In this document: piece by piece, positions 1 through 64,000 of the stretch
Layout: each line of letters opens with the position of its first letter
Numbering within the stretch: position 1 is the first letter of the stretch
Source of the DNA: Synechococcales cyanobacterium
GTDB taxonomy: Bacteria; Cyanobacteriota; Cyanobacteriia; CAKZMO01
Assembly (NCBI GenBank): GCA_035285585.1
Contig: JAYKGU010000164.1
Location: forward strand, 55,609 to 119,608
Reading direction: 5' to 3'
DNA length: 64,000 nucleotides
Made by a program: the position numbers and the translations under genes
The notes under the pieces: model-generated
Seen by the model: the letters and a program-made list of their open reading frames with translations, nothing else
What the model was told of the DNA's origin: nothing
Databases searched by the model: none

Positions 1-513
1 CCACAGATCAGTAACGGCTGCTACCCGCCGGACTCCCCCCCGATGCTGAAATGCTTGATTATAAGCCTGTAGGAAGCACACTGGATCCACATGACCGTGC
101 TTAACGGTTAAAGCTCCGGCGATCGCCTGAGGATTTAGTAGAGGTTCGAGTTCCTCCGCCTCCTGAGGGGTAAGCCGCTGGGGTGGAATTTCACAGTTGG
201 CGTAGGCAGCGGCGATCGCATCCGGATCGCCATCCACAGGTAGAGTTAGGATTAGATCCAGCTCTCGAAATTGAGTTGAGGCCCCAAGTTCATCGCTAAG
301 GTGACGATGGCGCTCAAGTCCTTCCTGGCAGAGCTGTTGCAGTAGGGGCGTGGTTCCTGACCAGTAGGCAATGCCGCCATAGCTATAGCGGGTCGCCCCC
401 TGATTTTGCTGATGTCGGTCAAGCAGCAGCACGGCTGCGCCCGCTTTGGCCAGTTCATAGCTCGCGGCTGCCCCAGTGATACCGTTACCAACCACAATCC
501 AGTCGTATTTCAT
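1..513 (-). CDS. FAD-dependent oxidoreductase (DAO / glycine-oxidase-like), N-terminal part; the 3' end lies beyond the window start
   Basis: Minus-strand ATG at 513..511. Translation MKYDWIVVGNGITGAAASYELAKAGAAVLLLD shows a classic GxGxxG Rossmann dinucleotide-binding motif. The frame stays open to position 1. The track ORF 252..497 is in a different frame and lacks this motif. Confidence 0.7.
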   Translation of the reverse strand, partial: MKYDWIVVGNGITGAAASYELAKAGAAVLLLDRHQQNQGATRYSYGGIAYWSGTTPLLQQLCQEGLERHRHLSDELGASTQFRELDLILTLPVDGDPDAIAAAYANCEIPPQRLTPQEAEELEPLLNPQAIAGALTVKHGHVDPVCFLQAYNQAFQHRGGVRRVAAVTDLW

Positions 514-522
514 GCAGCGTTC

Positions 523-915
523 TTAAGATTCTGAAACGATGGCGTCTGCCTCGATTTCCACGAGCACATCGGGAGTTGCAAGTCGGCTAACCTCAACGAG
601 GGTGTTGGCGGGGCGAATGTGGGCAAAAAATTCATGGTGAGCCTTTGCAAATTGCTCGTAATCATCCATATTGACCACATAGGCGCGAATCCGCACCACA
701 TCGGTCAAATTTGCTCCCACCGCCATCAGGGCAGTCTCAATTTTGCGCAAGATGTAGGCTGACTGTCCGTAGAGATCACCGACATGCTGAATCGCGCCCG
801 CTTCGTCGGCGGCTACTGTCCCGGAGACATAAACAAATTGACCAGCCCGCACTACCCGTGAGTAGCCAACTTTGTCTTCCCAAGGGGTACCACTCGAAGC
901 CGTTTGTCGCTGCAT
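523..915 (-). CDS. ridA: RidA/YjgF/TdcF family reactive-intermediate deaminase
   Basis: 130 aa with typical RidA length and motifs (GYSRVVRAG...VYVSGT...RIRAYV...ATPDVLVEIEA). Confidence 0.8.
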   Translation of the reverse strand: MQRQTASSGTPWEDKVGYSRVVRAGQFVYVSGTVAADEAGAIQHVGDLYGQSAYILRKIETALMAVGANLTDVVRIRAYVVNMDDYEQFAKAHHEFFAHIRPANTLVEVSRLATPDVLVEIEADAIVSES

Positions 916-927
916 GATTGACCTACG

Positions 928-1572
928 TTACAGCATTTGAAATAGCGTCTCAAGGCTCTGATCCTGGGTGAGGTGGCAGGTTTTAAGACCAACCGACTGC
1001 GCCCCCTCAATATGCCGAGCTGTGTCGTCGATAAACAGCGTACGGCTGGCATTCAGGCCATTCTCGGTTAAAACTGTCTGAAAAATACTCGGGTTAGGCT
1101 TGCGATCGCCCATCAGGTGAGAGTAATATGCCTTCTCAAACAGGTCCGAAATCGTCCCCAATGTCATTCCCACGCTTTCTGCAAAAATCTGGTCGAAGGC
1201 CAGCTTATGAATTTCGTTGGTATTGGACAGCAAAAAGATTCGCTTACGTTGCCCCAAGGCAGCAAGCAAATCAAGACGTCGCCTGGGAATATCAAGCAAC
1301 ATCGCGTTCCAGGCGTCGTCAATCTCCTGGTCCGAGCAGCTCACACACAAAAGCTGCCGTAGCCCCTGACGAAATTCGCCAGAGGTCAGGCAGCCCATCT
1401 CGTAAGCATCGAACAGGCCAACCTGATTGTGCTGAGTGTACAGGCTCTCCACCGAGAGGTTGCAGAGCTGGCCTAGAGCTTCAATCGTACTGGCGTAGCG
1501 AATGTTGATAATAACGCCACCCAGATCAAAAATAATCGCGTCAATCGCCTGAAGATCTAAAACGCAAGACAT
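928..1572 (-). CDS. HAD-superfamily hydrolase (haloacid dehalogenase-like phosphatase)
   Basis: N-terminal DxDGV motif (IIFDLGGVI), an internal SNT motif and a C-terminal DD motif typical of HAD subfamily IA. Confidence 0.75.
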   Translation of the reverse strand: MSCVLDLQAIDAIIFDLGGVIINIRYASTIEALGQLCNLSVESLYTQHNQVGLFDAYEMGCLTSGEFRQGLRQLLCVSCSDQEIDDAWNAMLLDIPRRRLDLLAALGQRKRIFLLSNTNEIHKLAFDQIFAESVGMTLGTISDLFEKAYYSHLMGDRKPNPSIFQTVLTENGLNASRTLFIDDTARHIEGAQSVGLKTCHLTQDQSLETLFQML

Positions 1573-1606
1573 GATCGCTGAGCGTTTGGGTGCGCCTTCT
1601 CCTAAC

Positions 1607-1924
1607 CTAGAGCTTCACTTCAATGTCAACCCCTGCAGGAAGATCAAGCTTCATCAGAGCGTCAATAGTTTTAGATGAGGGCTGATAGATATCAATGATG
1701 CGCCGATGGGTGCGTGTCTCAAAATGCTCCCGGGAGTCTTTGTCTACGTGGGGCGATCGCAGCACGCAGTAAATCCGACGTTTGGTAGGCAGCGGAATTG
1801 GACCGATCGCCGTTGCGTTGGTACGATTGGCCGTATCAACAATCTTTTCACACGAAGCGTCTAAAAGGCTACGGTCAAAAGCTTTGAGGCGAATACGAAT
1901 TTTTTGTTGCTGAATAGTTGCCAT
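1607..1924 (-). CDS. rpsJ: 30S ribosomal protein S10
   Basis: 105 aa, [17 protein letters not shown]...[29 protein letters not shown] is canonical S10. It lies downstream of tuf as in the str operon. Confidence 0.95.
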
Positions 1925-1987
1925 TAGTGATTGATCTTCATGAATTCACGATTATTGTTTTCCCCCAACCTCCAAAAGACGCTAAGG

Positions 1988-2036
1988 GGCAAAAAACTAT
2001 CAGCAGTTGAAAACAAACTCTCAACTGCTGATAGCT
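1988..2036 (-). terminator. Intrinsic terminator/attenuator between tuf and rpsJ (read on the minus strand)
   Basis: Inverted repeat ATCAGCAGTTGA(G)...TCAACTGCTGAT. In minus-strand orientation it is followed by a T-tract (plus-strand AAAAAA at about 1991-1996). Confidence 0.6.
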
Positions 2037-2053
2037 CAAACTAGATACCCAAC

Positions 2054-3274
2054 CTACTTGATGATCTTAGACACAACGCCTGCGCCGATCGTCCGACCAC
2101 CTTCACGAATTGCGAAGCGCATTCCCTGCTCAATAGCGACGGCGTTGATTAACTCAACCGTCATCTTGATGCGGTCGCCCGGCATCACCATTTCCACGTT
2201 CTCGCCCGCATCAGAGGTGTAAGCTTTGATCGTGCCAGTTACATCCGTTGTTCGGATGAAGAACTGGGGCCGGTATCCTGCGAAGAAGGGTGTATGGCGT
2301 CCACCTTCCTCCTTCTTCAGGACGTACACTTCAGACTCGAATTCGGTGTGAGGCGTAATGGAACCAGGCTTGGCAATTACCATGCCGCGCTCGATGTCTT
2401 CCTTTTTGAAGCCTCGGAGCAGAAGTCCGGCATTATCACCGGCCATCCCTTCGTCCAAGCTCTTCCGGAACATCTCAATCCCGGTCACCGTGGTCTTGCG
2501 GGTATCGCGAAGGCCAACAATCTCGACCTCCTCACCAACTTTCACCTTGCCACGCTCGATCCGTCCAGTGGCCACCGTTCCCCGACCGGTAATAGTGAAG
2601 ACGTCCTCAACCGCCATCAGGAAAGGCTTATCCACATCCCGCTCAGGGGTGGGAATGTATTCGTCAACGGTTTCCATGAGGTCGTAAATCTTTTGAACCC
2701 AAGGATCATCTACCTTACCCGCATCAATGGCCTCAACCGCCATTAGCGCAGAACCGGTGGTGATGGGGATATCGTCTCCCGGAAATTCGTAGTCGCTCAG
2801 CAACTCCCGAACTTCTAGCTCAACCAGCTCGAGCAGTTCTTCGTCATCAACCTGATCTTGCTTGTTCAGGAAAACCACCAGGTTAGGCACGTTTACCTGA
2901 CGGGCCAGGAGGATATGCTCGCGGGTCTGGGGCATGGGGCCATCAGCCGCCGAAACAACGAGGATAGCGCCATCCATCTGAGCTGCGCCCGTGATCATGT
3001 TTTTCACGTAGTCAGCGTGACCGGGGCAATCGACGTGGGCGTAGTGGCGGCTTGCGGTTTCGTATTCTACGTGGGCCGTGTTGATCGTGATCCCACGAGC
3101 CTTCTCCTCAGGAGCGGCATCAATCTCGTCGTACTTACGAGCTTTGATATTCTTGTCCTTGGCAGCCAGTGCCATCGTAATGGCGGCAGTCAAAGTGGTC
3201 TTACCGTGGTCAACGTGACCAATGGTGCCGATGTTAACGTGTGGTTTGTTTCTTTCAAACTTTTCGCGTGCCAT
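2054..3274 (-). CDS. tuf: Elongation factor Tu
   Basis: 406 aa, [33 protein letters not shown]... with full-length EF-Tu G-domain motifs. Confidence 0.97.
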
Positions 3275-3301
3275 GAGTTACGTGTCCTTATCTCTGACTA
3301 A

Positions 3302-5377
3302 TTATGCGTTCCCTTTGTTTTTAGCGATGATTGCCTCCGCAACATTGCGAGGCACCTCATCATAGTTACTGAACTCCATGGAAAAGATGCCTCGACCCTG
3401 CGTTTTAGACCGAATGTCTGTAGCATAGCCAAACATCTCTGCCAATGGCACCTTAGCCGTCACCTTGGCAATACCTTCCTCCGAGCCCATACCCTCAATT
3501 TGACCTCGACGGGAGTTTAAGTCTCCCATCACGTCACCTAAAAACTCCTCAGGAACTTCGACTTCAACCTTCATTGAGGGTTCTAGAAGAACGGGAGCAG
3601 CCTTCATTACGGCAGTCTTAATTGCCATTGAACCAGCAATCTTAAAAGCCATCTCTGAGGAGTCTACCTCATGATATGACCCATCTACCAGGGTCACCTT
3701 CAAGTCAATCACCGGATAGCCTGCCAGGATACCCGATTCGCAGGCTTCCTTCATACCACTTTCCGCAGGGGAAACGTACTCCTTAGGGATAGAACCACCG
3801 ACAATTTTGGAAACGAATTCGAAGCCACTTCCAGGCTCGCCCGGTTCAACTTCAATGACGACGTGTCCATACTGTCCTTTCCCACCGCTCTGGCGGATGA
3901 ACTTGCCCTCGGCATTAGTTGCTTTACGAATCGTTTCGCGATAAGCAACTTGAGGTGCGCCGATATTTGCTTCAACCTTAAATTCCCGCAACATTCGGTC
4001 AACGAGAATTTCCAGGTGAAGCTCCCCCATACCTGCAATCACCGTTTGATTGGTTTCCGAATCGGTGCTCACCCGAAAAGTCGGGTCTTCATCCGATAAC
4101 GACTGCAGCGCTTTTGACAGCTTTTCCATATCCTGCTTTGTCTTCGGCTCGATCGCAACGGAAATTACTGGCTCCGGAACGTAGAGAGATTCGAGGATCA
4201 CGGGGGCGTTCTGGGCACAGAGGGTATCCCCTGTAGTGGTAGTTTTCAGCCCCAATACCGCACCGAGATCTCCTGCCCGCAGCTCATCTACTTCGATGCG
4301 CTCATCTGCCTTCAAGATGATCAGGCGAGAAATTCGCTCTTTGTCACTTTTTGTGGAATTGAGAACGTAACTTCCCTTCTCCAACACCCCTGAGTAAACT
4401 CGGATAAAAGTCAGGCGTCCGTACGGATCAGCCATTACCTTGAAAGCCAGTGCCGAGAAGGGCACATCATCAGATGCAGGGCGCGTTACCTCAGTGCCAT
4501 CAGGTAAAGTACCTTGAATGGCAGGAACCTCCGGTGGGGCAGGCAAATAATCAACAACAGCGTCGAGCAAGAGCTGTACACCCTTATTCTTAAAGGCAGA
4601 ACCGCAAAGCATGGGAACCATTGTGCCCTGGATAGTGGCTTGGCGAATGCCTGAGCGAATCTCTTCAGCGGTTAACTCTTCTCCCTCCAGGTATTTTTCG
4701 GTTAGAGTATCGTTGGTTTCGGCAACCGCTTCTACGAGATTGGCCCGGTACTCCTCGGCTAGTTCGCGCACTTCCTCTGGGATTTCGGTATCTTCCATAT
4801 CGACACCAAGATCATCGTTGTAAATACGCGCGCGCATCCCGACCAAGTCAATCACACCCCTAAAGCCATCTTCTGCACCGATGGGGATTTGAATCGGAAC
4901 AGCGTTGGCCCGGAGGCGATCGCGTATCTGCTCGTAAACTTTAAAGAAGTTCGCGCCTGTGCGATCCATTTTGTTAACGAAGGCAATACGGGGTACCCGA
5001 TACCGGTCGGCCTGTCGCCAGACCGTTTCGGACTGGGGCTGCACCCCGCCAACCGAGCAAAAGACTGCGATAACACCATCCAGCACACGCATAGAGCGCT
5101 CGACCTCGATGGTGAAATCTACGTGACCTGGCGTATCAATAATATTGATGCGGTGATCGTTCCAATTGGTGCTGATTGCAGCAGCAGTAATCGTAATACC
5201 CCGCTCCCGCTCCTGCGCCATCCAATCGGTTACTGCCGTACCCTCATGGACCTCTCCGATTTTGTGAACCACACCGGAATAGAAGAGAATTCGCTCTGTT
5301 GTTGTTGTCTTGCCCGCATCAATGTGTGCAGCAATTCCGATGTTGCGTACCCGTTCAAGCGGGATATTACGAACCAC
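3302..5377 (-). CDS. fusA: Elongation factor G
   Basis: 691 aa, [20 protein letters not shown]... canonical EF-G. Its position between rpsG and tuf matches the str operon. Confidence 0.97.
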
Positions 5378-5503
5378 AGCTACCTCCTTAGCTTCTGTCG
5401 CAACTCGATTAACAGTTGTGACACACCTGTTAAGATTTTATACTTTTAAACCTTGACCAGGAGCAGGATCTCATCAAAAAACAACATAGAAGTCGCGATC
5501 GCC

Positions 5504-5974
5504 CTAGTAGCGGTAGTGGGCAAAAGCTTTATTCGCTTCCGCCATTCGGTGAGTTTCCTCTCGTTTGCGAATTGCGCTACCCGTTTCATTGGCGGCATCC
5601 ATCAGTTCGTTGGCCAGCTTCATGGCCATCGTGCGACCGCTTCGCTGGCGAGAAAACTGAATGAGCCAGCGGAGCGCCAGTGCAACACCCCGATCGGAGC
5701 GCACCTCCATTGGGACCTGATAAGTAGCACCGCCGACTCGTCGCGCCTTGACCTCTACAAGAGGCGTGACGTTCCGCACAGCTCGCTCAAAAGTTTCTAG
5801 CGGATCACCACCAGTCCTCTCTTCAATGATCTGGAATGAATCGTAGATAATCCGATAGGCAAGTGATTTTTTCCCACTTTCCATGATCCGGCTAACCATC
5901 ATGCTAACCAGGCGGCTGTTGTATTTGGAGTCTGGATGGATAGGGCGCTTCTGAACTGCTGTACGACGCGACAT
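5504..5974 (-). CDS. rpsG: 30S ribosomal protein S7
   Basis: 156 aa with the conserved S7 sequence ([18 protein letters not shown]...). Confidence 0.95.
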
Positions 5975-6036
5975 GATTGATTGAAAAACCTTAAGTGGAT
6001 TCTAGTCTAATTAAAGATAACAGTTTGGCGAGGAAA

Positions 6037-6411
6037 TCAGCTCTTAGGGCGTTTTGCACCGTACTTAGACCGCCCTTGGCGACGATCTTTAACACCGGCC
6101 GTATCCAATGTCCCACGAATAATGTGGTAACGAACCCCGGGCAAATCCTTAACCCGACCGCCTCGAATCATTACGACAGAGTGCTCCTGGAGGTTATGAC
6201 CGATTCCTGGAATATAGGCCGTAACCTCAAAGCCAGACGTAAGTCGGACCCGAGCAACCTTCCGAAGTGCGGAGTTCGGTTTTTTGGGCGTTGTGGTGTA
6301 AACCCGCGTACACACACCACGGCGCTGAGGACAACTCTTCAGCGCTGGGGACTTCGTTTTCTGCTTTAATTTTTGTCGCTCACTTCGAATAAGCTGCTGG
6401 ATGGTGGGCAT
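6037..6411 (-). CDS. rpsL: 30S ribosomal protein S12
   Basis: 124 aa, MPTIQQLIR...[39 protein letters not shown] canonical S12. Confidence 0.97.
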
Positions 6412-6517
6412 GGGTATTCGCTTGGCTGCTCGTGTTCAACATTCGTTTTCAACAGTCTCCTATGGTACCACCGAATCCGTTAAGTCGTCAAATAAAAATT
6501 AGCTAAGTGGAACTGCC

Positions 6518-6575
6518 TTGAAAAACGAAGGTTAGAAAACCGGGTGAGCGCCTCGGTTTTCTAACCTGAATTTAA
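6518..6575. repeat. Palindromic terminator-like repeat element, copy 1 (GGTTAGAAAACCGGG...CGGTTTTCTAACC)
   Basis: About 13-bp perfect stem flanked by TTGAAAAACGAAG on one side and TGAATTTAAATG on the other. The same element recurs at 17859-17938 (inverted orientation) and as a half copy at 57509-57540. Read on the minus strand it ends in a T-tract, downstream of the hesB/iscA-like gene. Confidence 0.7.
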
Positions 6576-6604
6576 ATGCGCTGACCTATTGTCAGGAAAT
6601 GCTG

Positions 6605-6967
6605 CTAAGGACTGATGCTGGCGTCATCTAAATCTGGTGAGTCGATCGAAAACGAATTGCCGCAGCCGCAGGTGGATTGGGCCTGGGGGTTGTGAAACCG
6701 AAATCCACCTCCCATTAAATCTTCGGAGTAGTCAATTGTGACATCTGTGAGATAGGCCTGATGTGCTTTGGCGATCACTAACTGGAGAGGCCCAATCAGG
6801 ACGACTTGATCGTCGTCCGTCGTCGAGGCATTAAACGACAGCGTGTAGTGAACTGTTTCGCATCCTCCAGGCGCGACCCCAAATCGAACATTTACAGTAG
6901 GTGAGACAGCCTGCTTTGACTGCAGACGGCTCATTTCTTGAATGGCGGCATGGGTTACCTGAATCAT
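6605..6967 (-). CDS. HesB/IscA-family Fe-S cluster assembly accessory protein
   Basis: 120 aa with the C-terminal CGCGNSF motif characteristic of IscA/HesB A-type carriers. Confidence 0.8.
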   Translation of the reverse strand: MIQVTHAAIQEMSRLQSKQAVSPTVNVRFGVAPGGCETVHYTLSFNASTTDDDQVVLIGPLQLVIAKAHQAYLTDVTIDYSEDLMGGGFRFHNPQAQSTCGCGNSFSIDSPDLDDASISP

Positions 6968-7104
6968 TAAGCGAGGGTAGGTCTCAGGGCTAATTCGTCC
7001 TGGGCATAAATTAAAAACCTGCTTTAGCAGTAAACTAAAGCAGGTTCAAATTTTACAACGACTGATGTTGAAAAGCCTGATAAGGCTCATTATTTTGAAA
7101 TAAT

Positions 7105-7533
7105 TTATTTCTGCCCGTCAGCTTTGGCGCGGGAGTAATCATCCTGGAAACGAATGATGTCATCTTCACCCAGATACTCACCGTTTTGTACCTCGATTAA
7201 CACGAGAGGAATGACGCCAGGATTTTCGAGGCGGTGGCTGGTGCAGGGTGGTACGTAGGTGGACTGGTTGCAGCCGAGAAGGGTTTCGGACTCGCCACAT
7301 ACAACCCGTGCGGTTCCAGAGACAACAATCCAGTGTTCACTCCGGTGGTGGTGCATTTGCAGGCTCAGGCGATGCCCCGGCTTAACCTCAATCCGCTTAA
7401 TTTTGTAGCCCTTGCCCTCTTCGAGTACCGTAAACGATCCCCAGGGGCGCAATTCTGTTGCTGCAACTCCTTTAGCACTTGGGGCAGAAGGCGCGCTTGT
7501 TGGAGCTTGAATGACTTCTTTAGCTTGAACCAT
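7105..7533 (-). CDS. Cupin domain protein (mannose-6-phosphate isomerase type II C-terminal cupin-like)
   Basis: WGSF...YKIKRIEVKPGHRLSLQMHHHRSEHWIVVSGTA matches the two-His cupin motif of type II PMI/ManC C-terminal domains. Confidence 0.65.
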   Translation of the reverse strand: MVQAKEVIQAPTSAPSAPSAKGVAATELRPWGSFTVLEEGKGYKIKRIEVKPGHRLSLQMHHHRSEHWIVVSGTARVVCGESETLLGCNQSTYVPPCTSHRLENPGVIPLVLIEVQNGEYLGEDDIIRFQDDYSRAKADGQK

Positions 7534-8955
7534 GGCGAATTCTCCTTAATGTAAAGTTAATGTGAAGTAAAGATAAGGCGATCGTTAACAGCGGTGGTGC
7601 CGGGTACTAGCTTCGGGAACAAAAACTCAATTGCTGAAGCAGCCCTTTGCATAGGTATGACTGGTGGGAGGTAGGACACAAACCCGTGTCGGTTTCAGAT
7701 ACTAATTTTTATGGGTGAGAAGTTTATGGGTGAGAAGCAGGCACAGATGGCCACGGAGCACACAACAGTAGGTCGCCGTAACAATTGATACCTGCAGCTC
7801 TGGCGGTTGAATGACTTAAGCTCGATTGAATCAGGAGCAAGCGAAACCGACACAGGAATCAGCCCGCCAGTGATCATAGCGGTGGAGCAATTGTCCACCA
7901 CGATAACAGACCACCCCATTACGCTGTCATCCGAAATCCCCTGTAACACTCAATCTTGACAGTTTCTTTATGCACAGCTTAGTGTTCCCTAATCTTTTGC
8001 CAAGTTTTGACACCCCACCCCTAAGTAATTAGCCCAAAATCAATGGAGCTATCATGTGGAGCACCCCAACATAGCTTCGCTTACTTATGGCTACCTACTT
8101 ATCACATTATTCGACGGTCAATTCACGGTGACCTGTTCCCTACAGCTTTGCCGATTACCTAGAAGCTGTCTACTCACCTGGGATGACTTTTGAAACGACT
8201 CGAACGAAAAAGTAGGCACCTTGATACATACGACTTGTGGCGTGGACAGCAGCGCTAAATTAGAGCGATTCCGGATGGATACAGATCTCAGATTCAGATT
8301 ATCCGGATGCAGAGCTTGGAGATGTTTCCAGGGGGTCATCCCTTCGCTCCGGTCGTTCCACCACGCGGACGCAGCAAGTATCAAGAAACAATGACGCTGA
8401 TATCAATATTTAGTTTCATAATGGGAACATCTGGTCTGCTGAGTGTTCATCTGAAAACTCGACCGAGTTTTGGGAATCCCTAACCCAGATGGAGTTCTCG
8501 GATAGGGTTTAAGGGGAAATGCTCATGTAGCAGTGCCAGTAGTCGGTTGTGCCCGTGGGGTCGTGAGGCGAGAAACTTCGCTGGTCTGGGTGCTGAGGGC
8601 AAATAGTAGGCTGTAATCTCCCTGGGCGATCGCCATCATCAACAATCCGGATAGCCTGACAGATCATCTGGTGGCGATCGCCACCGCCACTGCCATGAAT
8701 GAAGGGATTGCCAAGCATCGCTGCTTTTCTATAAGATCGCTGAACTTGCTCGCACCTTGTCACTCAATTGCAACGAATTGTAATGAGGTTCGAGTTGCCC
8801 ATCAGTGCTAATTGAGTCTGACCTGGGGATCAGGAAAATTGCGCAGCCTCAATCCACCTTGGTATGGGACTTACTCTGCGTAGGGCTTACGCTGTTCCGG
8901 AAACTGACATACTGAAACATCTGCAACAAGAAGGGCCGTCATCTAGATAGGTAAT

Positions 8956-11900
8956 ATGAGCGTGAATCATCCAAATCGAGTTTACAGCCAGGGTTCACCG
9001 GATGGGTTTGCTGGACAGCGATGGCTGGTAGAAGAGCGGGATGCCTGTGGAGTTGGCTTTATCGCTGATCAGCAGGGACGGCCCTCGCGATCGCTCCTGG
9101 ACAAAGCACTGGCGGCCCTGACCTGCCTGGAGCACCGGGGAGGCTGCAGCGCCGACCAGGATTCGGGTGACGGGGCCGGGCTGCTGGCGGCTATTCCCTG
9201 GGAAATTCTGCGCCAGTGGGCTGCATCCCAGGGCCAGTCTCTGTCGCCCGATGACCGCTTAGCAGTTGGCATGGTGTTTCTGCCTCAGAATGAGGAGGCA
9301 GCGGCGTTCGCTCGCCAAGCGATCGAGCAGGGCGTTATCGAAGCGGGCTTTGCCACGGTTGGCTGGCGAGCGGTACCCGTCAATCCTGCTGTTTTGGGAC
9401 GGCAGGCGCAGGAGAACCAGCCCACGATTGAGCAGATCATTGTCAAAGCGGCTGCTCCCCCAGTGCTGGCTCTGGGAGATGATGACTTTGAGCGGGATCT
9501 GTATGTGCTGCGCCGCCGCATCGGCCACGCGGTGCTGGCCATCATGGCCAGTCTCGACGAGGAAACTGCCGAATCCCTGCGCGACCTCTACTTCTGCTCC
9601 TTCTCCTCCCGCACAATCGTCTACAAGGGCATGGTGCGTTCGGCGGTGCTGGGCGAGTTTTACCTGGATCTGAAGAATCCGGATTACGTCAGCCCCTTCG
9701 CCTTCTACCATCGCCGCTTCAGCACCAACACCATGCCCCGCTGGCCCCTGGCTCAGCCCATGCGGCTGTTGGGGCACAATGGTGAAATTAACACTCTGCT
9801 GGGCAACATCAACTGGATGATGGCGCGGGAAGCCGATCTGGCCCATCCGGTGTGGGGCGATCGCTTCGAAGTCCTTAAACCCGTTGTCAATGCCGAAAAC
9901 AGCGACTCGGCCAACCTGGATAACGTGCTTGAGCTGCTGGTGCGATCGGGCCGCAGTCCCCTGGAAGCGCTAATGATGATGGTGCCGGAGGCGTATCAGA
10001 ACCAGCCGGATCTGGCCGATCATCCGGAAATCGTAGACTTTTACGAATACTTCAGCGGCATTCAAGAACCGTGGGACGGGCCAGCCCTGCTGGTGTTCTG
10101 TGACGGCAAGACAGTTGGCGCAGCCCTGGATCGCAATGGCCTGCGTCCCGCCCGTTACTGCATTACCCGCGATGGCTGCGTTGTCGTTGCGTCGGAAGCT
10201 GGGGTGGTGCCTTTAGCGGAGGAGGAAATTGTGGAGAAGGGACGGCTGGGGCCGGGGCAGGCGATCGCCGTTGACCTGGAATCCCACGAAGTCCTGAAGA
10301 ACTGGGAAATTAAGCAGCGGGTTGCCGGTGCCCAGCCCTATGGCCAGTGGCTCCAGGAAAATCGCCGGGATCTGGCTCTCCAGCCCTTTAAGGCAAATCC
10401 GAACTTAGAGGAAACGGCCCTGCTGCGGCAGCAGGCAGCCTTTGGCTACACCACCGAAGATGTGGAGATGATCATTGAGGCGATGGCGGCCCAGGGCAAA
10501 GAACCCACCTTCTGCATGGGAGACGATACGCCCCTGGCCGTGCTGTCGGAAAAACCTCGTTTACTCTACGACTACTTCAAGCAGCGATTTGCCCAGGTTA
10601 CCAACCCCCCCATCGACCCCCTGCGGGAAAGCCTGGTGATGTCTCTCTCGATGCAGCTCGGTGAGCGGGGCAATCTGCTGGAGGAGCGCCCCGAGTATGC
10701 CCGACTGCTCAAGCTAGAGTCGCCCATTCTCAACGATGCCGAATTAGCTGAAATTCGAGATTCAGAATTTCAAACCCAGGATTTGTCCACTCTCTATCTC
10801 GTAGAGCACGGCCCGGCGGGTTTGCAGCAAGCCGTTGAGCAGGTTTGTCAGCAGGCGACGGAGGCGGTTCAGGCAGGGGCGAAGGTGCTGGTTTTGAGCG
10901 ATCGCCTCTGTCCCAACGGCACCCCCGATGGCACCAGCGAGCAGTACACCTACATCCCCCCCCTGCTGATTGTCGGCGCGGTTCATCACCACCTGATCCG
11001 TCAGGGACTGCGCATGAAGGCGTCCCTCGTAGTGGACACGGCCCAGTGCTGGAGCACCCACCACTTTGCCTGCTTGATCGGCTATGGGGCCAGTGCGGTC
11101 TGCCCCTACCTGGCCTGGGAAACGGTGCGTCACTGGTGGATGAGTCCCAAGACCCAGACCCTGATGGAGAAAGGGCGGATTGATTCGCTAACGGTGGAAG
11201 AGGCCCAGCAGAACTATCGCAAAGCCGTCGAGGTGGGGCTGCTGAAGATTCTTTCCAAGATGGGCATTTCGCTGCTCTCCAGCTACCACGGGGCGCAGAT
11301 CTTTGAAGCCATTGGCATCGGTGGCGATCTGCTCGACCTGGCCTTCCGGGGCACCACGTCCCGCATTGGTGGTCTAACGGTGACGGAGCTGGCCCAGGAG
11401 GTCAGCGCCATCCATCGGCGGGCTTTCCCCGAGCTGACGGCGAAGAAGCTGCAAAACTTTGGCTTCATCCAGTACCGTCCTGGAGGCGAGTATCACATGA
11501 ACAGTCCGGAGATGGCCAAGGCCCTCCACAAAGCCGTTGCTGGAAAGGACTACGACCACTACGAGGTCTACCAGACCCACATCGCCCAGCGACCGATTAC
11601 AGCGCTGCGGGACTTGCTGGACTTCCAGAGCGATCGCCCTTCCATCCCCCTCGAAGAAGTTGAACCCGTGGAGGCGATCGTCAGCCGCTTCTGCACTGGG
11701 GGCATGTCCCTGGGGGCGCTCTCCCGCGAGGCCCACGAAACCCTGGCGGTGGCCATGAACCGCATCGGCGGCAAGTCCAATTCCGGGGAAGGCGGCGAAG
11801 ACCCCACCCGCTACCAGGTGCTGGCGGATGTGGACGAAAATGGCCACTCGCCGCTGATGCCCCACCTCCAGGGTCTGCGGAATGGGGATACGGCCAGCTC

Positions 11901-13641
11901 GGCCATCAAGCAGGTGGCGTCGGGGCGCTTTGGCGTTACGCCCGAGTATCTGATGAACGCCAAGCAGATTGAAATCAAAATGGCCCAGGGAGCCAAGCCT
12001 GGGGAAGGGGGACAGCTCCCTGGCAAGAAGGTAAGTCCCTACATTGCCATGCTGCGCCGCTCCAAGCCAGGGGTGCCGCTGATTTCGCCGCCGCCGCACC
12101 ACGACATCTACTCCATTGAGGATCTGGCCCAGCTCATTTTTGACCTGCACCAGATCAACCCGGCGGCCCAGGTTTCGGTGAAGCTGGTGGCAGAGATTGG
12201 CATCGGCACGATCGCCGCTGGCGTGGCCAAGGCGAATGCTGACATCATCCAAATCTCTGGCCATGACGGCGGTACGGGAGCCTCGCCCCTGAGTTCCATT
12301 AAGCACGCAGGCGTGCCCTGGGAACTGGGGGTCACCGAGGTGCATCGGGTGCTGATGGAAAATGAGTTGCGCGATCGCGTCATTTTGCGGGCCGATGGCG
12401 GCCTCAAGTCGGGCTGGGATGTGGTGATGGCCGCCCTCATGGGGGCTGAGGAATATGGCTTTGGCTCCATCGCCATGATTGCCGAGGGCTGCATCATGGC
12501 CCGCATCTGCCACACCAATAACTGCCCGGTGGGCGTCGCCACCCAGCAGGAAAAGCTGCGTAAGCGCTTTACCGGTACGCCGGAGCATGTGGTGAATTTC
12601 TTCTACTTTGTAGCCGAGGAGGTGCGATCGCTCCTGGCCCGCCTGGGCTACCGTTCTTTGCGGGAGATCGTTGGTCGCTCTGACCTGCTGCAAACCCGCC
12701 GCTTGGAGCGCCTCACCAAGACCCAGGCTCTCAACCTGAACTGCCTGCTCCAGCTCCCTGACGTGCGGCAGGATCGGAGCTGGCTTGACCACGAACCCGT
12801 CCACAGCAATGGCCCGATTCTAGATGATCAGATTCTTCAGGATCCGGCAATCCAGGAGGCGATCGCCCACCAGGGCAGCGTCGAGAAAACCGTTGCTATT
12901 CTTAACACCGATCGTACGGTGGGGACGCGGGTAGCAGGGGCGATCGCCCAACAGTATGGCAACACCGGTTTTGAAGGACAGATTACCCTAAACTTCAAGG
13001 GCAGCGCTGGGCAGAGCTTTGGAGCCTTCAACCTGCCGGGGATGACGTTGCGGCTCGAAGGCGAAGCCAATGATTACGTGGGCAAGGGCATGCACGGCGG
13101 CGAGATTATTATCAAACCTCTGCCCGAAGCCACCTATGACTCAGCCCAAAATGTCATCGTCGGCAATACCTGTCTCTATGGCGCGACAGGCGGCGTTTTG
13201 TACGCCAACGGCCAGGCGGGCGAGCGCTTTGCGGTGCGCAACTCCAAAGGGCAGGCGGTGATCGAAGGGGCCGGGGATCATTGCTGCGAGTACATGACAG
13301 GTGGCGTCGTGGTGGTGCTGGGTCGGGCCGGACGAAATATTGGTGCAGGCATGACGGGCGGTCTGGCCTACTTCCTGGACGAAGATCCGGCTTTCCCGGC
13401 TAAGGTGAATCCTGAGATTGTCAAAATTCAGCGAGTCACGGCTCCGTCAGGTGAAGTACAGCTCAAGTCCCTGATCCAAGCTCATTTTGAACGCACGGGC
13501 AGCAAACGGGCAAAGCAAATTCTAGATGCCTGGGCTGAATATCTACCCAGGTTCTGGCAGGTAGTGCCGCCTTCGGAGGCAGATACGCCGGAAGTGAGTG
13601 CTGAGGTATCGGCAGAAAAGGTTCTAACCCCCGCTGGATAG
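8956..13641 (+). CDS. gltS: Ferredoxin-dependent glutamate synthase (Fd-GOGAT)
   Basis: 1561 aa. The N-terminal amidotransferase carries the Cys1 motif ([11 protein letters not shown]). Central FMN/Fe-S and C-terminal GXGXG domains are present. The length matches cyanobacterial GlsF. Confidence 0.95.
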
Positions 13642-13702
13642 GCCGATTAAATTACTGAAACAGCGTCCACACAACTAACAACATTCCACCAGGAAGATCT
13701 GA

Positions 13703-13730
13703 CGGGAGGCAATTGTTTGCCTCCCGTTTT
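13703..13730 (+). terminator. Rho-independent terminator after gltS
   Basis: GGGAGGCAATTGTTTGCCTCCC hairpin followed by GTTTT. Confidence 0.7.
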
Positions 13731-14031
13731 ACTGAAGGGCTGAAATCTGTCAGGAATCAGCCATCGCAGGGCTGTAGATCAATCTAAAGCTGGCGCGGCA
13801 ACAACTGGCATCATCGTTCCTTCATTAAATATCCGTAAGAGATCGAGTCATATGTTGAAGGTTTCACATACTGAGCTAGATCTTTGGCTCCTCTTGATAA
13901 AGAGACCTGCTGAATCGGTCTACACTGCTGTGAAGTGCCTGATATAGCCAGGTTACCTGTTCGGAACTCCCTGAAATGTTAGTTGGTCAGTAATCGCGGG
14001 AATAATACCTTCGAATACTGAGATTGCCCCC

Positions 14032-15384
14032 TTGTTATCTGGAGCAACTGAGACGATCACTATGCCTGCACAACCTATCCCAGCACAACCACCCTACGCT
14101 GAACTTGATTCTGATCAATCATCGAAACCGGCAGGTTTTGAGGCAGACGACGCTGATCCAAATAACGGCGACTTTGATGATAGTGCTTTTGAAGCCAGTG
14201 CCCTGGCAGACCGAATGGCTGACGGTTCTGTCGATGTTGAGTTGGTCAACCTGGACTTCGATGATGCTGAGGCACAAGCCCTTAATCGCGGTGCCAGTCG
14301 GCGCACCACTGATCTGGTCAGGATGTATCTTCAAGAAATTGGCCGGGTCCGGCTACTGGGACGCGATGAAGAGGTCGCTGAAGCCCAAAAAGTGCAGCGC
14401 TACATGCGACTGTTGGATTTGTGCCATGAGGCTGCAGCAAAAGATGATGAAGTCCTCCAGCGCTACGTCAAGCTCATTGAGACCCACGATCGCCTCCACT
14501 CCAACCTGGGGCATCGTCCCTCATGGGAGCGATGGGCCTCCGAGTTTGGCACTACCGTTGCCGATTTGAAAGCCTTTCTCACCGAGGGCAAGCACCAGTG
14601 GGCCGCCATCGCCCAGATGCCCCTCTCTGAGCTGGAGCAAATTCAGGCTGAGGGGATCAACGCCAAGGATCACATGATCAAGGCCAACCTGCGTCTGGTG
14701 GTGTCGGTGGCCAAGAAGTACCAAAATCGGGGATTGGAGCTATTGGATCTGATCCAGGAAGGTACCCTGGGCCTGGAGCGGGCGGTGGACAAGTTTGACC
14801 CCACCAAGGGTTACCGGTTCAGCACCTATGCCTACTGGTGGATTCGGCAGGGGATTACGCGGGCGATCGCCACTCAAAGCCGCACCATTCGCCTCCCGGT
14901 TCACATCACTGAAAAGCTCAACAAAATTAAGAAGGCCCAGCGCAAAATTTCCCAGCTCAAAGGCCGCACCCCCACCATTGAGGACATCGCCACCGAGCTG
15001 GACATGACGCCGCCCCAGGTGCGGGAGGTACTGCTGCGGGTGCCCCGCTCCGTTTCCCTGGAAACTAAGGTGGGCAAAGAGCGGGATACGGAACTGGGTG
15101 AGCTGCTGGAAACCGACTGTGTTTCCCCAGAAGAAATGCTGATGCGGGAGTCGCTGCACCGAGATCTGCAGCAGTTGCTCACCGATCTGACCACCCGTGA
15201 GCGGGACGTGATTCGGATGCGCTTCGGGTTGGGAGATGGCAATCCCTACTCCCTGGCGGAAATTGGTCGGGCGCTGGATCTGTCACGGGAGCGGGTGCGG
15301 CAAATTGAGGCCAAGGCTTTACAGAAGCTGCGGCAACCCAAGCGGCGCAACCGCATTCGCGATTATCTGGAAGCGTTGACCTGA
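14032..15384 (+). CDS. rpoD: RNA polymerase sigma-70 factor, RpoD/SigA family (length suggests the group 1 principal sigma factor)
   Basis: Regions 1.2-4.2 are recognisable (DLVRMYLQEIGRVRLL, IKANLRLVVSVAKKY, GYRFSTYAYWWIRQGITRAIA, the helix-turn-helix in 4.2). It has an acidic N-terminal extension. The start could be the downstream ATG at about 14062. Confidence 0.85.
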   Translation: MLSGATETITMPAQPIPAQPPYAELDSDQSSKPAGFEADDADPNNGDFDDSAFEASALADRMADGSVDVELVNLDFDDAEAQALNRGASRRTTDLVRMYLQEIGRVRLLGRDEEVAEAQKVQRYMRLLDLCHEAAAKDDEVLQRYVKLIETHDRLHSNLGHRPSWERWASEFGTTVADLKAFLTEGKHQWAAIAQMPLSELEQIQAEGINAKDHMIKANLRLVVSVAKKYQNRGLELLDLIQEGTLGLERAVDKFDPTKGYRFSTYAYWWIRQGITRAIATQSRTIRLPVHITEKLNKIKKAQRKISQLKGRTPTIEDIATELDMTPPQVREVLLRVPRSVSLETKVGKERDTELGELLETDCVSPEEMLMRESLHRDLQQLLTDLTTRERDVIRMRFGLGDGNPYSLAEIGRALDLSRERVRQIEAKALQKLRQPKRRNRIRDYLEALT

Positions 15385-15656
15385 TTGCCTGGGTCGGCTG
15401 ACCGAACTTCTCTTAGAAAATTTAGACAATCCTATCGGGTGGAACTGCGAATAGCGGTTTCACTTTTTCTATGGAAACGATAGGGAAAAGGGGTGGGAGG
15501 ATAGCAGCGGATATTTGTTGCGAATAATAACAGTATGTATCAACTCTTAACGTATAAAGTTGCTCGGAGGATGGGTTGACTTGATAGACTTGATGGCGTG
15601 ATCAGCGTCCAGACCAACCTCTAGAACGAGCACTTTAGAACGAGCAGTTTAGACCG

Positions 15657-16733
15657 ATGGTAGATTCTCTCAAGAAACCAGATTTTCAAGAACTTCGCCC
15701 CGGCATCAAAGCTCCTGCAAAGGAAACGCTGCTGACGCCGCGCTTTTACACCACTGACTTTGATGAAATGGCGGCGATGGACATCTCGCCTAATGAAGAT
15801 GAGCTGCGGGCGATTTTAGAAGAGTTCCGCACCGACTATAACCGCCACCACTTTGTCCGGGACGAAGAGTTTGAGCAGTCCTGGGATCACATTGATGGAG
15901 AAACGCGGAAGCTGTTTGTCGAGTTCTTAGAGCGGTCTTGCACGGCAGAATTTTCTGGCTTTTTGCTCTACAAAGAACTTTCGCGCAAGCTGAAAGGCCG
16001 GAATCCTCTGCTGGCGGAGTGTTTCCTGCTGATGTCGCGGGATGAGGCGCGCCATGCGGGCTTTTTGAACAAGGCCATGTCCGACTTCAACCTGTCGTTG
16101 GATCTCGGTTTCTTGACCAAAAACCGCAGCTACACCTTCTTTAAGCCCAAATTCATCTTTTACGCCACCTACCTCTCTGAAAAGATCGGCTACTGGCGCT
16201 ACATCACCATCTACCGCCATCTGGAATCTCACCCAGAAGATCGCATTTACCCTATCTTCCGCTTCTTTGAGAACTGGTGCCAGGACGAGAACCGCCACGG
16301 TGATTTCTTCGACGCTATCATGCGTGCCCAGCCCAGCATGCTCAACGACTGGAAAGCCAAGCTGTGGTGCCGCTTCTTCCTGCTCTCGGTGTTTGCCACC
16401 ATGTACCTCAATGACCTGCAGCGGTCGGGCTTCTACGCGGCCCTGGGTCTGGATGCACGGGAGTATGACATCCATGTCATTCAAAAGACCAATGACACGG
16501 CGGCTCGAGTCTTCCCGGTCATTCTCAACGTTGACCATCCAGAGTTCTTCGCCCGATTGGATCTCTGTGCGCGGAACAACCAGGCCCTGGCCAAGATTGA
16601 AGAATCAAACCAGCCGAAGGTTCTTAAGTTCTTCCGCAAGCTGCCCTTTTTCATTGCCAGCGGTTGGCAGATTCTGCGGCTTTACCTGATGAAACCCATC
16701 AGTGCCCAGGTTCTAGAGGGAACGGTGCGGTAA
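15657..16733 (+). CDS. acsF: Mg-protoporphyrin IX monomethyl ester (oxidative) cyclase, aerobic
   Basis: 358 aa with near-identical blocks to known AcsF/CHL27 ([34 protein letters not shown], di-iron ExxH motifs). Confidence 0.93.
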
Positions 16734-16753
16734 TCGGTTTGGGCAAAACCTGA

Positions 16754-16788
16754 AAAAAGCGGTTCTGTTAGACAGGGCCGCTTTTTTG
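16754..16788 (+). terminator. Rho-independent terminator after acsF
   Basis: AAAAGCGG...CCGCTTTT 8-bp stem followed by TTTTGTGG. Confidence 0.65.
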
Positions 16789-16917
16789 TGGGAAGGTTGT
16801 GCAGCATTCAGGCTAAACCTGTGGGGGTGGTAGGCAGTGCCCGCCCTGCGGAATCGTTATTTGGGGTATCGGACTGTGAAGGGAAATCAATGGATTCGGA
16901 GCCGTAGAAAGGAAGAG

Positions 16918-17685
16918 ATGGGAGCGGTGGCTTGCCGATGGGGAGCACGTATTGCCCTCTCACCGCTGCTGTTCCTCCTCGCTGCACCTGCCTTCCCGCT
17001 GGATTCAACCGTGCCTTTTTCTGAAACCCCTCAGACGGCTCCAGATGGGCTGCCAGTTAGCGCTGAAGAAATTTTGGTGACGCAGGCAGCAAATCTGGAG
17101 CTAGATCCCGCCATTTTAGAAGATAGTCCTGTGCTGCAGCGCTGGCTGGAGGAAATCCCCGATGTGCTGGAAGACATACGCACCGATCCCAGCTTTCGTA
17201 CCCGCTTGCGGATAGGCTACAGCCGCGTGCCCACCTCGGACGAAGATGGTTTGATCGTAGGGGTGGAGGATGTGTTTATTGGGCGGACAGGGCTGACCCT
17301 GAATGCAGATTATCAGGGGGACTTGGGGGGCGATCGCCACAGTTTTGGCGGAGATTTGCGCTACTACGCCCTGCCCCTGGGAGGATATGTGAACCTGGGG
17401 CCAGTGCTGGGCTATCGTCGCGTGGATACGGGGGGCGATCGCGCGGATGGCGTCAACCTGGGGCTGCGGCTGCTGTTTGTTCCCTCGCGCACTGGGGCTG
17501 CGGACATTGCGCTGATGCAAACCTGGGTCAATCCAGGCAGCGACGACCAGGGTGCCAGCCTGTCCACCTTATCAGTAGGCTATGCCGTGACCCGCCAACT
17601 GCGCCTTGCCAGCGAAATTCAGGTCCAGGTGCTGCCCGACGATCAGGATACGCGATTCTCTGTTTTGCTGGAATGGATGCCGTGA
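16918..17685 (+). CDS. Hypothetical secreted/periplasmic protein
   Basis: ATG at 16918 is preceded by GGAAGAG (SD-like). The N-terminus MGAVACRWGARIALSPLLFLLAAPAFP looks like a signal peptide. No recognisable domain. The track ORF starts 27 codons upstream. Confidence 0.5.
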   Translation: MGAVACRWGARIALSPLLFLLAAPAFPLDSTVPFSETPQTAPDGLPVSAEEILVTQAANLELDPAILEDSPVLQRWLEEIPDVLEDIRTDPSFRTRLRIGYSRVPTSDEDGLIVGVEDVFIGRTGLTLNADYQGDLGGDRHSFGGDLRYYALPLGGYVNLGPVLGYRRVDTGGDRADGVNLGLRLLFVPSRTGAADIALMQTWVNPGSDDQGASLSTLSVGYAVTRQLRLASEIQVQVLPDDQDTRFSVLLEWMP

Positions 17686-17858
17686 CATTTTCCCGACGCT
17701 GCCCTCGTGGGAACAGGGTGGGACTCATTGCTCCCCAGACCCCTCAGAAGTTAAAACTCTCGTGTTTTGAGGGAACGTTCGGGTTAAAACTGTGGGTAAG
17801 GTGAGCCGTTCCCACCTCCGGTGCTCAGGTGTTGAGTTTTTTGGAGCTAAGTAGGTCA

Positions 17859-17938
17859 GCACAATTAAATTCATGTTAGAAAACCGGGGGAGCGCCCCAG
17901 CGGGGCGCTCCCCCGGTTTTCTAACCTTCGTTTTTCAA
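17859..17938. repeat. Palindromic terminator-like repeat element, copy 2
   Basis: GTTAGAAAACCGGGGGAGCGCCCC/GGGGCGCTCCCCCGGTTTTCTAAC near-perfect hairpin followed by TTCGTTTTTCAA. The left flank GCACAATTAAATTCATGTTAGAAAACCGGGG is the exact reverse complement of 57509-57540. Confidence 0.75.
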
Positions 17939-18020
17939 TACAGTTCTACTTAAGAGAAACGATTGAAACCTGGGAAACCTAAAACAGTGTCTGGTGCAGT
18001 GAGTAGATTAGTAACCGACC

Positions 18021-19460
18021 ATGACTGTGTTATCTCCCCTTGATGAGGCTGTCCGCGACATCAGTCTGGCACAGCATCTGCCACGGATTAAAAAGCTGCT
18101 CGTCTATGCCTGTACCCAGCAGTGGGAGTCTGATCCTCGTCAGTTAGCAGGCTATCACCTCCATGATTTGCTGGAAGCGCTACTGCATCGGGCTCCAACG
18201 GTTGAGCGACTGCAGGCCCTGCTCTATCAGTTGACCGACTGCCTAAGCAAGCCAGCGGAATATACCCTGATCGCAAATCTCATCATCGAGCAGCTCCGTC
18301 CACTTTATGAGGACGGCACGGAGTCGGTGACGCCCGTCAGCCATCATTTTCCGGTGTGTGAGGCGATCGCCCATCAGCTTGCCCAAGATCCCCAGGCGTT
18401 GCGGGTTAAAAAGCTGCTGGTGCTCCTCTGCCGCAGCGTTTGGGAGCGGGATGCCCAGCGGCTAGACTGTATCCCCTGGGAAAGCCTGGTGCGGGAACTC
18501 TATCAGCGGGCACAGACCTCCGACCAGCTGCGGGCCGCCTTGAACAGCGCGGTGCGAACTTTGAATAAGCGAACCGAGTACGGGGCGATCGCTCGCACTA
18601 TTCTGCAAGCCTGCGAGCCACTTTATTGGGATGCCGCCAACTCTGGCGGAGAAATCCGGTCCAACAGTGCTGTCCCCACAACGGGGATCATGGAACCGGC
18701 GATCGCGGCAACCATCGATAGTGCACCTCCAGCCGATGCCGCTCTCCCCAGCCCGCCCGCTTCACTGGTGGTCAAAGCGCTGGATGAGCTGGACTGGTTT
18801 GAGCTACGGCTGGAGATTATGAAATACACTAATCCCCTGCTGGCAAAGCAGCTTTTGCTGGCAGTGCTCTATCCATCCACTGCCAAGGAGCAGAGTAACC
18901 AATCTCCCGCCAACTGGCAGGCGGCAGGCTGGCGCACGCTGCGGGAACACGATTTGGGCGGCCTGCTGCGGCGGTTTTTGCTGCCGGGTCACTCCCTCGC
19001 CGAACTGGAAACAGCCCTGGTGACCGCCGTTCAGCAGCTAAATGCCCCCCATCACTATCCCCAGGTGGCCGCCACCCTGCTGCGGATCATTCGCCCCGTG
19101 CTGGTACCGGCGCGATCGCAGTCTGAGCACCGCCCCGACAAACAGGCCGAACTCCCCGAAAATTACCTCCAGACCTGCCAAATTGCCGCCTCTACGACCC
19201 TGCTGGAACGGTCCAGCACCCTGTCTCAGGAAACGGATCTGAGCGATGCCTCCCACAGCTATTCCCAGACCCTGGGACTGCCCTCTACCAACCCTCAATG
19301 CTCGGCTAATCCACCGGCTGGGGATGACGGGGGGGCAACGGCGGCCTTGACCGACAACGAGTTAGAAACCCTGGATATGGCGATACTCACACCGCACGGT
19401 CAATTCAATGCCGCCGATCCTGCCGCCACCGCCTTTCACGGGGCCTCTCCTCAGGGGTAG
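18021..19460 (+). CDS. Hypothetical protein with three ~110-aa internal repeats
   Basis: Repeated module R(I/V)KKLLV..C...WE.D...L.....L...L. No known domain recognised. Confidence 0.55.
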   Translation: MTVLSPLDEAVRDISLAQHLPRIKKLLVYACTQQWESDPRQLAGYHLHDLLEALLHRAPTVERLQALLYQLTDCLSKPAEYTLIANLIIEQLRPLYEDGTESVTPVSHHFPVCEAIAHQLAQDPQALRVKKLLVLLCRSVWERDAQRLDCIPWESLVRELYQRAQTSDQLRAALNSAVRTLNKRTEYGAIARTILQACEPLYWDAANSGGEIRSNSAVPTTGIMEPAIAATIDSAPPADAALPSPPASLVVKALDELDWFELRLEIMKYTNPLLAKQLLLAVLYPSTAKEQSNQSPANWQAAGWRTLREHDLGGLLRRFLLPGHSLAELETALVTAVQQLNAPHHYPQVAATLLRIIRPVLVPARSQSEHRPDKQAELPENYLQTCQIAASTTLLERSSTLSQETDLSDASHSYSQTLGLPSTNPQCSANPPAGDDGGATAALTDNELETLDMAILTPHGQFNAADPAATAFHGASPQG

Positions 19461-19525
19461 CCCACTGCCCAGCCAACGCTGAAAACTCAACCTTCGAGCA
19501 TTTTTGGAATTGATGTAAACCGACC

Positions 19526-20518
19526 ATGGAAGCCAGCGAATTATTGCAGCGATATGCGGACAAAGACATCAACTTTGCCGGGGAGAATCTGACCGGCATG
19601 AACCTGTCAGAAGCCGACCTGATTGGCATTAATTTGAGCGGCGCAGACCTGCGCAATGCCTCCCTGGTGCTGAGCTATTTGAATCGGGCCACCCTGGACT
19701 ATGCCCACCTGGTGGCTGCCAATCTGAGTGGGGCCAATCTCACCCAGGCCAGCCTGGTTCGCGCCGTGCTAAAAGACGCCAACCTGCATGGCGCATTGCT
19801 CCAGGGGGCTGACCTGCGAAGTACCGATCTGACGCTGGCAGATTTACTCGACGCCAATTTGATGGACGCAGACCTGCGCAACGCCGACCTCAGTGGAGCC
19901 AACCTCACGGGCGCTTGCCTGCGGGGGGCGAACCTGCGGGAGGAAAACCGCCGCTATAACGCCAACCTGCGGGGGGCCAACCTGCGGAAGGTGGACCTGC
20001 GGGGAGCAAACTTAACGGGGGCAGATCTGGCCAGGGTGGATCTGCGGGGGGCGAATTTGAGCGAGGCGTGCCTGCGGGGGGCAGATCTGCAGGGGGCGGA
20101 TTTAGGTGATGCGAACCTGGTGGGGGCGTTTTTAACCGAGGCCGACCTGACCCAGGCATCCCTGCGCCATGCCAATTTGACCAACGCCAAGCTGGAGCGA
20201 TCGCACCTGAGCGGAGCCGACCTGGCCACCGTCATCCTCATTGGCGCGATTTTACCCGACGCGGATCTGAGCAACGCTAACCTGGCCTGGGCAATTCTCA
20301 CGGGGGCACAGCTTAACCGCACAAATTTGAGCCGCGCCAATCTGCGTCAAACTAATTTGAAGGAAGCAAACCTGACGGACGCCTATCTGGCCCGCGCCGA
20401 TTTAACGGATGCGGATTTGACCGATGCCAGCCTGGTGCGAGCAGAGCTGAGCAGCACGACCCTGACCGGAGCCATCCTCGCGGGGGCCACCCTGCCCGAT
20501 GGCAGCATCCATCCCTGA
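19526..20518 (+). CDS. Pentapeptide repeat protein
   Basis: About 60 consecutive A(D/N)LxG/ADLRx pentapeptides across 330 aa. Confidence 0.85.
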   Translation: MEASELLQRYADKDINFAGENLTGMNLSEADLIGINLSGADLRNASLVLSYLNRATLDYAHLVAANLSGANLTQASLVRAVLKDANLHGALLQGADLRSTDLTLADLLDANLMDADLRNADLSGANLTGACLRGANLREENRRYNANLRGANLRKVDLRGANLTGADLARVDLRGANLSEACLRGADLQGADLGDANLVGAFLTEADLTQASLRHANLTNAKLERSHLSGADLATVILIGAILPDADLSNANLAWAILTGAQLNRTNLSRANLRQTNLKEANLTDAYLARADLTDADLTDASLVRAELSSTTLTGAILAGATLPDGSIHP

Positions 20519-20563
20519 CCCACCAGCCCCCGGTTCCCTCCCTCACGAGATGGAAGCTGCTCT

Positions 20564-21142
20564 TCAGGTGCGCACCTTCCACAGGCAGCTTGAAATCAGG
20601 TTAGTCGTCACATGGGCGGCGATGGGTACCAGCAGGCTGTGGGTTTCGACGGCACTGAAGCCCAGCAGCAAACCGATGATCGAGGCCCAAACGATGTAGG
20701 GCCACTGCTGTTTGCCGCTGAAGTGAAGGACGCCAAAGCAGAGGCTGGATATGACAATTCCCATCCAATTAAGGCCAATGGCGGGCAGCATCACGCCGCG
20801 AAACAGCAGTTCTTCGCTCATACCAGGAAGCAGCCCAAGCCAGATCAGGTCAATCCACAGCAGCGGCTTGAGCACCATCTCCAGATAATGCTCGGCGCTC
20901 TGGCGATAGGCGGGCCAAAGCTGGTAAATGACGCCACTCATGAGGGTGATGCCGACTCCCAGCCCCACGCCGATGAGCAGACGGGTTAGGCTCCAGTTAA
21001 GGGAAAGGAGCGTGGCCGGGTCAAACCACAGCCACACCTGCGATACCACCAGCAAGACAATGGCCGTCACCCCCATGGCCGATAGGATTTGAAAACGGGT
21101 AAGCGGCTCGGTGTCGGGATGGGGGGAGAACGGTTGGGTCAC
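20564..21142 (-). CDS. CPBP-family intramembrane metalloprotease (CAAX protease / Abi-like)
   Basis: 192 aa multi-TM protein with the EELLFRG motif and downstream His motifs. Its start overlaps the stop of the upstream gene by 4 bp. Confidence 0.75.
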   Translation of the reverse strand: MTQPFSPHPDTEPLTRFQILSAMGVTAIVLLVVSQVWLWFDPATLLSLNWSLTRLLIGVGLGVGITLMSGVIYQLWPAYRQSAEHYLEMVLKPLLWIDLIWLGLLPGMSEELLFRGVMLPAIGLNWMGIVISSLCFGVLHFSGKQQWPYIVWASIIGLLLGFSAVETHSLLVPIAAHVTTNLISSCLWKVRT

Positions 21143-22293
21143 AGTGGGGATGGCATAGAAGGGATAAAGCTGGAAGGGGGGCGATCGCCCTTAGCCCTGG
21201 ACAAAGGAATATCGGGCAAGGGTTGCAGGGCCAGTACCTGAGGTCGCAGCGCATCGAGGGAAACGCCCGCCTTGAGGGCCACCAGTGCCCCCAACGCTTC
21301 CATATATGATTGTAGCCGCAGAGCCGGAATGCCCAATGCCTCTGGGGGGGTCTGCATAGTGGTGGTATTTTCTGCCACGGCGAGAATACGGGTACGGGTG
21401 GAAGCGAGGCTCAATACGGCACTGCCGCCGCAGGCCGTTGCGGGCACCACCAGCGCATCGACCTGATCGGCCCAGAGGGCTGGCGCAGTGGAGCGGCAAT
21501 CAGGATTGGTGACAAACTGGGGCGCACGGCTGAGGCCCACCAGGACGCAGGGCAGAAAGGTGTAGCCCAGTTCCTCCGCCGCCGTGCGGGGCGACACCTG
21601 CGGATCGACATCGAGGGGCGCAAGGGCCGGGGCATGGGCACAGGGAACGTGAAAGGTGCGGACAACCAGGTGGCTGATCACCGCCTCGGCTCCCGCCAAA
21701 GGATCGACCCCCTGTCCCTGGCGGTAGTGGTGGAAGTTCTCGCTGTCTTCGTCATCGGGGAAGCGGGCGACAACGGCGATCGCCTCGGCCCCCGCCTGGG
21801 TAATCAACCGCTCCGCCGCCCGCAGCAGACTATCCGGTCGTTGAATCGTACCCCAGGTAGCCCCCGATTTCGCCTGGGAAAGGCTCACTCCCAGGGGGGC
21901 ATCGGTGACGACATAGTCGGCCAGCTCCAGCCCCAGGGTGGCACGGGCAGCATCGGCCACCTGGAGATGGCGCAGGCGCAGCTCTGGCTCAATCCCCCGA
22001 TCCAGCAGCAGGCCAACCCGATTTTGCCGCACGGGACGCAGCCCCCAGCGACCTGCCGCCACCTGATCCAGCCCGTACCCTTCCACGTAGAGGACGTTCT
22101 CCATGGGCCAGTAGAGCTGGGCACCGTTGAGGACGTTCGGATGGGTGATCAGACAGTCGGCAATTTGGGCGATCGCCCGCGCCATTGGCAACGCATCCCC
22201 CGCGTAGCCCCCCATAGCCGCACCAATGCCCGTGGGCACGATGAGCATCACGGTAAACGGTGAAGATTGTGAACGGATCGGGGACATCAGCAA
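21139..22293 (-). CDS. Conserved hypothetical protein, DUF3326-like (cyanobacteria/plastid lineage)
   Basis: 384 aa. The N-terminal LIVPTGIGAAMGGYAGDALP block matches my recollection of the DUF3326 family. Assignment is from memory and should be confirmed by an HMM search. Confidence 0.5.
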   Translation of the reverse strand: MLMSPIRSQSSPFTVMLIVPTGIGAAMGGYAGDALPMARAIAQIADCLITHPNVLNGAQLYWPMENVLYVEGYGLDQVAAGRWGLRPVRQNRVGLLLDRGIEPELRLRHLQVADAARATLGLELADYVVTDAPLGVSLSQAKSGATWGTIQRPDSLLRAAERLITQAGAEAIAVVARFPDDEDSENFHHYRQGQGVDPLAGAEAVISHLVVRTFHVPCAHAPALAPLDVDPQVSPRTAAEELGYTFLPCVLVGLSRAPQFVTNPDCRSTAPALWADQVDALVVPATACGGSAVLSLASTRTRILAVAENTTTMQTPPEALGIPALRLQSYMEALGALVALKAGVSLDALRPQVLALQPLPDIPLSRAKGDRPPSSFIPSMPSPL

Positions 22294-22296
22294 TAA

Positions 22297-22536
22297 TCAA
22301 GAATGACCAGGGGTAATGACCACGGCTTCGATTTGGGCAGTTTGGCGATCGCCATTCACCCCGGTAATCGACCAGCGCAGCGGCTCACCGATGGCGGTCA
22401 ACTGGGCCTCAATAGCCTGCTGCAAATCTGACAGCGAAGCCGACAGGGCAACTTCGGTGGCTACGAACTGCAGCCCCCCCACGGGTTGGCCAGGGATTGT
22501 ATCGGATGCGGGTACTCGTTGGTTTGCCTGTAACAT
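22297..22536 (-). CDS. Small hypothetical protein (79 aa)
   Basis: ORF ends 3 bp before the start of the DUF3326-like gene. No recognisable motif. Confidence 0.4.
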   Translation of the reverse strand: MLQANQRVPASDTIPGQPVGGLQFVATEVALSASLSDLQQAIEAQLTAIGEPLRWSITGVNGDRQTAQIEAVVITPGHS

Positions 22537-22650
22537 GGGCCATTTGACTGAGCGCTGGGTGCGCCTGACGGGCTGCCGAGCAGACAGACCCGGTTAGGCG
22601 AAAAATCCTGCAGGGCGAATAGCCATTTACCCCTGCCGTGGGTCTTGACT

Positions 22651-22971
22651 TTAAGAGGGTTGACCAAACTGGAGCTGGTAAACCGTTTCTTCTTTTTCAG
22701 TTTCAATTTTCAGGTTGGAGCGGGGGTAGGCACTGCACAGCAACACATAGCCATCGGCCTGAAGCTCAGTGCCAATGCCAGCGGCATCGCTCTGATCTAC
22801 CTTGCCCTCGTGGATGAAGGCCGCGCAGGTGGTACAGACCCCGGCATTGCAGGAGAAGGGTAGCTCCAGCCCCTGGTCAAGGGCGACGCTGAGAATGGTG
22901 CGATCGCCCGGCACCTGAATGGAGTAGGTTTCGCCCTGATGCTGAATTTCAACTGTGTACAAATCCGCCAT
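22651..22971 (-). CDS. Plant-type [2Fe-2S] ferredoxin
   Basis: CNAGVCTTCAAFI...LLCSAYP Cys spacing (C-x4-C-x2-C...C) of plant-type ferredoxins. 106 aa with a short C-terminal extension. Confidence 0.9.
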   Translation of the reverse strand: MADLYTVEIQHQGETYSIQVPGDRTILSVALDQGLELPFSCNAGVCTTCAAFIHEGKVDQSDAAGIGTELQADGYVLLCSAYPRSNLKIETEKEETVYQLQFGQPS

Positions 22972-23052
22972 AGATGCTTGAAGGAGCCTCCATCAACAAT
23001 CGGTCAGAGATTTTGCAGTATCCTGCCGAAGACACCGAGGCCCATTCTAGCG

Positions 23053-24036
23053 CTACTCCAGCCCCAATTCGCGCTTCAGCAGGCTAATTGACTTGGAGCC
23101 GATGTAATTTTCGCAGCAAATCACTTGAGGGGCGCGGATCAGGTCTTCTCGGGCTGCCTGGATGGCGTCCTTCACCCGCTGGAAGCTGGCCTGGTCGCAG
23201 ATGATGGTTTGGGCGGCCCGCACGATGGCGTTGACCTTGTAGGGGTCATCCAGCTTGGCCGTGAGTACCAGCAGGTCTTCCCCCTTGAGGCTGTGGACGA
23301 TCACCTCGGCGGCCCGAAGAATGCCGGAGCTGAGGCTCACCAGGCCAATGGAGCTGCCCCGCGGCAGCTTATGAATAATTTGCAGCTCGTTGCTGTAGTC
23401 GTAGATATCTACCGGAATCACCCGCACCGACTTGGGAGCGGCCACCGCCTCCGCTTCGCCAATAAAGTAGCGGGTGGTGACCACGGTACCGCCCCGTGCC
23501 TGATCCAGCACATCGCTCAACTCCTCCAGGGGAACAAGCTGCACCGGGATTCGCAGGGACTGTTCCAGCTCCTGGGTGATCAGCTCACCCGCGCCGATGT
23601 CTACTTGGGGAGCCGTCACCAGCACCCGTGCGCCACACCGCAGCCGCCAGTCAATTTCTGAGAGAAACAGCTCCCGTGCCTGACTCAGGGAGCAGCCCTG
23701 ATTGAGGAGATCGTCCAGGCTCTTTTGCACCAGCTTGTGGGCTTCTGGGAATTTCTCGAACAGGGGCGAATGGGGCTTGGTGCCGCCCTCATCCCCCTGG
23801 CTGCGGACGTAGATGCCTGCCCCCGCCCGCGCGTCTACGATGCCCAAGTCTTCCAGTTGGCGGTAGACCTTGCTGATGGTGTTGCGGTGCAGCCCCGTTT
23901 GCATGGCGAGCTGGCGGGTGCTGGGTAGCCGATGCCCGGGTGGATACTGCCGTGAGGCGATCGCAAAGCGAATTTGATTAAACAGTTGGGTAGAGGCGGG
24001 AATTTCACTATCAGGTTGAATATGAAACTGAACCAT
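23053..24036 (-). CDS. GntR-family transcriptional regulator
   Basis: N-terminal winged HTH (LPSTRQLAMQTGLHRNTISKVYRQLEDLGIVDARAGAGIYV), 327 aa. It is divergent from the dienelactone hydrolase gene. Confidence 0.8.
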   Translation of the reverse strand: MVQFHIQPDSEIPASTQLFNQIRFAIASRQYPPGHRLPSTRQLAMQTGLHRNTISKVYRQLEDLGIVDARAGAGIYVRSQGDEGGTKPHSPLFEKFPEAHKLVQKSLDDLLNQGCSLSQARELFLSEIDWRLRCGARVLVTAPQVDIGAGELITQELEQSLRIPVQLVPLEELSDVLDQARGGTVVTTRYFIGEAEAVAAPKSVRVIPVDIYDYSNELQIIHKLPRGSSIGLVSLSSGILRAAEVIVHSLKGEDLLVLTAKLDDPYKVNAIVRAAQTIICDQASFQRVKDAIQAAREDLIRAPQVICCENYIGSKSISLLKRELGLE

Positions 24037-24243
24037 ATTGGACGGTCTCCAAAACGGTGGGGTATTAGATTAAGAATATTTGGAGCTTGGGCAGCCGATA
24101 TCTTCTTATAAGGCTACCGGCAATGAGGTGCAGGGAATTTCTCTCTAGTCTCCTATCCTACTCTGTTCTCCATCAATCGACACTCGCCACACTTGACGGC
24201 TGTAGGTTTCACCCATCTGGCCTATACTGCCTGTGGAAGACAA

Positions 24244-25017
24244 ATGGAGAAGGATATGGTTAACCCAACCAATCAGTCTGCAGCAATTCAAACCCAGTGG
24301 GTTGAACTGGCTGGCCCAGGCGTGGCGATCGCTGCTTACCAGGTCACTCCAACTGGAGAAGGCCGGTTTCCGGCAGTGGTGGTGCTTCAGGAAATTTTTG
24401 GGGTAAATGCCCACATTCGCGATGTGGCTGAGCGGTTTGGCAAACTGGGCTACGTGGCGATCGCCCCCGCCCTCTATCAGCGCCAGGCCCCCGGCTTTGA
24501 GACGGGCTACACCCCTGACGACATCAAAATCGGGCGCGACTACAAGGCCAACACCAAGGCCAGCGAACTCCTGGGCGATATCCAGGCCGCCATTGATCAC
24601 TTGAGGACACTGCCCAGCGTCATCCCAGACGCCATTGGCTGCATTGGCTTTTGCTTTGGCGGCCATGTGGCCTACCTGGCGGCGACCCTGGCCGACATTC
24701 GGGCAACGGCCTCCTTTTATGGGGCAGGTATCACCACCTGGTGTCCTGGGGACAACGAACCCACCGTCAACCGCACGGGCAACATCAGCGGCACCCTCTA
24801 CGCCTTCTTTGGCATGGAAGACGCCAGCATCCCCGCTGACCAGGTGGATGAAATCGCCGCTGCGTTACAAACACATCAGATTTCCCATCAGGTTTTCCGT
24901 TATCCTGGTGCTGATCACGGATTTTTCTGCGATCAGCGGAGCAGCTACAACCCAGACGCTGCCCATGATGCCTGGGAAAAGGTGCAGCAGCTATTTGAGG
25001 AGACGTTAAAGAGGTAG
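24244..25017 (+). CDS. Dienelactone hydrolase family protein
   Basis: VVVLQEIFGVN...GCIGFCFGG (nucleophile elbow) ...ADHGF, a DLH alpha/beta hydrolase fold. Start is uncertain (track ORF begins at 24193). Confidence 0.8.
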   Translation: MEKDMVNPTNQSAAIQTQWVELAGPGVAIAAYQVTPTGEGRFPAVVVLQEIFGVNAHIRDVAERFGKLGYVAIAPALYQRQAPGFETGYTPDDIKIGRDYKANTKASELLGDIQAAIDHLRTLPSVIPDAIGCIGFCFGGHVAYLAATLADIRATASFYGAGITTWCPGDNEPTVNRTGNISGTLYAFFGMEDASIPADQVDEIAAALQTHQISHQVFRYPGADHGFFCDQRSSYNPDAAHDAWEKVQQLFEETLKR

Positions 25018-25269
25018 CCGCTGCTAGAAACCGATCCGCAAACCCGCCAGGGGGTTGGCTCCTCAACATGCTGGTGAGTTTTCGGAGATGGCTCTATGGT
25101 TGCTCCCTTCCGCCTCAGCTTCAGAGTACTTAATGCTCAAAGCTCAAAGAATTGATTATATTGGGAACGTTCCCACCACCGCTGGACCCTTCGCAGATAG
25201 CCTCGCAAGTTAATTCGCTTGTGACCTCAGCGCGGAACCCAGGACAAGATTCGTTTCCAGGAGGTCGGT

Positions 25270-26151
25270 TTGTCCTTTTCGTCCGAAGATTTTGCGAAAG
25301 CGCTCGAACAGCATGACTACACCTTCGAGCGAGGGCAGGTTGTGCGTGGCAAAGTCGATAGTCACGAAGCTGATGGGGTTTATATCGATATCGGCGGCAA
25401 GGCCACGGCCTATCTCCCGAAAGATGAAGCGTCCCTCCGGCACAGTGCAGACCTATCGGAGATTTTGCCAGTCGGGGAAGAGCGGGAATTTTTGATCATT
25501 CGCGAGCAAAATTCGGATGGCCAGGTAACCCTCTCCATTCGCCAGCTTGAGATTAAGCAGCTCTGGCAGCAGTTTGAAGGCATGCGGGAAACGGGGGAAT
25601 CCCTGGATGTGCGGGTGAGCGGGGTGAATAAGGGCGGGGTGACGGTAGATGCCTACGGGCTGCGGGGGTTTGTGCCGCGATCGCACCTGGTTGAGCGAAT
25701 GGATTTAGACGGGTTGGTGGGCAGGCTGCTCACGGTTTGCCCCCTGGAAGTAGATCAGGATCGGCGGCGGCTGGTGCTCTCCCAGCGGTTGGCGCGGCAG
25801 GCCGCCAGCCTCACCCAGCTCGAAGTCGGCCAGCTCGTGGATGGCAAGGTATCAGGCATTAAGCCGTTTGGGGTGTTTGTCGATTTTGAAGGAGTGACCG
25901 GGTTGCTCCACATCAACCAGGTCAGCAAAAACTTCGTCTCATCCCTGGACACTCTATTCGAAACCGGGCAGCCGGTGAAGGCGATGATCATTGCCCTCGA
26001 CGAAGTGAAGCGGCGGGTGTCCCTCTCCACCAAAGTGCTGGAAAACTACCCTGGCGAGATGCTGGAGAATAAAGAGGCCGTGATGGCAGAGGCGGCAGAT
26101 CGAGCCACCAAAGCCCGCAATGCCCTGCAAAAGTCAGACGAACCGGAATAG
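25270..26151 (+). CDS. S1 RNA-binding domain protein (ribosomal protein S1 homologue, rps1b/nbp1-like)
   Basis: TTG start preceded by GGAGG. Three S1-like domains (GQVVRGKV, GFVPRSHL, GQLVDGKVSGIKPFGVFVDF) in about 293 aa, typical of the short cyanobacterial S1 paralogue. Confidence 0.8.
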   Translation: MSFSSEDFAKALEQHDYTFERGQVVRGKVDSHEADGVYIDIGGKATAYLPKDEASLRHSADLSEILPVGEEREFLIIREQNSDGQVTLSIRQLEIKQLWQQFEGMRETGESLDVRVSGVNKGGVTVDAYGLRGFVPRSHLVERMDLDGLVGRLLTVCPLEVDQDRRRLVLSQRLARQAASLTQLEVGQLVDGKVSGIKPFGVFVDFEGVTGLLHINQVSKNFVSSLDTLFETGQPVKAMIIALDEVKRRVSLSTKVLENYPGEMLENKEAVMAEAADRATKARNALQKSDEPE

Positions 26152-26342
26152 GCACGAGTCGGAATAGACCCGAACTGGAAAAGCCCCGAACCGGGAAAGC
26201 CCCAATCATCCGCAGACACAATTTTCATTGTGTGAGATATTACGGAGGCAGGGAAGACTGATCTCAACAGGTCTGCCCCACGGTTCGTGACAATTAGCGG
26301 AATGACCGATAGCCTTAGCGTTGACGAAGCAAGGAGCAATTC

Positions 26343-27824
26343 ATGCAAGTTCAGACGCCCGACTGGGTCAAACACGCCGTGTTTTACCAAATTTTCCCCG
26401 ACCGATTTGCGAGAACCACGGCCCATCCCAAAACCATTCCCATGCAGGTTCCCCTGGAAGACTGGCACTCCCCGCCCACGCTGCAGGGGTACAAAGGCGG
26501 CGACCTGTGGGGGGTAGCAGAAAAGCTCGACTATCTCCAGGATTTGGGCATCAATGCCGTCTATTTCACCCCCATCTTCCAGTCGGCCAGCAACCATCGC
26601 TACCACACCCACGACTATTACCAGGTTGATCCGCTACTGGGGGGCAACGACGCCCTTAAGGATCTGCTCCACGCCGCCCACCAGCGCAATATGAAGGTCG
26701 TCCTGGACGGGGTGTTTAACCATGCCAGCCGGGGGTTCTTCTACTTCAACGACATTTTAGAAAATGGGCCATTTTCCCCCTGGCTCGACTGGTTCACCAT
26801 CGAAAAGTGGCCCCTCTCCGCCTACGACGGGGCGCTGCCGGCCAACTATGTGGGCTGGGTGGGCAACCGCGCCCTGCCCCAGTTCAACCACCGCAATCCC
26901 CAGGTGCGGGAATACATCATGCAGGTGGCGGAATATTGGCTCAACATGGGCATCGATGGCTGGCGGCTGGATGTGCCCTTTGAGGTGAAGGTGCCTGATT
27001 TCTGGCAGGAGTTTCGCCAGCGGGTGAAAGCTGTTAATCCCGATGCCTACATCGTGGGTGAGATTTGGGGCGATGCCCGGCAGTGGCTGGATGGCACCCA
27101 GTTTGACGGGGTGATGAACTACCTGTTTACCGGGCCGACCATTGCCTTTACGGCGGGCGATCGCGTCAAGTTGGAATACGTGGAAGGGCCAGAGTACTTC
27201 CCCTACCCGCCCCTCGACGCCGCCGGTTATGCCGCTAAAATCGACGCCCTGCTCCAGCTCTATCCCTGGGAAATTCACCTGACCCAGTTAAACATTCTCT
27301 CCAGCCACGACACGGCCCGCATGTTCTCCGTGGTGGGCGGCGAATCGCCGGATGCCCCGGCGGTGGGGGAAGCTCGCAACAGCGCCAAGCTGGCCACCCT
27401 GCTGCAGATGACCTTCCCCGGTGCACCCAGCATTTACTATGGGGATGAAGTCGGCCTGCCGGGGGCGCTCGATCCCGACAGTCGGCGGGCGTTTCCCGAC
27501 GAAGCCGACTGGGATCAGGATATGCTGCACTACCACAAGGATCTGATCGCCCTGCGCCATGCCCATGCGGCCCTGCGAACCGGAGCTTATCAGACTCTCC
27601 TGGCCGAGGGTATGACTTACGTTTTTGCGCGATCGCTGCCGGAAGAGACGCTGATTGTGGCGGTGAATGCGGGCACCGAGTCCGCCACCGTGACCGTTGA
27701 GCTGAAGGACGCCCTGCCCTCCCGCCCCGATCGCCTGCTGTATGGCCCCGGAGACGCAGAGTGGCAGGGCGATCGCCTGGTGCTTACCATTCCTCGCCGT
27801 TCAGGTTTTGTCTTAGGAGCCTAA
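26343..27824 (+). CDS. Glycoside hydrolase family 13 (alpha-amylase / neopullulanase / cyclomaltodextrinase-like)
   Basis: GH13 conserved regions are present (DGVFNHAS, GWRLDV, EIWGD, SHDTAR), along with the N-terminal HAVFYQIFPDRF. Confidence 0.88.
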   Translation: MQVQTPDWVKHAVFYQIFPDRFARTTAHPKTIPMQVPLEDWHSPPTLQGYKGGDLWGVAEKLDYLQDLGINAVYFTPIFQSASNHRYHTHDYYQVDPLLGGNDALKDLLHAAHQRNMKVVLDGVFNHASRGFFYFNDILENGPFSPWLDWFTIEKWPLSAYDGALPANYVGWVGNRALPQFNHRNPQVREYIMQVAEYWLNMGIDGWRLDVPFEVKVPDFWQEFRQRVKAVNPDAYIVGEIWGDARQWLDGTQFDGVMNYLFTGPTIAFTAGDRVKLEYVEGPEYFPYPPLDAAGYAAKIDALLQLYPWEIHLTQLNILSSHDTARMFSVVGGESPDAPAVGEARNSAKLATLLQMTFPGAPSIYYGDEVGLPGALDPDSRRAFPDEADWDQDMLHYHKDLIALRHAHAALRTGAYQTLLAEGMTYVFARSLPEETLIVAVNAGTESATVTVELKDALPSRPDRLLYGPGDAEWQGDRLVLTIPRRSGFVLGA

Positions 27825-27826
27825 GC

Positions 27827-28606
27827 TTGCTGCGTTCTCGACTGCGAACTGTTCTGGAGGGCGTTGAATATCCCATCGGGCGAGTTGCTAATCTGGCGAT
27901 CGCCGCCCTGGTGCTGCTCTCCTCCGTCATTTTTGTAGCCACCACCTACCCCCTGCCGCCGCAGGTTCGCACCATTCTTGACGGAATCAACACCGCCATC
28001 CTGCTGATCTTTTCGGTGGAGTATCTGCTGCGGCTCTGGTGTGCTGAAGATCGGCAGCGCTATTTCCTCAGCCTCTATTCCCTGATTGATCTGGTGGCGA
28101 TCGCCCCCTTTTTTCTGGGCCAGTTCGATGTCAGCTTTATTCTCATCTTTCGCTGGTTTCGCATCCTCCGTCTGCTGCGCTACATTGAGGGGCGCACTAT
28201 CCTGGGCTATGTGAGCAGCGAAGACAGCGTCATTCTGGCGCGAATTTTGTTTACGCTGCTGACCATTGTATTCGTCTATTCGGGGCTGATTTACCAGGTG
28301 GAACACGCGGTCAATCCCCAGGCCTTTCGCACGCTGCTGGACGCCTTTTACTTCGCGGTGGCCACCATGACCACGGTGGGGTTTGGTGACATCACGCCCA
28401 CCTCCGAGGTGGGCCGACTGCTCACCATTCTCATGATTTGGACGGGGATCGCCCTGATTCCCTGGCAGGTGGGCGAGTTAATTAAGCAAATCCTCAAAAC
28501 TGCCCGCAAGGTGGAAAAGCCCTGCCCCGGCTGTGGCACGGAGTTTCATGATGCCGACGCGGTGTTCTGCCGTGCCTGTGGTGCCGCCCTCACCGCTAAA
28601 GAATAA
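27827..28606 (+). CDS. Potassium channel (ion-transport-2 / 2TM-type) with a C-terminal zinc-ribbon
   Basis: TVGFGD selectivity filter and flanking TM helices. C-terminal CPGCG...CRAC zinc-ribbon. TTG start at 27827 is preferred because the ATG at 27761 would overlap the upstream gene by 64 bp. Confidence 0.75.
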   Translation: MLRSRLRTVLEGVEYPIGRVANLAIAALVLLSSVIFVATTYPLPPQVRTILDGINTAILLIFSVEYLLRLWCAEDRQRYFLSLYSLIDLVAIAPFFLGQFDVSFILIFRWFRILRLLRYIEGRTILGYVSSEDSVILARILFTLLTIVFVYSGLIYQVEHAVNPQAFRTLLDAFYFAVATMTTVGFGDITPTSEVGRLLTILMIWTGIALIPWQVGELIKQILKTARKVEKPCPGCGTEFHDADAVFCRACGAALTAKE

Positions 28607-28656
28607 GCACTTTTTGGGAAAGGTTTTACCATTTGCCGGGGCCGCATAGCATTAGT

Positions 28657-28733
28657 CCGCAGATTGCGCAGATTTCGCAGATGAATAGCGTTCCTGCCGA
28701 TTCCCAATCTGCGTCCATCTGCGTCATCTGCGG
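28657..28733. repeat. Inverted array of GCAGAT hexamers (3 + 3) between convergent genes
   Basis: CCGCAGATTGCGCAGATTTCGCAGATG ... CAATCTGCGTCCATCTGCGTCATCTGCGG, an imperfect 27-bp inverted repeat built from three spaced GCAGAT/ATCTGC units. Confidence 0.6.
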
Positions 28734-28762
28734 ATAAGCAACACACCGCCACAGTCAAATCT

Positions 28763-30841
28763 TCAGGCGATCGCCTGACGCTCTTGCTGCCGCATTTGGA
28801 TTTGTTCGATGCTGCCCACAGGGATGGAGGCAATCAGCTCCTGGGTGTACTCGGATTGTGGATTCTGGTAAATTTGCTCGGCGTCACCGATTTCCTCAAT
28901 CTTGCCGCGATTCATAACCATGATGCGATCGCTCATAAACTTAACTACCGCCAGGTCGTGGGAAATAAAGATGTAGGTGAGGCCAAACTCGCTCTGCAGG
29001 CCCTTCAGCAGGTTCAGCACCTGGGCCTGCACCGACACATCCAGGGCCGACACCGACTCGTCACAGATGATGAACTTAGGGTTGAGGGCCAGGGCGCGGG
29101 CGATGCAAATCCGCTGGCGCTGCCCGCCGGAAAATTCGTGGGGGTAGCGATCAATACACTTAGGGTTTAAGCCGACCCGGTCGAGCAGTTCGGCGGCCCG
29201 GATGCGCTGCTGCCGCTGACTGCCACCGACGCCATGAATCCGCATCGGCTCCATCACCGCTTCCCCAATGGTCATGCGAGGATCGAGGGAGCTGAACGGA
29301 TCCTGAAAGATAATTTGCATCTCCCGACGCAGTTGCCGGAGCTGCTTGGCTCCCAGCCGAGCTGCATTTTGAGCCACCCGGGAGGTGTCCCCTTTTCGCA
29401 AAATTCGCGGCCAGAATGATCCGGTTTCCATGCGAACAACATCGCGCCCGTCAAAGGTAATCTGACCGCTGATGGGCTGGATGAGGCGCAGCAGCGTACA
29501 GGCCAGGGTACTTTTGCCGCACCCCGACTCGCCCACCAGCCCCAGGGTTTCGCCAGGGTACACCTCAAACGAGACGCCATTGACCGCCATCAGGTAGCGC
29601 TGGGTACGCCCAAAGTTGCCCCGAACGCGAAACCCAACGTGGAGCGATCGCACCGCGAGAATGGGGGGCTGCTGGGTCAGTTCGTGCAGCCGTTTCTGGG
29701 CACTGTCGTCGGGCACCTGGATCTCAAGGTCAGGGTCTGGGCAGAGGTCAGGTGACTTTTCGCGGATGGTGATGCTGCCGTCCCTGGTGGTGGTCACCTC
29801 CATAAAGTCGGACACCGTGGGCAGACAGCGCAACCGCTGATCGGGGCGGGGGCGGCAGGCGAGTAGCCCTTTGGTGTAGGGGTGCTGGGGATTGGCGAAG
29901 ATATCGAGCACCGAGCCATGCTCGACGATTTTGCCCTGATACATGACGGCGACGGTGTCGGCGATGTCGGCAATGATGCTCAAATCGTGGGTGATAAAAA
30001 TCATGGCCATGCCCCGGCGATCGCGCAATTCTCGCAGCAAGTCGAGAATTTTGGCCTGCACGGTTACGTCCAGAGCAGTCGTTGGCTCATCGGCAATCAG
30101 CACCGAGGGATTACTGGCGATCGCCATGGCAATCATCACCCGCTGAATCTGGCCCCCCGACAGCTCGTGGGGATAGCGGTCAAGCATGGCGCGCTTGCGG
30201 TCATTGACATAGGCCTGCACTTCGGGGGTGGAGGGAGCCGCAAAGCCAGACCCGTTGGCCGATGCTCGCTCGGCTTGGGAGCGGGGCGATCGCGCCGACC
30301 CAATCAAATGTCGTTCTTGAAGTTGATCCAGATATTCTTGCTGCAATTCTTCGTCGCTGGGCAGCAGCTTCACCTCCTGCAGCAGACTGGCCGCCCGCCG
30401 CCGGGCCTCGGGTTTGGAAAGCGGCTCATGCTGGCACAGGGCTTCTACTAACTGAAACCCACAGGTATAGACGGGATTCAGGGAACTCATCGGCTCTTGA
30501 AAGATCATGGCGATGGTGCCGCCACGATGGTGCTGCATGTCCTGGGGCGGCAGTGCCAGTAAATCTACTGGTGCTGCTGGTGAGGCAGTGTGGCCATTGC
30601 TGCCGCTAGCGTGCTCTCCGTTCAGCCAGATTTCTCCCCCAGAGATCTGTCCGGGAGGACTGGGCACCAGCCCCATGATGGCAAGGGCGGTCACGGATTT
30701 ACCGGAACCCGATTCACCGACAATACCGAGGGTTTGTCCTCGCTTCACCTCAAAGGAGATGCCATCAACTGCTTGAATGACGCGATCGCGCTTCTGAAAC
30801 TGAATCTGGAGGCCACGAACGTCGAGGATAGTATCAGTCAT
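28763..30841 (-). CDS. ABC transporter ATP-binding protein, fused double ATPase (Dpp/Opp/Nik-type)
   Basis: Two complete ABC cassettes (Walker A GESGSGKS and GESGCGKS, two LSGGQ signatures, Walker B/D-loops) in 692 aa. No permease or substrate-binding gene is adjacent. Confidence 0.88.
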
Positions 30842-30964
30842 GAACCGACGGTAGAAAGGGCAAGAGGTGCTATATTAGACGGATTTTAACAGCACATTCG
30901 CTTGTAAGGAACATTGTGTAAATCCCGGTAAACTAGCCATTGGAACAGCGACCGAGACAGCGGG

Positions 30965-31654
30965 ATGACAGATTATACACAGAGGTTGCGATCGCTCATG
31001 GAGCAGGCCAACCTTCCTAGCTTTATGGAACTGGGCCGACGGGCTGAGGTGACCGAATGGCAAATCAACCAACTGCGGCAGGGAAAGGTTGAGCAGATGC
31101 GGCTGATGCCGCTGCTGAAGATTAGCGCTGCCCTGCAGGTGTCCCTGGGCGAATTGATGCAAACGTTTTCCCACAGCCCACCGTCGGAGATCGCCTTAAT
31201 TCGCTCCAGCTTAGCCGATGCAGATCCAGATCGGGCAACCCCGGCTCCTGCCGCCGATCCTTCCCTGGAACTGGACACCCTGCGGGAGGAATATCAGCGC
31301 CTCCAGGCTCGGTGCGATCGCCAGCGAGAGGAAGCCTGGGCCGACTTTCAGCAACAGGCCCTGCAAACCCTCGAATCCTGGTTACTCTACTGGCCCACCG
31401 CCGTTCAGAAAGCACAGACCAACCCCCAGATGGCAGCGGCACAACTGGTGCCCCTGGTGCGCCCTGTGGAAAAGCTGCTTCAAGAATGGCAGGTGGAGGC
31501 GATCGCCACCGTTGACGATGAAGTGGCCTACGATCCCACCCTCCATCAACTCCTGGAGGGCACGGCCCAGCCGGGGGAGCGGGTGCGGGTGCGGTATGTG
31601 GGTTATCGACAGGGCGATCGCCTGCTGCATCGGGCCAGGGTGAGTCGGGTTTAG
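30965..31654 (+). CDS. HTH (XRE-like) domain protein with a C-terminal GrpE-like domain
   Basis: N-terminus resembles Cro/C1-type HTH (LGRRAEVTEWQINQLRQGK..ISAALQVSLGEL). The C-terminal 70 aa aligns with the GrpE beta-domain end (LVPLVRPVEKLL..VEAIATVDDEVAYDPTLHQLL...GYRQGDRLLHRARVSRV versus E. coli GrpE ...[20 protein letters not shown]...GYTLNGRTIRAAMVTV). Confidence 0.6.
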   Translation: MTDYTQRLRSLMEQANLPSFMELGRRAEVTEWQINQLRQGKVEQMRLMPLLKISAALQVSLGELMQTFSHSPPSEIALIRSSLADADPDRATPAPAADPSLELDTLREEYQRLQARCDRQREEAWADFQQQALQTLESWLLYWPTAVQKAQTNPQMAAAQLVPLVRPVEKLLQEWQVEAIATVDDEVAYDPTLHQLLEGTAQPGERVRVRYVGYRQGDRLLHRARVSRV

Positions 31655-31655
31655 G

Positions 31656-31696
31656 GGATTTTGGATTTTAGGTTTTGGATTTTAGATTTTGGATTG
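31656..31696. repeat. STRR-like heptanucleotide tandem repeat (TGGATTT/GGATTTT, about 6 units)
   Basis: GGGATTT TGGATTT TAGGTTT TGGATTT TAGATTT TGGATTG. The same heptamer family occurs at 45796-45836 and 48786-48992. Confidence 0.8.
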
Positions 31697-31824
31697 CTGT
31701 TGGGGAGGCTTTTACTCTGACGGGGGTAACCCTCCCAGGTCTGGGATTTGGGCCAGTTCAGGTATGATTTGGTAACGATTCATTTGCGTCACAAAATCAA
31801 CCATTCAAACAAAGGGGACTGTAG

Positions 31825-32220
31825 ATGGTGTCCAGTGCCATGACGAAGGGTCAGCTAGAGCGGGAGCTGTCGCAGCGCATTCAGGCGCTTTATCGTGAAG
31901 AGCTGGAGCATCGGCCCAGCAAAGTTACCTGCCAAATCCTGGACCGGGAAGTGGCGGTCATTATGGAAGATGCCATCACCCAGGCTGAGCAGCTTTTAGC
32001 ACGGGAGGGCCGGGAGCAGCTTGCGGAGGAGGTGCGATCAGACCTGAGCGAGGTGATCCGGCCCAAAATTACTGAGATTATTCAAGAAATTCTGCAGGTC
32101 GAGGTGATTGACTTTCTGTCGGATGCGACCCTGACCACTGGACGCAGCGGCTTTATTGCTGTGTTATCAGACAGGCCGAAGTTTCGTGAGTCGAAGTCGT
32201 CCAAGCGACAGTCGCCTTAG
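31825..32220 (+). CDS. Conserved hypothetical protein (DUF2294-like), paralogue A
   Basis: 131 aa, paralogous to 32432..32818 (shared ...YREELEHRPSKVTCQILD.. / ...YEHHLNHQPHPITCQILD.. and ...ILQV.VID.L.D...TRR.G). Confidence 0.6.
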   Translation: MVSSAMTKGQLERELSQRIQALYREELEHRPSKVTCQILDREVAVIMEDAITQAEQLLAREGREQLAEEVRSDLSEVIRPKITEIIQEILQVEVIDFLSDATLTTGRSGFIAVLSDRPKFRESKSSKRQSP

Positions 32221-32261
32221 AAGCTTCTCAAAAGTCTTCAAAGACCCGATCCGAAGATCCT

Positions 32262-32430
32262 GTTAGAGCATGTCTGAAAAGTCATCTTTGAAGTAACAAA
32301 GGGCACCCGATTCCCCTGAATCCCCCTTAGAAAAAGGGACTTTGACTCCGGATCCCCCCTTATTCAAAGGAGGGCCAGGGGGGGCATTAGGTGCTCAGAA
32401 TTACAGCTAGCCACTTTTCAAACATGCTCT
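32262..32430. mobile_element. Small MITE-like element (18-bp terminal inverted repeats, about 170 bp) between the DUF2294-like paralogues
   Basis: AGAGCATGTCTGAAAAGT ... ACTTTTCAAACATGCTCT (17/18 match). The interior is a C/G-tract-rich non-coding sequence. The right arm abuts the start codon of the downstream gene. Confidence 0.45.
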
Positions 32431-32431
32431 T

Positions 32432-32818
32432 ATGCCCGACTCTGATTACCCACTTATGCCCACCCTCAATTCTGAAAATCCAGACTCGCCCTCGCTCGAA
32501 GAACAGGTGATTGCAGGAATGCGATCGCTCTACGAGCATCATCTCAACCATCAACCCCACCCCATCACCTGCCAGATCCTTGACGGCAAGATCGTCATTT
32601 TGCTGGAGGAAACGGTAACGCGCCCAGAGCAGATTCTGTTCGAGAATGGGCAAGCCCATCTGGCGGAGCAGGTGAGGTCGCATCTAGACAAAATTTTGCA
32701 CCCCCATATTAAAGAACTGGTGGAGCGCATTCTTCAGGTGCCGGTGATTGACATCTTAATCGATACGGGCTTGGATACCCGCCGCACGGGTACGATCATC
32801 ATGCTGCAGTCCAGGTAG
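32432..32818 (+). CDS. Conserved hypothetical protein (DUF2294-like), paralogue B
   Basis: 128 aa, paralogue of 31825..32220. Confidence 0.6.
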   Translation: MPDSDYPLMPTLNSENPDSPSLEEQVIAGMRSLYEHHLNHQPHPITCQILDGKIVILLEETVTRPEQILFENGQAHLAEQVRSHLDKILHPHIKELVERILQVPVIDILIDTGLDTRRTGTIIMLQSR

Positions 32819-32836
32819 ATCTAGGGGCAGGAAGCC

Positions 32837-34516
32837 TTACTCGGCGGGGACAGGGGGTGGAGCCGTTTCCGTGGGAGGTGGGGCCGCAGGGGGAGTTGCG
32901 GGCGCAGGGGCTGTGGTGGGAGGCTCTGCCGGGAAGGTTTCGGGGGTGTCGGTATTCGTTGTCCCAGCGTCGGTTGCTCCGGGGGCAGCTGTCCCGGCAT
33001 CAGTGGGGGAGGTTTCGGCGGGGGATGTCTCAGCCGGAGGGGTCTCAGCCGGTGATGGCTCGGCAGGGGGTGTCTCTGGTTCCGCAGGGGCAACCGGCTC
33101 CACCACTGGAGGGGTGGCGGCGTCTGGCCTGCCCAGAATACCGGGGCTGCCGTCGTCAAATACACCCGCCACGCAGGCAATCATTAATGTGGCCAGGGTA
33201 CCTACAAACAGAGCTTTCCAGCCCAGGGCAGTGATGTCGCGGCGGCGCGAGGGAATCAGGGCGGCGGTTCCGCCCACAAAGATGCCAACGGAGGCCAGAT
33301 GGGCGAAGCCAGAGAGGGCGTAGCTGACGATTAAAATGGTGCGATCGCTCACTAACCCCGCTTCCCCCAGCGCTCCCAGCTCTCGATAGGAGGGAATGGC
33401 GGTTTCCAGCAGCCGTCGCCCGATGAGCACCGAGGCTTGCCAGAGTTCGGGCCAGTCAAGGGAGACGCCCGTTAACACCGTGAGGGGCAGAAACAGGACG
33501 CCGGAAATGTTTTGCAGCGTCACCACCTGGAAGACTTCCCCCACCGGACTGGGCAATCCGGCCAGCCAGGCGAAGAACTGGTTGATCAGGGCCACCAGTC
33601 CCAGAATCAAAATCAGTACCGCCGCGATGCCCACCGCCATCCGCACCCCGTCTAAGGCTCCGGTGATTGCGGCATCCAGGGGGCTGCCCCGATCGATGGG
33701 TTCACCCGCAATCGTGTGATCGGGTTCTTTAGGGCTGTCAGAGGTAAAGTCGCGCAGGTCTTCTTCCCTGGGGATGCCGCCCGCCGTCAGGGGCACCTCG
33801 GTTTCGGGCACGAGGATTTTTGACAGCACAAAGCAGGCGGGAATGCCGATGATCGAGGCAGAAACCAGGTGGGCCAGGATATTGGGAAAGACCGGGCGCA
33901 AAAAGCTCACGTAGATGGCCAGCACCGAGGACGCGGAGGTGCCAAAGCAGCAGGCGAGGATGGCGCAGAGTTCGCTGCGGGTCATCTTGGCTAAAAAGGG
34001 CTTGACCACGATGGCGGCTTCGATGCCCACAAAAATGTTGGCCGCTCCGCTAAGGGATTCGGCCCCGCTGAGGCGCATGGTGTTGTAAAAGATCTTGGCA
34101 AAGAAATCTGTAATTAGCTGAATTACGCCGATGTTGTAAAGGAGGGCCATCAACCCGCCAAAAAAGATCACCGTGGGCAGCGCCCGGAAGGCGAAGATGT
34201 AGCCCAGGTTGATATCCGGCTCGGTGCCTGGGGACGGCACAATGTTGGGGCCAAAGACGAATCGCGCCCCCACATCAGCGGCGTCAAACACGCCATTGAG
34301 CAGGTTACTAAAAACCTGCAGGGCACCCCTGGCTCCGGGGACGGCAAACACCAGCGCCCCCAAGGCCAACTGAAGGAGAATGCCGCCCACCACCACGCGC
34401 CACGGGAAATACTTGAGACGGCGGTTTTCTGAAAAAATCCAGGCGATCGCGCACAGCCCAAACATGCCGATCAGGGAAATGGCATTCAAAATTGGGATTT
34501 CACTGAGAGCCGTCAT
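32837..34516 (-). CDS. NupC/CNT-family concentrative nucleoside transporter with a Pro/Ala/Glu/Thr-rich C-terminal tail
   Basis: Multi-TM protein with CNT family blocks (GGLMALLYNIGVIQLI, ESLSGAANIFVGIEAA, ACCFGTSASSVLAIY). A ~100-aa low-complexity PAETPP tail follows. Start is chosen at MTALSEIP; the track ORF extends 15 codons further upstream. Confidence 0.8.
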   Translation of the reverse strand: MTALSEIPILNAISLIGMFGLCAIAWIFSENRRLKYFPWRVVVGGILLQLALGALVFAVPGARGALQVFSNLLNGVFDAADVGARFVFGPNIVPSPGTEPDINLGYIFAFRALPTVIFFGGLMALLYNIGVIQLITDFFAKIFYNTMRLSGAESLSGAANIFVGIEAAIVVKPFLAKMTRSELCAILACCFGTSASSVLAIYVSFLRPVFPNILAHLVSASIIGIPACFVLSKILVPETEVPLTAGGIPREEDLRDFTSDSPKEPDHTIAGEPIDRGSPLDAAITGALDGVRMAVGIAAVLILILGLVALINQFFAWLAGLPSPVGEVFQVVTLQNISGVLFLPLTVLTGVSLDWPELWQASVLIGRRLLETAIPSYRELGALGEAGLVSDRTILIVSYALSGFAHLASVGIFVGGTAALIPSRRRDITALGWKALFVGTLATLMIACVAGVFDDGSPGILGRPDAATPPVVEPVAPAEPETPPAEPSPAETPPAETSPAETSPTDAGTAAPGATDAGTTNTDTPETFPAEPPTTAPAPATPPAAPPPTETAPPPVPAE

Positions 34517-34703
34517 CGTGGTTCTACCCCCGCACACTATGCTCAATGATGACGGTACCATAGTCCGCCTGGGTTGAATCGCTGGGGAGGGGCAAATTAT
34601 CTGCGTGGGGCAATCCGCCAGTCGCTACAATGGGCGTAGGCTTTTGTGCTGCATTTCATTCATAAGAATCCATCCCCATATCCCAATCAAACAATCAAAC
34701 TTA

Positions 34704-34988
34704 ATGATGGACGCGTTCGCCTTCAATCCGCCCGACTGGGCCCAGACCGCAACCCACGCCCAGGGGTTCTGCTGTCCCCGGTGTGGCGAACCGCCCGCCA
34801 GCGCCAAGGCGGTTTGGATTAACCGGCGATCGCCCGTTTTTGGCCTGGATCATCGCCGCAAATGGCAGGAGTTCTACCACTGCGAGTGTGGCAAAGCCTG
34901 GTGGGGCTGGAGCAGCGATCGCCCCCCCAGCGACCTCAAACCGTCGGACATGCCGGAGCGATCGCCCGACGATTTTGGTCTATTTTAA
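34704..34988 (+). CDS. Small Cys-rich hypothetical protein (putative zinc-ribbon)
   Basis: 94 aa with CCPRCG...CECG pairs. Start taken at the ATG-ATG pair (MMDAF). No homology recognised. Confidence 0.4.
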   Translation: MMDAFAFNPPDWAQTATHAQGFCCPRCGEPPASAKAVWINRRSPVFGLDHRRKWQEFYHCECGKAWWGWSSDRPPSDLKPSDMPERSPDDFGLF

Positions 34989-35026
34989 GGGTTGCCGTCG
35001 GGGCCAATGGCCAGGGCGGGCAGTTG

Positions 35027-36880
35027 CTACTGGGGCGCAAGGGGTTGGGCGATCGCCTGGAGCGCCTGGAGGGCCAGGACATCAACGGCCCCTGCCCCCT
35101 GCTCCTCCTCTTCAAGGGTGGGGCCACGGTTTAGAAATCCCACCACGGTAACGTCCTGTTCTGGCAGGTAAATCATCCAGGAACTCCAGCCAAAGGATCC
35201 GCCGTTGTGTCCCCAAAAGGTTCCCAGGTTCGGATCGTCGGCCACCAGCGCCCCCAAACCATAGGTGAACTGGTCGCTGAAATTGCCGCCGCCAGTGAGC
35301 ATCCGACTCAGGGTGTCTGGCGCAAGCAGCTCTCCCTTAAACAGCCCCTGGGCGAAGCGGGCAATATCCGCCGTTGTCGAGACGACGCCCCCGGCGGCAC
35401 TCGTCCAGGAGAGGTTGTCCTGGGTGTTATCCAAAACACCGTCGCCATCAAAGTCAAAGTAGCCCTGGGTAAAGCCACCGGGAACGGTTTCCTGGGGTGC
35501 ATAGAAAGTGTTGGTCATCCCCAGCGGGTCAAAAATGCGATCGCGCAGTACGTCAACCAGGGGTGCCCCTGCGACCTGCTCAATGATTTCACCCAGCAGC
35601 AAGTAGTTAGTGTTGCTGTAGTCGAACTGTTCCCCTGGCTCGAACTGGGCGGGCTGGTCGGCAATCAGATCGAGCAATTCTGGAGACGTCCACCGCCGCT
35701 GCAGGAGGGATGGGTCGGCCAGCTCCACCAGGGGCACCGTGTAGTCGGGGATGCCGCTGGTCATATTCAGCAACTGCTCTACCGTCACGCGATCGCCACT
35801 GGCCAATTGCCCCGCCACATCCGGCAGCCACTGATCCAGCGTATCGGTCAGGCCCAGGCGACCCTCCTGCACCAGTTGCAGCACCGTGGCCGCCACGATG
35901 GGCTTGGTGATGCTGGCGATGTTAAATCGGTCATCGGGGCGCACCGCCTGTCCGGTGGCCAGGTCAGCAAGACCGCTACTACCTGTCCAGCGGGTACCAT
36001 CGGCGGCGATCGCAGTTAAAGCCGCTCCGGGGGCATTCACCCCCTGGATGACCTGATCCAGGGTTTGCTGGAGACGGTCGGCCTGCTGGGCATCTCCAAA
36101 GATAAAGTCTTCGGACGACAGGCTGGAGGGGCGAATTCCTTGCAGAATGGCGATCGCCCGTCCCTGGTCTAAGATTTCGGTGTTCCTGCCGCGATCGCGC
36201 AGGGTGAGATCCGTAAACTCTGCCCCCAGCCGGAGAATTTTGAGCTGGTCAACCCCCACTTCAAAGTCAGTAATCACGGAGGCAGCGGCGGTTTCTCCAC
36301 TGCCAACCCAAAACTGGTCGGCTCCCTGGCCACCCGTCAGGCGATCGCCGCCGTCCACATCCACCAATTGATCGTCCCCCTGACCGCCCCACTGGCGATC
36401 GCGGCCCGTCCCCCCCGCGAGCTGGTCATCCCCACTGCCCCCAAAGAGCCGATCAGAGCCGCTGCCGCCATTGAGGTAATCCCGCCCGGTGCTGCCCCAA
36501 AGCCAGTCCGCGTCTGCCAACCCAACCAGCCAATCGTTGCCCTGGGAGCCAAGCAGGCGATCGCCCCCAGCGCCGCCATTCAGCCAATCGTTGCCGCGGT
36601 CTCCCCACAGGCGGTCGTCGCCTTCGTTGCCGAACAGAATATCGGCCTGGGCTAATCCCTGGAGGCGATCGCCCCCGTCCAGCCCATAGAGGGTGGATTG
36701 GGATGGGGTGGTGCGTAACCGATCCACGGCATCCGTGCCGTAAAGGGTTGATGAGCCTGCCGGGGTTGTCTTGCCGACGAACCCGGCCATGCCATCGGTC
36801 ATCTGAGTGTTGCCATTAATAGGCAGGTAAGTCTGTCCCGATTCAACCGCTGAATCGGAGGAAAAATTAGGATCAATCAT
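35027..36880 (-). CDS. RTX calcium-binding repeat protein fused to a serine beta-lactamase-fold hydrolase domain
   Basis: The N-terminal half has about 10 hemolysin-type nonapeptides (GGxGxDxL/LxGGxGxD). The C-terminal half has the SxxK motif (ASITKP) and beta-lactamase/PBP4-like blocks (YSNTNY, HNGG). Confidence 0.8.
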   Translation of the reverse strand: MIDPNFSSDSAVESGQTYLPINGNTQMTDGMAGFVGKTTPAGSSTLYGTDAVDRLRTTPSQSTLYGLDGGDRLQGLAQADILFGNEGDDRLWGDRGNDWLNGGAGGDRLLGSQGNDWLVGLADADWLWGSTGRDYLNGGSGSDRLFGGSGDDQLAGGTGRDRQWGGQGDDQLVDVDGGDRLTGGQGADQFWVGSGETAAASVITDFEVGVDQLKILRLGAEFTDLTLRDRGRNTEILDQGRAIAILQGIRPSSLSSEDFIFGDAQQADRLQQTLDQVIQGVNAPGAALTAIAADGTRWTGSSGLADLATGQAVRPDDRFNIASITKPIVAATVLQLVQEGRLGLTDTLDQWLPDVAGQLASGDRVTVEQLLNMTSGIPDYTVPLVELADPSLLQRRWTSPELLDLIADQPAQFEPGEQFDYSNTNYLLLGEIIEQVAGAPLVDVLRDRIFDPLGMTNTFYAPQETVPGGFTQGYFDFDGDGVLDNTQDNLSWTSAAGGVVSTTADIARFAQGLFKGELLAPDTLSRMLTGGGNFSDQFTYGLGALVADDPNLGTFWGHNGGSFGWSSWMIYLPEQDVTVVGFLNRGPTLEEEEQGAGAVDVLALQALQAIAQPLAPQ

Positions 36881-37104
36881 GGTAAATTCCTAAAGAAAAA
36901 CTAGCTACATTTGAATCAGCAAATCGTCCTTAGTACCTATCCAAAAATTCGCCGGAGCTTTTGGAATTTCAAACCCCTGTGGAGTTTCAGATAAGGTCCT
37001 AATAAGAGCGGTAAACTGGTGCCGCCGCTGGCTTAACGATGAGCTGATATCAACGTATCCAGTTTGTTAGATGTGGGCTAGTAGCCCCGGTCATTGAGGA
37101 ATTA

Positions 37105-38367
37105 GTGACCTGGGTCATATCGCCAATTTCGGCCCCATCGAGTAAAAGTTTAGATATGGGCACAAACCAGATTAGTAACCCGCTGGGAATTCCCGTCATG
37201 GCTCAAATTCCGCCTCGATTTCTGCGATCGCTTCAATATATTGAATGGGTCATACTGGCCGTGCATCTGGTGTCGGGCAGCGCGAACGGCAGCTTTAGCG
37301 AGTCAATCGTCAATTCGCTGGTTATTCTGGCTTTTCTGGGAGTGCTCTTTTGGATGAGTTTAAACCTGCCCATTCAAGGTTCTCCCTGGCGGCAACGGGC
37401 GTATGTGTGGGCAGGATTGCTGCTGGTTACTTTTGCCCAGGTAATTGGGCTATTTATCACGCTATTTCTGTACCTTTATATTGCCAAAGCCTGTTTTTTG
37501 CTCCGGCGTAGAGAGCTGATTTTTACCACCATTATTGCTGGCGTTTTAGATGTCACTACGCTGCTGATTCTGGTGTCTCAATTAAGCGGTGATGAGGTGG
37601 CGATCGCCCCAGCTTCTATGGGAATAACCTCCCTCATTGCTGACGATCTGGGCGAGTACGTAGCCGTTAGTACTTTTGTGATCATCTTCTGTTTCACCGC
37701 CATTTCGGAATACCAGAATCGCCAGCAGGTAGAAATTCTGGCCCAGCAGGTGGAAACCCTGGCCACCACCCTGGAGCGCACCCGGATCGCCCGCGACATC
37801 CACGATTCTCTGGGCCACACCCTGACCACGCTGAATGTGCATCTGGCCGTGGCGCTACGGCTCTATCGTCAGGATGGGACGGCGGCCTTTCAGGCGCTCA
37901 ACACCGCCAAAGGACTGGCCGATCAGAGCATTGAGGATGTCAACCGCACCCTCCGCACTCTGCGGGAATCGGACTTTGACCTGGCGCAGGCCCTGGTTGG
38001 TGTGATGGAGCAGCTCAAGCTTGCCCAGTCCCTGCGGGTTCACTGGCAGATCGATTTGCCGCCCCTGCCACTGTCCACTCGCTACCAAATTTACTGCATC
38101 GTCAAGGAAGGGCTGGTCAACGTCCAGAAGCACGCCCAGGCCACGGAAGTATGGGTGCAGTGTCAGCGGATCAATGGCGCGATCGCCCTCAAAATTGAAG
38201 ATAATGGTCGCGGTTTTGATCCCACGGCCATCCATGCCGGTTTTGGCCTGCAGGGTATGCGGGAGCGGGTGCAAATGCTGGCGGGTGAGCTGGTGATTAA
38301 CAGCAGCACCAGGGGCACCCAACTCCACATCACGCTTCCTTATCGGACTCCGGAAACGGCGTCTTGA
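37105..38367 (+). CDS. Sensor histidine kinase (HisKA_3 / NarX-type) with an N-terminal membrane domain
   Basis: About 5 TM helices, then the H-box RIARDIHDSLGHTLTTLNVHLAVA and the HATPase_c N/G boxes (EGLVNVQKHA, DNGRGFD, GFGLQGMRERV). The start may be a downstream ATG (about 37156). Confidence 0.85.
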   Translation: MTWVISPISAPSSKSLDMGTNQISNPLGIPVMAQIPPRFLRSLQYIEWVILAVHLVSGSANGSFSESIVNSLVILAFLGVLFWMSLNLPIQGSPWRQRAYVWAGLLLVTFAQVIGLFITLFLYLYIAKACFLLRRRELIFTTIIAGVLDVTTLLILVSQLSGDEVAIAPASMGITSLIADDLGEYVAVSTFVIIFCFTAISEYQNRQQVEILAQQVETLATTLERTRIARDIHDSLGHTLTTLNVHLAVALRLYRQDGTAAFQALNTAKGLADQSIEDVNRTLRTLRESDFDLAQALVGVMEQLKLAQSLRVHWQIDLPPLPLSTRYQIYCIVKEGLVNVQKHAQATEVWVQCQRINGAIALKIEDNGRGFDPTAIHAGFGLQGMRERVQMLAGELVINSSTRGTQLHITLPYRTPETAS

Positions 38368-38452
38368 CGGAAATGAAGCCCACAGGTGGGCAGACCCACC
38401 CTACAAACTGGTGGGCAGTGCTCACCCGACGAACTCATTCCAGGACTCCGCT

Positions 38453-39088
38453 ATGATTAAGCTCCTGCTTGCCGATGATCAAGTCCTCTTTCGCCAGGGG
38501 CTGGTGACGCTGCTCTCCATCGAAGCGGATCTGGAGGTGGTGGGGCAGGCCAACCATGGGGAGGAGGCGATCGCCCTGGCGGCTGAGCTGGAGCCAGACG
38601 TAATTCTCATGGACGTGCAAATGCCCGTTTGCAGCGGTGTGGCCGCCACCCGCGAAATTCTGCGCCGCTTCCCCTGGATGCGAATCCTGGTGCTCACCAC
38701 GTTTGATGAGGATGAGTACATTTGGGACTGTCTACAGGCGGGTGCCCTGGGCTATTTGCTCAAGCACACCGCCGCCGATCAGTTTGTTGCGGCTATTCGA
38801 GCAGTTTACTCCGGCCATAGCCACCTGGGGCCAACCATCGCCCCTAAAGTGTTTGCCCATCTGCAGCCCCGCCCATCCCTGCAACCAGAGTCTCTGACCA
38901 ACCTCAGTAAGCGGGAGCTGGAAATTCTGGCGCTGATCGGCCAGGGAAAAAATAATCAAGAGATTATGGGGCTGCTGTACTTGAGCGAAGGCACGGTGAA
39001 AAACTACGTGACGCGCATCCTGAGTCGTCTGGGCCTGCGCGATCGCGTCCAGGCAGCCCTGTGGGCACAGCGAAATTTGCGCCTGTAA
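38453..39088 (+). CDS. Response regulator, NarL/FixJ family (REC + LuxR-type HTH)
   Basis: MIKLLLADDQ...DVILMDVQMP receiver domain. C-terminal LSKRELEILALIGQGKNNQEI...VKNYVTRILSRLG LuxR HTH. Confidence 0.9.
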   Translation: MIKLLLADDQVLFRQGLVTLLSIEADLEVVGQANHGEEAIALAAELEPDVILMDVQMPVCSGVAATREILRRFPWMRILVLTTFDEDEYIWDCLQAGALGYLLKHTAADQFVAAIRAVYSGHSHLGPTIAPKVFAHLQPRPSLQPESLTNLSKRELEILALIGQGKNNQEIMGLLYLSEGTVKNYVTRILSRLGLRDRVQAALWAQRNLRL

Positions 39089-39311
39089 TTTGCGCCTGTA
39101 AGTTCTATCTCCCGACGGATGTTTTACAACCGTTTCAGGATCTACCTCCCAGGCATGGTTAAAGCCGTCTTAACCCGGATAGCGTATCGTCGCAACGGAA
39201 GTACCCGCAGAGGTACTGTAAACGCTTAGCGGCAAATCGAATGATGGAAGCGGAACAGGGGATCGGTGCCGCGATCCCCAAAAAGCCAAATTTGATCCGA
39301 GGAGAATACGT

Positions 39312-42011
39312 ATGAAGTGGGTTATGCAGGCTTTGAAACGACTGGCGATGGGGCTGGCGATCGCCACCTGGCTGTGGACACTGGGGGGTTGGGCAGCCCA
39401 GGCCCAAACGGCGATCGCCCCCCGTATTCACGACATTCAGGGGGCCAGAACCCAGTCTTCCCTGGCGAGCACCCCAAACGCCAACGTGGCCCAGGTGCCC
39501 GGCATTGTCACCGTGGTGCTGGACAACGGTTTCTACATGCAAGACCCACAACCAGACGGGGATGAGGCCACCTCGGAAGGGATTTTTGTCTTCACCAAAG
39601 AGGCTCCTGCGGTGGACGGAGCAGCCCTGGCCATTGGCGATGCCGTGCAGGTGAGCGGTCGGGTGGTGGAGTTTATCCCCGGTGGCCCGACTGCCAACAA
39701 CCTGCCCACTACCCAAATTGACGCTTCGGGTAGCGACGCAGTGATCGTGCGGGAATCGAGCGACAATCCTCTGCCGGAGCCGATCGTTCTGGGGCAGGGT
39801 GGCCGCGTGCCCCCCGCCCAAATTATTGATGATGACGGGCTGACGGTGTTTGACCCAGCGTCGGACGGCATCGACTTCTTTGAAAGCCTGGAAGGAATGC
39901 GGGTAGAAATTCCCGAGCCGCTGGTGGTGGAGCCAACCAACCGCTTTGGCGAGTTCATCGTGGTGGGCGATCGCGGAGCCACGGCTTCCCGGCTGGCGCA
40001 GACCCAGGGCCTGGTGGCCGGGGCGGGCGACCTGAACCCGGAGCGCATCTGGATAAAGAACACGATTGGCCGGACGCCGCGAGTGAATGTGGGCGATCGC
40101 TTCGTACAGCCCATCGTTGGCGTCATGGGCTACAGCTTTGGCAACTACAAGGTGTTTACCACCCAGCCCCTCTCTTCGGTGATTGCGGTGGAGCCGCAGC
40201 CAGAAACCACTGACCTGGTGGCTGGAGCCGACACCCTGACCGTCGCCGCCTTTAACGTGGAAAACCTCGATCCAGGGGATGGCGATCGCCTCCAGCAACT
40301 GGGCCGGGTGATTGCCGACAGCCTCAAGGCACCGGACATCCTGGCCCTGTCGGAAATTCAGGACAACGATGGCCCGAAGGAGACGGCGGTAACCGAGGCT
40401 GACCAGACCTACCAAGCCTTGATCAAGGCCATCCAGACGGCGGGTGGCCCCCGCTACGATTTTGCTGATGTCGCGCCCCAGGCCAACCAGGACGGCGGGC
40501 AGCCAGGGGGCAACATTCGACTGGGATTCCTCTATCAGCCCGATCGGGTCACTCTGGCAGATGCGCCGCGCGGCACAGCGACCCAGGCCGTGGAGGTCGT
40601 GCGGGATGGGAATGGCCCCCGCCTCTCCCTCAACCCAGGCCGTGTTGACCCCACGAATGCCGCCTTCAACGGTGGCCGCAAACCCGTTGCCGCAGAGTTT
40701 CGCTTCAACGGCGAGAAGATTTTCATCGTTGCCAACCACTTCAAGTCCAAGCGGGGAGACGGCGAACTCTTTGGCCGCACCCAGCCACCGGAAGCGGTGA
40801 CGGAAGCCGTGCGTCTGCCCCAGGCCACCGTGGTGCATGACTTTGTGGAAGACCTGCTGGCCGCCGACCCCAACGCCAATGTGCTGGTGGTGGGGGATTT
40901 GAACGACTTTGAGAACTCCAGAACCCTCTCGGTGCTGGCGGGAGATAAGCTGCAAAACCTGGTGGATCTGCTGCCGGAGCGCGATCGCTACACCCTGCTA
41001 TTCCAGGGCAACCTGCAGGCCTTTGACCATATCCTGGTGAGCCAGCACCCGCTGTTCGAGGCGGATCCGGCGCTGGATATCGTGCATCTCAATGCGGGCT
41101 TCGCCAATGGCGTGAGTGACCACGATCCGCTGCTGGTGAAGCTGCGGTTTCCGGCCTCAGCCAGTCCGCGTCCCGTAAGTCCCGCCCCTGTAAATCCCGC
41201 CCCTGTAAATCCCGCCCCGGTGAATCCCGCCCCGGTGAATCCCGCTCCTGTGAATCCCGTTAATCCCACAACTCCCATTAGCCCTGAGAAGCCTGCTGGT
41301 TCCACTCTATTCGAGTCGATCTTCCCCGACCTGTCAGGTCCGGCCCTGATGAATCAGCTCGCCCGCACCTACGCCCCCATCCGCACCCTGGGCTACAACG
41401 ACGGCAGAGACTATCTCTATGGCGTTGTCGAAAACCAGAATGGGGTCGTGACGGGTGTCTACACCGGCTACCAGATCCAGCTCAATCCGGGAGCTGAACC
41501 CCGTATGGATGTATTCGCCAAGGGCCTCAATGCCGAACATGTCTGGCCCCAGAGCAAGGGCGCAAAAGGGCCGGCCAAAAGTGACCTGCACCACCTGTTT
41601 CCCGCCCGAATTCGGGTGAACGGCACGCGGGGCAACAATCCCTTTGAAGACATCCCCGATGAGCAGACCGATCGCTGGTTTTTGGGACTCGATGAGCTGC
41701 GATCGCGCCCGACCAGCAACATCGACGACTATAGCGAGTTTGACCCCGGCAAGTTTGAGCCACGGGAGGTGAAGAAGGGGGATGTGGCCCGTGCCATGTT
41801 CTACTTCTACACCGTTTACAAATCCCAGGCTGACGCGGTCGACAGCAACTTCTTTCCCGGCCAGCGAGCCGTCCTCTGCCGCTGGCATGCTCAAGATCCA
41901 GCCGATGCCCTGGAGGTGGCCCGCAGTCATGCGATCGCCCAGTCACAGCAGGGCAACGAGAATCCGTTTATCCTCGACCCAACCCTAGCGAGCCGCACCT
42001 ACTGCCAGTAA
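39312..42011 (+). CDS. Secreted nuclease: N-terminal endonuclease/exonuclease/phosphatase (EEP) domain fused through a PAPVN-repeat linker to a C-terminal endonuclease I (EndA/NucM-like) domain
   Basis: Signal peptide MKWVMQALKRLAMGLAIATWLWTLGGWAAQA. The EEP blocks are LTVAAFNVENL, ALSEIQDN and VANHFKSK. The C-terminus carries EHVWPQSKG...DLHHLFPARIRVNGTRGNNPF, matching endonuclease I motifs. Confidence 0.8.
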   Translation: MKWVMQALKRLAMGLAIATWLWTLGGWAAQAQTAIAPRIHDIQGARTQSSLASTPNANVAQVPGIVTVVLDNGFYMQDPQPDGDEATSEGIFVFTKEAPAVDGAALAIGDAVQVSGRVVEFIPGGPTANNLPTTQIDASGSDAVIVRESSDNPLPEPIVLGQGGRVPPAQIIDDDGLTVFDPASDGIDFFESLEGMRVEIPEPLVVEPTNRFGEFIVVGDRGATASRLAQTQGLVAGAGDLNPERIWIKNTIGRTPRVNVGDRFVQPIVGVMGYSFGNYKVFTTQPLSSVIAVEPQPETTDLVAGADTLTVAAFNVENLDPGDGDRLQQLGRVIADSLKAPDILALSEIQDNDGPKETAVTEADQTYQALIKAIQTAGGPRYDFADVAPQANQDGGQPGGNIRLGFLYQPDRVTLADAPRGTATQAVEVVRDGNGPRLSLNPGRVDPTNAAFNGGRKPVAAEFRFNGEKIFIVANHFKSKRGDGELFGRTQPPEAVTEAVRLPQATVVHDFVEDLLAADPNANVLVVGDLNDFENSRTLSVLAGDKLQNLVDLLPERDRYTLLFQGNLQAFDHILVSQHPLFEADPALDIVHLNAGFANGVSDHDPLLVKLRFPASASPRPVSPAPVNPAPVNPAPVNPAPVNPAPVNPVNPTTPISPEKPAGSTLFESIFPDLSGPALMNQLARTYAPIRTLGYNDGRDYLYGVVENQNGVVTGVYTGYQIQLNPGAEPRMDVFAKGLNAEHVWPQSKGAKGPAKSDLHHLFPARIRVNGTRGNNPFEDIPDEQTDRWFLGLDELRSRPTSNIDDYSEFDPGKFEPREVKKGDVARAMFYFYTVYKSQADAVDSNFFPGQRAVLCRWHAQDPADALEVARSHAIAQSQQGNENPFILDPTLASRTYCQ
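41170..41262 (+). repeat. 15-bp tandem repeat (CCCGCCCCTGTAAAT x about 6) encoding (PAPVN)n linker
   Basis: Visible as SPAPVNPAPVNPAPVNPAPVNPAPVNPVNP in the nuclease ORF. Confidence 0.85.
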
Positions 42012-42025
42012 CGCCCCTCGAGATA

Positions 42026-42060
42026 GCCCCTTTCCTGCTTCGGGTGGAAAGGGGCTTTGA
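42026..42060 (+). terminator. Rho-independent terminator after the nuclease gene
   Basis: AGCCCCTTTCC-TGCTTCGGGTG-GAAAGGGGCT 10-bp stem followed by TTGAAAC. Confidence 0.65.
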
Positions 42061-42460
42061 AACGAGTCCGTTCAGACTCCTTTTCTCCTTTGATGGGCTA
42101 CTGAGGTGATTTCTTAGGATGAAACTACCAGTCCACGGTGCGTTACGCTTCGCTTTAGCGATAGCCATGCCCTTGGGCTATACGGCAACCTACAGGCGGT
42201 ATGGTCTTTCCTGGAAATCGCCTAAGTACACATAAGTCCTGAACCCCTTGCTGTTCGGGCTTTTCCCGCAAACCCCAACCCCATCTACCAGAGCGGGGGA
42301 AGGGGAGCCAGAAAGCCTTGTCTTACCTCCCCCTCGCCCATTTTTGGGAGAGGGGGATTGAGGGGGTGAGGGTCAAGATGTGTGTACGTAGTAGCCCCAA
42401 GGAGAAGGGGATGAGGGCAGTTCAGGCTCCCGGTCAAGCCTGAGTAGTTACAAAATCTCC

Positions 42461-42781
42461 CTAGTAGGCTTTGCCCCGATACCGTCTTTCGTACTTGGTC
42501 TGTGGTGGCTGGGGAACTGGCTCATTGCTACCAGGGGCATAAACCGCTCCCCGATACCGGGGCTGGGTTGAGGATGCCTGAAGCGGCTTGCGGGCAGAGC
42601 CGGTGTCCACCAGTTCCCCGCCCTCGTAGGTTACTTGATTTTGCAAAATCAAGGCGCGCAGATTGTTCCAGGTTTGGTTAGGATGGGTTGTGAGCCACTG
42701 TTGACTGAGTTGCTGAGCGACCCGATCCGGTAGTTGAAACCGCCACATTAACGTAAGCCGAAGATCCAGTTGTTCTGTCAT
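42461..42781 (-). CDS. Small protein, DUF4278-like C-terminus (two YRGxxY motifs) plus a conserved ~65-aa N-terminal domain; paralogue 1
   Basis: C-terminal ...RYRGAVY...PQPP..KYERRYRGKAY. The ATG at 42781 is chosen over the upstream TTG by alignment with paralogue 2 (MTEQLDLRLTLMWRFQ versus MKDRLDLRITLMMRFQ). Confidence 0.6.
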   Translation of the reverse strand: MTEQLDLRLTLMWRFQLPDRVAQQLSQQWLTTHPNQTWNNLRALILQNQVTYEGGELVDTGSARKPLQASSTQPRYRGAVYAPGSNEPVPQPPQTKYERRYRGKAY

Positions 42782-42943
42782 AACCTTTGCCACAACTACT
42801 GACACTTTCAATTGTTCCTATTGAGAGAGCCAGTGGGGGCGACCTGGCGGCAACTTTATTGTTTTTTTAGAGGAAATTGCGGTTGTGTATGTAGCTGGTA
42901 AAGCTTAAGGCGTTATCTGGAAAAAGAATTAAGACCCAAGGCA

Positions 42944-43264
42944 TCAGTAGGCTTTGCCCCGGTACCTTCTGACGTACTTGGGCGGCAAGGGTGGCTGCGG
43001 GAAATCCCCACCGCTGAGGGGATAGGCCCTGCCTCGGTACTTGATCTCAGTTGATGGTTCCTGAAAAGAGTTGAGGGTAGCGCTGGTATCAATCAGTTCC
43101 CCATTCCAATAAGTGACTTGATCCTGCAGAATCAGCGATCGCAGGTCACTCCAGGTACGTCCGGGATGGGTGGCCAGCCACTTCTGGCTGAGCTGCTCGG
43201 CGGTCTGGTCACTGATTTGGAACCGCATCATCAACGTGATTCTGAGATCCAGTCGATCCTTCAT
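42944..43264 (-). CDS. Small protein, DUF4278-like; paralogue 2
   Basis: 106 aa sharing about 60% identity with paralogue 1 over the N-terminal domain. Identical C-terminal RRYRGKAY. Confidence 0.6.
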   Translation of the reverse strand: MKDRLDLRITLMMRFQISDQTAEQLSQKWLATHPGRTWSDLRSLILQDQVTYWNGELIDTSATLNSFQEPSTEIKYRGRAYPLSGGDFPQPPLPPKYVRRYRGKAY

Positions 43265-43513
43265 GGTCGTGTTACTAGGTGCTACTGGGTGCTGTCGGTT
43301 CTTAGCTCCAATTGTTGACGCTTGATGAAGGGCTGTCAGCGGTTTGTTCGTAGCTTTATTAACTTCTTTGAAGAAATCTCGGTTTTATGTGCGGTAAATA
43401 TGGGTTTTCTCGGAAAAAAAACTTCCATTTTGCCGCCACGAAGAAGTGATGAATTAGGGTCAGCCGTAGTCGGCGGAGACACTGTCCACTAGCCCTAAGT
43501 TTGTGCTATTTGA

Positions 43514-45794
43514 TTAAAGGCCAAGCAACCCGGCAATCAGCGGCAGCAGCCGGTTCACCGCCTGCACAAATTTCGTCGCGTCCGGCAGGGTCTTGGCCAT
43601 GCGGTTGAGGGTGCGGCTGGCCCTGGCGAGGACGGATTGGCGGGCTTCGGGTTCGTCGGACTGGGCGGCAGTGGCGATCGCCCCCACCGCTTCTTCGGCA
43701 TCGGGCTTTTCTTCGGCGGGCAGGTTGGGGTCGGTTTGGATGGCCTCCAGCAGTTCCGTGAGGTAGGCTTTGAGGTCGTTACCCGCTGCGGTCGGAGGAA
43801 TCTGGTTGAGGGCGTTGGTGACGGTGCCGCTGATGTCTCCCAGGTTGAGGGCAGCACCGCTGGCGGTGAAGTCGCCGCCCACGTTGCCAATTTTGATATT
43901 GCGGCTGGAGTCGGAACTGTTGGTCATGGCTTTGCTCTCCGAATGGCTAGTTGAAAGACTTTCTGATGCGCTTTTTGCCAGACTGTCGGACTGGCTATGG
44001 GACTGGCTATCGACAGTATTCGTATTGGCATTGGTAATCGTCAGATTCGACAACACGCTGCCCAAATTGCTCACGGTGGTCAAAGTAATCGCCTTGAGAT
44101 CATCGGCATGACGCCGCTCCGCCTCCAGCAGCGCCGCCGCTTTGGCCGCCTCCAGCCTGGCGGTGTAAACCTCATCCCAGGTGCGCTCAATTTGCCCTTT
44201 GTCTGCATCCTCCGGCACGTCCAGGGTCACTTGCACGTCGTTGCCCACTTTTTCAATGGAGCGAATCGAGTCGGGGGAAATCGCCGGATTATCGTCCATC
44301 AACCGCTCAAAGGCGGCCCGAAAGGCGTCTGCATTCACCCCATCCCGTAGTAAAAGCTGCACCGTGGTCATGATTTTGCGATACAGCCTGGCAAAGTCCC
44401 CCGGCTGAAACACTTTCTCCGGGTCGTGGGGACGGCGTTCGCGACTGCCGCGGGCGTTGGCCTGCTCCAGCAGAAAGACGAACTGGCAGTCCACGTGATC
44501 CAGGACGGTAGTGTGATCAATGTTCCAACCCTGCAAGCAGGCTCCCGTCAGGTAGGCGTGGGTGAAGTCAGCGTCGATGCAGAGGGTTTCTGTGAGGTTG
44601 GCAGCTTTGAGGTTGGCGGCCTGGAGAGTCGCGCCACTGAGGTCGGCCCATTTGAAGTTGGCCCCCTCCAGGTTGGCACCGCTGAGGTTGGCCCCCCGCA
44701 GGTCGGCGTCGATGTAGGACTGCCGGTAGCCGTTGAGGGTGGTCAGGAGCTTCAGCACGTTGAGGTCGGCAAGGATGGTGTCGCCGGGGCGAGCGCGATC
44801 GAGCTTGAGGGCGTCTTTGAAGCAGGTGCGGGTGAGGGTGGCGGCGCGGAAGTTGGTGCTTTTGAGCTGAGCGTGGCTGAAGTTGGCGTCAGTGAGATCG
44901 GCTTTGTAGAAGGAGGTGCCGCCCAGGGCACCAAAGGCTAAGCCAAAGCTGCGGATCACAAAGAATTTAGGATCGCCCCTGAGCGCTCGTCTCGCGGAAT
45001 AGATGCCCAAAGCAAAGGACAAGACTGCGAATGCGAATGCGACTGCGAATGCGACTGCGAATGCGACTGCGCCTGCGACTGCGCCTGCGCCTGCGACTGC
45101 GACTGCGCCTGCGACTGCGCCTGCGACTGCGACTGCGACTGCGACTGCGACTGCGACTGCGCCTGCGACTGCGCCTGCGACTGCGCCTGCGACTGCGACT
45201 GCTAATGCGACTGCGCCTGCGACTGCGCCTGCGAATGCGACTGCGACTGCGACTGCGCCTGCGACTGCGCCTGCGACTGCGCCTGCGAATGCGACTGCGA
45301 CTGCGACTGCTAATGCGACTGCGACTGCGCCTGCGCCTGCGACTGCGACAATAAGAACTATAGTACTAATTGCGCGAGTTGTAAAGCCTTGCCGAGCAAT
45401 TGCAATGGGTGTAGCCAGAATTGCAATTATCAAAAAGACGGTCACCACGATTCCCGGAGTATATCCAGCAACATCCGTAACTTCAGCGCTGAAGAAGTAG
45501 CTCACTAGAATGGCCACAAAAAAGACGTTGAGGAGTGCTGCAACAGCATTCAACAATATTGACAGCAGTACCGAAAGGATGAATTGGATAATGACCCATC
45601 GCCTTTGCAGCCCCGCCTTCGCGCCGCTAAAGTTCACCCCCGTCAGCGTCGCCCCGGCAAAGTTCGCCCCGCGAATATCCGCCCCGCTCAGGTTGGCTCC
45701 GCTCAGGTTTTGTCCCTTGAAGTTGCCACCGCGCAGGTTTGCGCCGCTGAAATCGCGTTCTCCTTGGGCATAGCGGGTGAGGAGGGAGGGGGGC
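43514..45794 (-). CDS. Large pentapeptide-repeat membrane protein with an internal poly(Ala-Val/Ala-Gly) tract and a unique C-terminal domain
   Basis: Two blocks of pentapeptide repeats (ANLSGANL...) flank predicted TM helices and a ~110-aa (AVAGAV)n stretch. The 300-aa C-terminal region is Ser/Thr-rich with no recognised domain. Start is taken at the ATG at 45794 (MPPSLLTRYAQGERDFSGANL). The same frame stays open a further 500 bp upstream through tandem repeats to 46294. Confidence 0.65.
45030..45350. repeat. Hexanucleotide tandem repeat (GCGACT/GCGCCT/GCGAAT)n, about 320 bp, inside the CDS
   Basis: About 53 hexamer units, translating on the coding (minus) strand to (Ala-Val/Ala-Gly)n. Confidence 0.9.
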
Positions 45795-45795
45795 A

Positions 45796-45836
45796 TGGGA
45801 TTTTGGATTGGGGATTTTGGATTGGGGATTTTGGAG
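45796..45836. repeat. STRR-like heptanucleotide tandem repeat (GGGATTT/TGGATTG x 6)
   Basis: GGGATTT TGGATTG GGGATTT TGGATTG GGGATTT TGGAGGG immediately 5' of the proposed start codon. Confidence 0.8.
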
Positions 45837-45896
45837 GGGTGACCAGCATCCCGTAGGGGCGATGCATTCGGTAGGGACGTTGTCGTCAGATGCAAA

Positions 45897-46085
45897 AGGT
45901 TCTGGCCGAATGCATCGCCCTTACCGCCGTGGATGAGGGGCAAAACGTTCTGGCCGAATGCATCGCCCTTACAACCGTGGGAGAGGGGCAAAAGGTTCTG
46001 GCCGAATGCATCGCCCTTACCGCCGTGGATGAGGGGCAAAACGTTCTGGCCGAATGCATCGCCCTTACCGCCGTGGGAGAGATTC
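45897..46085. repeat. 48-bp tandem repeat array (4 copies, two alternating variants)
   Basis: Unit GTTCTGGCCGAATGCATCGCCCTTACCGCCGTGGATGAGGGGCAAAAC, alternating with a ...ACAACCGTGGGAGAG... variant. It is open in both the minus frame (HGGKGDAFGQNVLPLI) and a plus frame. Confidence 0.85.
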
Positions 46086-46104
46086 CCTGATTTTGCTCTA
46101 CAGA

Positions 46105-46375
46105 ACCAAAGATAACCGATCCGCAAAAACGGGACCGTTTTCCTTAAACAAGAAATTTGCTGCTTTAATGGGGAGCGATCGCCCCTCAAACCCAACCCAT
46201 CTTGCCTTAAACAAGAAATTTGTTGCTTTAGTCGAGAATTATCTCGCTTTAAACCAGAAAATTGCTGCTTTAAAAGAGAGCGATCGCCCTCCAAACGAGA
46301 ACACCCTCACTTTGAACAAGACACTTCTTGCTTTGATCGAGAATCTTCCCGACTCAAACGAGATATTTATTGCTT
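46105..46375. repeat. Degenerate ~48-51-bp tandem repeat array (about 5 copies)
   Basis: Unit TTAAACAAGAAATTTGCTGCTTTAATGGGGAGCGATCGCCCCTCAAAC with HIP1 cores. The copies diverge progressively. Confidence 0.75.
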
Positions 46376-46485
46376 AAAAGGGGAGCGATCGCCTTTCAGA
46401 AAACCGTAGGGTGATCACTGCCGACCACAACCTTTTTGTGGTTCAGCGTGGTTCAGCGAGTCAACGGTGGCCACTGCCCACCCCC

Positions 46486-46733
46486 TGGTTGACTGACAAA
46501 ACTCTTGAAAGCCTGATTCTGCCGTAGTGGTACGACACAGCTAAAATGAGGCATTAGAGAAATTCGAGATGCCCGAATCGCCTAAATTGTGCCAAAAATC
46601 TATTGCACTACTTTAGCTGTGTCGTACCAGTAGGATGGGTTAGCGTCAGCGTAACCCATCGCAACCGTTACCGGTGTTGGGTTTCGCGTTGCTCAACACC
46701 AACCTACATCGGATCTTTTGTCAGTCAATCAGG
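46486..46733. mobile_element. MITE, copy A (family with CTGATTGACTGACAAAAG terminal inverted repeats), flanked by 9-bp target-site duplication GCCCACCCC; carries a nested second MITE
   Basis: Ends CTGGTTGACTGACAAAA ... TTTTGTCAGTCAATCAG. The flanking GCCCACCCC is directly repeated on both sides. The internal sequence is 95% identical, as reverse complement, to 63311-63458 except for a 102-bp insertion. Confidence 0.8.
46528..46629. mobile_element. Nested MITE (18-bp TIR TGGTACGACACAGCTAAA) inserted in MITE copy A with a 4-bp GTAG target duplication
   Basis: Perfect 18-bp inverted termini. The uninterrupted copy at 63311-63458 has a single CTAC/GTAG at the insertion point. Confidence 0.75.
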
Positions 46734-46956
46734 CCCACCCCACTTCATGAATAATCTAGAGTAGCGATATCCTGGAGGCAGTTTCGTTGACAACAATTGA
46801 GCAGGCAGTTATCTGCACCCAACTCGCTCAAGAGATCACCGGAATGTTTGTTCCCATATACCTTGTAAGGCTGGACGAACGCACTGGGAATCTGTTCATG
46901 TTGGCCGGGGACGAAATTGAGATTGAGATTCAGCCCAATGGACTTTGGGAATTTCT

Positions 46957-47181
46957 ATGACAAAACCTGATTTTCAAGCGATGGATTTACGGGAACTCAG
47001 GGCCTATGTTCTAAGCCATCGGCAAGACGATGAGGCGTTTTACATATTTGTCGATCGCCAGAAAGCCGCCCATCCCCAGCGAGTTCAGTATCCACTACCG
47101 CAAACCCAGGAGGATTTTGAGGCGATGCGGCGCATTGTCCGAGAGCGAATCCGGCAAATTCGACCGCATCATGACGCGTAA
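46957..47181 (+). CDS. Small hypothetical protein (74 aa)
   Basis: MTKPDFQAMDLRELRAYVLSHRQDDEAFYIFVDRQKA.. with balanced composition. The ATG at 46957 is preferred to the upstream TTG of the track ORF. Confidence 0.45.
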   Translation: MTKPDFQAMDLRELRAYVLSHRQDDEAFYIFVDRQKAAHPQRVQYPLPQTQEDFEAMRRIVRERIRQIRPHHDA

Positions 47182-47408
47182 TTCGGTCAAGGCCACCATA
47201 GCCGCAGGTCGGGGATCGGCATAGACAGGGGGGAGGTTGATCCGCCGATTTTTTTCCAGGATAAAAATCGATGACAGTGATGGGGAAAGTGTGTTAACGG
47301 GCACACTAGCGGCAAATCATCATTGCGCCCGATGATTACGCTCGATGATTGCGCCCGAAGGTTGCACCCGACTATCGCACCCGACTATCGCACTGGAAAA
47401 TTAGCCTT

Positions 47409-50400
47409 ATGGAGATGGGATCTGAACAGCTCGCGATCGCCCGTCAGCACTACCAGGCCAATCGCTTTGCGATCGCCGCCCAGCTTTGCCAGGAATTGGT
47501 CCAGGCCGACGTTTCCCAGTCAGCGGCCTGGCTTCTGCTGGGGTTGTGCCTCTATCGGCAAAAGCAGTTCCAGGAAGCGGAACATTGCTACCGCACCTTA
47601 CTGACCCATCAGCCCGATCACGTCGATGCCCTCAGCAATTTAGGCGTCATGCTCAAAGCCCAGGGGCGGCTGGCGGAGGCGATTCAGGTCTACGGACGGG
47701 CGATCGCCCTGGATCCTCAATCGGTGGCTATTTTGAACAACCTGGGCAATGCCTGCTGGCAGCAGGGGCAGCTCGATACGGCTCGCCAGCATTTTCAGCA
47801 GGCCCTCCAGCTTGCCCCCGATGATCTGGAGGTGCGCCAGAACCTGGGCAACCTGCTGCGGGAATTGGGAGACTATGGCGGGGCGATCGCCCACTACCAG
47901 CACCTGCTGCACCACCGCCCCCAGGACAGCGCCGTGTTGAACAATTTGGGCAACGCCCTCCAGGGGCTAAGGCAGTTTCCCCAGGCAGTGGCCTGCTACC
48001 AGTTGGCTCTCCGGTCTGCCCCCCAGGCCGCCCACATCTGGAGCAACCTGGGGGCAGCGCTCCAGGAGCAGGGATCTGGGGAGGAGGCGATCGCCGCTTT
48101 TCGTCGAGCGCTCGACCTGAAGCCCACCTACGCCGACGCCTACTACAACCTGGGCAACCTGTGGCGCAACCAAGATCGGCTGGCTGAGGCAATCGTGGCT
48201 TACCGCAAGGCGATCGCCCTCCGCCCCCCGTTCGCCATGGCCTACAACAACCTGGGGCTGGCCCTCCACGACCAGGGGGACTATGTTGGGGCGATCGCCG
48301 CCTACAGCCAGGCCCTGGCCCTCGAACCCGATCACGCCGACGCCCACCTGAACCGGGGCCTCTCCCACCTGATGCGGGGCAATTTCCAGGACGGCTGGCG
48401 CGACTACGAGTGGCGCTGGCGCGTGGTCGGCCCCAACTTCAAACCGCCGCGCACCTTCTCCCAACCCCAGTGGGACGGCTCCGACCTGACCGGCCAGACC
48501 ATCCTGCTCCACCCCGAACAGGGCCTGGGCGACACCCTCCAGTTCATCCGCTTCGCCCCCCTGGTCAAGGCCAAGGGCGGCACCGTCCTCCTGGAATGCC
48601 CCACCCCCCTCCTGCGGCTGTTTCAGTCCATGACCGGCATTGACCACCTCATTCCGGCGGGCCAACCCCTCCCCGACTTCCAGGTTCACGCCCCCCTGAT
48701 GAGCCTCCCCCACCTCCTGGGCATCACCCTGGCCAATTTGCCCAGCCAGGTTCCTTACTTGAGGCTTGCCGAGCAGTTAGAACTGAGGGGTCAGGAGTCA
48801 GAATTCAGGAGTCAGGAGTCAGAATCCGAAATCCAAAATCTAAAATCCAAAATCCAAATTCAAGAGTCAGAATTCAGGAGCCAGGAGGCAGAATCCAAAG
48901 TCCAAAATCTAAAATCCAAAATCCAAATTCAAGAGTCAGAATTCAGGAGTCAAAATCCAAAATCCAAAATCCAAAATCCAAAATTCAGAAAGATTGGCAT
49001 CGTCTGGGCGGGAAGTAGTGGACATCGGGGCGATCGCCACCGTTCCACCACGCTCCAATACTTCACCCGACTTCTGGAGCTACCGGACATCCAGCTCTAC
49101 AGCCTGCAAAAAGGCGAGCGGGAAGAGGATTTGGCGGAACTGGGCGATCGCGCTCCCCGCATCCACAACCTCGCCCCCGACCTCCAGGACTTTGCCGACA
49201 CCGCCGCCGCCATTGCCCAACTGGATCTGGTGATCACCGTCGATACCTCCGTGGCCCATCTGGCAGGAGCCTTGGGTAAACCCGTCTGGATTTTGCTGGG
49301 AGCCACCCCCGACTGGCGCTGGCTGAGCGATCGCCCCGAAAGCCCCTGGTATCCCACCGCCCGCCTCTTCCGCCAACCCACCCCCGGCGACTGGAACACC
49401 CTTTTCGACCAAGTGCTCAGCACCCTCACCCACCCTCACCCATCTCCCCACCCACCCACCCACCCACCAACACACCCACCCACCAACGCACCCACCCACC
49501 AACGCACCCATCAACCCATCAACGCATCAACCCATCAACCCATCAACCCATCAACGCTCACCCTCGCCCAATCCGCCTACCGCCAAAAGCGCTACTCCGA
49601 AGCCGCCACCCTCTACGAACAGGCCCTCGCCGCCACCACCGACCCAGCCGAACGCCTCGACCTCCAGACAAACCTGGGAAACGCCTACCTCCACCAAAAA
49701 CAGTTTCAGCGGGCGATCGCCCAGTACCATACCGTGTTGGCCCATGATCCGCAGCAGGGCAAAGTGCGCAACAACCTGGGGGTGGCCCTGCGGCAACTGG
49801 GGCGGCATCCAGAGGCGATCGCCCATTACCATTTTCTCCTCCAACAGCGGCCCACCGCCGACGCCCACTACAACCTGGCCAATGCCCTGCGGGATGAGGG
49901 GCAGCTTGATGCCGCCATGCACCACTACCGCCAGGCCCTGGAGCGACAGCCCGACTACGCCAGCGCCTGGAACAACCTCGCCAGCGCGCTTAAAGATGCG
50001 GGACGTGTGGATGAGGCGATCGCCTGCTACCGCCACACCCTCACCCTCGTCCCCGATCACGCCAGTGCTCACTACAATCTGGGCTACGTTCTTCTGTTTA
50101 AAGGCGACCTGGCGGCGGGGTTTGCGGCCTACGAGTGGCGCTGGCGGGTGGCCAATTTCAGGGCACCCCGATGCTGTCCCCAGCCTCAGTGGGATGGCGC
50201 TGACCTCCAGGGAGCCACGATTCTGCTGCACACTGAGCAGGGCTTTGGCGATGCCATTCAATTCAGTCGGTACGTGCCTTTGGTAGCGCAGCGGGGCGGC
50301 AGGGTAATTGTCGAATGTCGGCCTCCCTTAAGGCGGCTGCTAAGCACCGTGCCGGGGGTGGCGCAGGTCGTCTCCCCGGATGAGCCACTGCCGCCCTTTG

Positions 50401-51050
50401 ATGTCCATGCGCCGCTGATGAGCCTGCCCCACATTCTGGGCACCACCCTGGCGACGGTTCCTGCCCCGATTCCCTATCTCTCACCCCCCGCCGCAGACCT
50501 TCCCCTCCCTGAACCGTCCGGGCCGCTTACCGTGGCAACGTCTCCCCCTCTAAAGGTCGGTTTGGTATGGGCAGGCAGCCCCACCCATAAAAATGACGCC
50601 CATCGCTCGTGCCCATTCATGTACATCTGGCGACTGCTGCGATCGCCCGGAATCATTTTCTACAGCCTGCAAAAGGGCGATCGCACCCGCGACCTGGCGG
50701 ACTACTGCGACCACCAGTGGCCGGTGATTGACCTGGGCGATCGCCTCCAGGACTTTGCTGACACGGCAGCGGCGATCGCCCAGCTCGACCTGGTGATTAC
50801 CGTCGATACGGCGGTGGCCCACCTGGCGGGGGCGCTGGGCAAACCCGTGTGGATTCTCCTTTCCCAGCCCTGCGACTGGCGCTGGCTGGGCGCTCGGCCC
50901 GATAGCCCCTGGTACCCGACCGCACGCCTTTTCCGTCAGGCCCGACCGGGGGATTGGGCGGAACTGCTGGGTCGGGTCCGGCAGGCGCTGATAGACGGTA
51001 GGTTGGCGTTGAGCGAAGCGAAACCCAACAGGCATAGCCCATCAATTTAA
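47409..51050 (+). CDS. Tandemly duplicated TPR-repeat / GT9-like (heptosyltransferase-fold) glycosyltransferase protein
   Basis: Two consecutive copies of about 8 TPR motifs, a WRDYEWRWR motif and a GT9-like domain (GLGDTLQFIRFAPL.. / GFGDAIQFSRYVPL.., then KIGIVWAGS.. / KVGLVWAGS.., ending DLVITVDTSVAHLAGALGKPVWILL). The copies are joined by a His/Pro/Thr-rich linker. The start may be the track ORF's 47349. Confidence 0.75.
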   Translation: MEMGSEQLAIARQHYQANRFAIAAQLCQELVQADVSQSAAWLLLGLCLYRQKQFQEAEHCYRTLLTHQPDHVDALSNLGVMLKAQGRLAEAIQVYGRAIALDPQSVAILNNLGNACWQQGQLDTARQHFQQALQLAPDDLEVRQNLGNLLRELGDYGGAIAHYQHLLHHRPQDSAVLNNLGNALQGLRQFPQAVACYQLALRSAPQAAHIWSNLGAALQEQGSGEEAIAAFRRALDLKPTYADAYYNLGNLWRNQDRLAEAIVAYRKAIALRPPFAMAYNNLGLALHDQGDYVGAIAAYSQALALEPDHADAHLNRGLSHLMRGNFQDGWRDYEWRWRVVGPNFKPPRTFSQPQWDGSDLTGQTILLHPEQGLGDTLQFIRFAPLVKAKGGTVLLECPTPLLRLFQSMTGIDHLIPAGQPLPDFQVHAPLMSLPHLLGITLANLPSQVPYLRLAEQLELRGQESEFRSQESESEIQNLKSKIQIQESEFRSQEAESKVQNLKSKIQIQESEFRSQNPKSKIQNPKFRKIGIVWAGSSGHRGDRHRSTTLQYFTRLLELPDIQLYSLQKGEREEDLAELGDRAPRIHNLAPDLQDFADTAAAIAQLDLVITVDTSVAHLAGALGKPVWILLGATPDWRWLSDRPESPWYPTARLFRQPTPGDWNTLFDQVLSTLTHPHPSPHPPTHPPTHPPTNAPTHQRTHQPINASTHQPINPSTLTLAQSAYRQKRYSEAATLYEQALAATTDPAERLDLQTNLGNAYLHQKQFQRAIAQYHTVLAHDPQQGKVRNNLGVALRQLGRHPEAIAHYHFLLQQRPTADAHYNLANALRDEGQLDAAMHHYRQALERQPDYASAWNNLASALKDAGRVDEAIACYRHTLTLVPDHASAHYNLGYVLLFKGDLAAGFAAYEWRWRVANFRAPRCCPQPQWDGADLQGATILLHTEQGFGDAIQFSRYVPLVAQRGGRVIVECRPPLRRLLSTVPGVAQVVSPDEPLPPFDVHAPLMSLPHILGTTLATVPAPIPYLSPPAADLPLPEPSGPLTVATSPPLKVGLVWAGSPTHKNDAHRSCPFMYIWRLLRSPGIIFYSLQKGDRTRDLADYCDHQWPVIDLGDRLQDFADTAAAIAQLDLVITVDTAVAHLAGALGKPVWILLSQPCDWRWLGARPDSPWYPTARLFRQARPGDWAELLGRVRQALIDGRLALSEAKPNRHSPSI
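48786..48992. repeat. STRR-like heptanucleotide repeat (AAAATCC/GAATTCA/GGAGTCA, about 30 units), in frame within the TPR-GT9 CDS
   Basis: Strict 7-nt periodicity over about 207 bp. It translates to a 7-aa periodic linker (ESEFRSQ / IQNLKSK) between the two lobes of the first GT9-like domain. Confidence 0.85.
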
Positions 51051-51090
51051 GCAGGTGTTGGGTTTCACGCTGTTCAACCCAACCTACGAT
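50993..51090. repeat. Palindromic hairpin element related to the MITE core (GTAGGTTGGCGTTGAGCGAAGCGAAACCCAACA ... GTGTTGGGTTTCACGCTGTTCAACCCAACCTAC)
   Basis: About 95-bp imperfect palindrome sharing the core with MITE copy C (57118-57262). It overlaps the last codons and stop of the TPR-GT9 gene and fills the gap to the convergent glmM. Confidence 0.7.
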
Positions 51091-52583
51091 TAGGCGGCGT
51101 AGCGCTGTACGGCAGTGACCAGGTAATCCGTCCAGTGCTCCACCAGGTCCAGGCTAGCGGCTTCTACCATGACGCGAATCACGGGTTCAGTGCCCGAAGC
51201 TCTCACCAGAACGCGACCGCGATCGCCCATCTCAGATTCGGCGTGGGCGATCGCCCGCTGGAGTTCCTCCGAATCCTGCCAGGTGGAGCGCCGCTGGGGG
51301 TCTTCCACCCGCACGTTCTTCAGCACCTGGGGATAGGTCTGGAAGCTCTGATCTACTAAATTCGCCAGGGAACCGCCCGAGCGGCGCACCAGCATCGCCA
51401 GGTGCAGGGCCGTCAGGGTACCGTCCCCCGAAATGCCGTAGTGGGGACAGAGGACGTGGCCCGACTGTTCGCCCCCCAGCATGGCTCCCCGGCGCACCAT
51501 CTCGGCGTGGACGTGCTGGTCGCCTACGGGGGTGCGCACGAATACGCCGCCCGCCGCTTCCCAGGCCCGCTCAAACCCCAGGTTGGCCATCACCGTAGTA
51601 ACGATGGCGTTGCCGGGGAGCTTGCCCGCCTGCCGCAGGGACTGGCCCCAGAGGTAAAGAATGTAGTCGCCGTCCACCACCCGGCCTTGACCATCCACCG
51701 CAATCACCCGATCGGCATCACCGTCGAAGGCAAAGCCCAGGTCGGCATTGTGGTTGAGCACGGCAGCCTGAAGGGGAGCCAGATGGGTGGAGCCGCAGTT
51801 GACATTGATACGATCGCCATCCGGTCGGTCATGCAGGCACAGCACCGTCGCCCCCATCCGCTCAAAGGCCACCGGAGCCAGGGCCACCGCCGCCCCCCAG
51901 GCCAGATCCAGCACTACTTTCATGCCCGCTAGATTGGCCCGCAGACCCACTGAGCGGCGGAGGGAAGCCAGGTAATCGTTGAGCAAGTCCGGGCGGGCGA
52001 TGTAGCGATGCCAGGCGGGTGCTAAAGCATGGGTGACGGGCGATCGCAGCCCTACCTCAATCTGGGCCTGCTGGTCTGCCCCCAGCTTGGTGCCATCGGC
52101 TCCAAAGAATTTAATGCCGTTGTCCTCCGGCGGGTTGTGGCTGGCGGAGATCATGATGCCGCCAATGGCTGCCGTACTATGGGTTAGATAGGCCACGGCG
52201 GGGGTGGGGCACAGCCCCAGGTTCCAGACCTCCAGGCCAGCGGCGGTGAGGCCAGCGGTGAGGGCGATCGCCAGCATATCGCTGGAGTTGCGGGAATCCT
52301 GGCCGATGATCACCGGCCTCCCAGGGGACGCGCCGTGACGCTGCCACACCTGCCCGGCCCAGAACCCAATTTGGGCGGCCAGGGGCGCGGTGAGTAGCTG
52401 ACCGGCTTTGCCGCGAATGCCATCGGTGCCAAAAAGCTTGTTAGGGGGCAGCGTCAGGGTGCCCCAGAGATCCAGCGGCAGCAAATCAACGGGGTCAAGG
52501 GAGCGGGTAGCGGTCGCATCCCCCAACCGTCGTGCCCCCTGAAAAGATATTGGTAGTAGAACCATGCTCGAATCACTCCACAC
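51090..52583 (-). CDS. glmM: Phosphoglucosamine mutase
   Basis: [13 protein letters not shown]-terminal motif, the active-site Ser loop [18 protein letters not shown], and Mg-binding DGDADR. The true start is probably downstream of the longest ORF's first Met. Confidence 0.9.
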
Positions 52584-52703
52584 ATCACACTCACATGGAG
52601 AATACCACCTTCATGAAGAAGTCTGAAGCTTTACCAACAGATTGGCAAAGGTGTGGAGCCTCCATGCTATTAAGTTACGCCCTACCCTACCCCATACCCG
52701 GAT

Positions 52704-53006
52704 TCAAACGCCAACCTCCTGGAAGAGAGATTGCATTTCCTCGACGGATAGTCCCGCCTGAATCACCTGGGGATTGCTGGGGTCAAACGGCCCCCGCAGG
52801 CGATCGATGGACTGCACCGCCGCCGTCTCGGGCAGCACGGGCACATCCGGGTCATAGGCGGTGGGCCGCATCAGGGAGCTGGAGAACCCCCGAAAAACGG
52901 CGATTTGATCCGGCTCGTCTCCAACCTGGACGTTTACAAGCAACACCTCATCGGGGCGGCGCAGGGTGTACTGCTCCAGCCGAATGCCAAAAGACGGGGA
53001 TGCCAT
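52704..53006 (-). CDS. Hypothetical protein (100 aa)
   Basis: ORF closely following the membrane protein gene (3-bp gap). No motif recognised. Confidence 0.4.
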   Translation of the reverse strand: MASPSFGIRLEQYTLRRPDEVLLVNVQVGDEPDQIAVFRGFSSSLMRPTAYDPDVPVLPETAAVQSIDRLRGPFDPSNPQVIQAGLSVEEMQSLFQEVGV

Positions 53007-53009
53007 GAC

Positions 53010-53609
53010 CTAGTGCTCCATGGCCGATCGCCCCTGTTTACCCAGCTTCACCAGCACAAAGTACCCCAGGCACAGCAGGTAAAACACCAGCGCCAGGATC
53101 CCCAGTACTCCCAGAAATCCCCGTGTCAGGTTGGCGTGAAAGTACTCCTTGAACAGCAGTGGAGCCTGACGCCAGACCTGGCAGTAGGGCAACCCAAAGG
53201 TTTCTTGCGAGAAGGCGCAGGAGAGGAACGGCAGGGTGGCGATCGCCCCCAGCCCACAGTACACGCTCACCGCCCAGCGCCAGGAGGTAAAAGCGAGCTT
53301 CAGCGGCGTGCGGGTCTGGTCGTCAATTTCGTCGTTGATGTCTACCCAGAACCACAGACTGATGGGAATTAGCACCCGCGCCATCACAGACGTCAGGAAG
53401 CTGAAGGGAAAGTTACCAATCATCAGATAAACGGTGATCGCCAGCAGGCTGGACACCCGCCAGTAAATGGTCAGCAGGCGCTGCAGGGCATCGGCCCGCC
53501 GCACAAAGGCCCAAATCAGCAAAATCAGCGGCAGAAGCACAGTGAACAATACCGCCAGCCGGTAGTCCATCCACACCAGCGATCGCAACAGGTCTTGGCT
53601 CATTTTCAA
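53010..53609 (-). CDS. Hypothetical integral membrane protein (5-6 TM, DUF3177-like)
   Basis: Hydrophobic helices throughout. Family recollection (DUF3177) is tentative. Confidence 0.5.
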   Translation of the reverse strand: MKMSQDLLRSLVWMDYRLAVLFTVLLPLILLIWAFVRRADALQRLLTIYWRVSSLLAITVYLMIGNFPFSFLTSVMARVLIPISLWFWVDINDEIDDQTRTPLKLAFTSWRWAVSVYCGLGAIATLPFLSCAFSQETFGLPYCQVWRQAPLLFKEYFHANLTRGFLGVLGILALVFYLLCLGYFVLVKLGKQGRSAMEH

Positions 53610-53654
53610 CTCGTCTAAAGTTTATATCGGTACCGGTTTCCAGTATCTCAAAAC

Positions 53655-54548
53655 TCACAACTTGTTAACCGACAGCCGATAGCTCAGGGTGGAACTGGCG
53701 GCGAATCCCGGTTTCAGCAGGCCGCTGACGGGGCTGGTCTGGTTGGGGAAGAAACTGGCCGTGAGGCCAATGTGGCGATCGCCCACCGCCAGCCCCAGGG
53801 TAGGGTCATAGCCCCGCCAGCCCGCCCCCGGCAGGTAGACTTCGGCCCAGGCATGGAGGTGCTGCTGCGTCACGGAGGAATCGCCCTCGTGGTAGCCGCT
53901 CACGAAGCGGGCCGCCAGCCCCACGGCCCGGCAGGCTTCCATGAACAGAACGGTAAAATCCCGGCAGGACCCCATCTGCTTGCCCCAGGTGAGGGCGGGG
54001 GGCAGGGGGGCACCCGTCTCTCGAATGACGTGGCGGCAGGTGTTGTAGATGCGCTGGTTGAGTTCCGAAAGAAACCCCACGGTGTTGCCTTCGGTGGCGT
54101 GGAGGATTTCCTGGGCCAGCTCTGTCACCACCGGGTCGGTCGCTGGGGTCAGGGTGAGGCAGTGGCGGGAGAGGTAGGGGGAAAGTTGGGTGTAGAGGGT
54201 GGTGGGGTAGTCGATGGGTAGCTGTGCCGCCCATTCTTTCAGCAGAAAGTCGAACGGGTTGACGCGGTGGGTTTTCACTTCGGATAGGGCTTCCACCGTA
54301 AAGTTTGGGGTCTCTGAGTCGTCAAACCGCAGGTGGAGGGCCGAACTGCCGTCTAGCTCCACGGTTTTGCTCTGGGCGATCGCCCCTGGCTTCACCTCTA
54401 GAGAGAAGGCGTGCAGGGACTGGGTGCTGTCGCAGCGGGGGCGCAGGCGGAGGATGTGGGTATCCAGGCCCACCGGGCGATCGTACTGGTAGGAGAGGGC
54501 GTGGCGGATTTGATAGCGCATGGCGTCAGGACACAGGCTGGAGATCAA
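53655..54548 (-). CDS. Transglutaminase-like superfamily protein
   Basis: N-terminal bacterial transglutaminase-N region, then the core QMGSCRDFTVLFMEACRAVGLAARFVSGY (Cys nucleophile) with downstream His and Asp. Overlaps the alpha-E gene by 23 bp. Confidence 0.8.
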   Translation of the reverse strand: MISSLCPDAMRYQIRHALSYQYDRPVGLDTHILRLRPRCDSTQSLHAFSLEVKPGAIAQSKTVELDGSSALHLRFDDSETPNFTVEALSEVKTHRVNPFDFLLKEWAAQLPIDYPTTLYTQLSPYLSRHCLTLTPATDPVVTELAQEILHATEGNTVGFLSELNQRIYNTCRHVIRETGAPLPPALTWGKQMGSCRDFTVLFMEACRAVGLAARFVSGYHEGDSSVTQQHLHAWAEVYLPGAGWRGYDPTLGLAVGDRHIGLTASFFPNQTSPVSGLLKPGFAASSTLSYRLSVNKL

Positions 54549-55476
54549 AGAAGGTTTCGCAAACGGCTGTGCCCACCAGATTGAGCCGCTTTTGGATACT
54601 ATCTAGGAATTCGTGCAGACCGCTCTGCATAATTTCCTCAATTGTGAGGTATTCCAGCTCGGAGCGCAGGCGGCTCAGGGAGCGATCAGCGGCACTCGAC
54701 CAGCGGCCAAATTTGCTGCCGGTAATTTCATAGAGGGACTGCTCGGCCTGGAGCACGCAGAAATGAATGGAGCGGGGAAATTCCCGGTCCAGAATCAGAA
54801 ACCTGGCCACCTCGGCGGGCAGGATGCGGTGCTGGCACTTGCGATACATCTCGTAGGCACTGGCGGACTTGAGCAGGGCGATCCACTGCAATTCGTCCAG
54901 GGTGGTGCCCACATACTTAACCGACGGCAGCAGAATAAAGTACTTCACGTCCAGAATACGGGTGGTTTTGTCCGCCCGCTCCAGCAGGCGACCAATGCGG
55001 CCAAAGTGCCAGCCCTCGTTGTGGGACATGGTGGCGCTGGTCACCCCAGCGAACAGGTGGCTGGCCATTTTCACTTCCGCAAAAAAGCTGGACAGTTGGG
55101 CCAGACTGCTATCCCACGAAGCCTCCTTCACCATGATGTAGAAGGCGTTAATCTGCTCCCACATTTCCGAGGAAATAATTTCCCGCACGGAGCGGGCGTT
55201 TTCCCGCGCCGCCCGCACGCAGGAGAGGATGGAATTGGGGTAGTCCGTATCAAAGGTGAGGAACTGGATGACGTTTTCAGCGGAGGCTTCCCCATAGCGC
55301 TCGGTGAACAGGGCTAAATCCCCGGTGGTCACCACCAGGGGCCGCCACTGCTGCTCGGTGCCGATGGGCAGATCCAGCAGCAGGTTAAGGTTGACGTCGA
55401 TAAAGCGGGCCACGTTTTCCGCCCGCTCCACGTAGCGGTTGAGCCAGTAAATTGAATCGGCCACCCGACTCAGCAT
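54526..55476 (-). CDS. Alpha-E domain protein (DUF403)
   Basis: MLSRVADSIYWLNRYVERAENVARFIDVN is the hallmark N-terminus of alpha-E proteins. It sits in the conserved position between the circularly-permuted ATP-grasp and transglutaminase genes. Confidence 0.85.
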   Translation of the reverse strand: MLSRVADSIYWLNRYVERAENVARFIDVNLNLLLDLPIGTEQQWRPLVVTTGDLALFTERYGEASAENVIQFLTFDTDYPNSILSCVRAARENARSVREIISSEMWEQINAFYIMVKEASWDSSLAQLSSFFAEVKMASHLFAGVTSATMSHNEGWHFGRIGRLLERADKTTRILDVKYFILLPSVKYVGTTLDELQWIALLKSASAYEMYRKCQHRILPAEVARFLILDREFPRSIHFCVLQAEQSLYEITGSKFGRWSSAADRSLSRLRSELEYLTIEEIMQSGLHEFLDSIQKRLNLVGTAVCETFFDLQPVS

Positions 55477-55555
55477 GGGTTTCTCCTTTGGCGATCGCCA
55501 TCGTCATGTTTTAAAAAATGCCTAAATGTCTGAACTATCTGGAGGGGGGCTGGAT

Positions 55556-57013
55556 TTAGGCCACCACCCAGGTATCTTTGCTGCCGCCGCCCTGGGAGGA
55601 ATTGACCACCAGCGATCCCCGCTTCAGGGCGACGCGGGTGAGGCCACCGGGGTTCACGTAAATCTCTTCGCCGTAGAGAATGTAGGGGCGCAGATCGACG
55701 TGGCAGCCCTCGAAGCGATCGCCAATCAGCGTGGGCACCCGCGACAGGCTAAGGGTGGGCTGGGCGATGTAGTTGCGGGGGGTGGCCCGGATGCGCTCGG
55801 CAAAGAGTTCCCGCTCTGCCTGGGTGGCCTGGGTGCCCACCAGCATGCCGTAGCCCCCCGACTCGTTAGCCGACTTCACCACCAGCTTGTCTAAATTGGC
55901 GAGGACGTGCGACTGCTGCTCTGGCTCCCAGCAGAGGTAGGTGGGCACGTTGGGAATGATCTGGTCTTCCCCCAGGTAGTAGCGGATCATGGCGGGCACG
56001 TAGGCGTAGATTACCTTGTCGTCGGCCACCCCGGTGCCCAGGGCGTTGGCGATCGCCACTCGTCCGGCCCGATACACTTCCATCAACCCCGGCACCCCCA
56101 GCAGCGAGTCGGGGCGAAACGCCTGGGGATCAATAAAGTCGTCGTCAATGCGGCGATACACCACGTCCACCCGTTCCAGCCCCTTGGTGGTGCGCATCTT
56201 CAGATAGCCGTCCGCCACCACCAGATCCCGGCCTTCCACCAGCTCAACCCCCATCTGCTGCGCCAGGAAAGAGTGCTCGAAGTAGGCCGAATTGTAGATG
56301 CCGGGGGTGAGCACCACCACGGTGGGGTCGGGCAGGGTAGGGGGAGTCAGGTTCAGCAGCGTCTCCAGCAGCTGGCTGGCGTAATCGTCTACCGCCTGAA
56401 TGCTCATGGAGTTAAAGAGCTGGGGAAAGGTGCTCTTCATCACGCGGCGGTTTTCCAGCACGTAGGACACCCCCGATGGGCAGCGGAGATTGTCTTCCAG
56501 GACGTACCACTGGCCGTCGCGATCGCGCACCAGGTCGGTGCCGGTGATGTGGCACCAGATCTGCTGGGGCGGCACCAGCTCCAGGCAGGGCTTGTGAAAC
56601 CCTGACGCCGAAAAAATCAGCTCTGCCGGAATCACCCTGTCCTGGAGGATTTTTTGTGGGCCGTAAATGTCATTCAAAAACAGGTTGAGAGCATGAATTC
56701 GCTGCTTCAGCCCCTGCTCCAGCCATCTCCATTCGTGGGTAGACACAATGCGAGGCACGATATCGAAGGGCAGAATGCGCTCGGTCCCCTGGTTGTCGCT
56801 GTACACGTTAAACGTGACCCCCACCCGATAGAGGGCATTCTGCGCCGCCTGCTTACGCTGCTGTAAATCTTCTACCGAAAGCGAACTCAGCCGCTCGATT
56901 AACAGCGCTGCCTCTGGCCGGGGCTGACCGGGTGCCTCAAATAGCTCATCGTAAAAGTGCTCTGGGTCGTATTCGTTAAGCTGCACAGGACTCGACTGCC
57001 TACTTCTTCGCAA
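55556..57013 (-). CDS. Circularly permuted type-2 ATP-grasp protein (DUF404/DUF407)
   Basis: 485 aa with blocks characteristic of the permuted ATP-grasp amidoligase family ([43 protein letters not shown]). Confidence 0.85.
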
Positions 57014-57117
57014 TGGGTCTCAATTTGACTAATCATTAGAGGCTGGAGAACCCGCAAGCTGTAAAATTCGCTACAACTTAATTTTCGCTTTAGATTTGCC
57101 CTGGCCAGGGCTGTTGG

Positions 57118-57262
57118 CCTGATTGACTGACAAAAGTTTCAAATGTAGGTTGGCGTTGAGCGAAGCGAAACCCAACACCAGCGAGGGTTATGTTGGGTTT
57201 CGCTAGCGCTCTACCCAACCTACAGCAGAATAAGGGTTTCAAGAATTTTGTCAGTCAATCAG
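57118..57262. mobile_element. MITE, copy C, flanked by 9-bp target-site duplication GCTGTTGGC
   Basis: CTGATTGACTGACAAAAG ... AATTTTGTCAGTCAATCAG termini with GCTGTTGGC directly repeated on both flanks. The internal palindromic core is shared with the 50993-51090 element. Confidence 0.8.
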
Positions 57263-57282
57263 GCTGTTGGCCTTAAGGTTCC

Positions 57283-57375
57283 GGCTTAAAGCGGGACAAA
57301 ACTGACAGAACAGTGAGATATAGCGAGATAATTAGCGCTCCGCCGTCTCACCTCAGCTTGATACCCAATTTCAAA
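57283..57375. repeat. Imperfect direct repeat, copy 1 (GCTTAAAGCGGGACAAAACT...GATACCCAA), paired with 58661-58740
   Basis: Shares GCTTAA(A/G)(G/T)CGGGACAAAA(C/T)T and (T/G)ATACCCAA blocks with the second copy. A third CTTAAGTCGAGACAGTCGGG occurs at about 57663. Confidence 0.4.
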
Positions 57376-57508
57376 GTAAGAAAGCAAAAAAAGCCGACTT
57401 TTGCCGACTTTTTAATACATCTGCTCAGCAGGTTTTCAGGATGCTTAAACGGTATTTGGGGATGGTAATGATATTAGGGATTAGGGAAAGATTGCGAAAT
57501 CGCGATCG

Positions 57509-57540
57509 CCCCGGTTTTCTAACATGAATTTAATTGTGCC
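57509..57540. repeat. Half copy of the palindromic terminator-like element (CCCCGGTTTTCTAACATGAATTTAATTGTGCC)
   Basis: Exact 31-nt reverse-complement match to the left arm and flank of copy 2 (17859-17890). Confidence 0.75.
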
Positions 57541-57789
57541 AACCTATTTATTAATAAGTAGTTAAACAAAATTATTTGCTTGGGTGCGTGCATCCCCGCC
57601 GGGAGCACATACACCCACAAGTTGCAGTTAATTGTGCTCAAGCACCTAGATCAAATAAAAAAGGATATCAACTTAAGTCGAGACAGTCGGGCGCGGCGCA
57701 CCCCACTGTCTCGCTAATTTTATGATTTGCCAAAAATTAAAGCGATCGCCCAGGGGTATCTGGCAAATGGCGATCGCCCAACGTTTGCC

Positions 57790-58047
57790 TTAGCGTAATT
57801 TCAGGCTCTGGCCGCCCTCCCGGTGGGAGACAGCATCTAGCCACTCGCCAACCGCTGCCACAAGGGCTGAGGCGTCATTAAAGTGCCCTCGTTCCACCTG
57901 GGCGATGGCATGGTGCATTAAGTTAACAACAACCTGAACGCTCACATCCTCAGGCTTGGGCCGATCTGTACTTTGAGTAAAACTTAAGCTCATAATCTCA
58001 CCAAAGGAAACGCTATTTTGACAGGGACATAGATCGTCTAGCAGCAC
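57790..58047 (-). CDS. Small hypothetical protein (67-85 aa)
   Basis: ORF in an AT-rich, otherwise ORF-poor segment. Composition looks protein-like from MSLSFTQSTDRPKPEDVSVQVVVNLMHHAIAQVERGHF. No homology recognised. Confidence 0.3.
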   Translation of the reverse strand: MLLDDLCPCQNSVSFGEIMSLSFTQSTDRPKPEDVSVQVVVNLMHHAIAQVERGHFNDASALVAAVGEWLDAVSHREGGQSLKLR

Positions 58048-58660
58048 TTAGCTATAGAAAAAAAACGACGTCGGCTGACTCCTAGTGCTTTGGGAAACTT
58101 CGCATTACCGACTGAAGTTATCATCAGACATAAGGTGGCTAGATGTCTATAAAGTTGGCGTAAAAATAGGGCAAATTAAGTGGAAGTCGCACCTCCCTAA
58201 CGGTAAATCAATGAGGCTAAATTCTTTCGAAAACCCCTAAATTTAGTGTTAGGAACCGCGTCGACAAATTGAACAGGTGGTAGAAAAACCTCGCTGAAAC
58301 TTGGTAGACGTAGCAGACGGTCGCGTTTAGCTGCCCACGTCTACAATCTAAAGATAGAATGTGACTTTCTTGTGAAAACCTGGGGGGCGATCGCCCAATC
58401 TGGCACTGTAATAATCTCGCTTTTTATTTTCTTTTTTTAGATTGTTTTTTGAGCTACCCCTGTACAAAGCAAGAAGCGGGAATGCAGTACGTTCGGTGCG
58501 CCTGGGAGCTTGAAATCTGGGCCTATGGCCGCAGCAATCACGGTAGCAGTCTGCGGGGAAGAAATTTATTCGTAAACATTTTGATTCGGCAGATAAGGAT
58601 AATTTTCCACAATTAGGGATATTAAGAATAAACAACTATGGGCGGAAGTCGCTGGGTTTT

Positions 58661-58740
58661 CGCTTAAGTCGGGACAAAATTAGCGGGAAATTGAGACACT
58701 CAGTGTCCCGCTTTCCCGCCTTAAGTTAATACCCAAAACC
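58661..58740. repeat. Imperfect direct repeat, copy 2 (GCTTAAGTCGGGACAAAATT...AATACCCAA)
   Basis: See 57283-57375. Also contains local dyad symmetry (AGCGGGAAA/TTTCCCGCT, GGGACA/TGTCCC). Confidence 0.4.
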
Positions 58741-58744
58741 TTTA

Positions 58745-59221
58745 TTAGGCGTATTCGTCGAGAAATCTATCCAGAACTTCGTCAGGCTCATCCTCAATCT
58801 CATCCGTTAGCGATGGCTTATTCGGCCTGCTGGCTGGCTCTGCGGCTGACGTTGACGACGATGCGGCAAACGACCATAAAATTTCATCAGGCTCGTCGAA
58901 TTCGTCCTCCTCTACATCTGTCAGCGGTTTGATGGGCGTAGACGCCGCTCGATGAGCCGCCCCCCTTCCCTGGGACGTATCCATCAGGGGAACGGGCAAG
59001 TGGAGGCGATCTACTTTTGCTTCCAGGGCTGTCAAACGGGCCGTGAGGGAGGCGATCGCCTCCTTCTCCCCAGCCGCTGAATAGAGGGCTTCCGCGATGC
59101 GGTCATAGAGCCATTCTGCGCGGGTTTGCCCCAGCCCTGCGCAAAGGGCATCAATGCGGGCTGCCCACCCCTGGGGAATCGATGCGGTAATCAGTTCATG
59201 GTGGGGGGGCAACTGATTCAT
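58745..59221 (-). CDS. Ribbon-helix-helix (CopG/Arc-like) protein with coiled-coil and an acidic C-terminal tail
   Basis: LITASIPQGWAARIDALCAGLGQTRAEWLYDRIAEAL fits the RHH beta-strand plus two helices. It is followed by EKEAIASLTARLTALEAKVDRL and a DEEDEFDEPDE-type acidic tail. It lies immediately downstream of the patatin gene on the same strand. Confidence 0.5.
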   Translation of the reverse strand: MNQLPPHHELITASIPQGWAARIDALCAGLGQTRAEWLYDRIAEALYSAAGEKEAIASLTARLTALEAKVDRLHLPVPLMDTSQGRGAAHRAASTPIKPLTDVEEDEFDEPDEILWSFAASSSTSAAEPASRPNKPSLTDEIEDEPDEVLDRFLDEYA

Positions 59222-59296
59222 TTCTCTGGCTCCAGTTTGATCGTTTTCGATCCTTCTTGCAGGATACAACCATATTGTCCCCTGGGCTGGCTGTTT

Positions 59297-60427
59297 TCAG
59301 GGATGCAGAAACCCGGCGAAGTCAGCCGCATCCACCTGTTCGTGGGCGATCGCCTGCCCAATGCGTCTAAAATTGGCGATCTCCTCGACATTGTCCATGC
59401 GGCTAACAGCGTTAGCGTCAATGTCCCCCAGGGTCGTGTTCCCTAATCTGAGGGACTGCAGGCGTTTCGGGGTCAGGGCAACGGTGTAGCGATGGTAGGT
59501 GAGCAACTGGTTCGTAGCGGTTAGCTCCACGTGGCGCATGGGATTGACCAGGCTTTCAACCGCATCCTTCTCATCGGTTTGCGATCTGGGCTGATAGCTG
59601 ATCAGATTAATGATGGCGTTTTGCTGGAGGTTGGCGTCATCCATCAGGGTGGAGGCGGCATATCGTGCCCAGTCCACCATGTTAAACCGGCCCACCCGTC
59701 CCACTGGTTCGACCGCTGGATTCCCCGATCCAGTACCAACCGAGATGAGCAGTACCTTGTCAGCTCCCGTTTCCCAACCCACGTTATATTCTGGCTTGGT
59801 AGCTTCCAGAAAAAGTTGAAAGGATGGATTGTTGAACATACTCATGCCGCCGTCAATGAACTCATACTTGCCGCTGACGGTCAAAATTGGATGGGGCGGA
59901 AAAAACGTCGGTGCGGCTGAGCTGGCCCGAATCAAGTCCCGCAGTTTGAGCGCCTTGTCGTTTTTGTAGTACCGGCCCTTGGGGTTGTTGACAAAAAACC
60001 AGGTTTCTCCAGTAGTGGCGTTTTTGGCCACAATCAGCAGCAGCGTTTTCAGCTTCTCAGAACCCAGCTCTGTGTCCTGGAATTCTTCCTGGAGCTTGGC
60101 TTCGAGGGCTTGCGGACTGTAGGTAGACCAGAATCGCTGAACCATATTCCAGCGCTTGCGAAAAATACTGGAACCGCTCTCAATATAAAAGTCCCGCACC
60201 TGGCGAGCCGACATGCCTTTGGCCAAGGCTGCCGCAAGAATCGACCCGGTGCTGGTGCCGCCAATGAAATCAAAATAGTCGGCCAGACAGGTCCAGTTGG
60301 GATTGTGCGCCCGCAACAGATCTTCCATGCGAATTAGCACTTCCGCCGCAATAATGCCGCGAATACCGCCACCATCCAGAGATAACAAGCGTTTTGGTCG
60401 GTTGACACCCTGCTTCAGCAAATCCAT
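59297..60427 (-). CDS. Patatin-like phospholipase
   Basis: Oxyanion hole LSLDGGGIRG, the nucleophile elbow GGTSTGS and the catalytic Asp in FIDGGM (DGG). The start is taken at MDLLKQG, because the longer track ORF would overlap tnpB. Confidence 0.85.
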   Translation of the reverse strand: MDLLKQGVNRPKRLLSLDGGGIRGIIAAEVLIRMEDLLRAHNPNWTCLADYFDFIGGTSTGSILAAALAKGMSARQVRDFYIESGSSIFRKRWNMVQRFWSTYSPQALEAKLQEEFQDTELGSEKLKTLLLIVAKNATTGETWFFVNNPKGRYYKNDKALKLRDLIRASSAAPTFFPPHPILTVSGKYEFIDGGMSMFNNPSFQLFLEATKPEYNVGWETGADKVLLISVGTGSGNPAVEPVGRVGRFNMVDWARYAASTLMDDANLQQNAIINLISYQPRSQTDEKDAVESLVNPMRHVELTATNQLLTYHRYTVALTPKRLQSLRLGNTTLGDIDANAVSRMDNVEEIANFRRIGQAIAHEQVDAADFAGFLHP

Positions 60428-60429
60428 CG

Positions 60430-61950
60430 CGTTTCCCTCCCATGTAATACAGCCTGGAATGCATCCGCCCCAGGACAGATTAACTTGACATCCTCTCCCA
60501 GCAACCCTAACGGGTGTGCAGGGAGATTCCCTGGGTCGCCCCAAAGATTTCCTGCTTCAACAGGTGCCAGCTAGACTGAGTGACCCCAGTCCCCGCCGCA
60601 TCCCCTCCACAGGCATTTTCAACCACCCGTTGCCCACGGGCAGATATGACTTGCCCACTAGCCACATCACGGGGCTTAATTGACCCGCAGTTGTGGCAGT
60701 GGTGAATGCGGGTTGAGAGGTCTTTACGCGCCTCCGCCCCACAATCTGGACACTCTTGAGAAGTGCCCCGTGCATCAACCTTGCCGTAATGCACATCCCG
60801 CTTCCAGCACACCCACGGCAGAACCTGGTTCACAAATTGGCCCAATCCAGCATCAAGGGTATGCTTGCCCAACATCCCTTTGGCCATGATGCGGAAGTCC
60901 AAATCTTCCACAAACACCATCCCAGCGCCATCACAGAGATGATGAGCTAATTTGAAATGCCAGTCTTTGCGGGTATCGGCAATGCGTTGATAAACTCTCG
61001 CAATCTTCTTCTGGAGTTTTAGCCAGTTAGCAGACCCCTTCTGCTTATTCTTCAATCTGCGTTGCAGCAATTTCAGCTTGCGGTGTAGTTCGTTGAAAAA
61101 GCGGGGACGCTTGACCTGTTCTCCATCAGAAGTTGAGAGAAAGTATTCCAGTCCGACATCAATCCCGACTGGGTGCCCATGAGGAGCCACAGCGGGGATA
61201 TCAACATCGGCCTGAAGGCTAAGCATGACGAAGTACCCGGATGCTTTACGCACAATCCGGGCTTGTTTCGCCTGGAATATTTCAGGTATTTCCCGCGACC
61301 AGCGCACCTTGACCAACCCCAATTGAGGCAACTTGATGCCCTCGGCAGACACGCAATTTTTGAGCATCTGGGGAAAGACGAAGCTACGCATCCGGTTCGG
61401 TTTCTTGAACCGGGGGAATCCTGAACGCTTCAACCGCCACGACTCCCAAGCTGCTTCCAGGTTTCGGATTACCTGTTGAAGCACCTGAGCATTGACGGTC
61501 TTTAACCGGGTGAATTCAGTCTTTGCCGCAGTCAGCGACTTGCACTGACGCGCATAGCTGGGGAATGGCGCATCTGCTGGCAAGATAAACTCTTGCCGAA
61601 TTGAACACGCATTCACTGGAGACTTGCGAGAATCTAGCCAGTCCTTGCGTTCCCGCAGGGCAAAGTTCCAGACATTGCGGCACACGTCCAGAATGTTCTC
61701 AATCTCCGAAACCTGCTCAGCGGTTGGCTCTAACTTGAATTCCCACGTCATGTTTAGCATCAAACCATTATAGCCTAAGAAGCAGATATTCATTTCTTAG
61801 GTTCGGCCAATTTACTCCCTCCGGTCGTGCGTCGCTTCACCACCCCCCAAGCCTTCGGCTATGGGCGGAGCACTGCGACGAATCTTGGTAGATTTCTCTT
61901 CAGGATGGCACAGGATCTTTCGGGTCGCTAGTCTCTGATGAGCATCCTGC
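60430..61950 (-). mobile_element. IS200/IS605-family insertion element carrying only tnpB (no tnpA)
   Basis: A single TnpB ORF lies between the stop of the nitronate monooxygenase gene and the start of the patatin gene. Boundaries are approximate and were not defined by hairpins. Confidence 0.5.
60507..61751 (-). CDS. tnpB: RNA-guided endonuclease TnpB (IS605 OrfB family transposase accessory protein)
   Basis: N-terminus MTWEFKLEPTAEQ (YRLYPT-like). Central RuvC-I block GIDVGLEYFLSTSDGE. C-terminal zinc finger CPDCGAEARKDLSTRIHHCHNCG and RuvC-III. Confidence 0.85.
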   Translation of the reverse strand: MTWEFKLEPTAEQVSEIENILDVCRNVWNFALRERKDWLDSRKSPVNACSIRQEFILPADAPFPSYARQCKSLTAAKTEFTRLKTVNAQVLQQVIRNLEAAWESWRLKRSGFPRFKKPNRMRSFVFPQMLKNCVSAEGIKLPQLGLVKVRWSREIPEIFQAKQARIVRKASGYFVMLSLQADVDIPAVAPHGHPVGIDVGLEYFLSTSDGEQVKRPRFFNELHRKLKLLQRRLKNKQKGSANWLKLQKKIARVYQRIADTRKDWHFKLAHHLCDGAGMVFVEDLDFRIMAKGMLGKHTLDAGLGQFVNQVLPWVCWKRDVHYGKVDARGTSQECPDCGAEARKDLSTRIHHCHNCGSIKPRDVASGQVISARGQRVVENACGGDAAGTGVTQSSWHLLKQEIFGATQGISLHTR

Positions 61951-61956
61951 TGGATT

Positions 61957-63042
61957 TCAGGAATCAGCAACAAGTTCAGCCATCAGGTCAGCTACAGACA
62001 CGATCTCAGTTGCTCGACCGGCATGACTGCCTGCAAAAATTAAGCCATTCTCCACATCTCCAGACGCCGCCCGGTCGAGGGCTTGAAGGATGCAAAATTC
62101 TTCCCTGGCATCTCGACAGCGACACACTCGCAAACAGTTGGCAATGCAGCGTTTATCCAATGTCTCTGGTTGATGCAGCACCTGTTCCGCGAACGCATTG
62201 CGGAGCGCTCGGCCTGGTAAACCGACTGGACTGGGAAGCACCACAACATCATCGGGGCTGGCATGTAGATGAAATTTTTTGTACCGAATGTCGGCATCAC
62301 ATTCGTGGGTGGTAATGAAGCGGGTGCCCATTTGAACGCCACTCGCTCCCAGTGCTAGCATCTGGTCAATATCCTGGCGATCCCAAATCCCTCCAGCCGC
62401 AATCACCGGAATCATCGCCCCTAGCTCGTCTCGCAGGTAGTTGATTAACTCGGGAATCACCCTTGCCAAATCCAGCGCTGGATTGCCTAACTCTTCTGAC
62501 CTGGCTCCCAGATGACCGCCCGCAGCATTGGGCGTTTCGACCACAAATGCATCGGGTAGGCGGTGGTAGTGGCGCTGCCAACTACGGCAAATTAGCCTGG
62601 CCGCACGCACCGTAGAAACAATGGGTACCAGAGCCACATTTGGGTTAGATTGCGTGTACTCTGGCAAATTTAACGGTAACCCTGCGCCGCCAATAATTAG
62701 ATTGGCTCCATACTCGACAGCGGTGCGGATCAAAGTTTCGTGATCGCGGGCTGCCATCATACAGTTGATACCCATCACCCCGTCAGGGCTTAACGCACGG
62801 GCAAGCTGCAGCTCATCAATGAGGGCCAGCCGATTGGCAGCGAAAAGATTGCCTTTCTTTTTTTCTGCATCAAAGTAGGGGGAGCGAAACCCTAGCCCCA
62901 CCGCTGAAATAATGCCGATGCCTCCAGCGTTAGCAACGGCTGCAGCCAGGTTTGCACCGGAGATGCGAATGCCCATGCCCCCCTGAATAATGGGATAACG
63001 GGCAACGTGTTGTCCAATCTTGAGAAGTGGTAATGATGACAT
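61957..63042 (-). CDS. Nitronate monooxygenase / 2-nitropropane dioxygenase family FMN enzyme (FabK-like)
   Basis: ARYPIIQGGMGIRISGANLAAAVANAGGIGII TIM-barrel FMN-binding N-terminus and an internal VIAAGGIWD. Start taken at MSSLPLLK. Confidence 0.8.
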   Translation of the reverse strand: MSSLPLLKIGQHVARYPIIQGGMGIRISGANLAAAVANAGGIGIISAVGLGFRSPYFDAEKKKGNLFAANRLALIDELQLARALSPDGVMGINCMMAARDHETLIRTAVEYGANLIIGGAGLPLNLPEYTQSNPNVALVPIVSTVRAARLICRSWQRHYHRLPDAFVVETPNAAGGHLGARSEELGNPALDLARVIPELINYLRDELGAMIPVIAAGGIWDRQDIDQMLALGASGVQMGTRFITTHECDADIRYKKFHLHASPDDVVVLPSPVGLPGRALRNAFAEQVLHQPETLDKRCIANCLRVCRCRDAREEFCILQALDRAASGDVENGLIFAGSHAGRATEIVSVADLMAELVADS

Positions 63043-63310
63043 TTTGACCGCACTTACTATTGGATTGTCCGTCGCCGGGGGGCACTCGGAGACGGAAAAC
63101 GGACATGGAGCAGGCATCAGACTTCCCGGAGGCAATCTGTGGTATGGTTTCGGCCCCATTCAGCGACCATCCTTCGGAGGTGGCGTGGCGACGAATCCCC
63201 TTACCTTTAGGCCGAGAATGGTGTCAAGAAACGGCGGTAGGCAACTTTACCACCGTCGAATATTATATAACCATATAACTTTCAAGAAATCAAGAGATGT
63301 AGAACCGGTG

Positions 63311-63458
63311 GTCGTTTGGCTGATTGACTGACAAAAGATCCGATGTAGGTTGGTGTTGAGCAACGCGAAACCCAACACCGGTAACAGTTGCGATGGGTTA
63401 CGCTGACGCTAACCCATCCTACGGCAGAATCAAGCTTTCAAGAATTTTGTCAGTCAGT
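63311..63458. mobile_element. MITE, copy D (uninterrupted, inverted relative to copy A)
   Basis: CTGATTGACTGACAAAAG...AATTTTGTCAGTCAGTCGAG. About 95% identical to the reverse complement of copy A minus its nested insertion. Confidence 0.8.
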
Positions 63459-63551
63459 CGAGAATTCAGTAGTATATTTATACTGGACATTGGGCCAGGG
63501 AGTAGAGCAAAATGGGGCAATGAACGCTGCATAAGGTGGCCTGGAGGTTTG

Positions 63552-64000
63552 ATGCCTGCCCAATGGACAACTGAGCAAGTTTTGGCCCTTGCCCCCGATG
63601 CGGCGTCTGCCAAAAGCGGGCGGGGTCTGGCAATCCGGCAGAAATGGGTTTCCCTGGGCCGCCAGCAAGCCGTCGTTTGGGGCGAGTGCCAGGGGAGCGG
63701 CAAAACTCCCTACCGCACCCAGATTGACCTGACGGAGCCAGCGTTTCGCTGTAGCTGCCCCAGCCGCAAGTTTCCCTGTAAACACAGCCTGGGGCTGTTT
63801 CTGCTGCTGGCGGAGCAGCCAGGGGAACTGAGTGAGGCTGAGCCGCCGGATTGGGTGGCCGAATGGTTGGCCAGCCGATCGCAGCGGGCCGAAAAGCAGG
63901 CTGAAAAGCAAGCGAAACGCCAGTCGCAGTCCGCCGATCCTGTCGCCCAGGAAAAGCGGGCAGCCGCACGGCAGCGCAAGGTGACGGTAGGCATGGAAGA
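63552..64000 (+). CDS. SWIM zinc-finger domain protein, N-terminal part; the 3' end lies beyond the window end
   Basis: ATG at 63552. FRCSCPSRKFPCKHSLGLFLLL is a canonical SWIM CxC...CxH motif. The ORF is open to the end of the window. Confidence 0.7.
   Translation, partial: MPAQWTTEQVLALAPDAASAKSGRGLAIRQKWVSLGRQQAVVWGECQGSGKTPYRTQIDLTEPAFRCSCPSRKFPCKHSLGLFLLLAEQPGELSEAEPPDWVAEWLASRSQRAEKQAEKQAKRQSQSADPVAQEKRAAARQRKVTVGME

What the first reader, a model, noticed from the sequence alone, without database searches (positions are those of the whole stretch)
30965..31654. Unusual fusion: XRE-like helix-turn-helix N-terminus with a GrpE-like C-terminal domain
The C-terminal about 70 residues align convincingly with the beta-domain and terminal motif of the nucleotide-exchange factor GrpE (...GYRQGDRLLHRARVSRV versus GYTLNGRTIRAAMVTV, preceded by VEAIATVDDEVAYDPTLHQLL versus [20 protein letters not shown]). 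The central segment is a predicted long helix, like the GrpE stalk. The first about 65 residues, however, look like a Cro/C1-type HTH, and there is no dnaK/dnaJ nearby. A DNA-binding GrpE paralogue could be a chaperone-linked transcriptional regulator or a decoy exchange factor. I am not aware of a characterised example.
Basis: partly seen in the sequence, partly recalled or inferred. Interest (0 to 1): 0.5.

Follow-up and report, generated by a model that had tools for sequence, protein, structure and literature searches.

The report
Cyanobacterial HTH–GrpE fusion protein (All4144 family)
The gene really does encode a DNA-binding helix-turn-helix domain fused to a complete but divergent GrpE co-chaperone module, but it belongs to a large cyanobacterial family with one member (All4144 of Anabaena) already described in a 2025 preprint, so it is a genuine, only moderately novel finding.

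Summary

It is not a one-off. More than 2,000 90%-identity clusters and at least 497 species genomes, essentially all cyanobacteria, carry the same architecture. NCBI already names Nostoc members "nucleotide exchange factor GrpE". One member, All4144 of Anabaena PCC 7120, is described in a bioRxiv preprint as a dimer that modestly stimulates DnaK and binds dsDNA non-specifically through the HTH.

New here: in most genomes the gene lies directly downstream of, and co-directional with, a sulfiredoxin-Dps pair. That pair is driven by a conserved promoter carrying the published FurC/PerR box. This window lacks that context and also lacks dnaK, dnaJ and canonical grpE.

I found no operator for the HTH. 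DnaK-contact positions are only partly retained.

Verdict: new member of a known but poorly understood kind. Whether it is mainly an accessory exchange factor or a DnaK- or heat-sensing regulator remains open.

The parts
30965..31654 (+). Complete ORF (229 aa plus stop) encoding the HTH-GrpE fusion protein
   Evidence: 100% identical to an NCBI protein 'MAG: helix-turn-helix domain-containing protein [Synechococcales bacterium]' on a 129,724-bp contig. 51% identical over its full length to a Nostoc orthologue named 'nucleotide exchange factor GrpE'.
30974..31168 (+). Cro/C1 (XRE, HTH_26) DNA-binding domain, residues 4-68, five helices. The recognition helix is about residues 31-38 (EWQINQLR).
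31169..31258 (+). Linker, residues 69-98: a short helix (73-84) followed by a low-confidence, Pro/Ala-rich segment of variable length
   Evidence: pLDDT 54-62 for residues 71-100. This is the most indel-rich, unconserved part of alignment A1.
31259..31420 (+). Long helix, residues 99-152, equivalent to the GrpE stalk plus the first four-helix-bundle helix. Contains the family-invariant motif LESWLLxWPTA.
   Evidence: AF2 helix 99-152. Aligned to E. coli GrpE 55-107 and G. kaustophilus GrpE 61 onward. Conservation table.
31436..31486 (+). Second bundle helix, residues 158-174
   Evidence: AF2 helix 158-174. A158, P163, P167, L171 and W175 are invariant.
31493..31648 (+). GrpE beta-wing domain, residues 177-228, with motifs YDPxxHQLxEG and VRVRYxGYRQGD[KR]LLxRA[KR]VS
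   Evidence: AF2 strands 177-228, pLDDT 95-98. Pfam GrpE match ends at residue 227. D190-P191, H194-Q195, G213-Y214 and A224 match the canonical GrpE motif positions.
30842..30964 (.). 123-bp intergenic region shared with the divergently transcribed ABC-transporter ATPase gene (28763-30841, minus strand). Presumed promoter region; no recognisable operator.
   Evidence: No sigma-70-like promoter match. No inverted repeat apart from HIP1 sites. No FurC/PerR box anywhere in the window.
31825..32818 (+). Two tandem MpsC/DUF2294 genes (31825-32220 and 32432-32818) downstream on the same strand. A conserved neighbour pair in the closest relatives; functional link unknown.
   Evidence: Pfam MpsC E=3e-35 and 3e-26. 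The same pair follows the gene in L001 and L006 (cluster '.19').

Best explanation
The ORF encodes an orthologue of the cyanobacterial HTH-GrpE family typified by All4144 of Anabaena PCC 7120. It is an accessory, non-housekeeping GrpE paralogue whose disordered N-terminal tail has been replaced by a Cro/C1-type HTH domain on a flexible linker.

Proposed mechanism:
(i) The GrpE stalk and four-helix bundle make a parallel homodimer, which places the two HTH domains side by side so the dimer can bind double-stranded DNA.
(ii) The bundle and beta-wing keep enough of the GrpE surface to bind the DnaK nucleotide-binding domain and promote ADP/ATP exchange.
(iii) The stalk, as in other GrpE proteins, is a temperature-sensitive element.

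The result would be a stress-induced, DNA-associated DnaK co-chaperone. In most cyanobacteria it is encoded in, and probably co-expressed with, a PerR(FurC)-controlled sulfiredoxin-Dps peroxide-defence cluster.

Shown here: domain identities, fold, family conservation and synteny. Shown only in vitro, for All4144, in a preprint: dimerisation, DnaK stimulation and HTH-dependent dsDNA binding. Inferred: that this orthologue behaves the same way, and that there is a link to oxidative stress.
For: Domains and fold.

Family: 530 homologues, at least 497 species genomes, more than 2,158 clusters at E<=1e-30, with PGAP naming Nostoc members 'nucleotide exchange factor GrpE'. The window protein is 51% identical over its full length to a Nostoc orthologue.

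The GrpE half is conserved far more tightly than a mere dimerisation scaffold would need. Invariant polar residues include E137, S138, T145, N153, H194, Q195, R210 and R223, which argues for a conserved partner surface.

Canonical GrpE motif positions are retained: D-P of the DPxxH motif (its GrpEL1 equivalents D171/P172 contact Hsp70; PMC11685456), H-Q, G-Y, and E. coli R183 becomes K/R.

Experiments on All4144: glutaraldehyde-crosslinked dimer; DnaK ATPase stimulation rises from 8-fold with DnaJ alone to 11-fold; MDH refolding rises from 29% to 56%; dsDNA Kd 14 nM, lost when residues 1-67 are deleted; transcript induced 13-fold by heat, 7-fold by Cd and 4-fold by UV-B; thermal transition at 37-40 C.

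Anabaena also has other GrpE paralogues, All4473 and Alr2445, so All4144 is an extra copy.

Synteny: Dps immediately upstream and co-directional in 42 of 81 loci, Srx at position -2 in 23, identities confirmed by Pfam. The asl4146-all4145-all4144 order in Anabaena matches this. The conserved promoter upstream of srx carries the published FurC/PerR box. Only 2 of 42 dps-to-gene gaps contain a terminator-like hairpin.
Against: The biochemical evidence is a single, non-peer-reviewed preprint. The effects are small (ATPase 8-fold to 11-fold), nucleotide release was not measured directly, and the survival tests were done in E. coli.

DNA binding was reported as non-specific, yet the recognition helix is strongly conserved. 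That suggests a specific target which nobody has found.

Several positions that I recall as E. coli GrpE-DnaK contacts are changed: M174 becomes an invariant Arg, F86 becomes Glu, E107 becomes Pro. The helix alignment is uncertain, and the contact list is from memory and not verified here.

The window protein itself scores below Pfam's GrpE cutoff (21.2 vs 25.8 bits). It scores about 14 bits against NCBIfam GrpE equivalogs whose cutoffs are 167 or higher.

I could not align the All4144 sequence directly. Orthology rests on architecture, length and positional synteny in Nostocales.

This window lacks the srx-dps context and any PerR box, so the oxidative-stress link may not apply to this genome.
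Confidence: 0.6

Rival explanations
1. It is primarily a transcription factor. The GrpE-derived module serves as the dimerisation and signal-sensing domain of an XRE-type repressor. It would sense temperature through stalk unfolding, or DnaK availability through binding of free DnaK, by analogy with HspR-DnaK or sigma32-DnaK feedback. Any nucleotide-exchange activity would be vestigial.
For: The recognition helix and HTH core are highly conserved across orders: R38 and G40 invariant, S30, Q33 and L37 at 90% or more. The HTH is closest to bona fide operator-binding repressors such as 434, P22 c2, SinR, DdrO and ClgR. Some DnaK-contact positions have diverged and the family has its own invariant motif ESWLLxWPTA. 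Stimulation of DnaK in the preprint is weak, and ADP/ATP changed DNA affinity 12- to 31-fold, which hints at coupling between the two halves. A thermal transition at 37-40 C was reported. The genomic setting among stress regulators and effectors (PerR-controlled srx-dps, and a STAS/PP2C/RsbW-type partner-switching module) fits a regulator.
Against: No conserved inverted repeat or k-mer was found in the true intergenic region upstream of the gene in 67 loci; counts equal the shuffle maxima. The only conserved palindrome in the neighbourhood is the known FurC/PerR box. Only non-specific dsDNA binding has been observed. The beta-wing, which is unnecessary for dimerisation, is the best-conserved part of the protein.
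Confidence: 0.3
2. It is the housekeeping GrpE of this organism and simply carries an extra N-terminal domain.
For: NCBI's pipeline names Nostoc orthologues 'nucleotide exchange factor GrpE'.
Against: It scores 11-14 bits against NCBIfam GrpE equivalog models whose cutoffs are 167-184 bits. It is not next to dnaK or dnaJ. Anabaena has other GrpE paralogues in addition to All4144, with only 14-18% identity to it. The family is confined to cyanobacteria, whereas canonical GrpE is universal.
Confidence: 0.04
3. The GrpE resemblance is a chance or compositional artefact of a coiled-coil-rich sequence, and the C-terminus is an unrelated domain.
For: The single-sequence Pfam score is below the gathering threshold.
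Confidence: 0.01

Closest known systems
All4144 of Anabaena/Nostoc sp. PCC 7120 (UniProt Q8YPP8), HTH-GrpE protein; bioRxiv 10.1101/2025.04.14.648684
   Same: Same two-domain architecture: HTH at about residues 1-67, then a GrpE module. Similar length (214 vs 229 aa). Same family as the Nostoc orthologues, which are 51% identical to the window protein. Cyanobacterial.
   Different: In Anabaena and most other genomes the gene follows srxA (asl4146) and dps (all4145). In this window it follows a divergent ABC-ATPase gene and precedes two MpsC genes. The window protein departs from near-invariant family residues (G184 to D, Q142 to Y, P157 to A, P188 to A). I did not align the All4144 sequence itself.
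Canonical bacterial GrpE (Pfam PF01025; structures 1DKG, 3A6M, 4ANI, 8GB3)
   Same: Stalk helix, bundle helices and beta-wing in the same order. Shared motifs: DPxxH(Q), GY, and a basic residue at E. coli position R183. Dimerisation and DnaK stimulation are reported for All4144.
   Different: The N-terminal disordered tail that contacts the DnaK substrate-binding domain is replaced by an HTH domain plus linker. Identity is only about 20%. The score is below the family cutoffs. Several contact positions are changed. The gene is not linked to dnaK/dnaJ and is an extra paralogue.
XRE/Cro-C1 repressors with C-terminal oligomerisation or sensor domains (434 and P22 c2 repressors, SinR, DdrO, ClgR)
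   Different: The C-terminal module is a GrpE fold, not found in any of these. No operator is known.
Chaperone-coupled heat-shock regulators (HspR with DnaK as co-repressor; sigma32-DnaK; HrcA-GroEL) and the eukaryotic BAG1/Hap46 DNA-binding exchange factor
   Same: Conceptual analogy only: DNA binding and Hsp70 interaction combined in one regulatory circuit. The preprint itself draws the Hap46 analogy.
   Different: No sequence or fold relationship. In those systems the regulator is a chaperone client or partner rather than a fused exchange-factor homologue.

Membership tests
GrpE (Pfam PF01025 / NCBIfam GrpE equivalogs) | Sequence match to the family model above the curated cutoff | tested here: inconclusive
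   Window protein: 21.2 bits vs a 25.8 cutoff, E=2.6e-4, covering profile positions 34-162 of 165. NCBIfam equivalogs: 11-14 bits vs cutoffs of 167 or more. At family level, 32 of 35 members hit at E<=1e-3, best 7.5e-9, and the family profile hits PDB GrpE at E=5e-5. It is homologous, but it is not an equivalog.
GrpE (Pfam PF01025 / NCBIfam GrpE equivalogs) | Fold: long N-terminal helix, helices of the four-helix bundle, C-terminal beta-wing | tested here: met
GrpE (Pfam PF01025 / NCBIfam GrpE equivalogs) | Conserved DnaK-contact and motif residues (DPxxH, GY, the R183 equivalent, hydrophobic contacts) | tested here: inconclusive
   Retained: D190-P191, H194-Q195, G213-Y214, K/R219, L/M197. 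Changed: the M174 equivalent is an invariant Arg, and the F86 and E107 equivalents are Glu and Pro. The list of E. coli contact residues is from memory. Only the D-P contact is documented here, from PMC11685456.
GrpE (Pfam PF01025 / NCBIfam GrpE equivalogs) | Homodimer that binds the DnaK nucleotide-binding domain and accelerates nucleotide release | not testable with these tools
   Reported for All4144 in vitro only (dimer crosslinking, ATPase stimulation 8-fold to 11-fold, refolding 29% to 56%). Nucleotide release was not measured directly.
GrpE (Pfam PF01025 / NCBIfam GrpE equivalogs) | Genomic linkage to dnaK/dnaJ (common but not universal) | tested here: not met
   No dnaK, dnaJ or second grpE in the 64-kb window. 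None appears among the conserved neighbours in 81 loci.
Cro/C1 (XRE) HTH domain, Pfam HTH_26 PF13443 | Sequence match above the cutoff, and a five-helix fold | tested here: met
Cro/C1 (XRE) HTH domain, Pfam HTH_26 PF13443 | Sequence-specific operator binding | tested here: inconclusive
   No conserved motif upstream of the gene in 67 loci. Only non-specific dsDNA binding is reported for All4144. The recognition helix is nevertheless conserved.
Cyanobacterial HTH-GrpE (All4144-type) family | HTH_26 + linker + GrpE architecture, about 210-245 aa, full-length similarity to other members | tested here: met
   99-100% query coverage at 46-75% identity to hundreds of members. 51% identity, E=2e-72, to a Nostoc member.
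Cyanobacterial HTH-GrpE (All4144-type) family | Location downstream of the PerR-box-controlled srx-dps pair (typical, not universal) | tested here: not met
   Present in 42 of 81 loci for dps and about 30 of 81 for srx. Absent from this window: no srx, dps or FurC box.
Cyanobacterial HTH-GrpE (All4144-type) family | Direct sequence orthology to All4144 (Q8YPP8) | not tested
Orthology is inferred from its described architecture and length and from the asl4146-all4145-all4144 gene order, which matches the Nostocales synteny.

The most novel reading that the evidence does not exclude
The HTH-GrpE protein is a regulatory hinge between the Hsp70 system and DNA in the cyanobacterial peroxide and heat response. 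As part of the PerR-controlled srx-dps cluster, it would do one of two things. Either it binds specific operators as a repressor whose DNA affinity is switched by DnaK/nucleotide state or by unfolding of the GrpE stalk, a new kind of chaperone-titration or thermosensor transcription factor. Or it tethers DnaK to the nucleoid to service Dps-DNA complexes. Neither mechanism has been demonstrated for any GrpE homologue.
Probability: 0.2. Interest if true: 0.65.

Novelty: new member of a known kind. Interest (0 to 1): 0.35.

Why it matters
GrpE is regarded as a single-purpose nucleotide-exchange factor, and a 2025 review of GrpE-like factors does not mention any DNA-binding form. A conserved, cyanobacteria-wide fusion of GrpE to a repressor-type HTH implies a direct, still unexplained link between the Hsp70 cycle and DNA. 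That it usually lies in a PerR-controlled sulfiredoxin-Dps cluster points to oxidative or heat stress as the setting. The family is abundant, has tractable model organisms (Anabaena, Nostoc), and has so far been studied in only one in-vitro preprint. For this particular window, however, the gene is simply one more, somewhat divergent, member.

Tried and rejected
1. Candidate operator for the HTH. The inverted repeat TCATA-N5-TATGA appeared upstream of srx in 19 of 31 loci, and at 32 sites in 879 kb overall. It is embedded in a conserved promoter of the form TTGCAA-N17-TATGAT. I considered it as the HTH-GrpE operator. I rejected that because it matches the published FurC/PerR box of Anabaena (CAAAATCATAACGACTTTG, trained partly on srxA; PMC10406281). 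It is also absent from the window.

2. Autoregulatory motif directly upstream of the gene. An initial 8-mer enrichment was the 3' end of the dps coding sequence. In truly intergenic sequence from 67 loci, no k-mer or inverted repeat exceeded the shuffled controls.

3. Local signals in the window. There is no promoter-like site near the gene. The only terminator-like hit lies inside the second MpsC gene. There are no inverted repeats in the upstream gap other than HIP1.

4. Literature search for the GrpE hot-spot mutagenesis residues (R183, F86) returned nothing relevant. The contact list therefore stays 'from memory', except for the D-P contact.

5. AFDB fold search, intended to retrieve Q8YPP8 directly: the library is not installed.

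6. A second homology search seeded with a Nostoc orthologue, intended to surface the PCC 7120 entry by name. The top 120 hits were all other Nostoc strains, so no direct sequence link to All4144 was obtained.

7. Dimer or DnaK-complex modelling is not possible with the single-chain predictor.

Full report
**The observation**

Window 30965-31654 (+) is an intact 229-aa ORF with an ATG start. The window has 57% G+C and 119 copies of the HIP1 octamer GCGATCGC, so it is cyanobacterial. The protein is 100% identical to an NCBI entry, 'MAG: helix-turn-helix domain-containing protein [Synechococcales bacterium]', on a 129.7-kb contig.

- Pfam gives a significant Cro/C1 HTH match: HTH_26, residues 7-66, E=9.1e-10, 39.1 bits against a cutoff of 22.
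- Pfam also gives a sub-threshold but nearly full-length GrpE match: residues 103-227 on profile positions 34-162 of 165, E=2.6e-4, 21.2 bits against a cutoff of 25.8.
- NCBIfam GrpE equivalog models score only 11-14 bits against cutoffs of 167 or more. It is therefore not a canonical GrpE.

**Is the GrpE resemblance real?**

Yes, on four lines of evidence.
- A profile built from 35 family members (A1) finds the GrpE structures 4ani (E=5.2e-5) and 1dkg (E=1e-3) as its two best PDB matches, aligned from the stalk through the beta domain.
- 32 of the 35 members hit PF01025 on their own (best E=7.5e-9), and 34 of 35 hit HTH_26.
- An AlphaFold2 model (mean pLDDT 88) shows five HTH helices (4-68), a short helix (73-84), a low-confidence linker, a 54-residue helix (99-152), a second helix (158-174) and a beta domain (177-228).

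So the homology covers the complete GrpE module, not only the last 70 residues.

**It is a family, not a one-off**

- The first homology search returned 530 full-length relatives. Nearly all were cyanobacterial, and many carried both PF13443 and PF01025. JGI names some of them 'molecular chaperone GrpE / DNA-binding Xre family transcriptional regulator'.
- The exhaustive representative search found 743 representatives at E<=1e-3, of which 199 were at E<=1e-30.
They span Nostocales, Oscillatoriales, Chroococcidiopsidales, Leptolyngbyales and others.
- A search seeded with a Nostoc member gave more than 2,158 clusters at E<=1e-30. NCBI's pipeline names these 'nucleotide exchange factor GrpE' or 'XRE family transcriptional regulator'.
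- The window protein is 51% identical over its full length to a Nostoc member (E=2e-72) and 71-75% identical to its closest relatives (P0002, L001).

**A characterised member exists**

Guided by the synteny described below, I searched for 'all4144' and found a bioRxiv preprint: Sriwastaw, Rai & Rai, 2025, 10.1101/2025.04.14.648684. It describes All4144 of Anabaena PCC 7120 as a 214-aa protein with an HTH domain (residues 1-67) and a GrpE domain. The authors report the following:
- Transcript induction by heat (13-fold), Cd (7-fold) and UV-B (4-fold).
- Homodimers by crosslinking.
- Thermal transitions at about 37-40 C and above 60 C.
- Quenching of DnaK tryptophan fluorescence.
- An increase in DnaK ATPase stimulation from 8-fold (DnaJ alone) to 11-fold.
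- An increase in MDH refolding from 29% to 56%.
- dsDNA binding with Kd 14 nM, described as non-specific, abolished by deleting the HTH and enhanced 12- to 31-fold by ATP or ADP.
- Other GrpE paralogues in Anabaena (All4473 and Alr2445), 14-18% identical to All4144.

Caveats: this is a single, non-peer-reviewed study with modest effects and no direct nucleotide-release measurement. I could not obtain the All4144 sequence, so orthology rests on architecture, length and gene order. A 2025 review of GrpE-like factors does not mention HTH fusions or cyanobacteria. No other paper describing the fusion was found.

**Genomic context**

*In this window.* The gene is flanked upstream by a divergently transcribed duplicated ABC ATPase. 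Downstream on the same strand are two MpsC/DUF2294 genes, followed by a NupC-type nucleoside transporter on the opposite strand. By tblastn, the 64 kb contains no dnaK, dnaJ or canonical grpE. The query sequences were recalled from memory, and the only GrpE-like hit is the gene itself.

*Across 81 loci (80 genomes plus the window).* ORF clustering shows a strongly conserved arrangement.
- A Dps-type ferritin gene lies immediately upstream and co-directional in 42 loci, and immediately downstream in 13.
- An 87-aa ParB_N/sulfiredoxin gene lies at position -2 in 23 loci.
- A STAS protein, a response-regulator-PP2C phosphatase and an RsbW-like kinase commonly follow.
- Pfam confirms these identities.
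- This matches asl4146 (srxA) - all4145 (Dps) - all4144 in Anabaena.
- The closest relatives of the window protein share the downstream MpsC pair (L001, L006). L006 still has srx-dps upstream, so the window lineage has lost or relocated that pair. The window contains no srx or dps.

**A conserved promoter, and a rejected hypothesis**

Looking for an operator for the HTH, I found TCATA-N5-TATGA upstream of srx in 19 of 31 loci, against 2-4 in control sets. There are 32 instances in 879 kb, almost all 30-60 nt upstream of srx, or upstream of dps where srx is absent. They are embedded in ag-TTGCAA-N17-TATGAT-tta, so the palindrome overlaps the -10 element.

This is not a new operator. It matches the published FurC (PerR) box of Anabaena (CAAAATCATAACGACTTTG), which was derived in part from the srxA promoter, and FurC binds that promoter in vitro (PMC10406281). 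FurA has also been reported to bind it (PMC4788461).

The result therefore places the family's usual home in a PerR-controlled peroxide-defence cluster. Only 2 of 42 dps-to-gene gaps (median about 110 nt) contain a terminator-like hairpin. Co-transcription is therefore possible but unproven. The preprint does not discuss this neighbourhood. The window has no copy of the box.

In the truly intergenic sequence upstream of the family gene in 67 loci, no k-mer or inverted repeat exceeds the shuffled controls. An earlier apparent enrichment was dps coding sequence.

**Does the GrpE half look functional?**

Within the family, the GrpE module is more conserved than the HTH or the linker. It has many invariant polar or exposed-type residues: E137, S138, P144, T145, N153, H194, Q195, R210, G213, Y214, R223. 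That argues for a conserved binding partner rather than a bare dimerisation scaffold.

I mapped the family onto E. coli GrpE.

| E. coli GrpE position | Family equivalent | Status |
|---|---|---|
| D150-P151 | invariant D190-P191 | retained |
| H154-Q155 | invariant H194-Q195 | retained |
| G175-Y176 | invariant G213-Y214 | retained |
| R183 | K/R219 | retained |
| I157 | L/M197 | retained |
| M174 | invariant Arg | changed |
| F86 | Glu | changed |
| E107 | Pro | changed |

 The D-P pair corresponds to GrpEL1 D171/P172, which contact Hsp70 (PMC11685456). The remaining contact assignments are from my memory of the 1DKG literature, the helix alignment is uncertain, and a literature search for them failed.

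Net result: the DnaK interface is partly retained. This is compatible with DnaK binding but does not prove efficient exchange.

**Mechanism**

The best-supported picture (confidence about 0.6) is an accessory, stress-induced GrpE paralogue.
- It dimerises in parallel through the stalk and bundle.
- That presents two HTH domains on flexible, variable-length linkers to double-stranded DNA.
- It keeps a DnaK-binding beta-wing and bundle surface.
- Its stalk may act as a thermosensor.

The main rival (about 0.3) is that it is really an XRE-type transcription factor that uses the GrpE module to sense temperature or free DnaK, with exchange activity vestigial. Supporting this rival are the strongly conserved recognition helix, the weak stimulation of DnaK and the reported nucleotide dependence of DNA binding. 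Against it are the lack of any detectable operator and the tight conservation of the beta-wing.

A housekeeping-GrpE reading (0.04) and a chance-similarity reading (0.01) are effectively excluded.

**Novelty and verdict**

The fusion is real and biologically intriguing. However, it is already annotated in databases and described once experimentally, so this locus is a new, somewhat divergent member of a known but poorly understood kind.

The added value here is threefold: (i) a demonstration that the homology spans the full GrpE module; (ii) the scale and taxonomic restriction of the family; (iii) its conserved placement behind a PerR-box promoter with srx and dps, which suggests an oxidative-stress role that the preprint did not consider. 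Interest is 0.35.

Noticed in passing
Related loci, e.g. L002:745-759, L014:5021-5035, L022:4931-4945, L036:3838-3852 (32 sites in L001-L080): A whole promoter is conserved across cyanobacterial orders upstream of the sulfiredoxin(-Dps) genes: TTGCAA-N17-TATGAT, with the palindrome TCATAAYGANTATGA overlapping the -10 box. It matches the published Anabaena FurC/PerR box. The box and its position therefore appear conserved far beyond Anabaena.
   Followed up: yes
Related loci, downstream of the HTH-GrpE gene (e.g. L014:10247-11821, L018, L040, L056): A partner-switching-type module frequently follows the gene: a STAS protein, a response regulator fused to a SpoIIE/PP2C phosphatase, and an HATPase_c_2 (RsbW-like) kinase, then DUF1350. 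The STAS protein is at +1 to +3 in 27 loci. A functional link to HTH-GrpE is unknown.
   Followed up: partly
window 31656-31695: Immediately after the stop codon there is a tandem heptamer repeat, GGATTTT x 5.7 (TRF score 59). It resembles the short tandemly repeated heptamers of cyanobacteria. No terminator-like hairpin was found there.
   Followed up: no
window 31825-32220 and 32432-32818: Two tandem paralogous MpsC/DUF2294 genes (131 and 128 aa) lie downstream on the same strand. The same pair follows the HTH-GrpE gene in the closest relatives L001 and L006, so this is a lineage-specific conserved neighbourhood of unknown meaning.
   Followed up: partly
window 32837-34561 (-) and 34605-34988 (+): A NupC-type nucleoside transporter with a long Pro/Ala/Thr/Glu-rich C-terminal tail sits next to a 127-aa Cys-rich (CPxC...C) conserved hypothetical protein. 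This gene pair (clusters .15/.14) also sits near the HTH-GrpE gene in L005, L006 and L042.
   Followed up: no
L056 (JBLNEP010000190.1, labelled 'MAG: Actinomycetota bacterium'): This contig has the typical cyanobacterial Srx-Dps-HTH-GrpE-STAS-RR-kinase-DUF1350 order. It is probably a mis-binned cyanobacterial contig rather than evidence for the family outside cyanobacteria.
   Followed up: no
window 30965-31654, residues 142, 157, 184, 188, 228: The window protein departs from near-invariant family residues: Q142 to Y, P157 to A, G184 to D, P188 to A, P228 to R. Its closest relative P0002 shares Y142, A157 and A188, has N at 184 and G at 228. This marks a divergent sub-lineage that has also lost the srx-dps context.
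   Followed up: partly
window, whole (64 kb): 119 copies of the HIP1 octamer GCGATCGC at 57% G+C, a compositional signature of cyanobacteria. This is consistent with the NCBI label 'Synechococcales bacterium' for the identical protein.
   Followed up: yes

Follow-up and report, generated by a model that had tools for sequence, protein, structure and literature searches.

Features of the locus

The window, which is the whole 64,000-nt stretch of DNA analysed in this study, carries a gene for a pentapeptide-repeat membrane protein, two small paralogous genes on its 3' side and a succession of repeats on its 5' side (Table 1). All three genes run in the same direction, separated by 249 and 162 nt. 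An original prediction, made from the sequence alone, had treated the genes and repeats as one arrangement encoding a variable surface or envelope component with partner small proteins; its observations are partly confirmed here, and its interpretation is partly supported.

Table 1. Coordinates of the genes, protein segments and repeats in the window.
Feature	Position	Strand	Remarks
Small gene 2, 106 aa, paralogue of small gene 1	42461..42781	(-)	P0123 among library representatives
Small gene 1, 106 aa, VKK04_14245	42944..43264	(-)	AlphaFold pLDDT ~90 for residues 1-60
Pentapeptide-repeat membrane protein CDS	43514..45796	(-)	760 aa + stop; start ATG at 45796 (MPPSLLTRYAQGERDF...)
Conserved C-terminal helical bundle, residues 652-760	43517..43843	(-)	pLDDT 90-96; family alignment; end ...LLPLIAGLLGL
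Disordered Ser/Thr/Asn-rich linker, residues ~585-651	43844..44044	(-)	pLDDT 30-44
Long single helix / coiled-coil segment, residues 533-584	44045..44200	(-)	AlphaFold helix
Family-specific alpha/beta subdomain, residues 441-530	44207..44476	(-)	Motifs DCQ[FY]VFLLE...RERRPHDP..FQPGDF; pLDDT ~95
Second, longer pentapeptide-repeat beta-helix, residues 290-440	44477..44929	(-)	
Hydrophobic multi-pass region, residues 65-272	44981..45604	(-)	AlphaFold helices and charge counts
Hexanucleotide microsatellite encoding (Ala-X)54, residues 151-258	45023..45346	(-)	TRF and unit census
N-terminal pentapeptide-repeat beta-helix, residues 1-62	45611..45796	(-)	Pfam Pentapeptide, Pentapeptide_3; AlphaFold pLDDT 85-98
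14-nt x3 (heptamer STRR-like) repeat directly 5' of start codon	45797..45842		Non-coding; 7/14-nt array
Inverted copy of 48-nt repeat core	45853..45881		Inverted repeats I2-I5, 83-95% complementary; potential long hairpins with array
48-nt tandem array, ~4 copies	45892..46081		Non-coding 5' region
Five ~46-nt units, alternating 63/42-nt spacing (105-nt period)	46143..46398		Most with HIP1 GCGATCGC
MITE-like dispersed element	46484..46733		Bounded by 18-nt inverted repeats (I6)

The large protein and its family

The coding sequence of the large gene is 760 aa, and the 926-aa open reading frame that contains it is a read-through of the non-coding 5' repeats. The methionine at 45796 is where full-length homologue alignments begin, in sets of both 15 and 81 homologues, and this ATG and its surroundings are conserved at loci L002 and L009.

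Pentapeptide repeats flank the hydrophobic core on both sides, as predicted; the match to Pfam PF00805 (E 2.2e-34) places the protein in the pentapeptide repeat protein superfamily, and AlphaFold models a beta-helix on either side, the N-terminal one with a single-residue strand recurring regularly at 5-residue intervals. The helices predicted by AlphaFold for the hydrophobic region span residues 65–102, 114–136, 140–169, 181–234 and 237–272, and the region is bordered N-terminally by LQRR and C-terminally by RRALRGDPK. For the alpha/beta subdomain, which has no sequence match in Pfam or PDB, the invariant or nearly invariant columns listed from the family alignments are C437, R452–P456, F463, G466 and F468. 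The Ser/Thr-rich C-terminal domain without a recognizable fold that had been described does not exist as such: the Ser/Thr/Asn stretch is a disordered linker, partly an insertion specific to the window protein (gap columns 665–696 of the family alignment), and the C-terminus is a confidently modelled helical bundle (residues 652–757).

By charge counts, the core is bordered by Arg and Lys towards each of the two repeat domains, and the one sizeable loop is acidic. Because of this charge distribution, both beta-helices are predicted to face the cytoplasm, together with the entire C-terminal half, which argues against the surface or envelope component proposed earlier. The most likely role would be that of a membrane-anchored scaffold, which would bind partners via its repeat faces and associate via the coiled coil and terminal bundle.

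The large gene belongs, as an ordinary member, to a family of pentapeptide-repeat membrane proteins of ~700 aa that is widespread in cyanobacteria, restricted to them and unstudied. This family is defined by collinear N-terminal repeats, a hydrophobic Ala/Val/Gly-rich core, a second repeat block, the motifs DCQ[YF]VFLLE / RERRPH / FQPGDF and a C-terminal bundle ending LLPxIxxLLGL. The window protein aligns over its full length at 43–57% identity, with all motifs invariant or nearly so; in the family alignments, conserved motifs extend from the first Met down to the LLGL of the C-terminus. It is matched by 1021 proteins at E<=1e-10, the best being full-length with 40–60% identity, and 424 family loci were confirmed in species-representative genomes, under database names such as 'pentapeptide repeat-containing', 'putative low-complexity protein' and 'RfrA family pentapeptide repeat'. 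Conserved neighbours of the family were not found, with no flanking gene family recurring beyond 9 related loci.

Amongst characterized proteins, HglK (All0813) of Nostoc/Anabaena PCC 7120 is a pentapeptide-repeat protein of the cytoplasmic membrane, thought to organise membrane-associated structures, in which four N-terminal membrane segments are followed by 36 repeats from residue 501 (PMC8145042). The large protein is likewise cyanobacterial and ~700 aa long, with membrane-spanning segments and pentapeptide repeats. Its order, however, is repeats (1–62), core, repeats (290–440) and then 320 C-terminal residues of non-repeat domains, and an HglK-type assignment was rejected on the basis of the published description rather than by sequence (PMC8145042). 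The soluble, single-domain cyanobacterial pentapeptide-repeat proteins with solved structures (Alr5209, Rfr23, Rfr32, and Np275/276), at 100–180 aa, differ in having no hydrophobic core, alpha/beta subdomain or terminal bundle.

The hexanucleotide tract and the 5' repeats

Within the hydrophobic region, TRF identified a period-6 array (45023–45349; 54.5 copies, score 479, 86% matches), and a census of its units (GCAGTC x31, GCAGGC x15, GCATTC x6, and GCATTA x2) gives an (A-x)n tract of 108 residues. A hexamer-encoded Ala-X tract of ~110 residues had been predicted and is confirmed, but with four unit types and 86% TRF matches the repeat is not pure as stated. All 54 alanine codons in the tract are GCA, compared with 11 of 90 elsewhere in the gene; the tract is a DNA microsatellite by origin. 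AlphaFold assigns it a pLDDT <50.

In orthologues and paralogues the tract is between 0 and 119 residues long, and the closest relative has no such tract. Equivalent tracts are encoded by GCCGTA/GCCGGA hexamers in Crocosphaera chwakensis (119 aa), GCTGTC/GCTGGC/GCTTTC in J06638_28, GCTGTC in the MinION-assembled JS3 genome and GCAGGG/GCAGTG/GCAGCG in Microcoleus, which represent independent expansions from other hexamers at the same position. In three near-identical protein pairs (98–100%), the sole differences are in-frame indels in the hydrophobic repeat tract, of 14 aa (P0093 and P0214, 100% identity), 14+2 aa (P0107 and P0210, 98.4%) and 4 aa (P0115 and P0178, 99.7%), all three pairs being drawn from metagenome assemblies of short reads, in which repeat sizes can be wrong. 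No near-identical contigs from the window's own species were found, and the tract length in the window is itself uncertain because another assembly, made independently from the same run, breaks at 45067, 45 nt into the tract.

The suggestion that the locus is phase- or length-variable finds support for length in this range and in the unit-number polymorphism of the three allelic pairs, which belong to other family members, but not for phase, since with a unit of 6 nt slippage never alters the frame. A phase-variable contingency locus, in which unit number alters reading frame or promoter spacing and switches expression on or off, was accordingly rejected for the coding repeat, every observed indel being in frame. 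The tract does resemble bacterial coding simple-sequence repeats and contingency loci in being a slippage-prone repeat within a gene, with unit numbers in the family differing between near-identical alleles; it differs from contingency loci in its 6-nt unit, with changes of length only and no on/off switching, and in that its product is a membrane-embedded hydrophobic stretch instead of an exposed surface repeat. Replication slippage would gain or lose whole Ala-X dipeptide units with the reading frame kept, and an (Ala-X)n helix would present small-xxx-small packing faces in every register, which could explain the tolerance of length change.

In the ~1 kb 5' of the large gene, STRR and a 48-nt array are piled up with HIP1 units of ~46 nt and a MITE-like element. 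The heptamer STRR repeats described directly 5' of the gene were found, whilst of the two different 48-bp arrays described only one is such an array, the second consisting of the HIP1 units with their 105-nt period. The STRR-like repeat shows a 6-nt length difference in L002/L009, the homologous 48-nt array at L002, in the closest relative, has a 10-nt insertion, which makes the array incompatible with coding, and the stretch 46143–46398 resembles L002 7480–7730 in all frames. From the MITE-like element, a 103-nt piece is 99% identical to 63320–63422, with partial copies at 57116–57264. The claim that the STRR repeats and the arrays stay in frame with the gene is literally correct, the reading frame being open to 46294, but the extension is non-coding. 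Several other frames are likewise open across the 5' repeats, and a second STRR array in the window is also left open, inside a 1233-aa ORF. In the 5' region of the large gene, each array has a period or a total length divisible by three, which leaves the frame open. The 5' repeats are thus intergenic and non-coding, and because the region is ~90% conserved with the nearest relative, it may have a regulatory role.

The small genes and the alternative readings

The two small genes are paralogous, as predicted, encoding proteins of 106 aa that are 58% identical; the second most likely starts at ATG 42781 rather than at TTG 42811. Their dN/dS of 0.06–0.22, with a value of about 0.2 for the pair, indicates real genes under purifying selection. 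The N-terminal domain was correctly seen as novel, with residues 1–60 confidently modelled by AlphaFold as a new three-helix plus beta-hairpin fold, and is followed by a strongly basic tail with two YRG motifs. An exhaustive search returned 23 representatives of this rare family, within which the pair would be a recent tandem duplication. The likeness of the YRG motifs to DUF4278 (PF14105) stands as a weak match (E 0.004–0.01) covering only profile positions ~20–57, but at 16.7 bits (small gene 1) and 17.8 bits (small gene 2) it falls below the Pfam gathering threshold of 25.3; amongst family members, 12 of 21 match at E<=1 (best E 6e-06), and the tail is DUF4278-like, sub-threshold. Paired YRG..Y motifs are common to these and the small basic cyanobacterial DUF4278-type proteins, although here the pair is C-terminal, behind the new 60-residue folded domain.

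The region is probably a set of separate adjacent items, namely a stand-alone membrane protein gene, its coding microsatellite and the non-coding 5' repeats, with small genes that are functionally untied to it. That the three genes form a module, with the large protein as a variable envelope component and the small proteins as dedicated co-transcribed partners, is very unlikely. The genes share a strand with short gaps, no terminator-like site was found between them, and the arrangement recurs in a second assembly made independently from the same sample, so that co-transcription in this genome is conceivable. A profile search of 80 other large-family loci with 6-kb flanks, however, found a small-family gene in none of them, and no large-family gene lies near the other small-family members (six contexts; L001, L003, L005/6, L007/8, L093, L094, and L095), whose contexts also differ from each other. 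The nearest relative carries the two families on separate contigs, a promoter-like site lies 5' of small gene 1, and the predicted cytoplasmic location of the soluble domains also speaks against an envelope component. The small genes thus appear to be only chance neighbours of the large gene.

That the large ORF is instead a pseudogene or assembly artefact, with a mis-assembled tract and only the 3' 502 annotated codons forming a gene, is scarcely credible. The source is a metagenome-assembled genome, the independent short-read assembly breaks within the tract as noted above, and the NCBI gene model (P0003) is limited to the final 502 aa and begins directly behind the tract. The reading frame is nevertheless open through the tract, the 258 residues upstream align with homologues throughout, including the invariant N-terminal repeat domain, and equivalent tracts occur in isolate or long-read genomes (Crocosphaera chwakensis CCY0110, JS3 by MinION, and Nodosilinea FACHB-13). 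Since a single Nodosilinea locus shows the same shortening, with both 714-aa and 424-aa gene models, the shortened models probably reflect the way such genes are annotated and not their biology.

A conflict or defence-type system, in which the bundle would be an adaptor domain common to other effectors and the tract a diversifying element, is improbable as well. Residues 648–757 match PADLOC PDC-M14B (E 1.4e-07), a module 96% identical to the bundle forms the C-terminus of an SPFH/Band-7 membrane protein adjoining the orthologous gene at L009, and several genomes (Moorena, Fischerella, and the Cyanobacteria bacterium SBLK MAG) carry multiple members of the large family. PDC-M14 is, however, a candidate system only, and the match is limited to the last ~105 profile positions (161–265 of 267). 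Assignment to PDC-M14, which calls for a full-length PDC-M14B match and partner gene(s), was rejected, there being no partner gene among the neighbours; NTPase, nuclease and other defence genes do not recur beside family members, and the flanks of the large gene in the window hold no defence-like genes.

For the small proteins, a role as IF17/IF7-type glutamine-synthetase inactivating factors, or other nitrogen-control factors, is unlikely. DUF4278 marks IF17 and IF17-like proteins, covering the N-terminal part of IF17 (PMC6212724, PMC6316151), and the weak tail match, the basic tails and two small-family members divergent from an ammonium-transporter gene, in different contexts, would agree with this role. 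The scores are nonetheless below the Pfam cut-off, and the DUF4278 part of IF17 is dispensable for glutamine synthetase (GS) inactivation (PMC6316151). Membership would entail an IF7-type GS-binding module with conserved arginines, and was rejected: the IF7 model NF052599, which was in the searched library and recognises IF7 at E 2.7e-36, found no match, and hhalign aligned 4 residues only, at a probability of 0.4%. An IF17-like DUF4278 gene would also carry a glutamine riboswitch (glnA RNA / Downstream-peptide motif) in its 5' UTR and be under NtcA control. The Rfam search for this riboswitch found nothing, either across the whole window at gathering score or, with the limit relaxed to E<=10, across 42300–46900, and there is no GTA-N8-TAC site between 42400 and 43600, near both genes. 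In these respects, too, the small proteins differ from DUF4278-type proteins.

Elsewhere, the N-domain is fused to CheY-like receivers or adjoins amt or taxis genes, and the small proteins are most likely putative small regulatory or adaptor proteins. Amongst the closest known systems are the ANTAR RNA-binding domains of NasR, AmiR, EutV, and Rv1626, a class defined by a sequence match to PF03861 together with its own three-helix fold.

The hexanucleotide tract of the membrane core

Few protein families have expanded as much in cyanobacteria, or are understood as poorly, as the pentapeptide-repeat proteins, and the large gene adds a new member to a very common, uncharacterised family. When 5.8 billion proteins were searched, 1021 matched at E ≤ 1e-10, and the best 120 of these are nearly all cyanobacterial and 600–750 aa long, many covering 90–100% of the query. 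At least 424 loci were confirmed in species-representative genomes, often several per genome, from Crocosphaera, Microcystis, Moorena, Nostoc, Fischerella and Leptolyngbya-type lineages. Database entries of the family carry generic names ("pentapeptide repeat-containing protein," "putative low-complexity protein," "RfrA family pentapeptide repeat"), Pfam and NCBIfam detected only pentapeptide repeats in the large protein, and no paper describing this subfamily, with its hundreds of members across the phylum, was found in the literature. CipG, a recently described pentapeptide protein, is soluble and carboxysome-associated, with an architecture unrelated to that of the large protein.

The main point of interest is a recurrent, lineage-specific hexanucleotide microsatellite in the membrane core, which appears to be undescribed; a literature search on the tract sequence and on hexanucleotide repeats in cyanobacterial pentapeptide proteins found nothing relevant. 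Residues 151–258 of the large protein, the Ala-X tract, are encoded by 54 hexamers (GCAGTC ×31, GCAGGC ×15, GCATTC ×6, GCATTA ×2), and the alanine codon is GCA in 54 of 54 cases within the tract, compared with 11 of 90 elsewhere in the gene. Judged by codon usage, this uniformity is the mark of a recent expansion at the DNA level and not of selection residue by residue. At the equivalent position, Crocosphaera chwakensis CCY0110 carries GCCGTA ×38 and GCCGGA ×20 (119 residues), Cyanobacteria bacterium J06638_28 carries GCTGTC/GCTGGC/GCTTTC (99 residues), the MinION-assembled JS3 genome carries GCTGTC ×37 and a Microcoleus member carries GCAGGG/GCAGTG/GCAGCG, with around ten further members having equivalent tracts of other units. 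Homogeneity of the Ala codon inside these tracts is mostly 0.76–1.0. In other members, the closest relative (60% identity) among them, the core is instead irregular and rich in Ala, Val, Gly and Ile, and in the database protein P0103 the core tract is almost absent. As the units differ between lineages and the closest relative has no such tract, the expansions arose independently, each in its own lineage. For membrane-protein evolution, this offers a concrete and testable handle on a hydrophobic core that has been rebuilt repeatedly by hexanucleotide expansion.

The original prediction proposed that the protein is phase- or length-variable, of which the length part finds support in other family members. 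In three pairs of database proteins from 90%-identity clusters, compared as alleles and to be read with caution as the sequences come from short-read assemblies, the differences are essentially confined to in-frame indels in the tract region: 14 residues between P0093 and P0214 (100% identity), 14 + 2 residues between P0107 and P0210 (98.4%), and one four-residue NLVA unit between P0115 and P0178 (99.7%). Phase variation, on the other hand, is excluded for the coding repeat, since slippage of a 6-nt unit alters length only. A metagenome scan for population variants of the large gene itself gave no near-identical contigs, only relatives of 44–48% identity. For run SRR13425444, an independent assembly matches 45067..42358 at 100% identity and ends 45 nt into the tract, and the number of units in the window is uncertain because this assembly breaks there.

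Small-xxx-small packing faces drive helix association in membranes, and an (Ala-X)n helix, whatever its register, has Ala at positions i, i+2 and i+4, giving continuous faces of this kind. This may explain why changes in tract length are tolerated. A bolder reading, which we consider unlikely, is that tract length is selected across the family, with slippage-made (Ala-X)n tracts of 0 to ~120 residues retuning membrane seating or oligomerisation. Replication slippage would then keep producing alleles with hydrophobic tracts of differing length, which could affect the thickness or curvature of the thylakoid or plasma membrane, or self-association through the small-xxx-small faces, and the outcome would be heterogeneity in cyanobacterial populations that is heritable yet rapidly reversible. 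If true, this contingency mechanism would have a transmembrane segment as its target in place of a surface epitope or the reading frame.

Extent, topology and C-terminal module of the large protein

The longest open frame of the large gene spans 46294 to 43514 (926 aa, starting at TTG), and the 5' repeats had been read as an in-frame part of it. All full-length homologues, however, begin at the position of ATG 45796, with the pattern M-x-x-x-(L/V)-L-x-x-Y-x-x-G-E-R-D-F, and the 166 codons upstream of this ATG are tandem repeats throughout. In the nearest relative, an Elainellaceae genome (L002/L009), the upstream DNA is ~90% identical, with 10 nt inserted in the 48-nt array and a heptamer array that differs by 6 nt, and several other frames are also open across the 5' repeats, with tblastx matches in all frames. 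The coding sequence is therefore 45796..43514 on the minus strand, 760 aa. The 926-aa frame stays open because the array periods or total lengths are divisible by three (3 × 14 nt, 48 nt, 105 nt). A parallel case is the heptamer array at 48775–48984, which lies within an unbroken ORF of 1233 aa (47349–51050, plus strand); here ~23 copies of a heptamer (STRR) and a 69-nt repeat, all in frame, bridge two TPR-plus-glycosyltransferase-9 modules, and the ORF may represent two genes, or a gene duplication joined across an open repeat.

Within 45853–46081, close before the start codon, the core of the 48-nt repeat also occurs as an inverted copy, which could form long hairpins in a 5' UTR with any array unit; given the ~90% conservation in L002/L009, this region may be a regulatory leader. 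Further upstream, at 46484–46733, is a MITE-like dispersed element with terminal inverted repeats of 18 nt and copies at 63320–63422 and 57116–57264, a 103-nt piece of it being 99% identical to a copy 17 kb distant. The tract and the open 5' repeats have consequences for annotation. Gene callers cut family genes after the tract, as in the NCBI model of the large gene (P0003), which comprises only the last 502 codons and starts just past the Ala-X tract, and in a Nodosilinea orthologue, where one locus has models of 714 aa and 424 aa. Gene callers also overextend through the open 5' repeats (the 926-aa ORF, P0004), and short-read assemblies stop within the tract.

The AlphaFold model (alignment of 82 sequences, mean pLDDT 79.5) agrees with Pfam in placing pentapeptide repeats on either side of the hydrophobic core, as had been predicted. 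The Ser/Thr-rich C-terminal domain, thought to have no recognisable fold, proved to be a linker followed by a confidently modelled helical bundle. A PDB sequence search with the C-terminal half gave nothing below E 0.1, and a fold search with the whole model brought up mainly pentapeptide proteins and helix bundles of generic or designed type, which was uninformative for the non-repeat domains.

Predicted domains of the large protein and loci compared with the window genes
Feature	Position	Remarks	Source
Repeat beta-helix	residues 1–62		AlphaFold
Hydrophobic region, helices	residues 65–272	pLDDT <50 in tract	AlphaFold
Amphipathic helix	residues 276–290		AlphaFold
Second beta-helix	residues 290–440		AlphaFold
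Compact alpha/beta subdomain	residues 441–530	invariant family motifs DCQ[FY]VFLLE, RERRPH, FQPGDF	AlphaFold
50-residue helix	residues 533–584		AlphaFold
Ser/Thr/Asn-rich linker, disordered	residues 585–651	part is an insertion unique to the large protein	AlphaFold, family alignment
Helical bundle, confident	residues 652–757	terminates in family signature LLPLIAGLLGL	AlphaFold
Domain-swap locus	L009 32–3665	compare window 43517–44360	
Receiver fusions, 183–192 aa	L007 8001–8579; L095 8001–8552	P0143, P0145, P0147, P0149 and others	
Small-family gene/ammonium-transporter divergent pairs	L005/L006 5726–8285; L094 5693–8294	~800-nt intergenic; contexts otherwise differ	

Arg and Lys residues lie at the junctions of the hydrophobic core with both repeat domains (LQRR, RQGFTTR, RRALRGDPK), and the only sizeable loop of the core, residues 103–113, is acidic. 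The positive-inside rule would put the two repeat domains, and with them the C-terminal half, in the cytoplasm, which argues against the surface or envelope component originally envisaged.

The L009 orthologue of the large gene is 691 aa long and lacks the terminal bundle, whilst the next gene in L009 encodes a membrane-anchored SPFH/Band-7 domain (E 4.4e-32) with C-terminal ~250 residues matching residues ~478–760 of the large protein, the last ~80 residues compared being 96% identical. From this similarity, the module is mobile between membrane anchors, and the locus points to recent recombination, or a swap of domains, between adjacent genes in this lineage. The terminal bundle (window 43517–43843) also matches PDC-M14B, a PADLOC phage-defence candidate family, at E 1.4e-07 over the C-terminus of the profile (161–265 of 267). 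A role in a conflict system is possible for the large protein, but the genomic context gives it no support, and a literature search on PDC-M14 gave nothing relevant.

The small genes and their neighbourhood

The two paralogous small genes predicted 3' of the large gene (43264..42944 and 42781..42461, minus strand) encode 106 aa each and are 58% identical. With dN/dS of 0.22 between the paralogues, 0.06–0.18 against the homologue at locus L001 and 0.09–0.10 for the N-domain, substitution patterns mark them as real genes under purifying selection. Their family is rare, with 23 proteins at E ≤ 0.001 when 1.84 billion representatives were searched exhaustively with a profile, and 34 clusters in a word-indexed search; named members are chiefly from Gloeothece and Acaryochloris, with one receiver-fusion cluster labelled Candidatus Gracilibacteria. 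Residues 1–60 are modelled by AlphaFold as three helices and a beta-hairpin (pLDDT ~90), for which no family was found in Pfam and a fold search gave weak three-helix matches only. This N-domain occurs in two or three tandem copies in P0131 and P0138, and at least eight clusters have it fused to the N-terminus of a CheY-like receiver (annotated PixG/PilG), one such fusion sitting amid GAF-rich chemoreceptor genes.

The tails carry two basic YRG..Y motifs. Their predicted resemblance to DUF4278 is borne out by matches in 12 of 21 family members (best E 6e-06), but membership is not, as the window proteins score 16.7 and 17.8 bits against a cut-off of 25.3. In the glutamine-synthetase inactivating factor IF17, DUF4278 forms the N-terminal part, which is not inhibitory, and genes encoding it usually have a glutamine riboswitch upstream (PMC6212724, PMC6316151). 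The small genes of the window, unlike IF17-type DUF4278 genes, have neither this riboswitch nor an NtcA box: no glutamine riboswitch or other known RNA reached gathering score anywhere in the window, with chance-level matches only at E ≤ 10, and none of the eight GTA-N8-TAC sites in the window is close to the three genes. No IF7-type module was found in the small proteins, and a relationship to IF7/IF17 was rejected, since the NCBIfam IF7 model detects IF7 at E 2.7e-36 and not these proteins, and hhalign gave a probability of 0.4%.

In Acaryochloris and an unrelated metagenome contig, a small-family gene is divergent from an ammonium transporter gene, which, given two otherwise differing contexts, may suggest a nitrogen-related linkage of the Acaryochloris-type members. 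Small-family genes also lie near taxis-like clusters in L001 and Acaryochloris; the Gloeothece loci have neither neighbour. The most defensible reading is that these are small regulatory or adaptor proteins, a link to nitrogen or taxis signalling being a lead only, and that they define a rare domain found also on receiver proteins and beside amt.

The large gene and the small pair had been proposed to form a conserved three-gene unit with the small proteins as partners, which was not upheld. A small-family profile searched against six-frame ORFs of 80 large-family loci gave no match at E ≤ 1 whilst recovering all known small-family genes, the other small-family loci examined have no large-family gene, and the nearest relative carries the two families on separate contigs of one metagenome. 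Chance is therefore the best explanation for the adjacency in the window. Co-transcription of the three genes in this genome is possible, as they share an orientation, are separated by 249 and 162 nt and have no terminator-like site detected between them, but a weak promoter-like site precedes small gene 1, in a scan whose promoter and terminator counts are at or below shuffled expectation. Other conserved partners of the large gene were also rejected: among clustered flank ORFs of ≥100 aa, no family was common to more than nine loci, these nine being closely related and their shared flanks reflecting synteny by descent, and the larger clusters were antisense shadow ORFs within the large gene itself. 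Overall, the details observed in the original prediction largely stood, except for the ORF extent and the nature of the C-terminus, and its interpretation held only for the probable length variability of the coding repeat.

The DNA of the window is cyanobacterial, with 119 copies of the HIP1 octamer GCGATCGC against ~1 expected and a G+C content of 57%; the product of small gene 1 is identical to VKK04_14245 from a "Synechococcales bacterium" metagenome-assembled genome. The neighbours of the large gene are unrelated to it, with a secreted nuclease, a two-component pair and a beta-lactamase-fold RTX protein on one side, and a DUF6888/DUF6887 pair and the TPR-glycosyltransferase on the other. 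The genes of this pair (57 and 78 aa; 46787–47181, plus strand) overlap by 16 nt between the repeat-rich region and the TPR gene. The putative secreted nuclease (899 aa; 39312–42011, plus strand) contains a further in-frame coding repeat, of 15 nt and 5.7 copies at 41175–41259, encoding a (PAPVN)n segment that connects an endonuclease/exonuclease/phosphatase domain to an Endonuclease I domain. A second pentapeptide-repeat protein, soluble and 330 aa long, is encoded 24 kb off at 19526–20518 (plus strand), and its relation to the large gene does not extend beyond the repeats.

Follow-up and report, generated by a model that had tools for sequence, protein, structure and literature searches.

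A layered piece of mobile DNA has been dissected here in a cyanobacterial MAG: a doublet of REP hairpins lies inside a MITE of IS4 type, this MITE is interrupted by another one of IS630 type, and the parent ISs of both have been identified. The analysis started from a 64,000-nt stretch of DNA of a Synechococcales cyanobacterium, taken as a whole and hereafter called the window (57% GC, 119 HIP1 sites), and was extended to loci of other genomes, designated by L and a number. We read the whole as an IS4-framed MITE with a REP doublet as cargo that was hit later by an IS630-type MITE, and give this reading a probability of about 0.85.

The preliminary description of the window, made from the sequence alone, had proposed a MITE family with common termini and three copies, which was confirmed by sequence and pattern searches (Table 1). 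The places it gave were right, but copy A was shifted by one position and copy C starts at 63320 rather than 63311, the first nine nucleotides being flank. Three features had escaped it, namely that the palindrome inside the copies is a separate REP doublet, that the nested element occupies a preferred motif, and that copy C is damaged. MITE copies are small (142-144 bp), non-coding and dispersed, with three of them in the 64-kb window and many others in different genomes; all are intergenic, copy B being placed 105 bp upstream of an ATP-grasp gene (55556-57013, minus strand). The outer TIR of 17-18 nt reads CTGATTGACTGACAAAAG, and as a pattern it has five matches in the window at three mismatches or fewer against 0.02 expected by chance, those of copy A lying at 46485-46502 (two mismatches) and 46715-46732 (none). 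Perfect 9-bp target-site duplications (TSDs), reported earlier for two copies, do flank two of the three, A and B. The degenerate right terminus of copy C is GTCAGTCAGTCGAG, at ~63461, and no TSD was found around this copy, its flanks agreeing at 3 of 9 positions; it is probably immobile. With the nested element removed, A and C are 94% identical and B shares 80-83% with either; over 103 nt the identity of A and C reaches 99%, yet their flanks are unrelated. C has neither a right terminus nor a TSD, B is diverged by ~20%, and some of the window copies are old or dead. Comparison of the window with the fetched genomes gave no common locus, only similarity of MITE to MITE; the nearest relative of the flanking ATP-grasp gene is 84% identical, and the databases contain no genome of a close relative.

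Table 1. Mobile and repeated features of the window, followed by the 5′ flanks of insertion sites of the IS630-like element, oriented on CTAC
Feature	Position	Strand	Remarks
MITE copy A	46485-46732	-	248 bp with the nested element, 142 bp without; orientation opposite to B and C
TSD of copy A	46476-46484 (left), 46733-46741 (right)		GCCCACCCC; 9/9 match
Nested MITE	46528-46629		102 bp; perfect 18-nt TIRs TGGTACGACACAGCTAAA
GTAG target duplication	46524-46527 and 46630-46633		second copy is the GTAG tag of REP unit 46630-46660
REP doublet in copy A	46630-46707		equivalent to that of copy B
REP doublet without TIRs	50998-51087		two inverted GTAG-tagged hairpins, 25-nt spacer
MITE copy B	57119-57262	+	144 bp
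TSD of copy B	57110-57118 and 57263-57271		GCTGTTGGC; perfect, 9 bp
REP doublet in copy B	57145-57223		units 57145-57177 (+) and 57191-57223 (-)
MITE copy C	63320-63461 (end approximate)	+	left TIR intact; right terminus degenerate; nested-element site empty
REP doublet in copy C	63345-63422		equivalent to that of copy B
5′ flank, window			TAACCCATC
5′ flank, L168			TAACCCACG
5′ flank, L141			TAACACATC
5′ flank, L162			TAACGCACC
5′ flank, L177 (two sites)			TAACACACC
5′ flank, L157			TATCCCACC
5′ flank, L180			GCTCAAC
5′ flank, L171			motif not matched

The source of the outer ends was traced by a scan with the 17-mer CTGATTGACTGACAAAA over one genome per prokaryotic species, which yielded at least 117 loci; plus- and minus-strand TIR matches were paired to define elements, and the counts concern the matches listed. 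Among the matches listed, the sources are overwhelmingly filamentous cyanobacteria (Leptolyngbyaceae, Nodosilinea, Elainella, Pseudanabaena, Moorena and others) with Chloroflexota as a substantial minority, and the TIR pairs delimit at least 52 short elements (94-372 bp) and at least 11 elements of 1288-1367 bp. That the MITE termini are transposon ends, as had been supposed, is borne out by their identity over 17-18 nt with the ends of an IS4-family IS of ~1.32 kb, found in at least 11 full-length examples coding for IS4-type transposase in other cyanobacteria, among which it is widespread; essentially the TIR alone is common to IS and MITE. Among the matches listed, TSDs of the 52 short elements are perfect (9/9) in 20, agree at 8/9 in 10 more and at 7/9 in 4, while 9-mers placed 30 nt farther outward as a control matched at 6/9 at most. 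The preliminary description had put itself at stake on whether the apparent TSDs would recur at other copies; 9-bp TSDs are reproduced elsewhere, and thus this ground for dismissing it falls away. Perfect 9-bp TSDs also enclose three of the full-length ISs among the matches listed (L045, L106 of Leptolyngbya PCC 7375, and L109).

The IS at L045, from Nodosilinea nodulosa PCC 7104, measures 1323 bp with TSD GCTTGATAC and contains a single ORF of 382 aa. Its product matches Pfam DDE_Tnp_1 (3.5e-7; 30.6 bits, above the cutoff of 23), and its best NCBIfam match is transpos_IS4_2 (2.5e-32; 112 bits, below the cutoff of 152). The alignment with IS10 transposase of R100 is collinear, although weak (19% identity, pairwise E=0.003), and three catalytic motifs are in register with those of IS10 (LDTS/VDWS, ADRGF/SDAGF, IEETF/IEETF); the Y-2-R-3-E-6-K motif reads Y-GL-R-FDI-E-ETFLDD-Q, with Q in place of K. 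On plasmid pSYSM of Synechocystis 6803 there is a relative that has the same TIR and is 74% identical in amino acids, and another occurs in Acaryochloris. No match to the IS4-type transposase was found among PDB sequences. L112 represents a 372-bp internal-deletion derivative of the IS4-family IS; therefore, short derivatives of this IS do arise. In the 64-kb window itself neither IS4-family nor IS630-family transposase was found, tblastn at E<=1 returning noise only. In a TIR scan of viral contigs five single matches appeared, which were judged to be chance.

Elsewhere the same TIRs frame unrelated palindromic cargos, for instance of CCCTCACCCCCAACCCCTCTCCC type in cyanobacteria and of CCGCGGAGAACGCGGAG type in Chloroflexota, with 9-bp TSDs kept. 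The 17-nt signature thus marks a MITE/IS superfamily across filamentous cyanobacteria and Chloroflexota, and this distribution of matching ends indicates its cross-phylum spread; no full-length IS from Chloroflexota was found among the matches listed. In Anaerolineae and Caldilineales of the latter phylum, unrelated cargos within the IS10-like TIR and perfect 9-bp TSDs are seen at L044 (6746-6972), L072 (730-1025) and L111 (2621-2844 and 4546-4770).

The cargo of the window copies has an origin of its own. Its layout is a TIR, ~8 nt, a unit GTAGGTTGG..GAAACCCAAC-A, a spacer, the inverse unit ending in CCTAC, ~22 nt and the second TIR, and this asymmetric arrangement is common to the window copies and about ten elements elsewhere (L019, L020, L059, L067, L071, L079, L098, L101 and L122). 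The hairpin has the form GTAGGTTGGG...CCCAAC. In an alignment of 24 REP units, each of which consists of a GTAG tag and a hairpin, GTAGG is invariant and 92% of the stem cells are paired, with covariation at two positions of the stem (UA16/AU5/GC2/CG1 and GC19/CG4/UG1); controls with shuffled or slid partners all scored far lower. A related palindromic core, noticed previously, is indeed present at 50998-51087; it is devoid of TIRs and occupies the whole interval from the stop of one gene to that of its convergent neighbour (ORF ends at 51050 and 51090), and a lone single REP unit resides in L045 of N. nodulosa. Because it exists without TIRs in the window and as a lone REP in N. nodulosa, the internal "core" is a separate REPIN-like repeat class that is carried as cargo rather than derived from the IS. 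The doublet without TIRs supplies ~17 last codons and the stop (51048-51050) of a 1233-aa TPR/glycosyltransferase-9 ORF (47349-51050) and ends 2 nt ahead of the stop codon of the phosphoglucomutase gene that converges on it (51090-52583). That it might be a decayed MITE was considered and found unlikely, given that no subterminal MITE sequence lies beside it and that it fits exactly between the two stops.

RAYT homologues were found with E. coli RayT as a probe in Kovacikia minuta (Leptolyngbyaceae; L183, 1501-2013), in Gloeocapsa PCC 7428 and on a Chloroflexota plasmid, and all three have inverted GTAG-tagged REPs with a GTAGG head on either side. These read GTAGGATGCGTTA...TAACGCATC in the two cyanobacteria and form GTAGGGTGCGC... 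doublets on the Chloroflexota plasmid, the cyanobacterial ones being closer in sequence to the window REPs; GTAGGATGGGTTAGCGTCAGCGTAACCCATC, which is the second unit in both A and C, falls in the same class as them. A RAYT may act on the REPs described here. A tblastn search with E. coli RayT detected no RAYT in the window or in fetched loci of MITE-bearing genomes. REPs typically number more than 100 per genome; in the DNA sampled here, which comprises loci rather than whole genomes, few units stand apart from these TIRs. It may be, then, that the doublet is propagated chiefly as cargo of the MITE. In three further REP-carrying MITEs (L071, 6874-7041; L098, 1720-1933; L101, 3808-3971) additional small palindromic insertions are found in or beside the REP arms, so that nesting of repeat in repeat recurs among elements of this kind.

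The interruption of copy A had been ascribed to a different, 102-bp element with perfect 18-bp TIRs and a GTAG duplication, with the empty site preserved in copy C. All of this proved correct: the element lies within copy A, its 18-nt TIR has only two matches in the window against 0.04 expected, and copy C contains the uninterrupted sequence CCGTAGGATGG. It is truly a second MITE, since further copies of the type exist in L141 (102 bp) and L177 (104 bp) and its TIRs delimit a parent IS of 1251 bp, present in L157 (916-2166) and L168 (989-2239). The parent contains two overlapping ORFs, one with an HTH_32 domain (1e-14) and one with DDE_3 (8e-16), and the latter scores 121.6 bits against NCBIfam transpos_IS630 (cutoff 100). 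A metagenome scan with the nested TIR mostly returned chance coding matches besides true relatives; homologue look-ups added L171, L177 (the 104-bp MITE and a full IS) and L178-L180, with a sister IS in L172; blastn of the nested element and of the IS630-like IS against plasmids gave no match. Between the L157 and L168 copies the right flank is identical (CTACGTTTAGTGGTCATCGG...) and the left flanks differ, which suggests IS-mediated rearrangement or adjacent deletion in one of these two metagenomic genomes.

All 18 flanks of nine complete copies conform to (C/G)TA(C/G), TA being found in every one, and a perfect 4-bp repeat encloses 7 of the 9, the exceptions being L171 and L178. The flanking base belongs to the target and not to the element, because one and the same IS end borders CTAC in L157 and GTAG in L127 and in the window. 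A 4-bp duplication containing the TA of the family is the most economical reading. Duplication of TA only, with the adjacent C or G contributed by the element, was rejected in view of the CTAC versus GTAG flanks and of the 4-mers being equal in 7/9, although L171 and L178 keep it alive.

When insertion sites were oriented on CTAC and their 5′ flanks compared (Table 1), a consensus TAACnCAyS emerged in this small sample of ~9 sites, with 6 of the 9 matching it and 2 more nearly so. In the window, in L162 and at both sites of L177 the motif TAACnCAyS|CTAC is the 3′ stem and tag of a GTAG REP, and on this reading the nesting in copy A would reflect target preference, not chance. Since the motif also lies within a gene in L157, outside hairpins, the preference of the IS630-like element appears from the flanks compared to be for sequence and not demonstrably for structure; REPs appear to supply this sequence in many copies.

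Each of the other explanations considered accounts for a part of these observations. The copies could be REPINs moved by a RAYT of the HUH/Y1 type, the outer CTGATTGAC... repeats then being part of a longer palindrome rather than TIRs. Such an origin would fit the core, with its GTAG tag, its hairpin and its arrangement as an inverted doublet, and likewise the REPs of the same class around RAYT genes of other cyanobacteria and the doublet that stands in the window without TIRs. Against it, the outer repeats reproduce exactly the termini of an IS of the IS4 family, the same TIRs surround unrelated cargos elsewhere with 9-bp TSDs still present, and copies in the window have such TSDs too. Duplications of 9 bp are made by DDE transposases, and not by single-strand transposition of IS200/RAYT type. 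A history with RAYT only is already disfavoured, and we regard it as very improbable. The palindromes might alternatively be retained by host selection as terminators, mRNA stabilisers or protein-binding sites, their repetition meaning function and not mobility. Predicted single-stranded DNA folds are indeed very stable, with z-scores of -12.9 for copy B (-49.6 kcal/mol), -6.5 for the doublet without TIRs and, for the nested MITE, -7.8; moreover, all copies are intergenic, the stem is kept by compensatory changes, and the doublet without TIRs lies exactly where a bidirectional terminator between convergent genes would. Nevertheless, Rfam at the gathering threshold has no match in the whole window, the surroundings of copies A and B, scanned for promoters and terminators, show no signal of a promoter or T-tract terminator that exceeds the level expected from shuffled sequence, and the TSDs, TIRs and parent ISs account for the dispersal without any function. 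This explanation is improbable, and exaptation of individual copies would be secondary.

The most serious alternative takes the copies for fossil MITEs, relics that are no longer mobile in this genome, with the similarity of A and C resulting from a single old event or a segmental duplication. It agrees with the lack of transposase in the 64-kb window, with the degenerate terminus and missing TSD of copy C and with the 17-20% divergence of copy B; on the other hand, the TIRs of A and B are still intact and their TSDs perfect, the near-identical A and C sit in unrelated surroundings, and A has gained a nested insertion with perfect TIRs. Timing is the sole difference between this possibility, which we consider unlikely though not negligible, and the reading preferred here, an IS4-framed MITE with REP cargo and a later IS630-type insertion.

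The preferred reading would imply the following course of events. Acting in trans, an IS10-like transposase would bind to the pair of TIRs, the only parts of the 142-bp unit relevant to it, and excise or copy this unit, which would then insert with a 9-bp duplication. Copies A and B are likely to have been moved in this way, and the A/C lineage, judging by 99% identity over 103 nt, would be the most recent mover; the family may still be active in this genome. The 102-bp MITE would subsequently have been inserted into copy A by an IS630-like transposase, whose IS would enter (C/G)TA(C/G), usually with a 4-bp duplication, and prefer TAACnCAyS|CTAC. A broader and quite tentative proposal, rather unlikely when taken as a whole, is that the outer chimera can be moved both by an IS10-like DDE enzyme through the TIRs and by a RAYT of HUH type through the REP doublet, and that the IS630-family IS and its MITEs evolved specificity for the REP tail with REPs as safe landing sites. 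The TIR frames other palindromic families as well, in Chloroflexota among others, and if this chimera proposal were true, the IS would be a general carrier of hairpin repeats across phyla.

Other repeated sequences are present in the window. A different dispersed palindromic family with the module TAGGTCAGCnCAATTAAATTCATGTTAGAAAACCGGGG occupies 6504-6590, 17848-17952 and 57509-57550; the second of these copies has 51-nt inverted arms, 75% complementary and 3 nt apart, and one copy of the family lies 250 bp from MITE copy B. Dense short tandem repeats are found upstream of copy A and in the TPR ORF (44959-45407, 45892-46081, 46143-46398, 48770-48997 and 49421-49528), with periods of 12/18 nt, 48 nt, 42/63 nt and 7/14 nt (GGATTTT-type) or of CACC-rich composition. 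An ORF of 428 aa on the minus strand (60507-61793) is TnpB-like, having OrfB_IS605, Cas12f1-like TNB and HTH_OrfB_IS605 domains, and is an element of IS605/IS1341 type, situated between genes for patatin and NMO; no Y1 TnpA was observed next to it.

This is an ordinary kind of mobile DNA. MITEs of the IS4 and IS630 families, nested MITEs, REP doublets in longer palindromes and REP-targeting ISs were all known as kinds, while the strings of the outer TIR and of the REP are absent from the searchable literature. Modestly beyond what was known are an IS10-like TIR under which different hairpin families are carried in two phyla, and also an element of the IS630 family that is tuned to the tail of REPs. 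If the preference for the REP tail is true, a case from the IS630 family joins the short list of REP-targeting ISs, and it would help to explain why repeats accumulate within one another in the genomes of cyanobacteria. Elements of this sort cause assembly breaks and spurious small ORFs in practice, and they can alter gene ends, as illustrated by the stop codon that the doublet without TIRs provides to the 1233-aa ORF.

Insertion sequences that target REPs are known, for example, IS1397/ISKpn1 and ISPpu9/10. The element described here resembles them by insertion at a fixed position of the REP, as found in the window, at L162 and at two sites of L177, and differs in belonging to the IS630 family and in that its motif occurs outside hairpins as well. 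The cargo has the features of GTAG REPs and REPINs (PMC2817692; Bertels and Rainey, 2011, PMC3116915; PMC3733652), that is, the GTAG head, the imperfect hairpin, the inverted pair with a short spacer and compensatory changes in the stem. A Coxiella REP, GTAGGTTGGGCTGAGCTTGCGAAGCCCAAC, is nearly identical to that of the window (Nunvar, 2010; PMC2817692, Table 1), REPs of the GTAG type have been reported from Cyanobacteria and Chloroflexi, and in A. variabilis dimers of the GTAG-15 REP lie inside longer palindromes (Di Nocera, 2013; PMC3733652). In contrast to known REPs and REPINs, the enclosing palindrome here is formed by the two TIRs of an identified IS of DDE type and is bordered by 9-bp TSDs. 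The parent of the outer MITE is close in organization to the IS10 subgroup of the IS4 family, described as 1200-1350 bp long with 5′-CT ends and 9-bp direct repeats (De Palmenaer et al., PMC2266710, Table 1): it has 1323 bp, CTGATT... ends and a 9-bp TSD. It departs from this subgroup in its 19% identity with IS10 transposase, in Q for K in the YREK motif and in an IS4_2 score below the cutoff. Judged by description, in the form summarised in PMC3184786, the closest described cyanobacterial example is the IS4-family-derived MITE Nezha with its IS, ISNpu3 (Zhou et al., 2008). According to that summary, Nezha is likewise small (~130-170 bp) and non-coding, has TIRs in common with a full-length IS and flanking direct repeats, forms a stable hairpin in a cyanobacterial host, and is thought likely to be mobilised in trans. 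Set beside that description, the family analysed here is distinguished by its TIR CTGATTGACTGACAAAAG, by a TSD of 9 bp and by a REP doublet cargo that does not derive from the IS.

Follow-up and report, generated by a model that had tools for sequence, protein, structure and literature searches.

IS608 and ISDra2 are the described systems with which the element analyzed here can be compared most directly. In IS608, cleavage takes place 3′ of TTAC, and the right end finishes in TCAA, 10 nt from the foot of a hairpin (PMC3201880). It is also established that the guide of TnpB sits outside the right end of the element (PMC10278001). In the 64-kb window considered here, by which we mean the whole stretch of DNA that was analyzed, a preliminary description had placed a solo tnpB element of the IS605 family between a nitronate monooxygenase (NMO) family gene and a patatin-like lipase gene, the latter followed by a gene for a small RHH protein. 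All of these genes were present in the described arrangement, and all are on the minus strand. The NMO family gene upstream of the insertion spans 61957-63159 (Pfam NMO, 1e-54; longest ORF, whose true start may be internal). We consider it very likely that the locus as a whole represents an ordinary IS insertion upstream of a stand-alone lipase gene, with the lipase and RHH-like genes being unrelated bystanders.

The limits of the element were defined by comparing the window with 79 related cyanobacterial loci using blastn. In nearly all full-length copies, DNA homology had sharp edges at 61891/61892 and at 60485. The sequences flanking 60485-61891 were unrelated among the 79 loci. The window therefore holds one copy of a complete tnpB-only IS200/IS605-family element of ~1.4 kb (60485-61891, minus strand). 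It has neither terminal inverted repeats nor a target duplication, the flanks (...gaagagaaat and gttaatctg...) sharing no repeat. Near the left end lies a subterminal imperfect palindrome, CGTCGC...GCGACG, with an inner GCC-GAAG-GGC hairpin (61830-61880, minus strand; DNA fold of 61761-61900, z = -2.6), whose sequence is conserved among loci; the hairpin near the right end (60525-60495) shows compensatory changes across relatives. Every copy ends in ...GAG followed by AGGATGTCAA, giving a TCAA terminus 10 nt past the foot of the right-end hairpin. At the left boundary, CTAYC was near-universal in the 79 loci and the base preceding it varied between copies. This conservation, together with the analogy to IS608, points to CTAC (CTAY in relatives; 61888-61891, minus strand) as the candidate transposon-adjacent motif (TAM) and left cleavage site. 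These first 4 nt may thus belong to the target rather than to the element, the left boundary being either 61891 or 61887. Assuming CTAC to be the TAM, one would expect the empty site to have the sequence ...GAAGAGAAAT-CTAC-GTTAATCTG...; an empty site was found neither in an all-against-all junction search among the fetched loci nor in metagenome pattern scans for a Thermostichus locus (L044) and for the window's own site. Related stretches numbered 408 in one-genome-per-species contigs, and Baaleninema simplex PCC 7105 alone contributed about 20 of the 79 loci. The element is a tnpA-less, non-autonomous, IS1341-type member of the IS200/IS605 family, very common in cyanobacteria.

The tnpB coding sequence (60507-61760, minus strand; 417 aa) was delineated from ORF calls, Pfam, NCBIfam and an alignment to ISDra2 TnpB. 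The longest ORF spans 60507-61793, and the likely start is MLNMTWEF at 61760. The protein matched OrfB_IS605, Cas12f1-like TNB and HTH_OrfB_IS605 (Pfam PF01385, PF07282 and PF12323) as well as the NCBIfam model guided_TnpB (249.8 bits against a cut-off of 100). When aligned to the catalytic residues of ISDra2 TnpB (8exa), to which its identity is ~30% as estimated by eye from the printed alignment rather than computed, it retained the RuvC residues D201, E285 and D365 and the CxxC...CxxC zinc finger (C337, C340, C355 and C358), so that both motifs are intact, as had been reported. Identity at the protein level reached 91% across genera. A TATAAT box is situated 6 nt upstream of the tnpB ATG (61767-61772, minus strand), and in most of 23 comparable relatives a TAnnnT box occurs at the same distance from ATGCTAAACATGACGTGGGA, with variable middle bases. 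This box is probably the -10 element of the tnpB promoter, which would give rise to a leaderless or near-leaderless mRNA. Using an Acaryochloris TnpA as the tblastn query, we detected no tnpA in the window, in the element or in the 79 loci, and the window copy is for this reason non-autonomous. In a relative located on an Acaryochloris plasmid, a divergent Y1 tnpA lies between the left end and tnpB. The family models, the ends and the lack of tnpA all agree with the initial view of this locus as a solo tnpB element of the IS605 family.

The preliminary description had also predicted an omega-RNA spanning the 3′ end of tnpB together with the IS right end, at about 60400-60620, overlapping the promoter or 5′ end of the patatin gene, and had proposed a covariance search for it. 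Covariation and the covariance model both supported such an RNA, at coordinates that differ from those predicted: a scaffold of 160 nt with five helices, encoded on the tnpB strand at 60644-60485, followed by a guide extending to ~60465. Of the cells representing the 48 proposed pairs, 93% were paired, compared to at most 52.5% when the pairing was slid; compensatory changes occurred in 29 of the 48 pairs, and none of 500 shuffles did as well. The many G-U pairs are found on the tnpB-sense strand, and the fold had a z of -4.1. A covariance model for which 33 relatives served as input, with the window left out, matched 60485-60644 over its full length (177.5 bits, E = 3e-42) and had no other match in the window. 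A long-range pair suggested by RNAalifold (alignment columns 58-62 with 264-268) displayed no double changes and was not used. The last ~44 codons of tnpB overlap the scaffold, whose terminal hairpin (60525-60495) holds the tnpB stop codon (60509-60507) in its loop and is followed by 10 nt ending in TCAA at the IS boundary. Rfam 15 contained no family matching 56000-64000 at E ≤ 1, so that only its position, its structure and analogy place the RNA among the omega-RNAs; on that basis, we assign the structured RNA as the omega-RNA scaffold of TnpB. A by-product of these analyses is that, for a very abundant TnpB family of cyanobacteria that escapes detection by Rfam 15, the exact ends, the structure of the omega-RNA and a usable covariance model are now available.

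Downstream of the scaffold, the flanks after ...GATGTCAA differed in every locus (56 distinct sites), and this variability suggests that the first ~16-20 nt past the right end (60465-60484, minus strand), with which the patatin leader also begins, would act as the guide. The 20-mer at 60484-60465 is unique in the window. We propose that TnpA supplied in trans inserted the element into a spacer of ~120 nt between the NMO family gene and the patatin-like phospholipase gene. Transcription of tnpB would start from the conserved -10 box in the left end, and the transcript would pass through the tnpB 3′ end, which doubles as omega-RNA scaffold, and on into the flank that provides the guide. Following excision, the complex of TnpB and omega-RNA would cut the empty allele, consisting of the TAM and the guide-matching flank, with the result that the element would be restored by recombination. 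Read-through into the lipase gene would then be a by-product rather than an evolved regulatory device. Given that the guide is encoded in the patatin leader and that domesticated TnpB repressors are known (PMC10705468), TnpB could alternatively be a TldR-like RNA-guided regulator aimed at the patatin leader or promoter. We regard this as highly improbable: the RuvC triad is intact, as are both transposon ends, and the family occurs in multiple copies whose flanks are unrelated from site to site, a pattern characteristic of an active IS and not of a fixed guide. Furthermore, the guide match in the occupied site adjoins the right end (..GTCAA) rather than the candidate TAM, and we found no orthologous loci in several species having the same guide beside patatin genes.

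The relationship between the insertion and the lipase gene depends on where the latter begins. Its start is the ATG at 60427 and not the TTG at 60544, which makes the 376-aa product identical to the deposited protein P0001, and with this start the gene does not overlap tnpB. As for the overlap originally predicted between omega-RNA and lipase gene, the predicted guide falls within the patatin leader, and the gene itself lies beyond the IS end (60485). The closeness of that end to the patatin start was well founded: the 57-nt spacer (60428-60484, minus strand) connects two co-oriented units, and a consensus scan of this interval, from right end to ATG, revealed nothing resembling a promoter or terminator. 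It includes a GGAGGG sequence (60440-60435) at a distance of 7 nt from the ATG. With a co-oriented IS that stops 57 nt short of the lipase gene and no terminator in between, some read-through into that gene is plausible, indeed likely.

Such read-through could have consequences for the lipase. Transcription from the IS promoter might drive or modulate patatin expression, or TnpB binding and processing of a joint transcript might change how stable the lipase mRNA is or how it is translated. The shared strand, the 57-nt gap without a terminator-like hairpin, the strong GGAGGG ribosome-binding site and the conserved tnpB -10 box are all compatible with this idea, as is the fact that the insertion splits the spacer between the NMO and patatin genes, so that 1.4 kb now separates the lipase gene from any native promoter that lay upstream of 60485. 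However, a promoter without a -35 element may exist inside the 57-nt spacer, and the arrangement is known from one genome. In addition, across the 56 distinct insertion sites the next large ORF was co-oriented at 30 and opposite at 19 (binomial p = 0.15, with a crude ORF heuristic), giving no sign of selection for the co-oriented arrangement. Overall, an effect of the insertion on the lipase seems unlikely. Less likely still, to the point of being rather improbable, is the stronger version in which the IS has in effect taken over upstream control of the lipase gene, the tnpB/omega-RNA transcript running into patatin and the first 20 nt of the leader acting as TnpB guide too. Were this true, TnpB binding or processing of the joint RNA would couple lipase expression to transposon activity. 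The reading that we prefer, an ordinary insertion beside a bystander gene, would make this a routine IS event carrying little weight for biology at large.

The lipase gene (59297-60427, minus strand; 376 aa; Pfam 1.2e-24) encodes the motifs GGGIRG, GTS59TG and D192GG, and its Ser-Asp catalytic dyad (S59 and D192) is intact, as noted at the outset. Its best sequence match in the PDB was CapV (9.4e-26), a cGAMP-activated CBASS phospholipase with which it has in common the patatin fold and the GGGxRG, GxSxG and DGG motifs. Unlike CapV, it has about 60 extra C-terminal residues, reached 168.2 bits with NCBIfam CBASS_lipase against a curated equivalog cut-off of 200, and lacks an adjacent CD-NTase, at this locus as well as in the five contexts of its homologues. 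It has more than 2,700 homologues and is part of a large family, found in cyanobacteria and Terriglobales, whose members are of a stand-alone type. In all five contexts examined (49-53% identity), the homologue stood alone in housekeeping surroundings, and these contexts were syntenic within Phormidium/Baaleninema and within Terriglobales. By sequence, then, the lipase is CapV-like yet of a stand-alone type, and a CapV-like patatin of this housekeeping-context family should not be called a CBASS remnant.

The gene for the 158-aa protein (58745-59221, minus strand) encodes a probable N-terminal RHH domain, a coiled coil, a disordered linker and two acidic motifs (DEFDEPDEILWSF and EDEPDEVLDRFL). 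The coiled coil of the preliminary description, which had also mentioned an acidic tail, was recovered; the RHH assignment is putative and draws its support from distant relatives, since the protein's own match to Pfam RHH_1 is not significant (E = 0.15) and 9 of 36 relatives match that model (best, 4.6e-6). An AF2 model of low confidence (pLDDT 59) placed two helices at 19-30 and 34-48, and a Foldseek search of the PDB with this model returned nothing at E ≤ 0.001. On the basis of these relatives, the protein probably carries an RHH DNA-binding domain. Like CopG/RHH_1 regulators, it is predicted to begin with a short N-terminal segment that leads into two helices; it differs from them in the addition of a coiled coil and of the EDEPDEILYDFL acidic motif, present in one to three copies, features that to our knowledge have not been described for RHH antitoxins. 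This may point to an undescribed family of small proteins.

The patatin and RHH-like genes lie 75 nt apart on the same strand, and they had been suggested to form a toxin-antitoxin or defence-effector module, for example an orphan CBASS effector with its regulator. The closest solved structure being that of CapV, the matches of the patatin to PADLOC phospholipase effector models (2e-58) and the probable DNA-binding domain of the small protein would all fit such a module. The CBASS_lipase score, however, falls below the curated cut-off, and we found no CD-NTase cyclase, sensor or other defence gene in the neighbourhood, as the preliminary description had itself observed of cyclase and sensor genes; the surrounding genes are of housekeeping type (ATP-grasp, Alpha-E, transglutaminase, phosphoglucomutase and TPR). 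In terms of co-occurrence, the pairing was seen in none of the five patatin contexts and in none of the five readable small-protein contexts: the sole close relative of the 158-aa protein is encoded after a GntR gene, within a betaine-catabolism-like cluster, and a patatin neighbour is likewise missing from four relatives that are more distant. The gene pair is not conserved, and the contexts largely refute the module idea, which is not supported and to which we attach very little probability. The region next to these genes is AT-rich and bordered by repeats, as stated previously, with 43-51% GC at 57000-58700 compared to 55-64% around it and MITE-like repeats at 57113-57264 and 63314-63459, 6.2 kb apart. 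A role for these two repeats as brackets of a composite element was rejected because further copies occur at 46476-46738 and 50998-51087.

Compared with known TnpB omega-RNAs, the RNA predicted here is alike in being encoded on the tnpB strand and overlapping the tnpB 3′ end, in having a scaffold that stops exactly at the right end and is succeeded by a site-specific flank, and in its multi-helix structure with strong covariation. It is distinguished by the ~160-nt length of its scaffold, by a terminal loop that contains the stop codon and by the lack of a match to any Rfam 15 model. The element as a whole resembles IS608 and ISDra2 in its TnpB with RuvC and zinc finger and in the subterminal imperfect palindromes at both ends without inverted terminal repeats, and its right end, like that of IS608, finishes with a TCAA located 10 nt past the foot of the hairpin. 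As left motif it has CTAY, where IS608 has TTAC and ISDra2 has TTGAT. Two further features set the element apart from both: tnpA is absent from the window copy and from the 79 related loci, and the tnpB ORF reaches within 22 nt of the element end.

We scanned the TnpB protein against one genome per species, which gave 408 related stretches, and kept 79 loci with TnpB protein identities of 61-92%. All carried a cyanobacterial label apart from two MAGs of "uncultured bacterium" and a single contig assigned to Sphingobacterium thalpophilum (L029, CALRTB020000033.1); this contig, in which the same cyanobacterial IS is present with 87% protein identity, is probably mis-binned and not a case of cross-phylum transfer. 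When window positions 60100-62200 were compared with the 79 loci by blastn, alignments started at 61891/61892 and stopped at 60485 in nearly all full-length copies, and the DNA outside these boundaries was unrelated among copies. The right end of every copy reads ...GAGGATGTCAA, and conservation at the left end, which carries an imperfect palindrome, opens with CTAYC after a variable base; this conserved CTAY, analogous to TTAC in IS608, probably represents the target/TAM. These sharp, shared limits of homology define an element of about 1.4 kb (60485-61891, minus strand) with tnpB as its sole gene. A tblastn search with a Y1 TnpA detected no tnpA, either in the window or among the 79 loci, in agreement with the preliminary description of a solo tnpB element of the IS605 family. 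In a less closely related element carried by an Acaryochloris marina plasmid, a divergent IS200/IS605 tnpA separates tnpB from a left end that resembles the one in the window. This links the family to IS200/IS605 and identifies the window copy as a derivative of the IS1341 type that is non-autonomous. Neither the fetched loci nor two pattern scans of metagenomes yielded an empty site. One genome, that of Baaleninema simplex PCC 7105, supplies about 20 of the 79 loci, a copy number that indicates recent transposition bursts. Tandem copies occur in this genome (e.g., 605-1989 and 2394-3777 of locus L058), and some copies in its loci L058, L011, L048, and L049 are split by insertions of 60-470 bp or have IS fragments beside them.

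TnpB is well matched by family models, and alignment to ISDra2 TnpB confirmed that the RuvC residues D201, E285, and D365 and the CxxC...CxxC zinc finger, already described as intact, are all kept. The gene occupies 60507-61760 (longest ORF to 61793, minus strand). In most relatives the conserved ATGCTAAACATGACGTGGGA tnpB start is preceded, at a distance of 6-7 nt, by a TAnnnT box with variable middle positions; in the window this box is a -10-like TATAAT (61772-61767, minus strand), at the same position in loci L008-L064. Its placement suggests that the box is the tnpB promoter and that the mRNA may be leaderless or near-leaderless. A covarying stem lies beside or around the box, formed by CTAAGAAA...TTTCTTAG in one subgroup and by TCTACA...TGTAGA in another.

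An omega-RNA had been proposed across the tnpB 3′ end and the IS right end, and covariation supports it. RNAalifold proposed 40 pairs for the last 240 nt of 35 aligned element copies, and 17 of these showed compensatory changes; addition of the terminal hairpin by inspection gave a 48-pair structure. In this structure both partners change in 29 pairs and 93.0% of the cells are paired, compared with 34.6-52.5% when the 3′ partners were slid by 1-3 columns; none of 500 shuffles was as good as the observed values. Several positions stay G-U on the tnpB-sense strand (one pair, for example, in 34 of the 35 sequences), a pattern that fits an RNA transcribed from the minus strand and not an antisense RNA or a DNA hairpin. 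We built a covariance model on 33 relatives, with the window sequence left out; it matched 60485-60644 (minus strand) at full length (177.5 bits, E = 3e-42) and had no second match in the 64 kb; the single-sequence fold had z = -4.1, and Rfam 15 contained no model matching the scaffold. Since the tnpB stop codon lies within the loop of the last hairpin, the last ~44 tnpB codons double as scaffold. The predicted guide would extend from 60484 to ~60465, a 20-mer occurring once in the window, and self-targeting at the occupied site would not be expected because there the guide match is preceded on its 5′ side by the right end and not by the candidate TAM.

Four co-oriented genes lie here on the minus strand, namely an NMO-family gene (ORF 61957-63159), tnpB, the patatin-like phospholipase gene (59297-60427), and a gene encoding a 158-aa protein (58745-59221). 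The longest lipase ORF begins at TTG 60544, a start that we rejected as the deposited 376-aa protein begins at ATG 60427, with GGAGGG 7 nt upstream. The lipase gene and tnpB therefore do not overlap. On the same strand, 57 nt separate the IS right end from this downstream ATG, and a consensus scan found no terminator-like or sigma-70-like site between the two; from this arrangement, read-through of tnpB or omega-RNA transcription into the lipase gene would be plausible. The insertion also moved the upstream part of the old NMO-patatin spacer (~120 nt) 1.4 kb away from the lipase. At 56 distinct insertion sites of the IS family the downstream ORF, by a crude largest-ORF call, was co-oriented in 30, opposite in 19, and absent in 7 (p = 0.15). 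A co-oriented gene start near the right end is thus common and not significantly favored.

The surrounding DNA contains HIP1 palindromes (GCGATCGC) and a dispersed MITE-like element of ~150 nt, bounded by 19-nt terminal inverted repeats (GCCTGATTGACTGACAAAA) and containing an internal hairpin (46476-46738, 50998-51087, 57113-57264, and 63314-63459). Two copies 6.2 kb apart flank the segment from the NMO-family gene to the 158-aa gene together with an AT-rich 1.7-kb stretch (57000-58700, 43-51% GC), a bracketing that looks coincidental because further copies occur elsewhere in the window. The sole sizeable ORF of the AT-rich stretch (85 aa, 57790-58047, minus strand) had no Pfam or NCBIfam match. 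The stop codon of the gene for the 158-aa protein is immediately followed by a long imperfect inverted repeat (58655-58740, minus strand; ggttttgggtattaacttaaggcggga...tcccgacttaagcgaaaaccc), part of which resembles 57277-57318 (71% identity) and which may act as a terminator or represent a further small repeat element. On its downstream side, the AT-rich stretch is closely followed by a conserved cluster of circularly permuted ATP-grasp type 2, Alpha-E, and transglutaminase-like genes (53655-57013, minus strand).

The lipase has the GGGxRG, GTS59TG, and D192GG motifs. Its best solved-structure matches are cGAMP-activated CapV proteins (9.4e-26), followed fairly closely by plant patatin, and PADLOC phospholipase effector models match it (2e-58), although it scored 168 bits against the cut-off of 200 for the NCBIfam CBASS_lipase equivalog. 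The family is large (>2,700 matches at E ≤ 0.001 among 8,000 candidates scored), with 45-53% identity among the best 120 matches and named homologues in cyanobacteria and Terriglobales/Acidobacteriia. Its neighbors in the window are housekeeping genes. We read five homologue contexts, and none had a cyclase or RHH-like neighbor: Phormidium yuhuli and Baaleninema simplex share the order ABC ATPase, patatin, glycosyltransferase and bilin-reductase, to which Baaleninema adds a 232-aa gene after patatin; two contigs from a group whose named members are Terriglobales have a methionine-synthase-like gene, patatin, and a 477-501-aa protein of no assigned function; and the fifth has DUF3326 after patatin.

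For the 158-aa protein, a word-indexed search found a single relative (48% identity) in an Elainellaceae MAG, whose gene, within a Rieske/BCCT/DAO cluster, overlaps a GntR gene at the end of the latter, and an exhaustive profile search gave 43 cluster representatives at E ≤ 0.001. Family members (relatives P0122-P0163) are mostly 120-215 aa and share an N-terminal I-x-C-x-IP..W...IDAL....GQTRSEWL segment, followed by a heptad-like helix, a linker that is variable and of low complexity, and an acidic motif, EDEPDEILYDFLEP, which is highly conserved and present in one to three copies. In some members the sequence finishes with D-x-[DE]-R-P-F, reminiscent of the SSB C-terminal tail. Support for the assignment as an RHH protein comes from relatives: Pfam RHH_1 was matched by 9 of 36 members (best 4.6e-6), but not significantly by the window protein itself (E = 0.15), whose weak AF2 model (pLDDT 59) had no structural match. 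This is apparently a small, uncharacterized family with an RHH-like N-terminus, a coiled coil, a disordered linker, and the acidic motif. Its gene contexts vary, and patatin was absent from the Elainellaceae context and from three others (a 1.1-kb contig with one neighbor was left out of the count). In the contexts read, the patatin and small-protein genes are thus each found without the other, and the arrangement suggested as a module is not a conserved pair.

Together, these results confirm a well-delimited, ordinary tnpB/omega-RNA insertion sequence adjoining unrelated genes, the biological interest of which may be limited to a possible effect of IS-exiting transcription on the lipase gene. 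Its right end finishes with TCAA exactly 10 nt past the foot of the terminal hairpin, matching the geometry reported for IS608 (PMC3201880).
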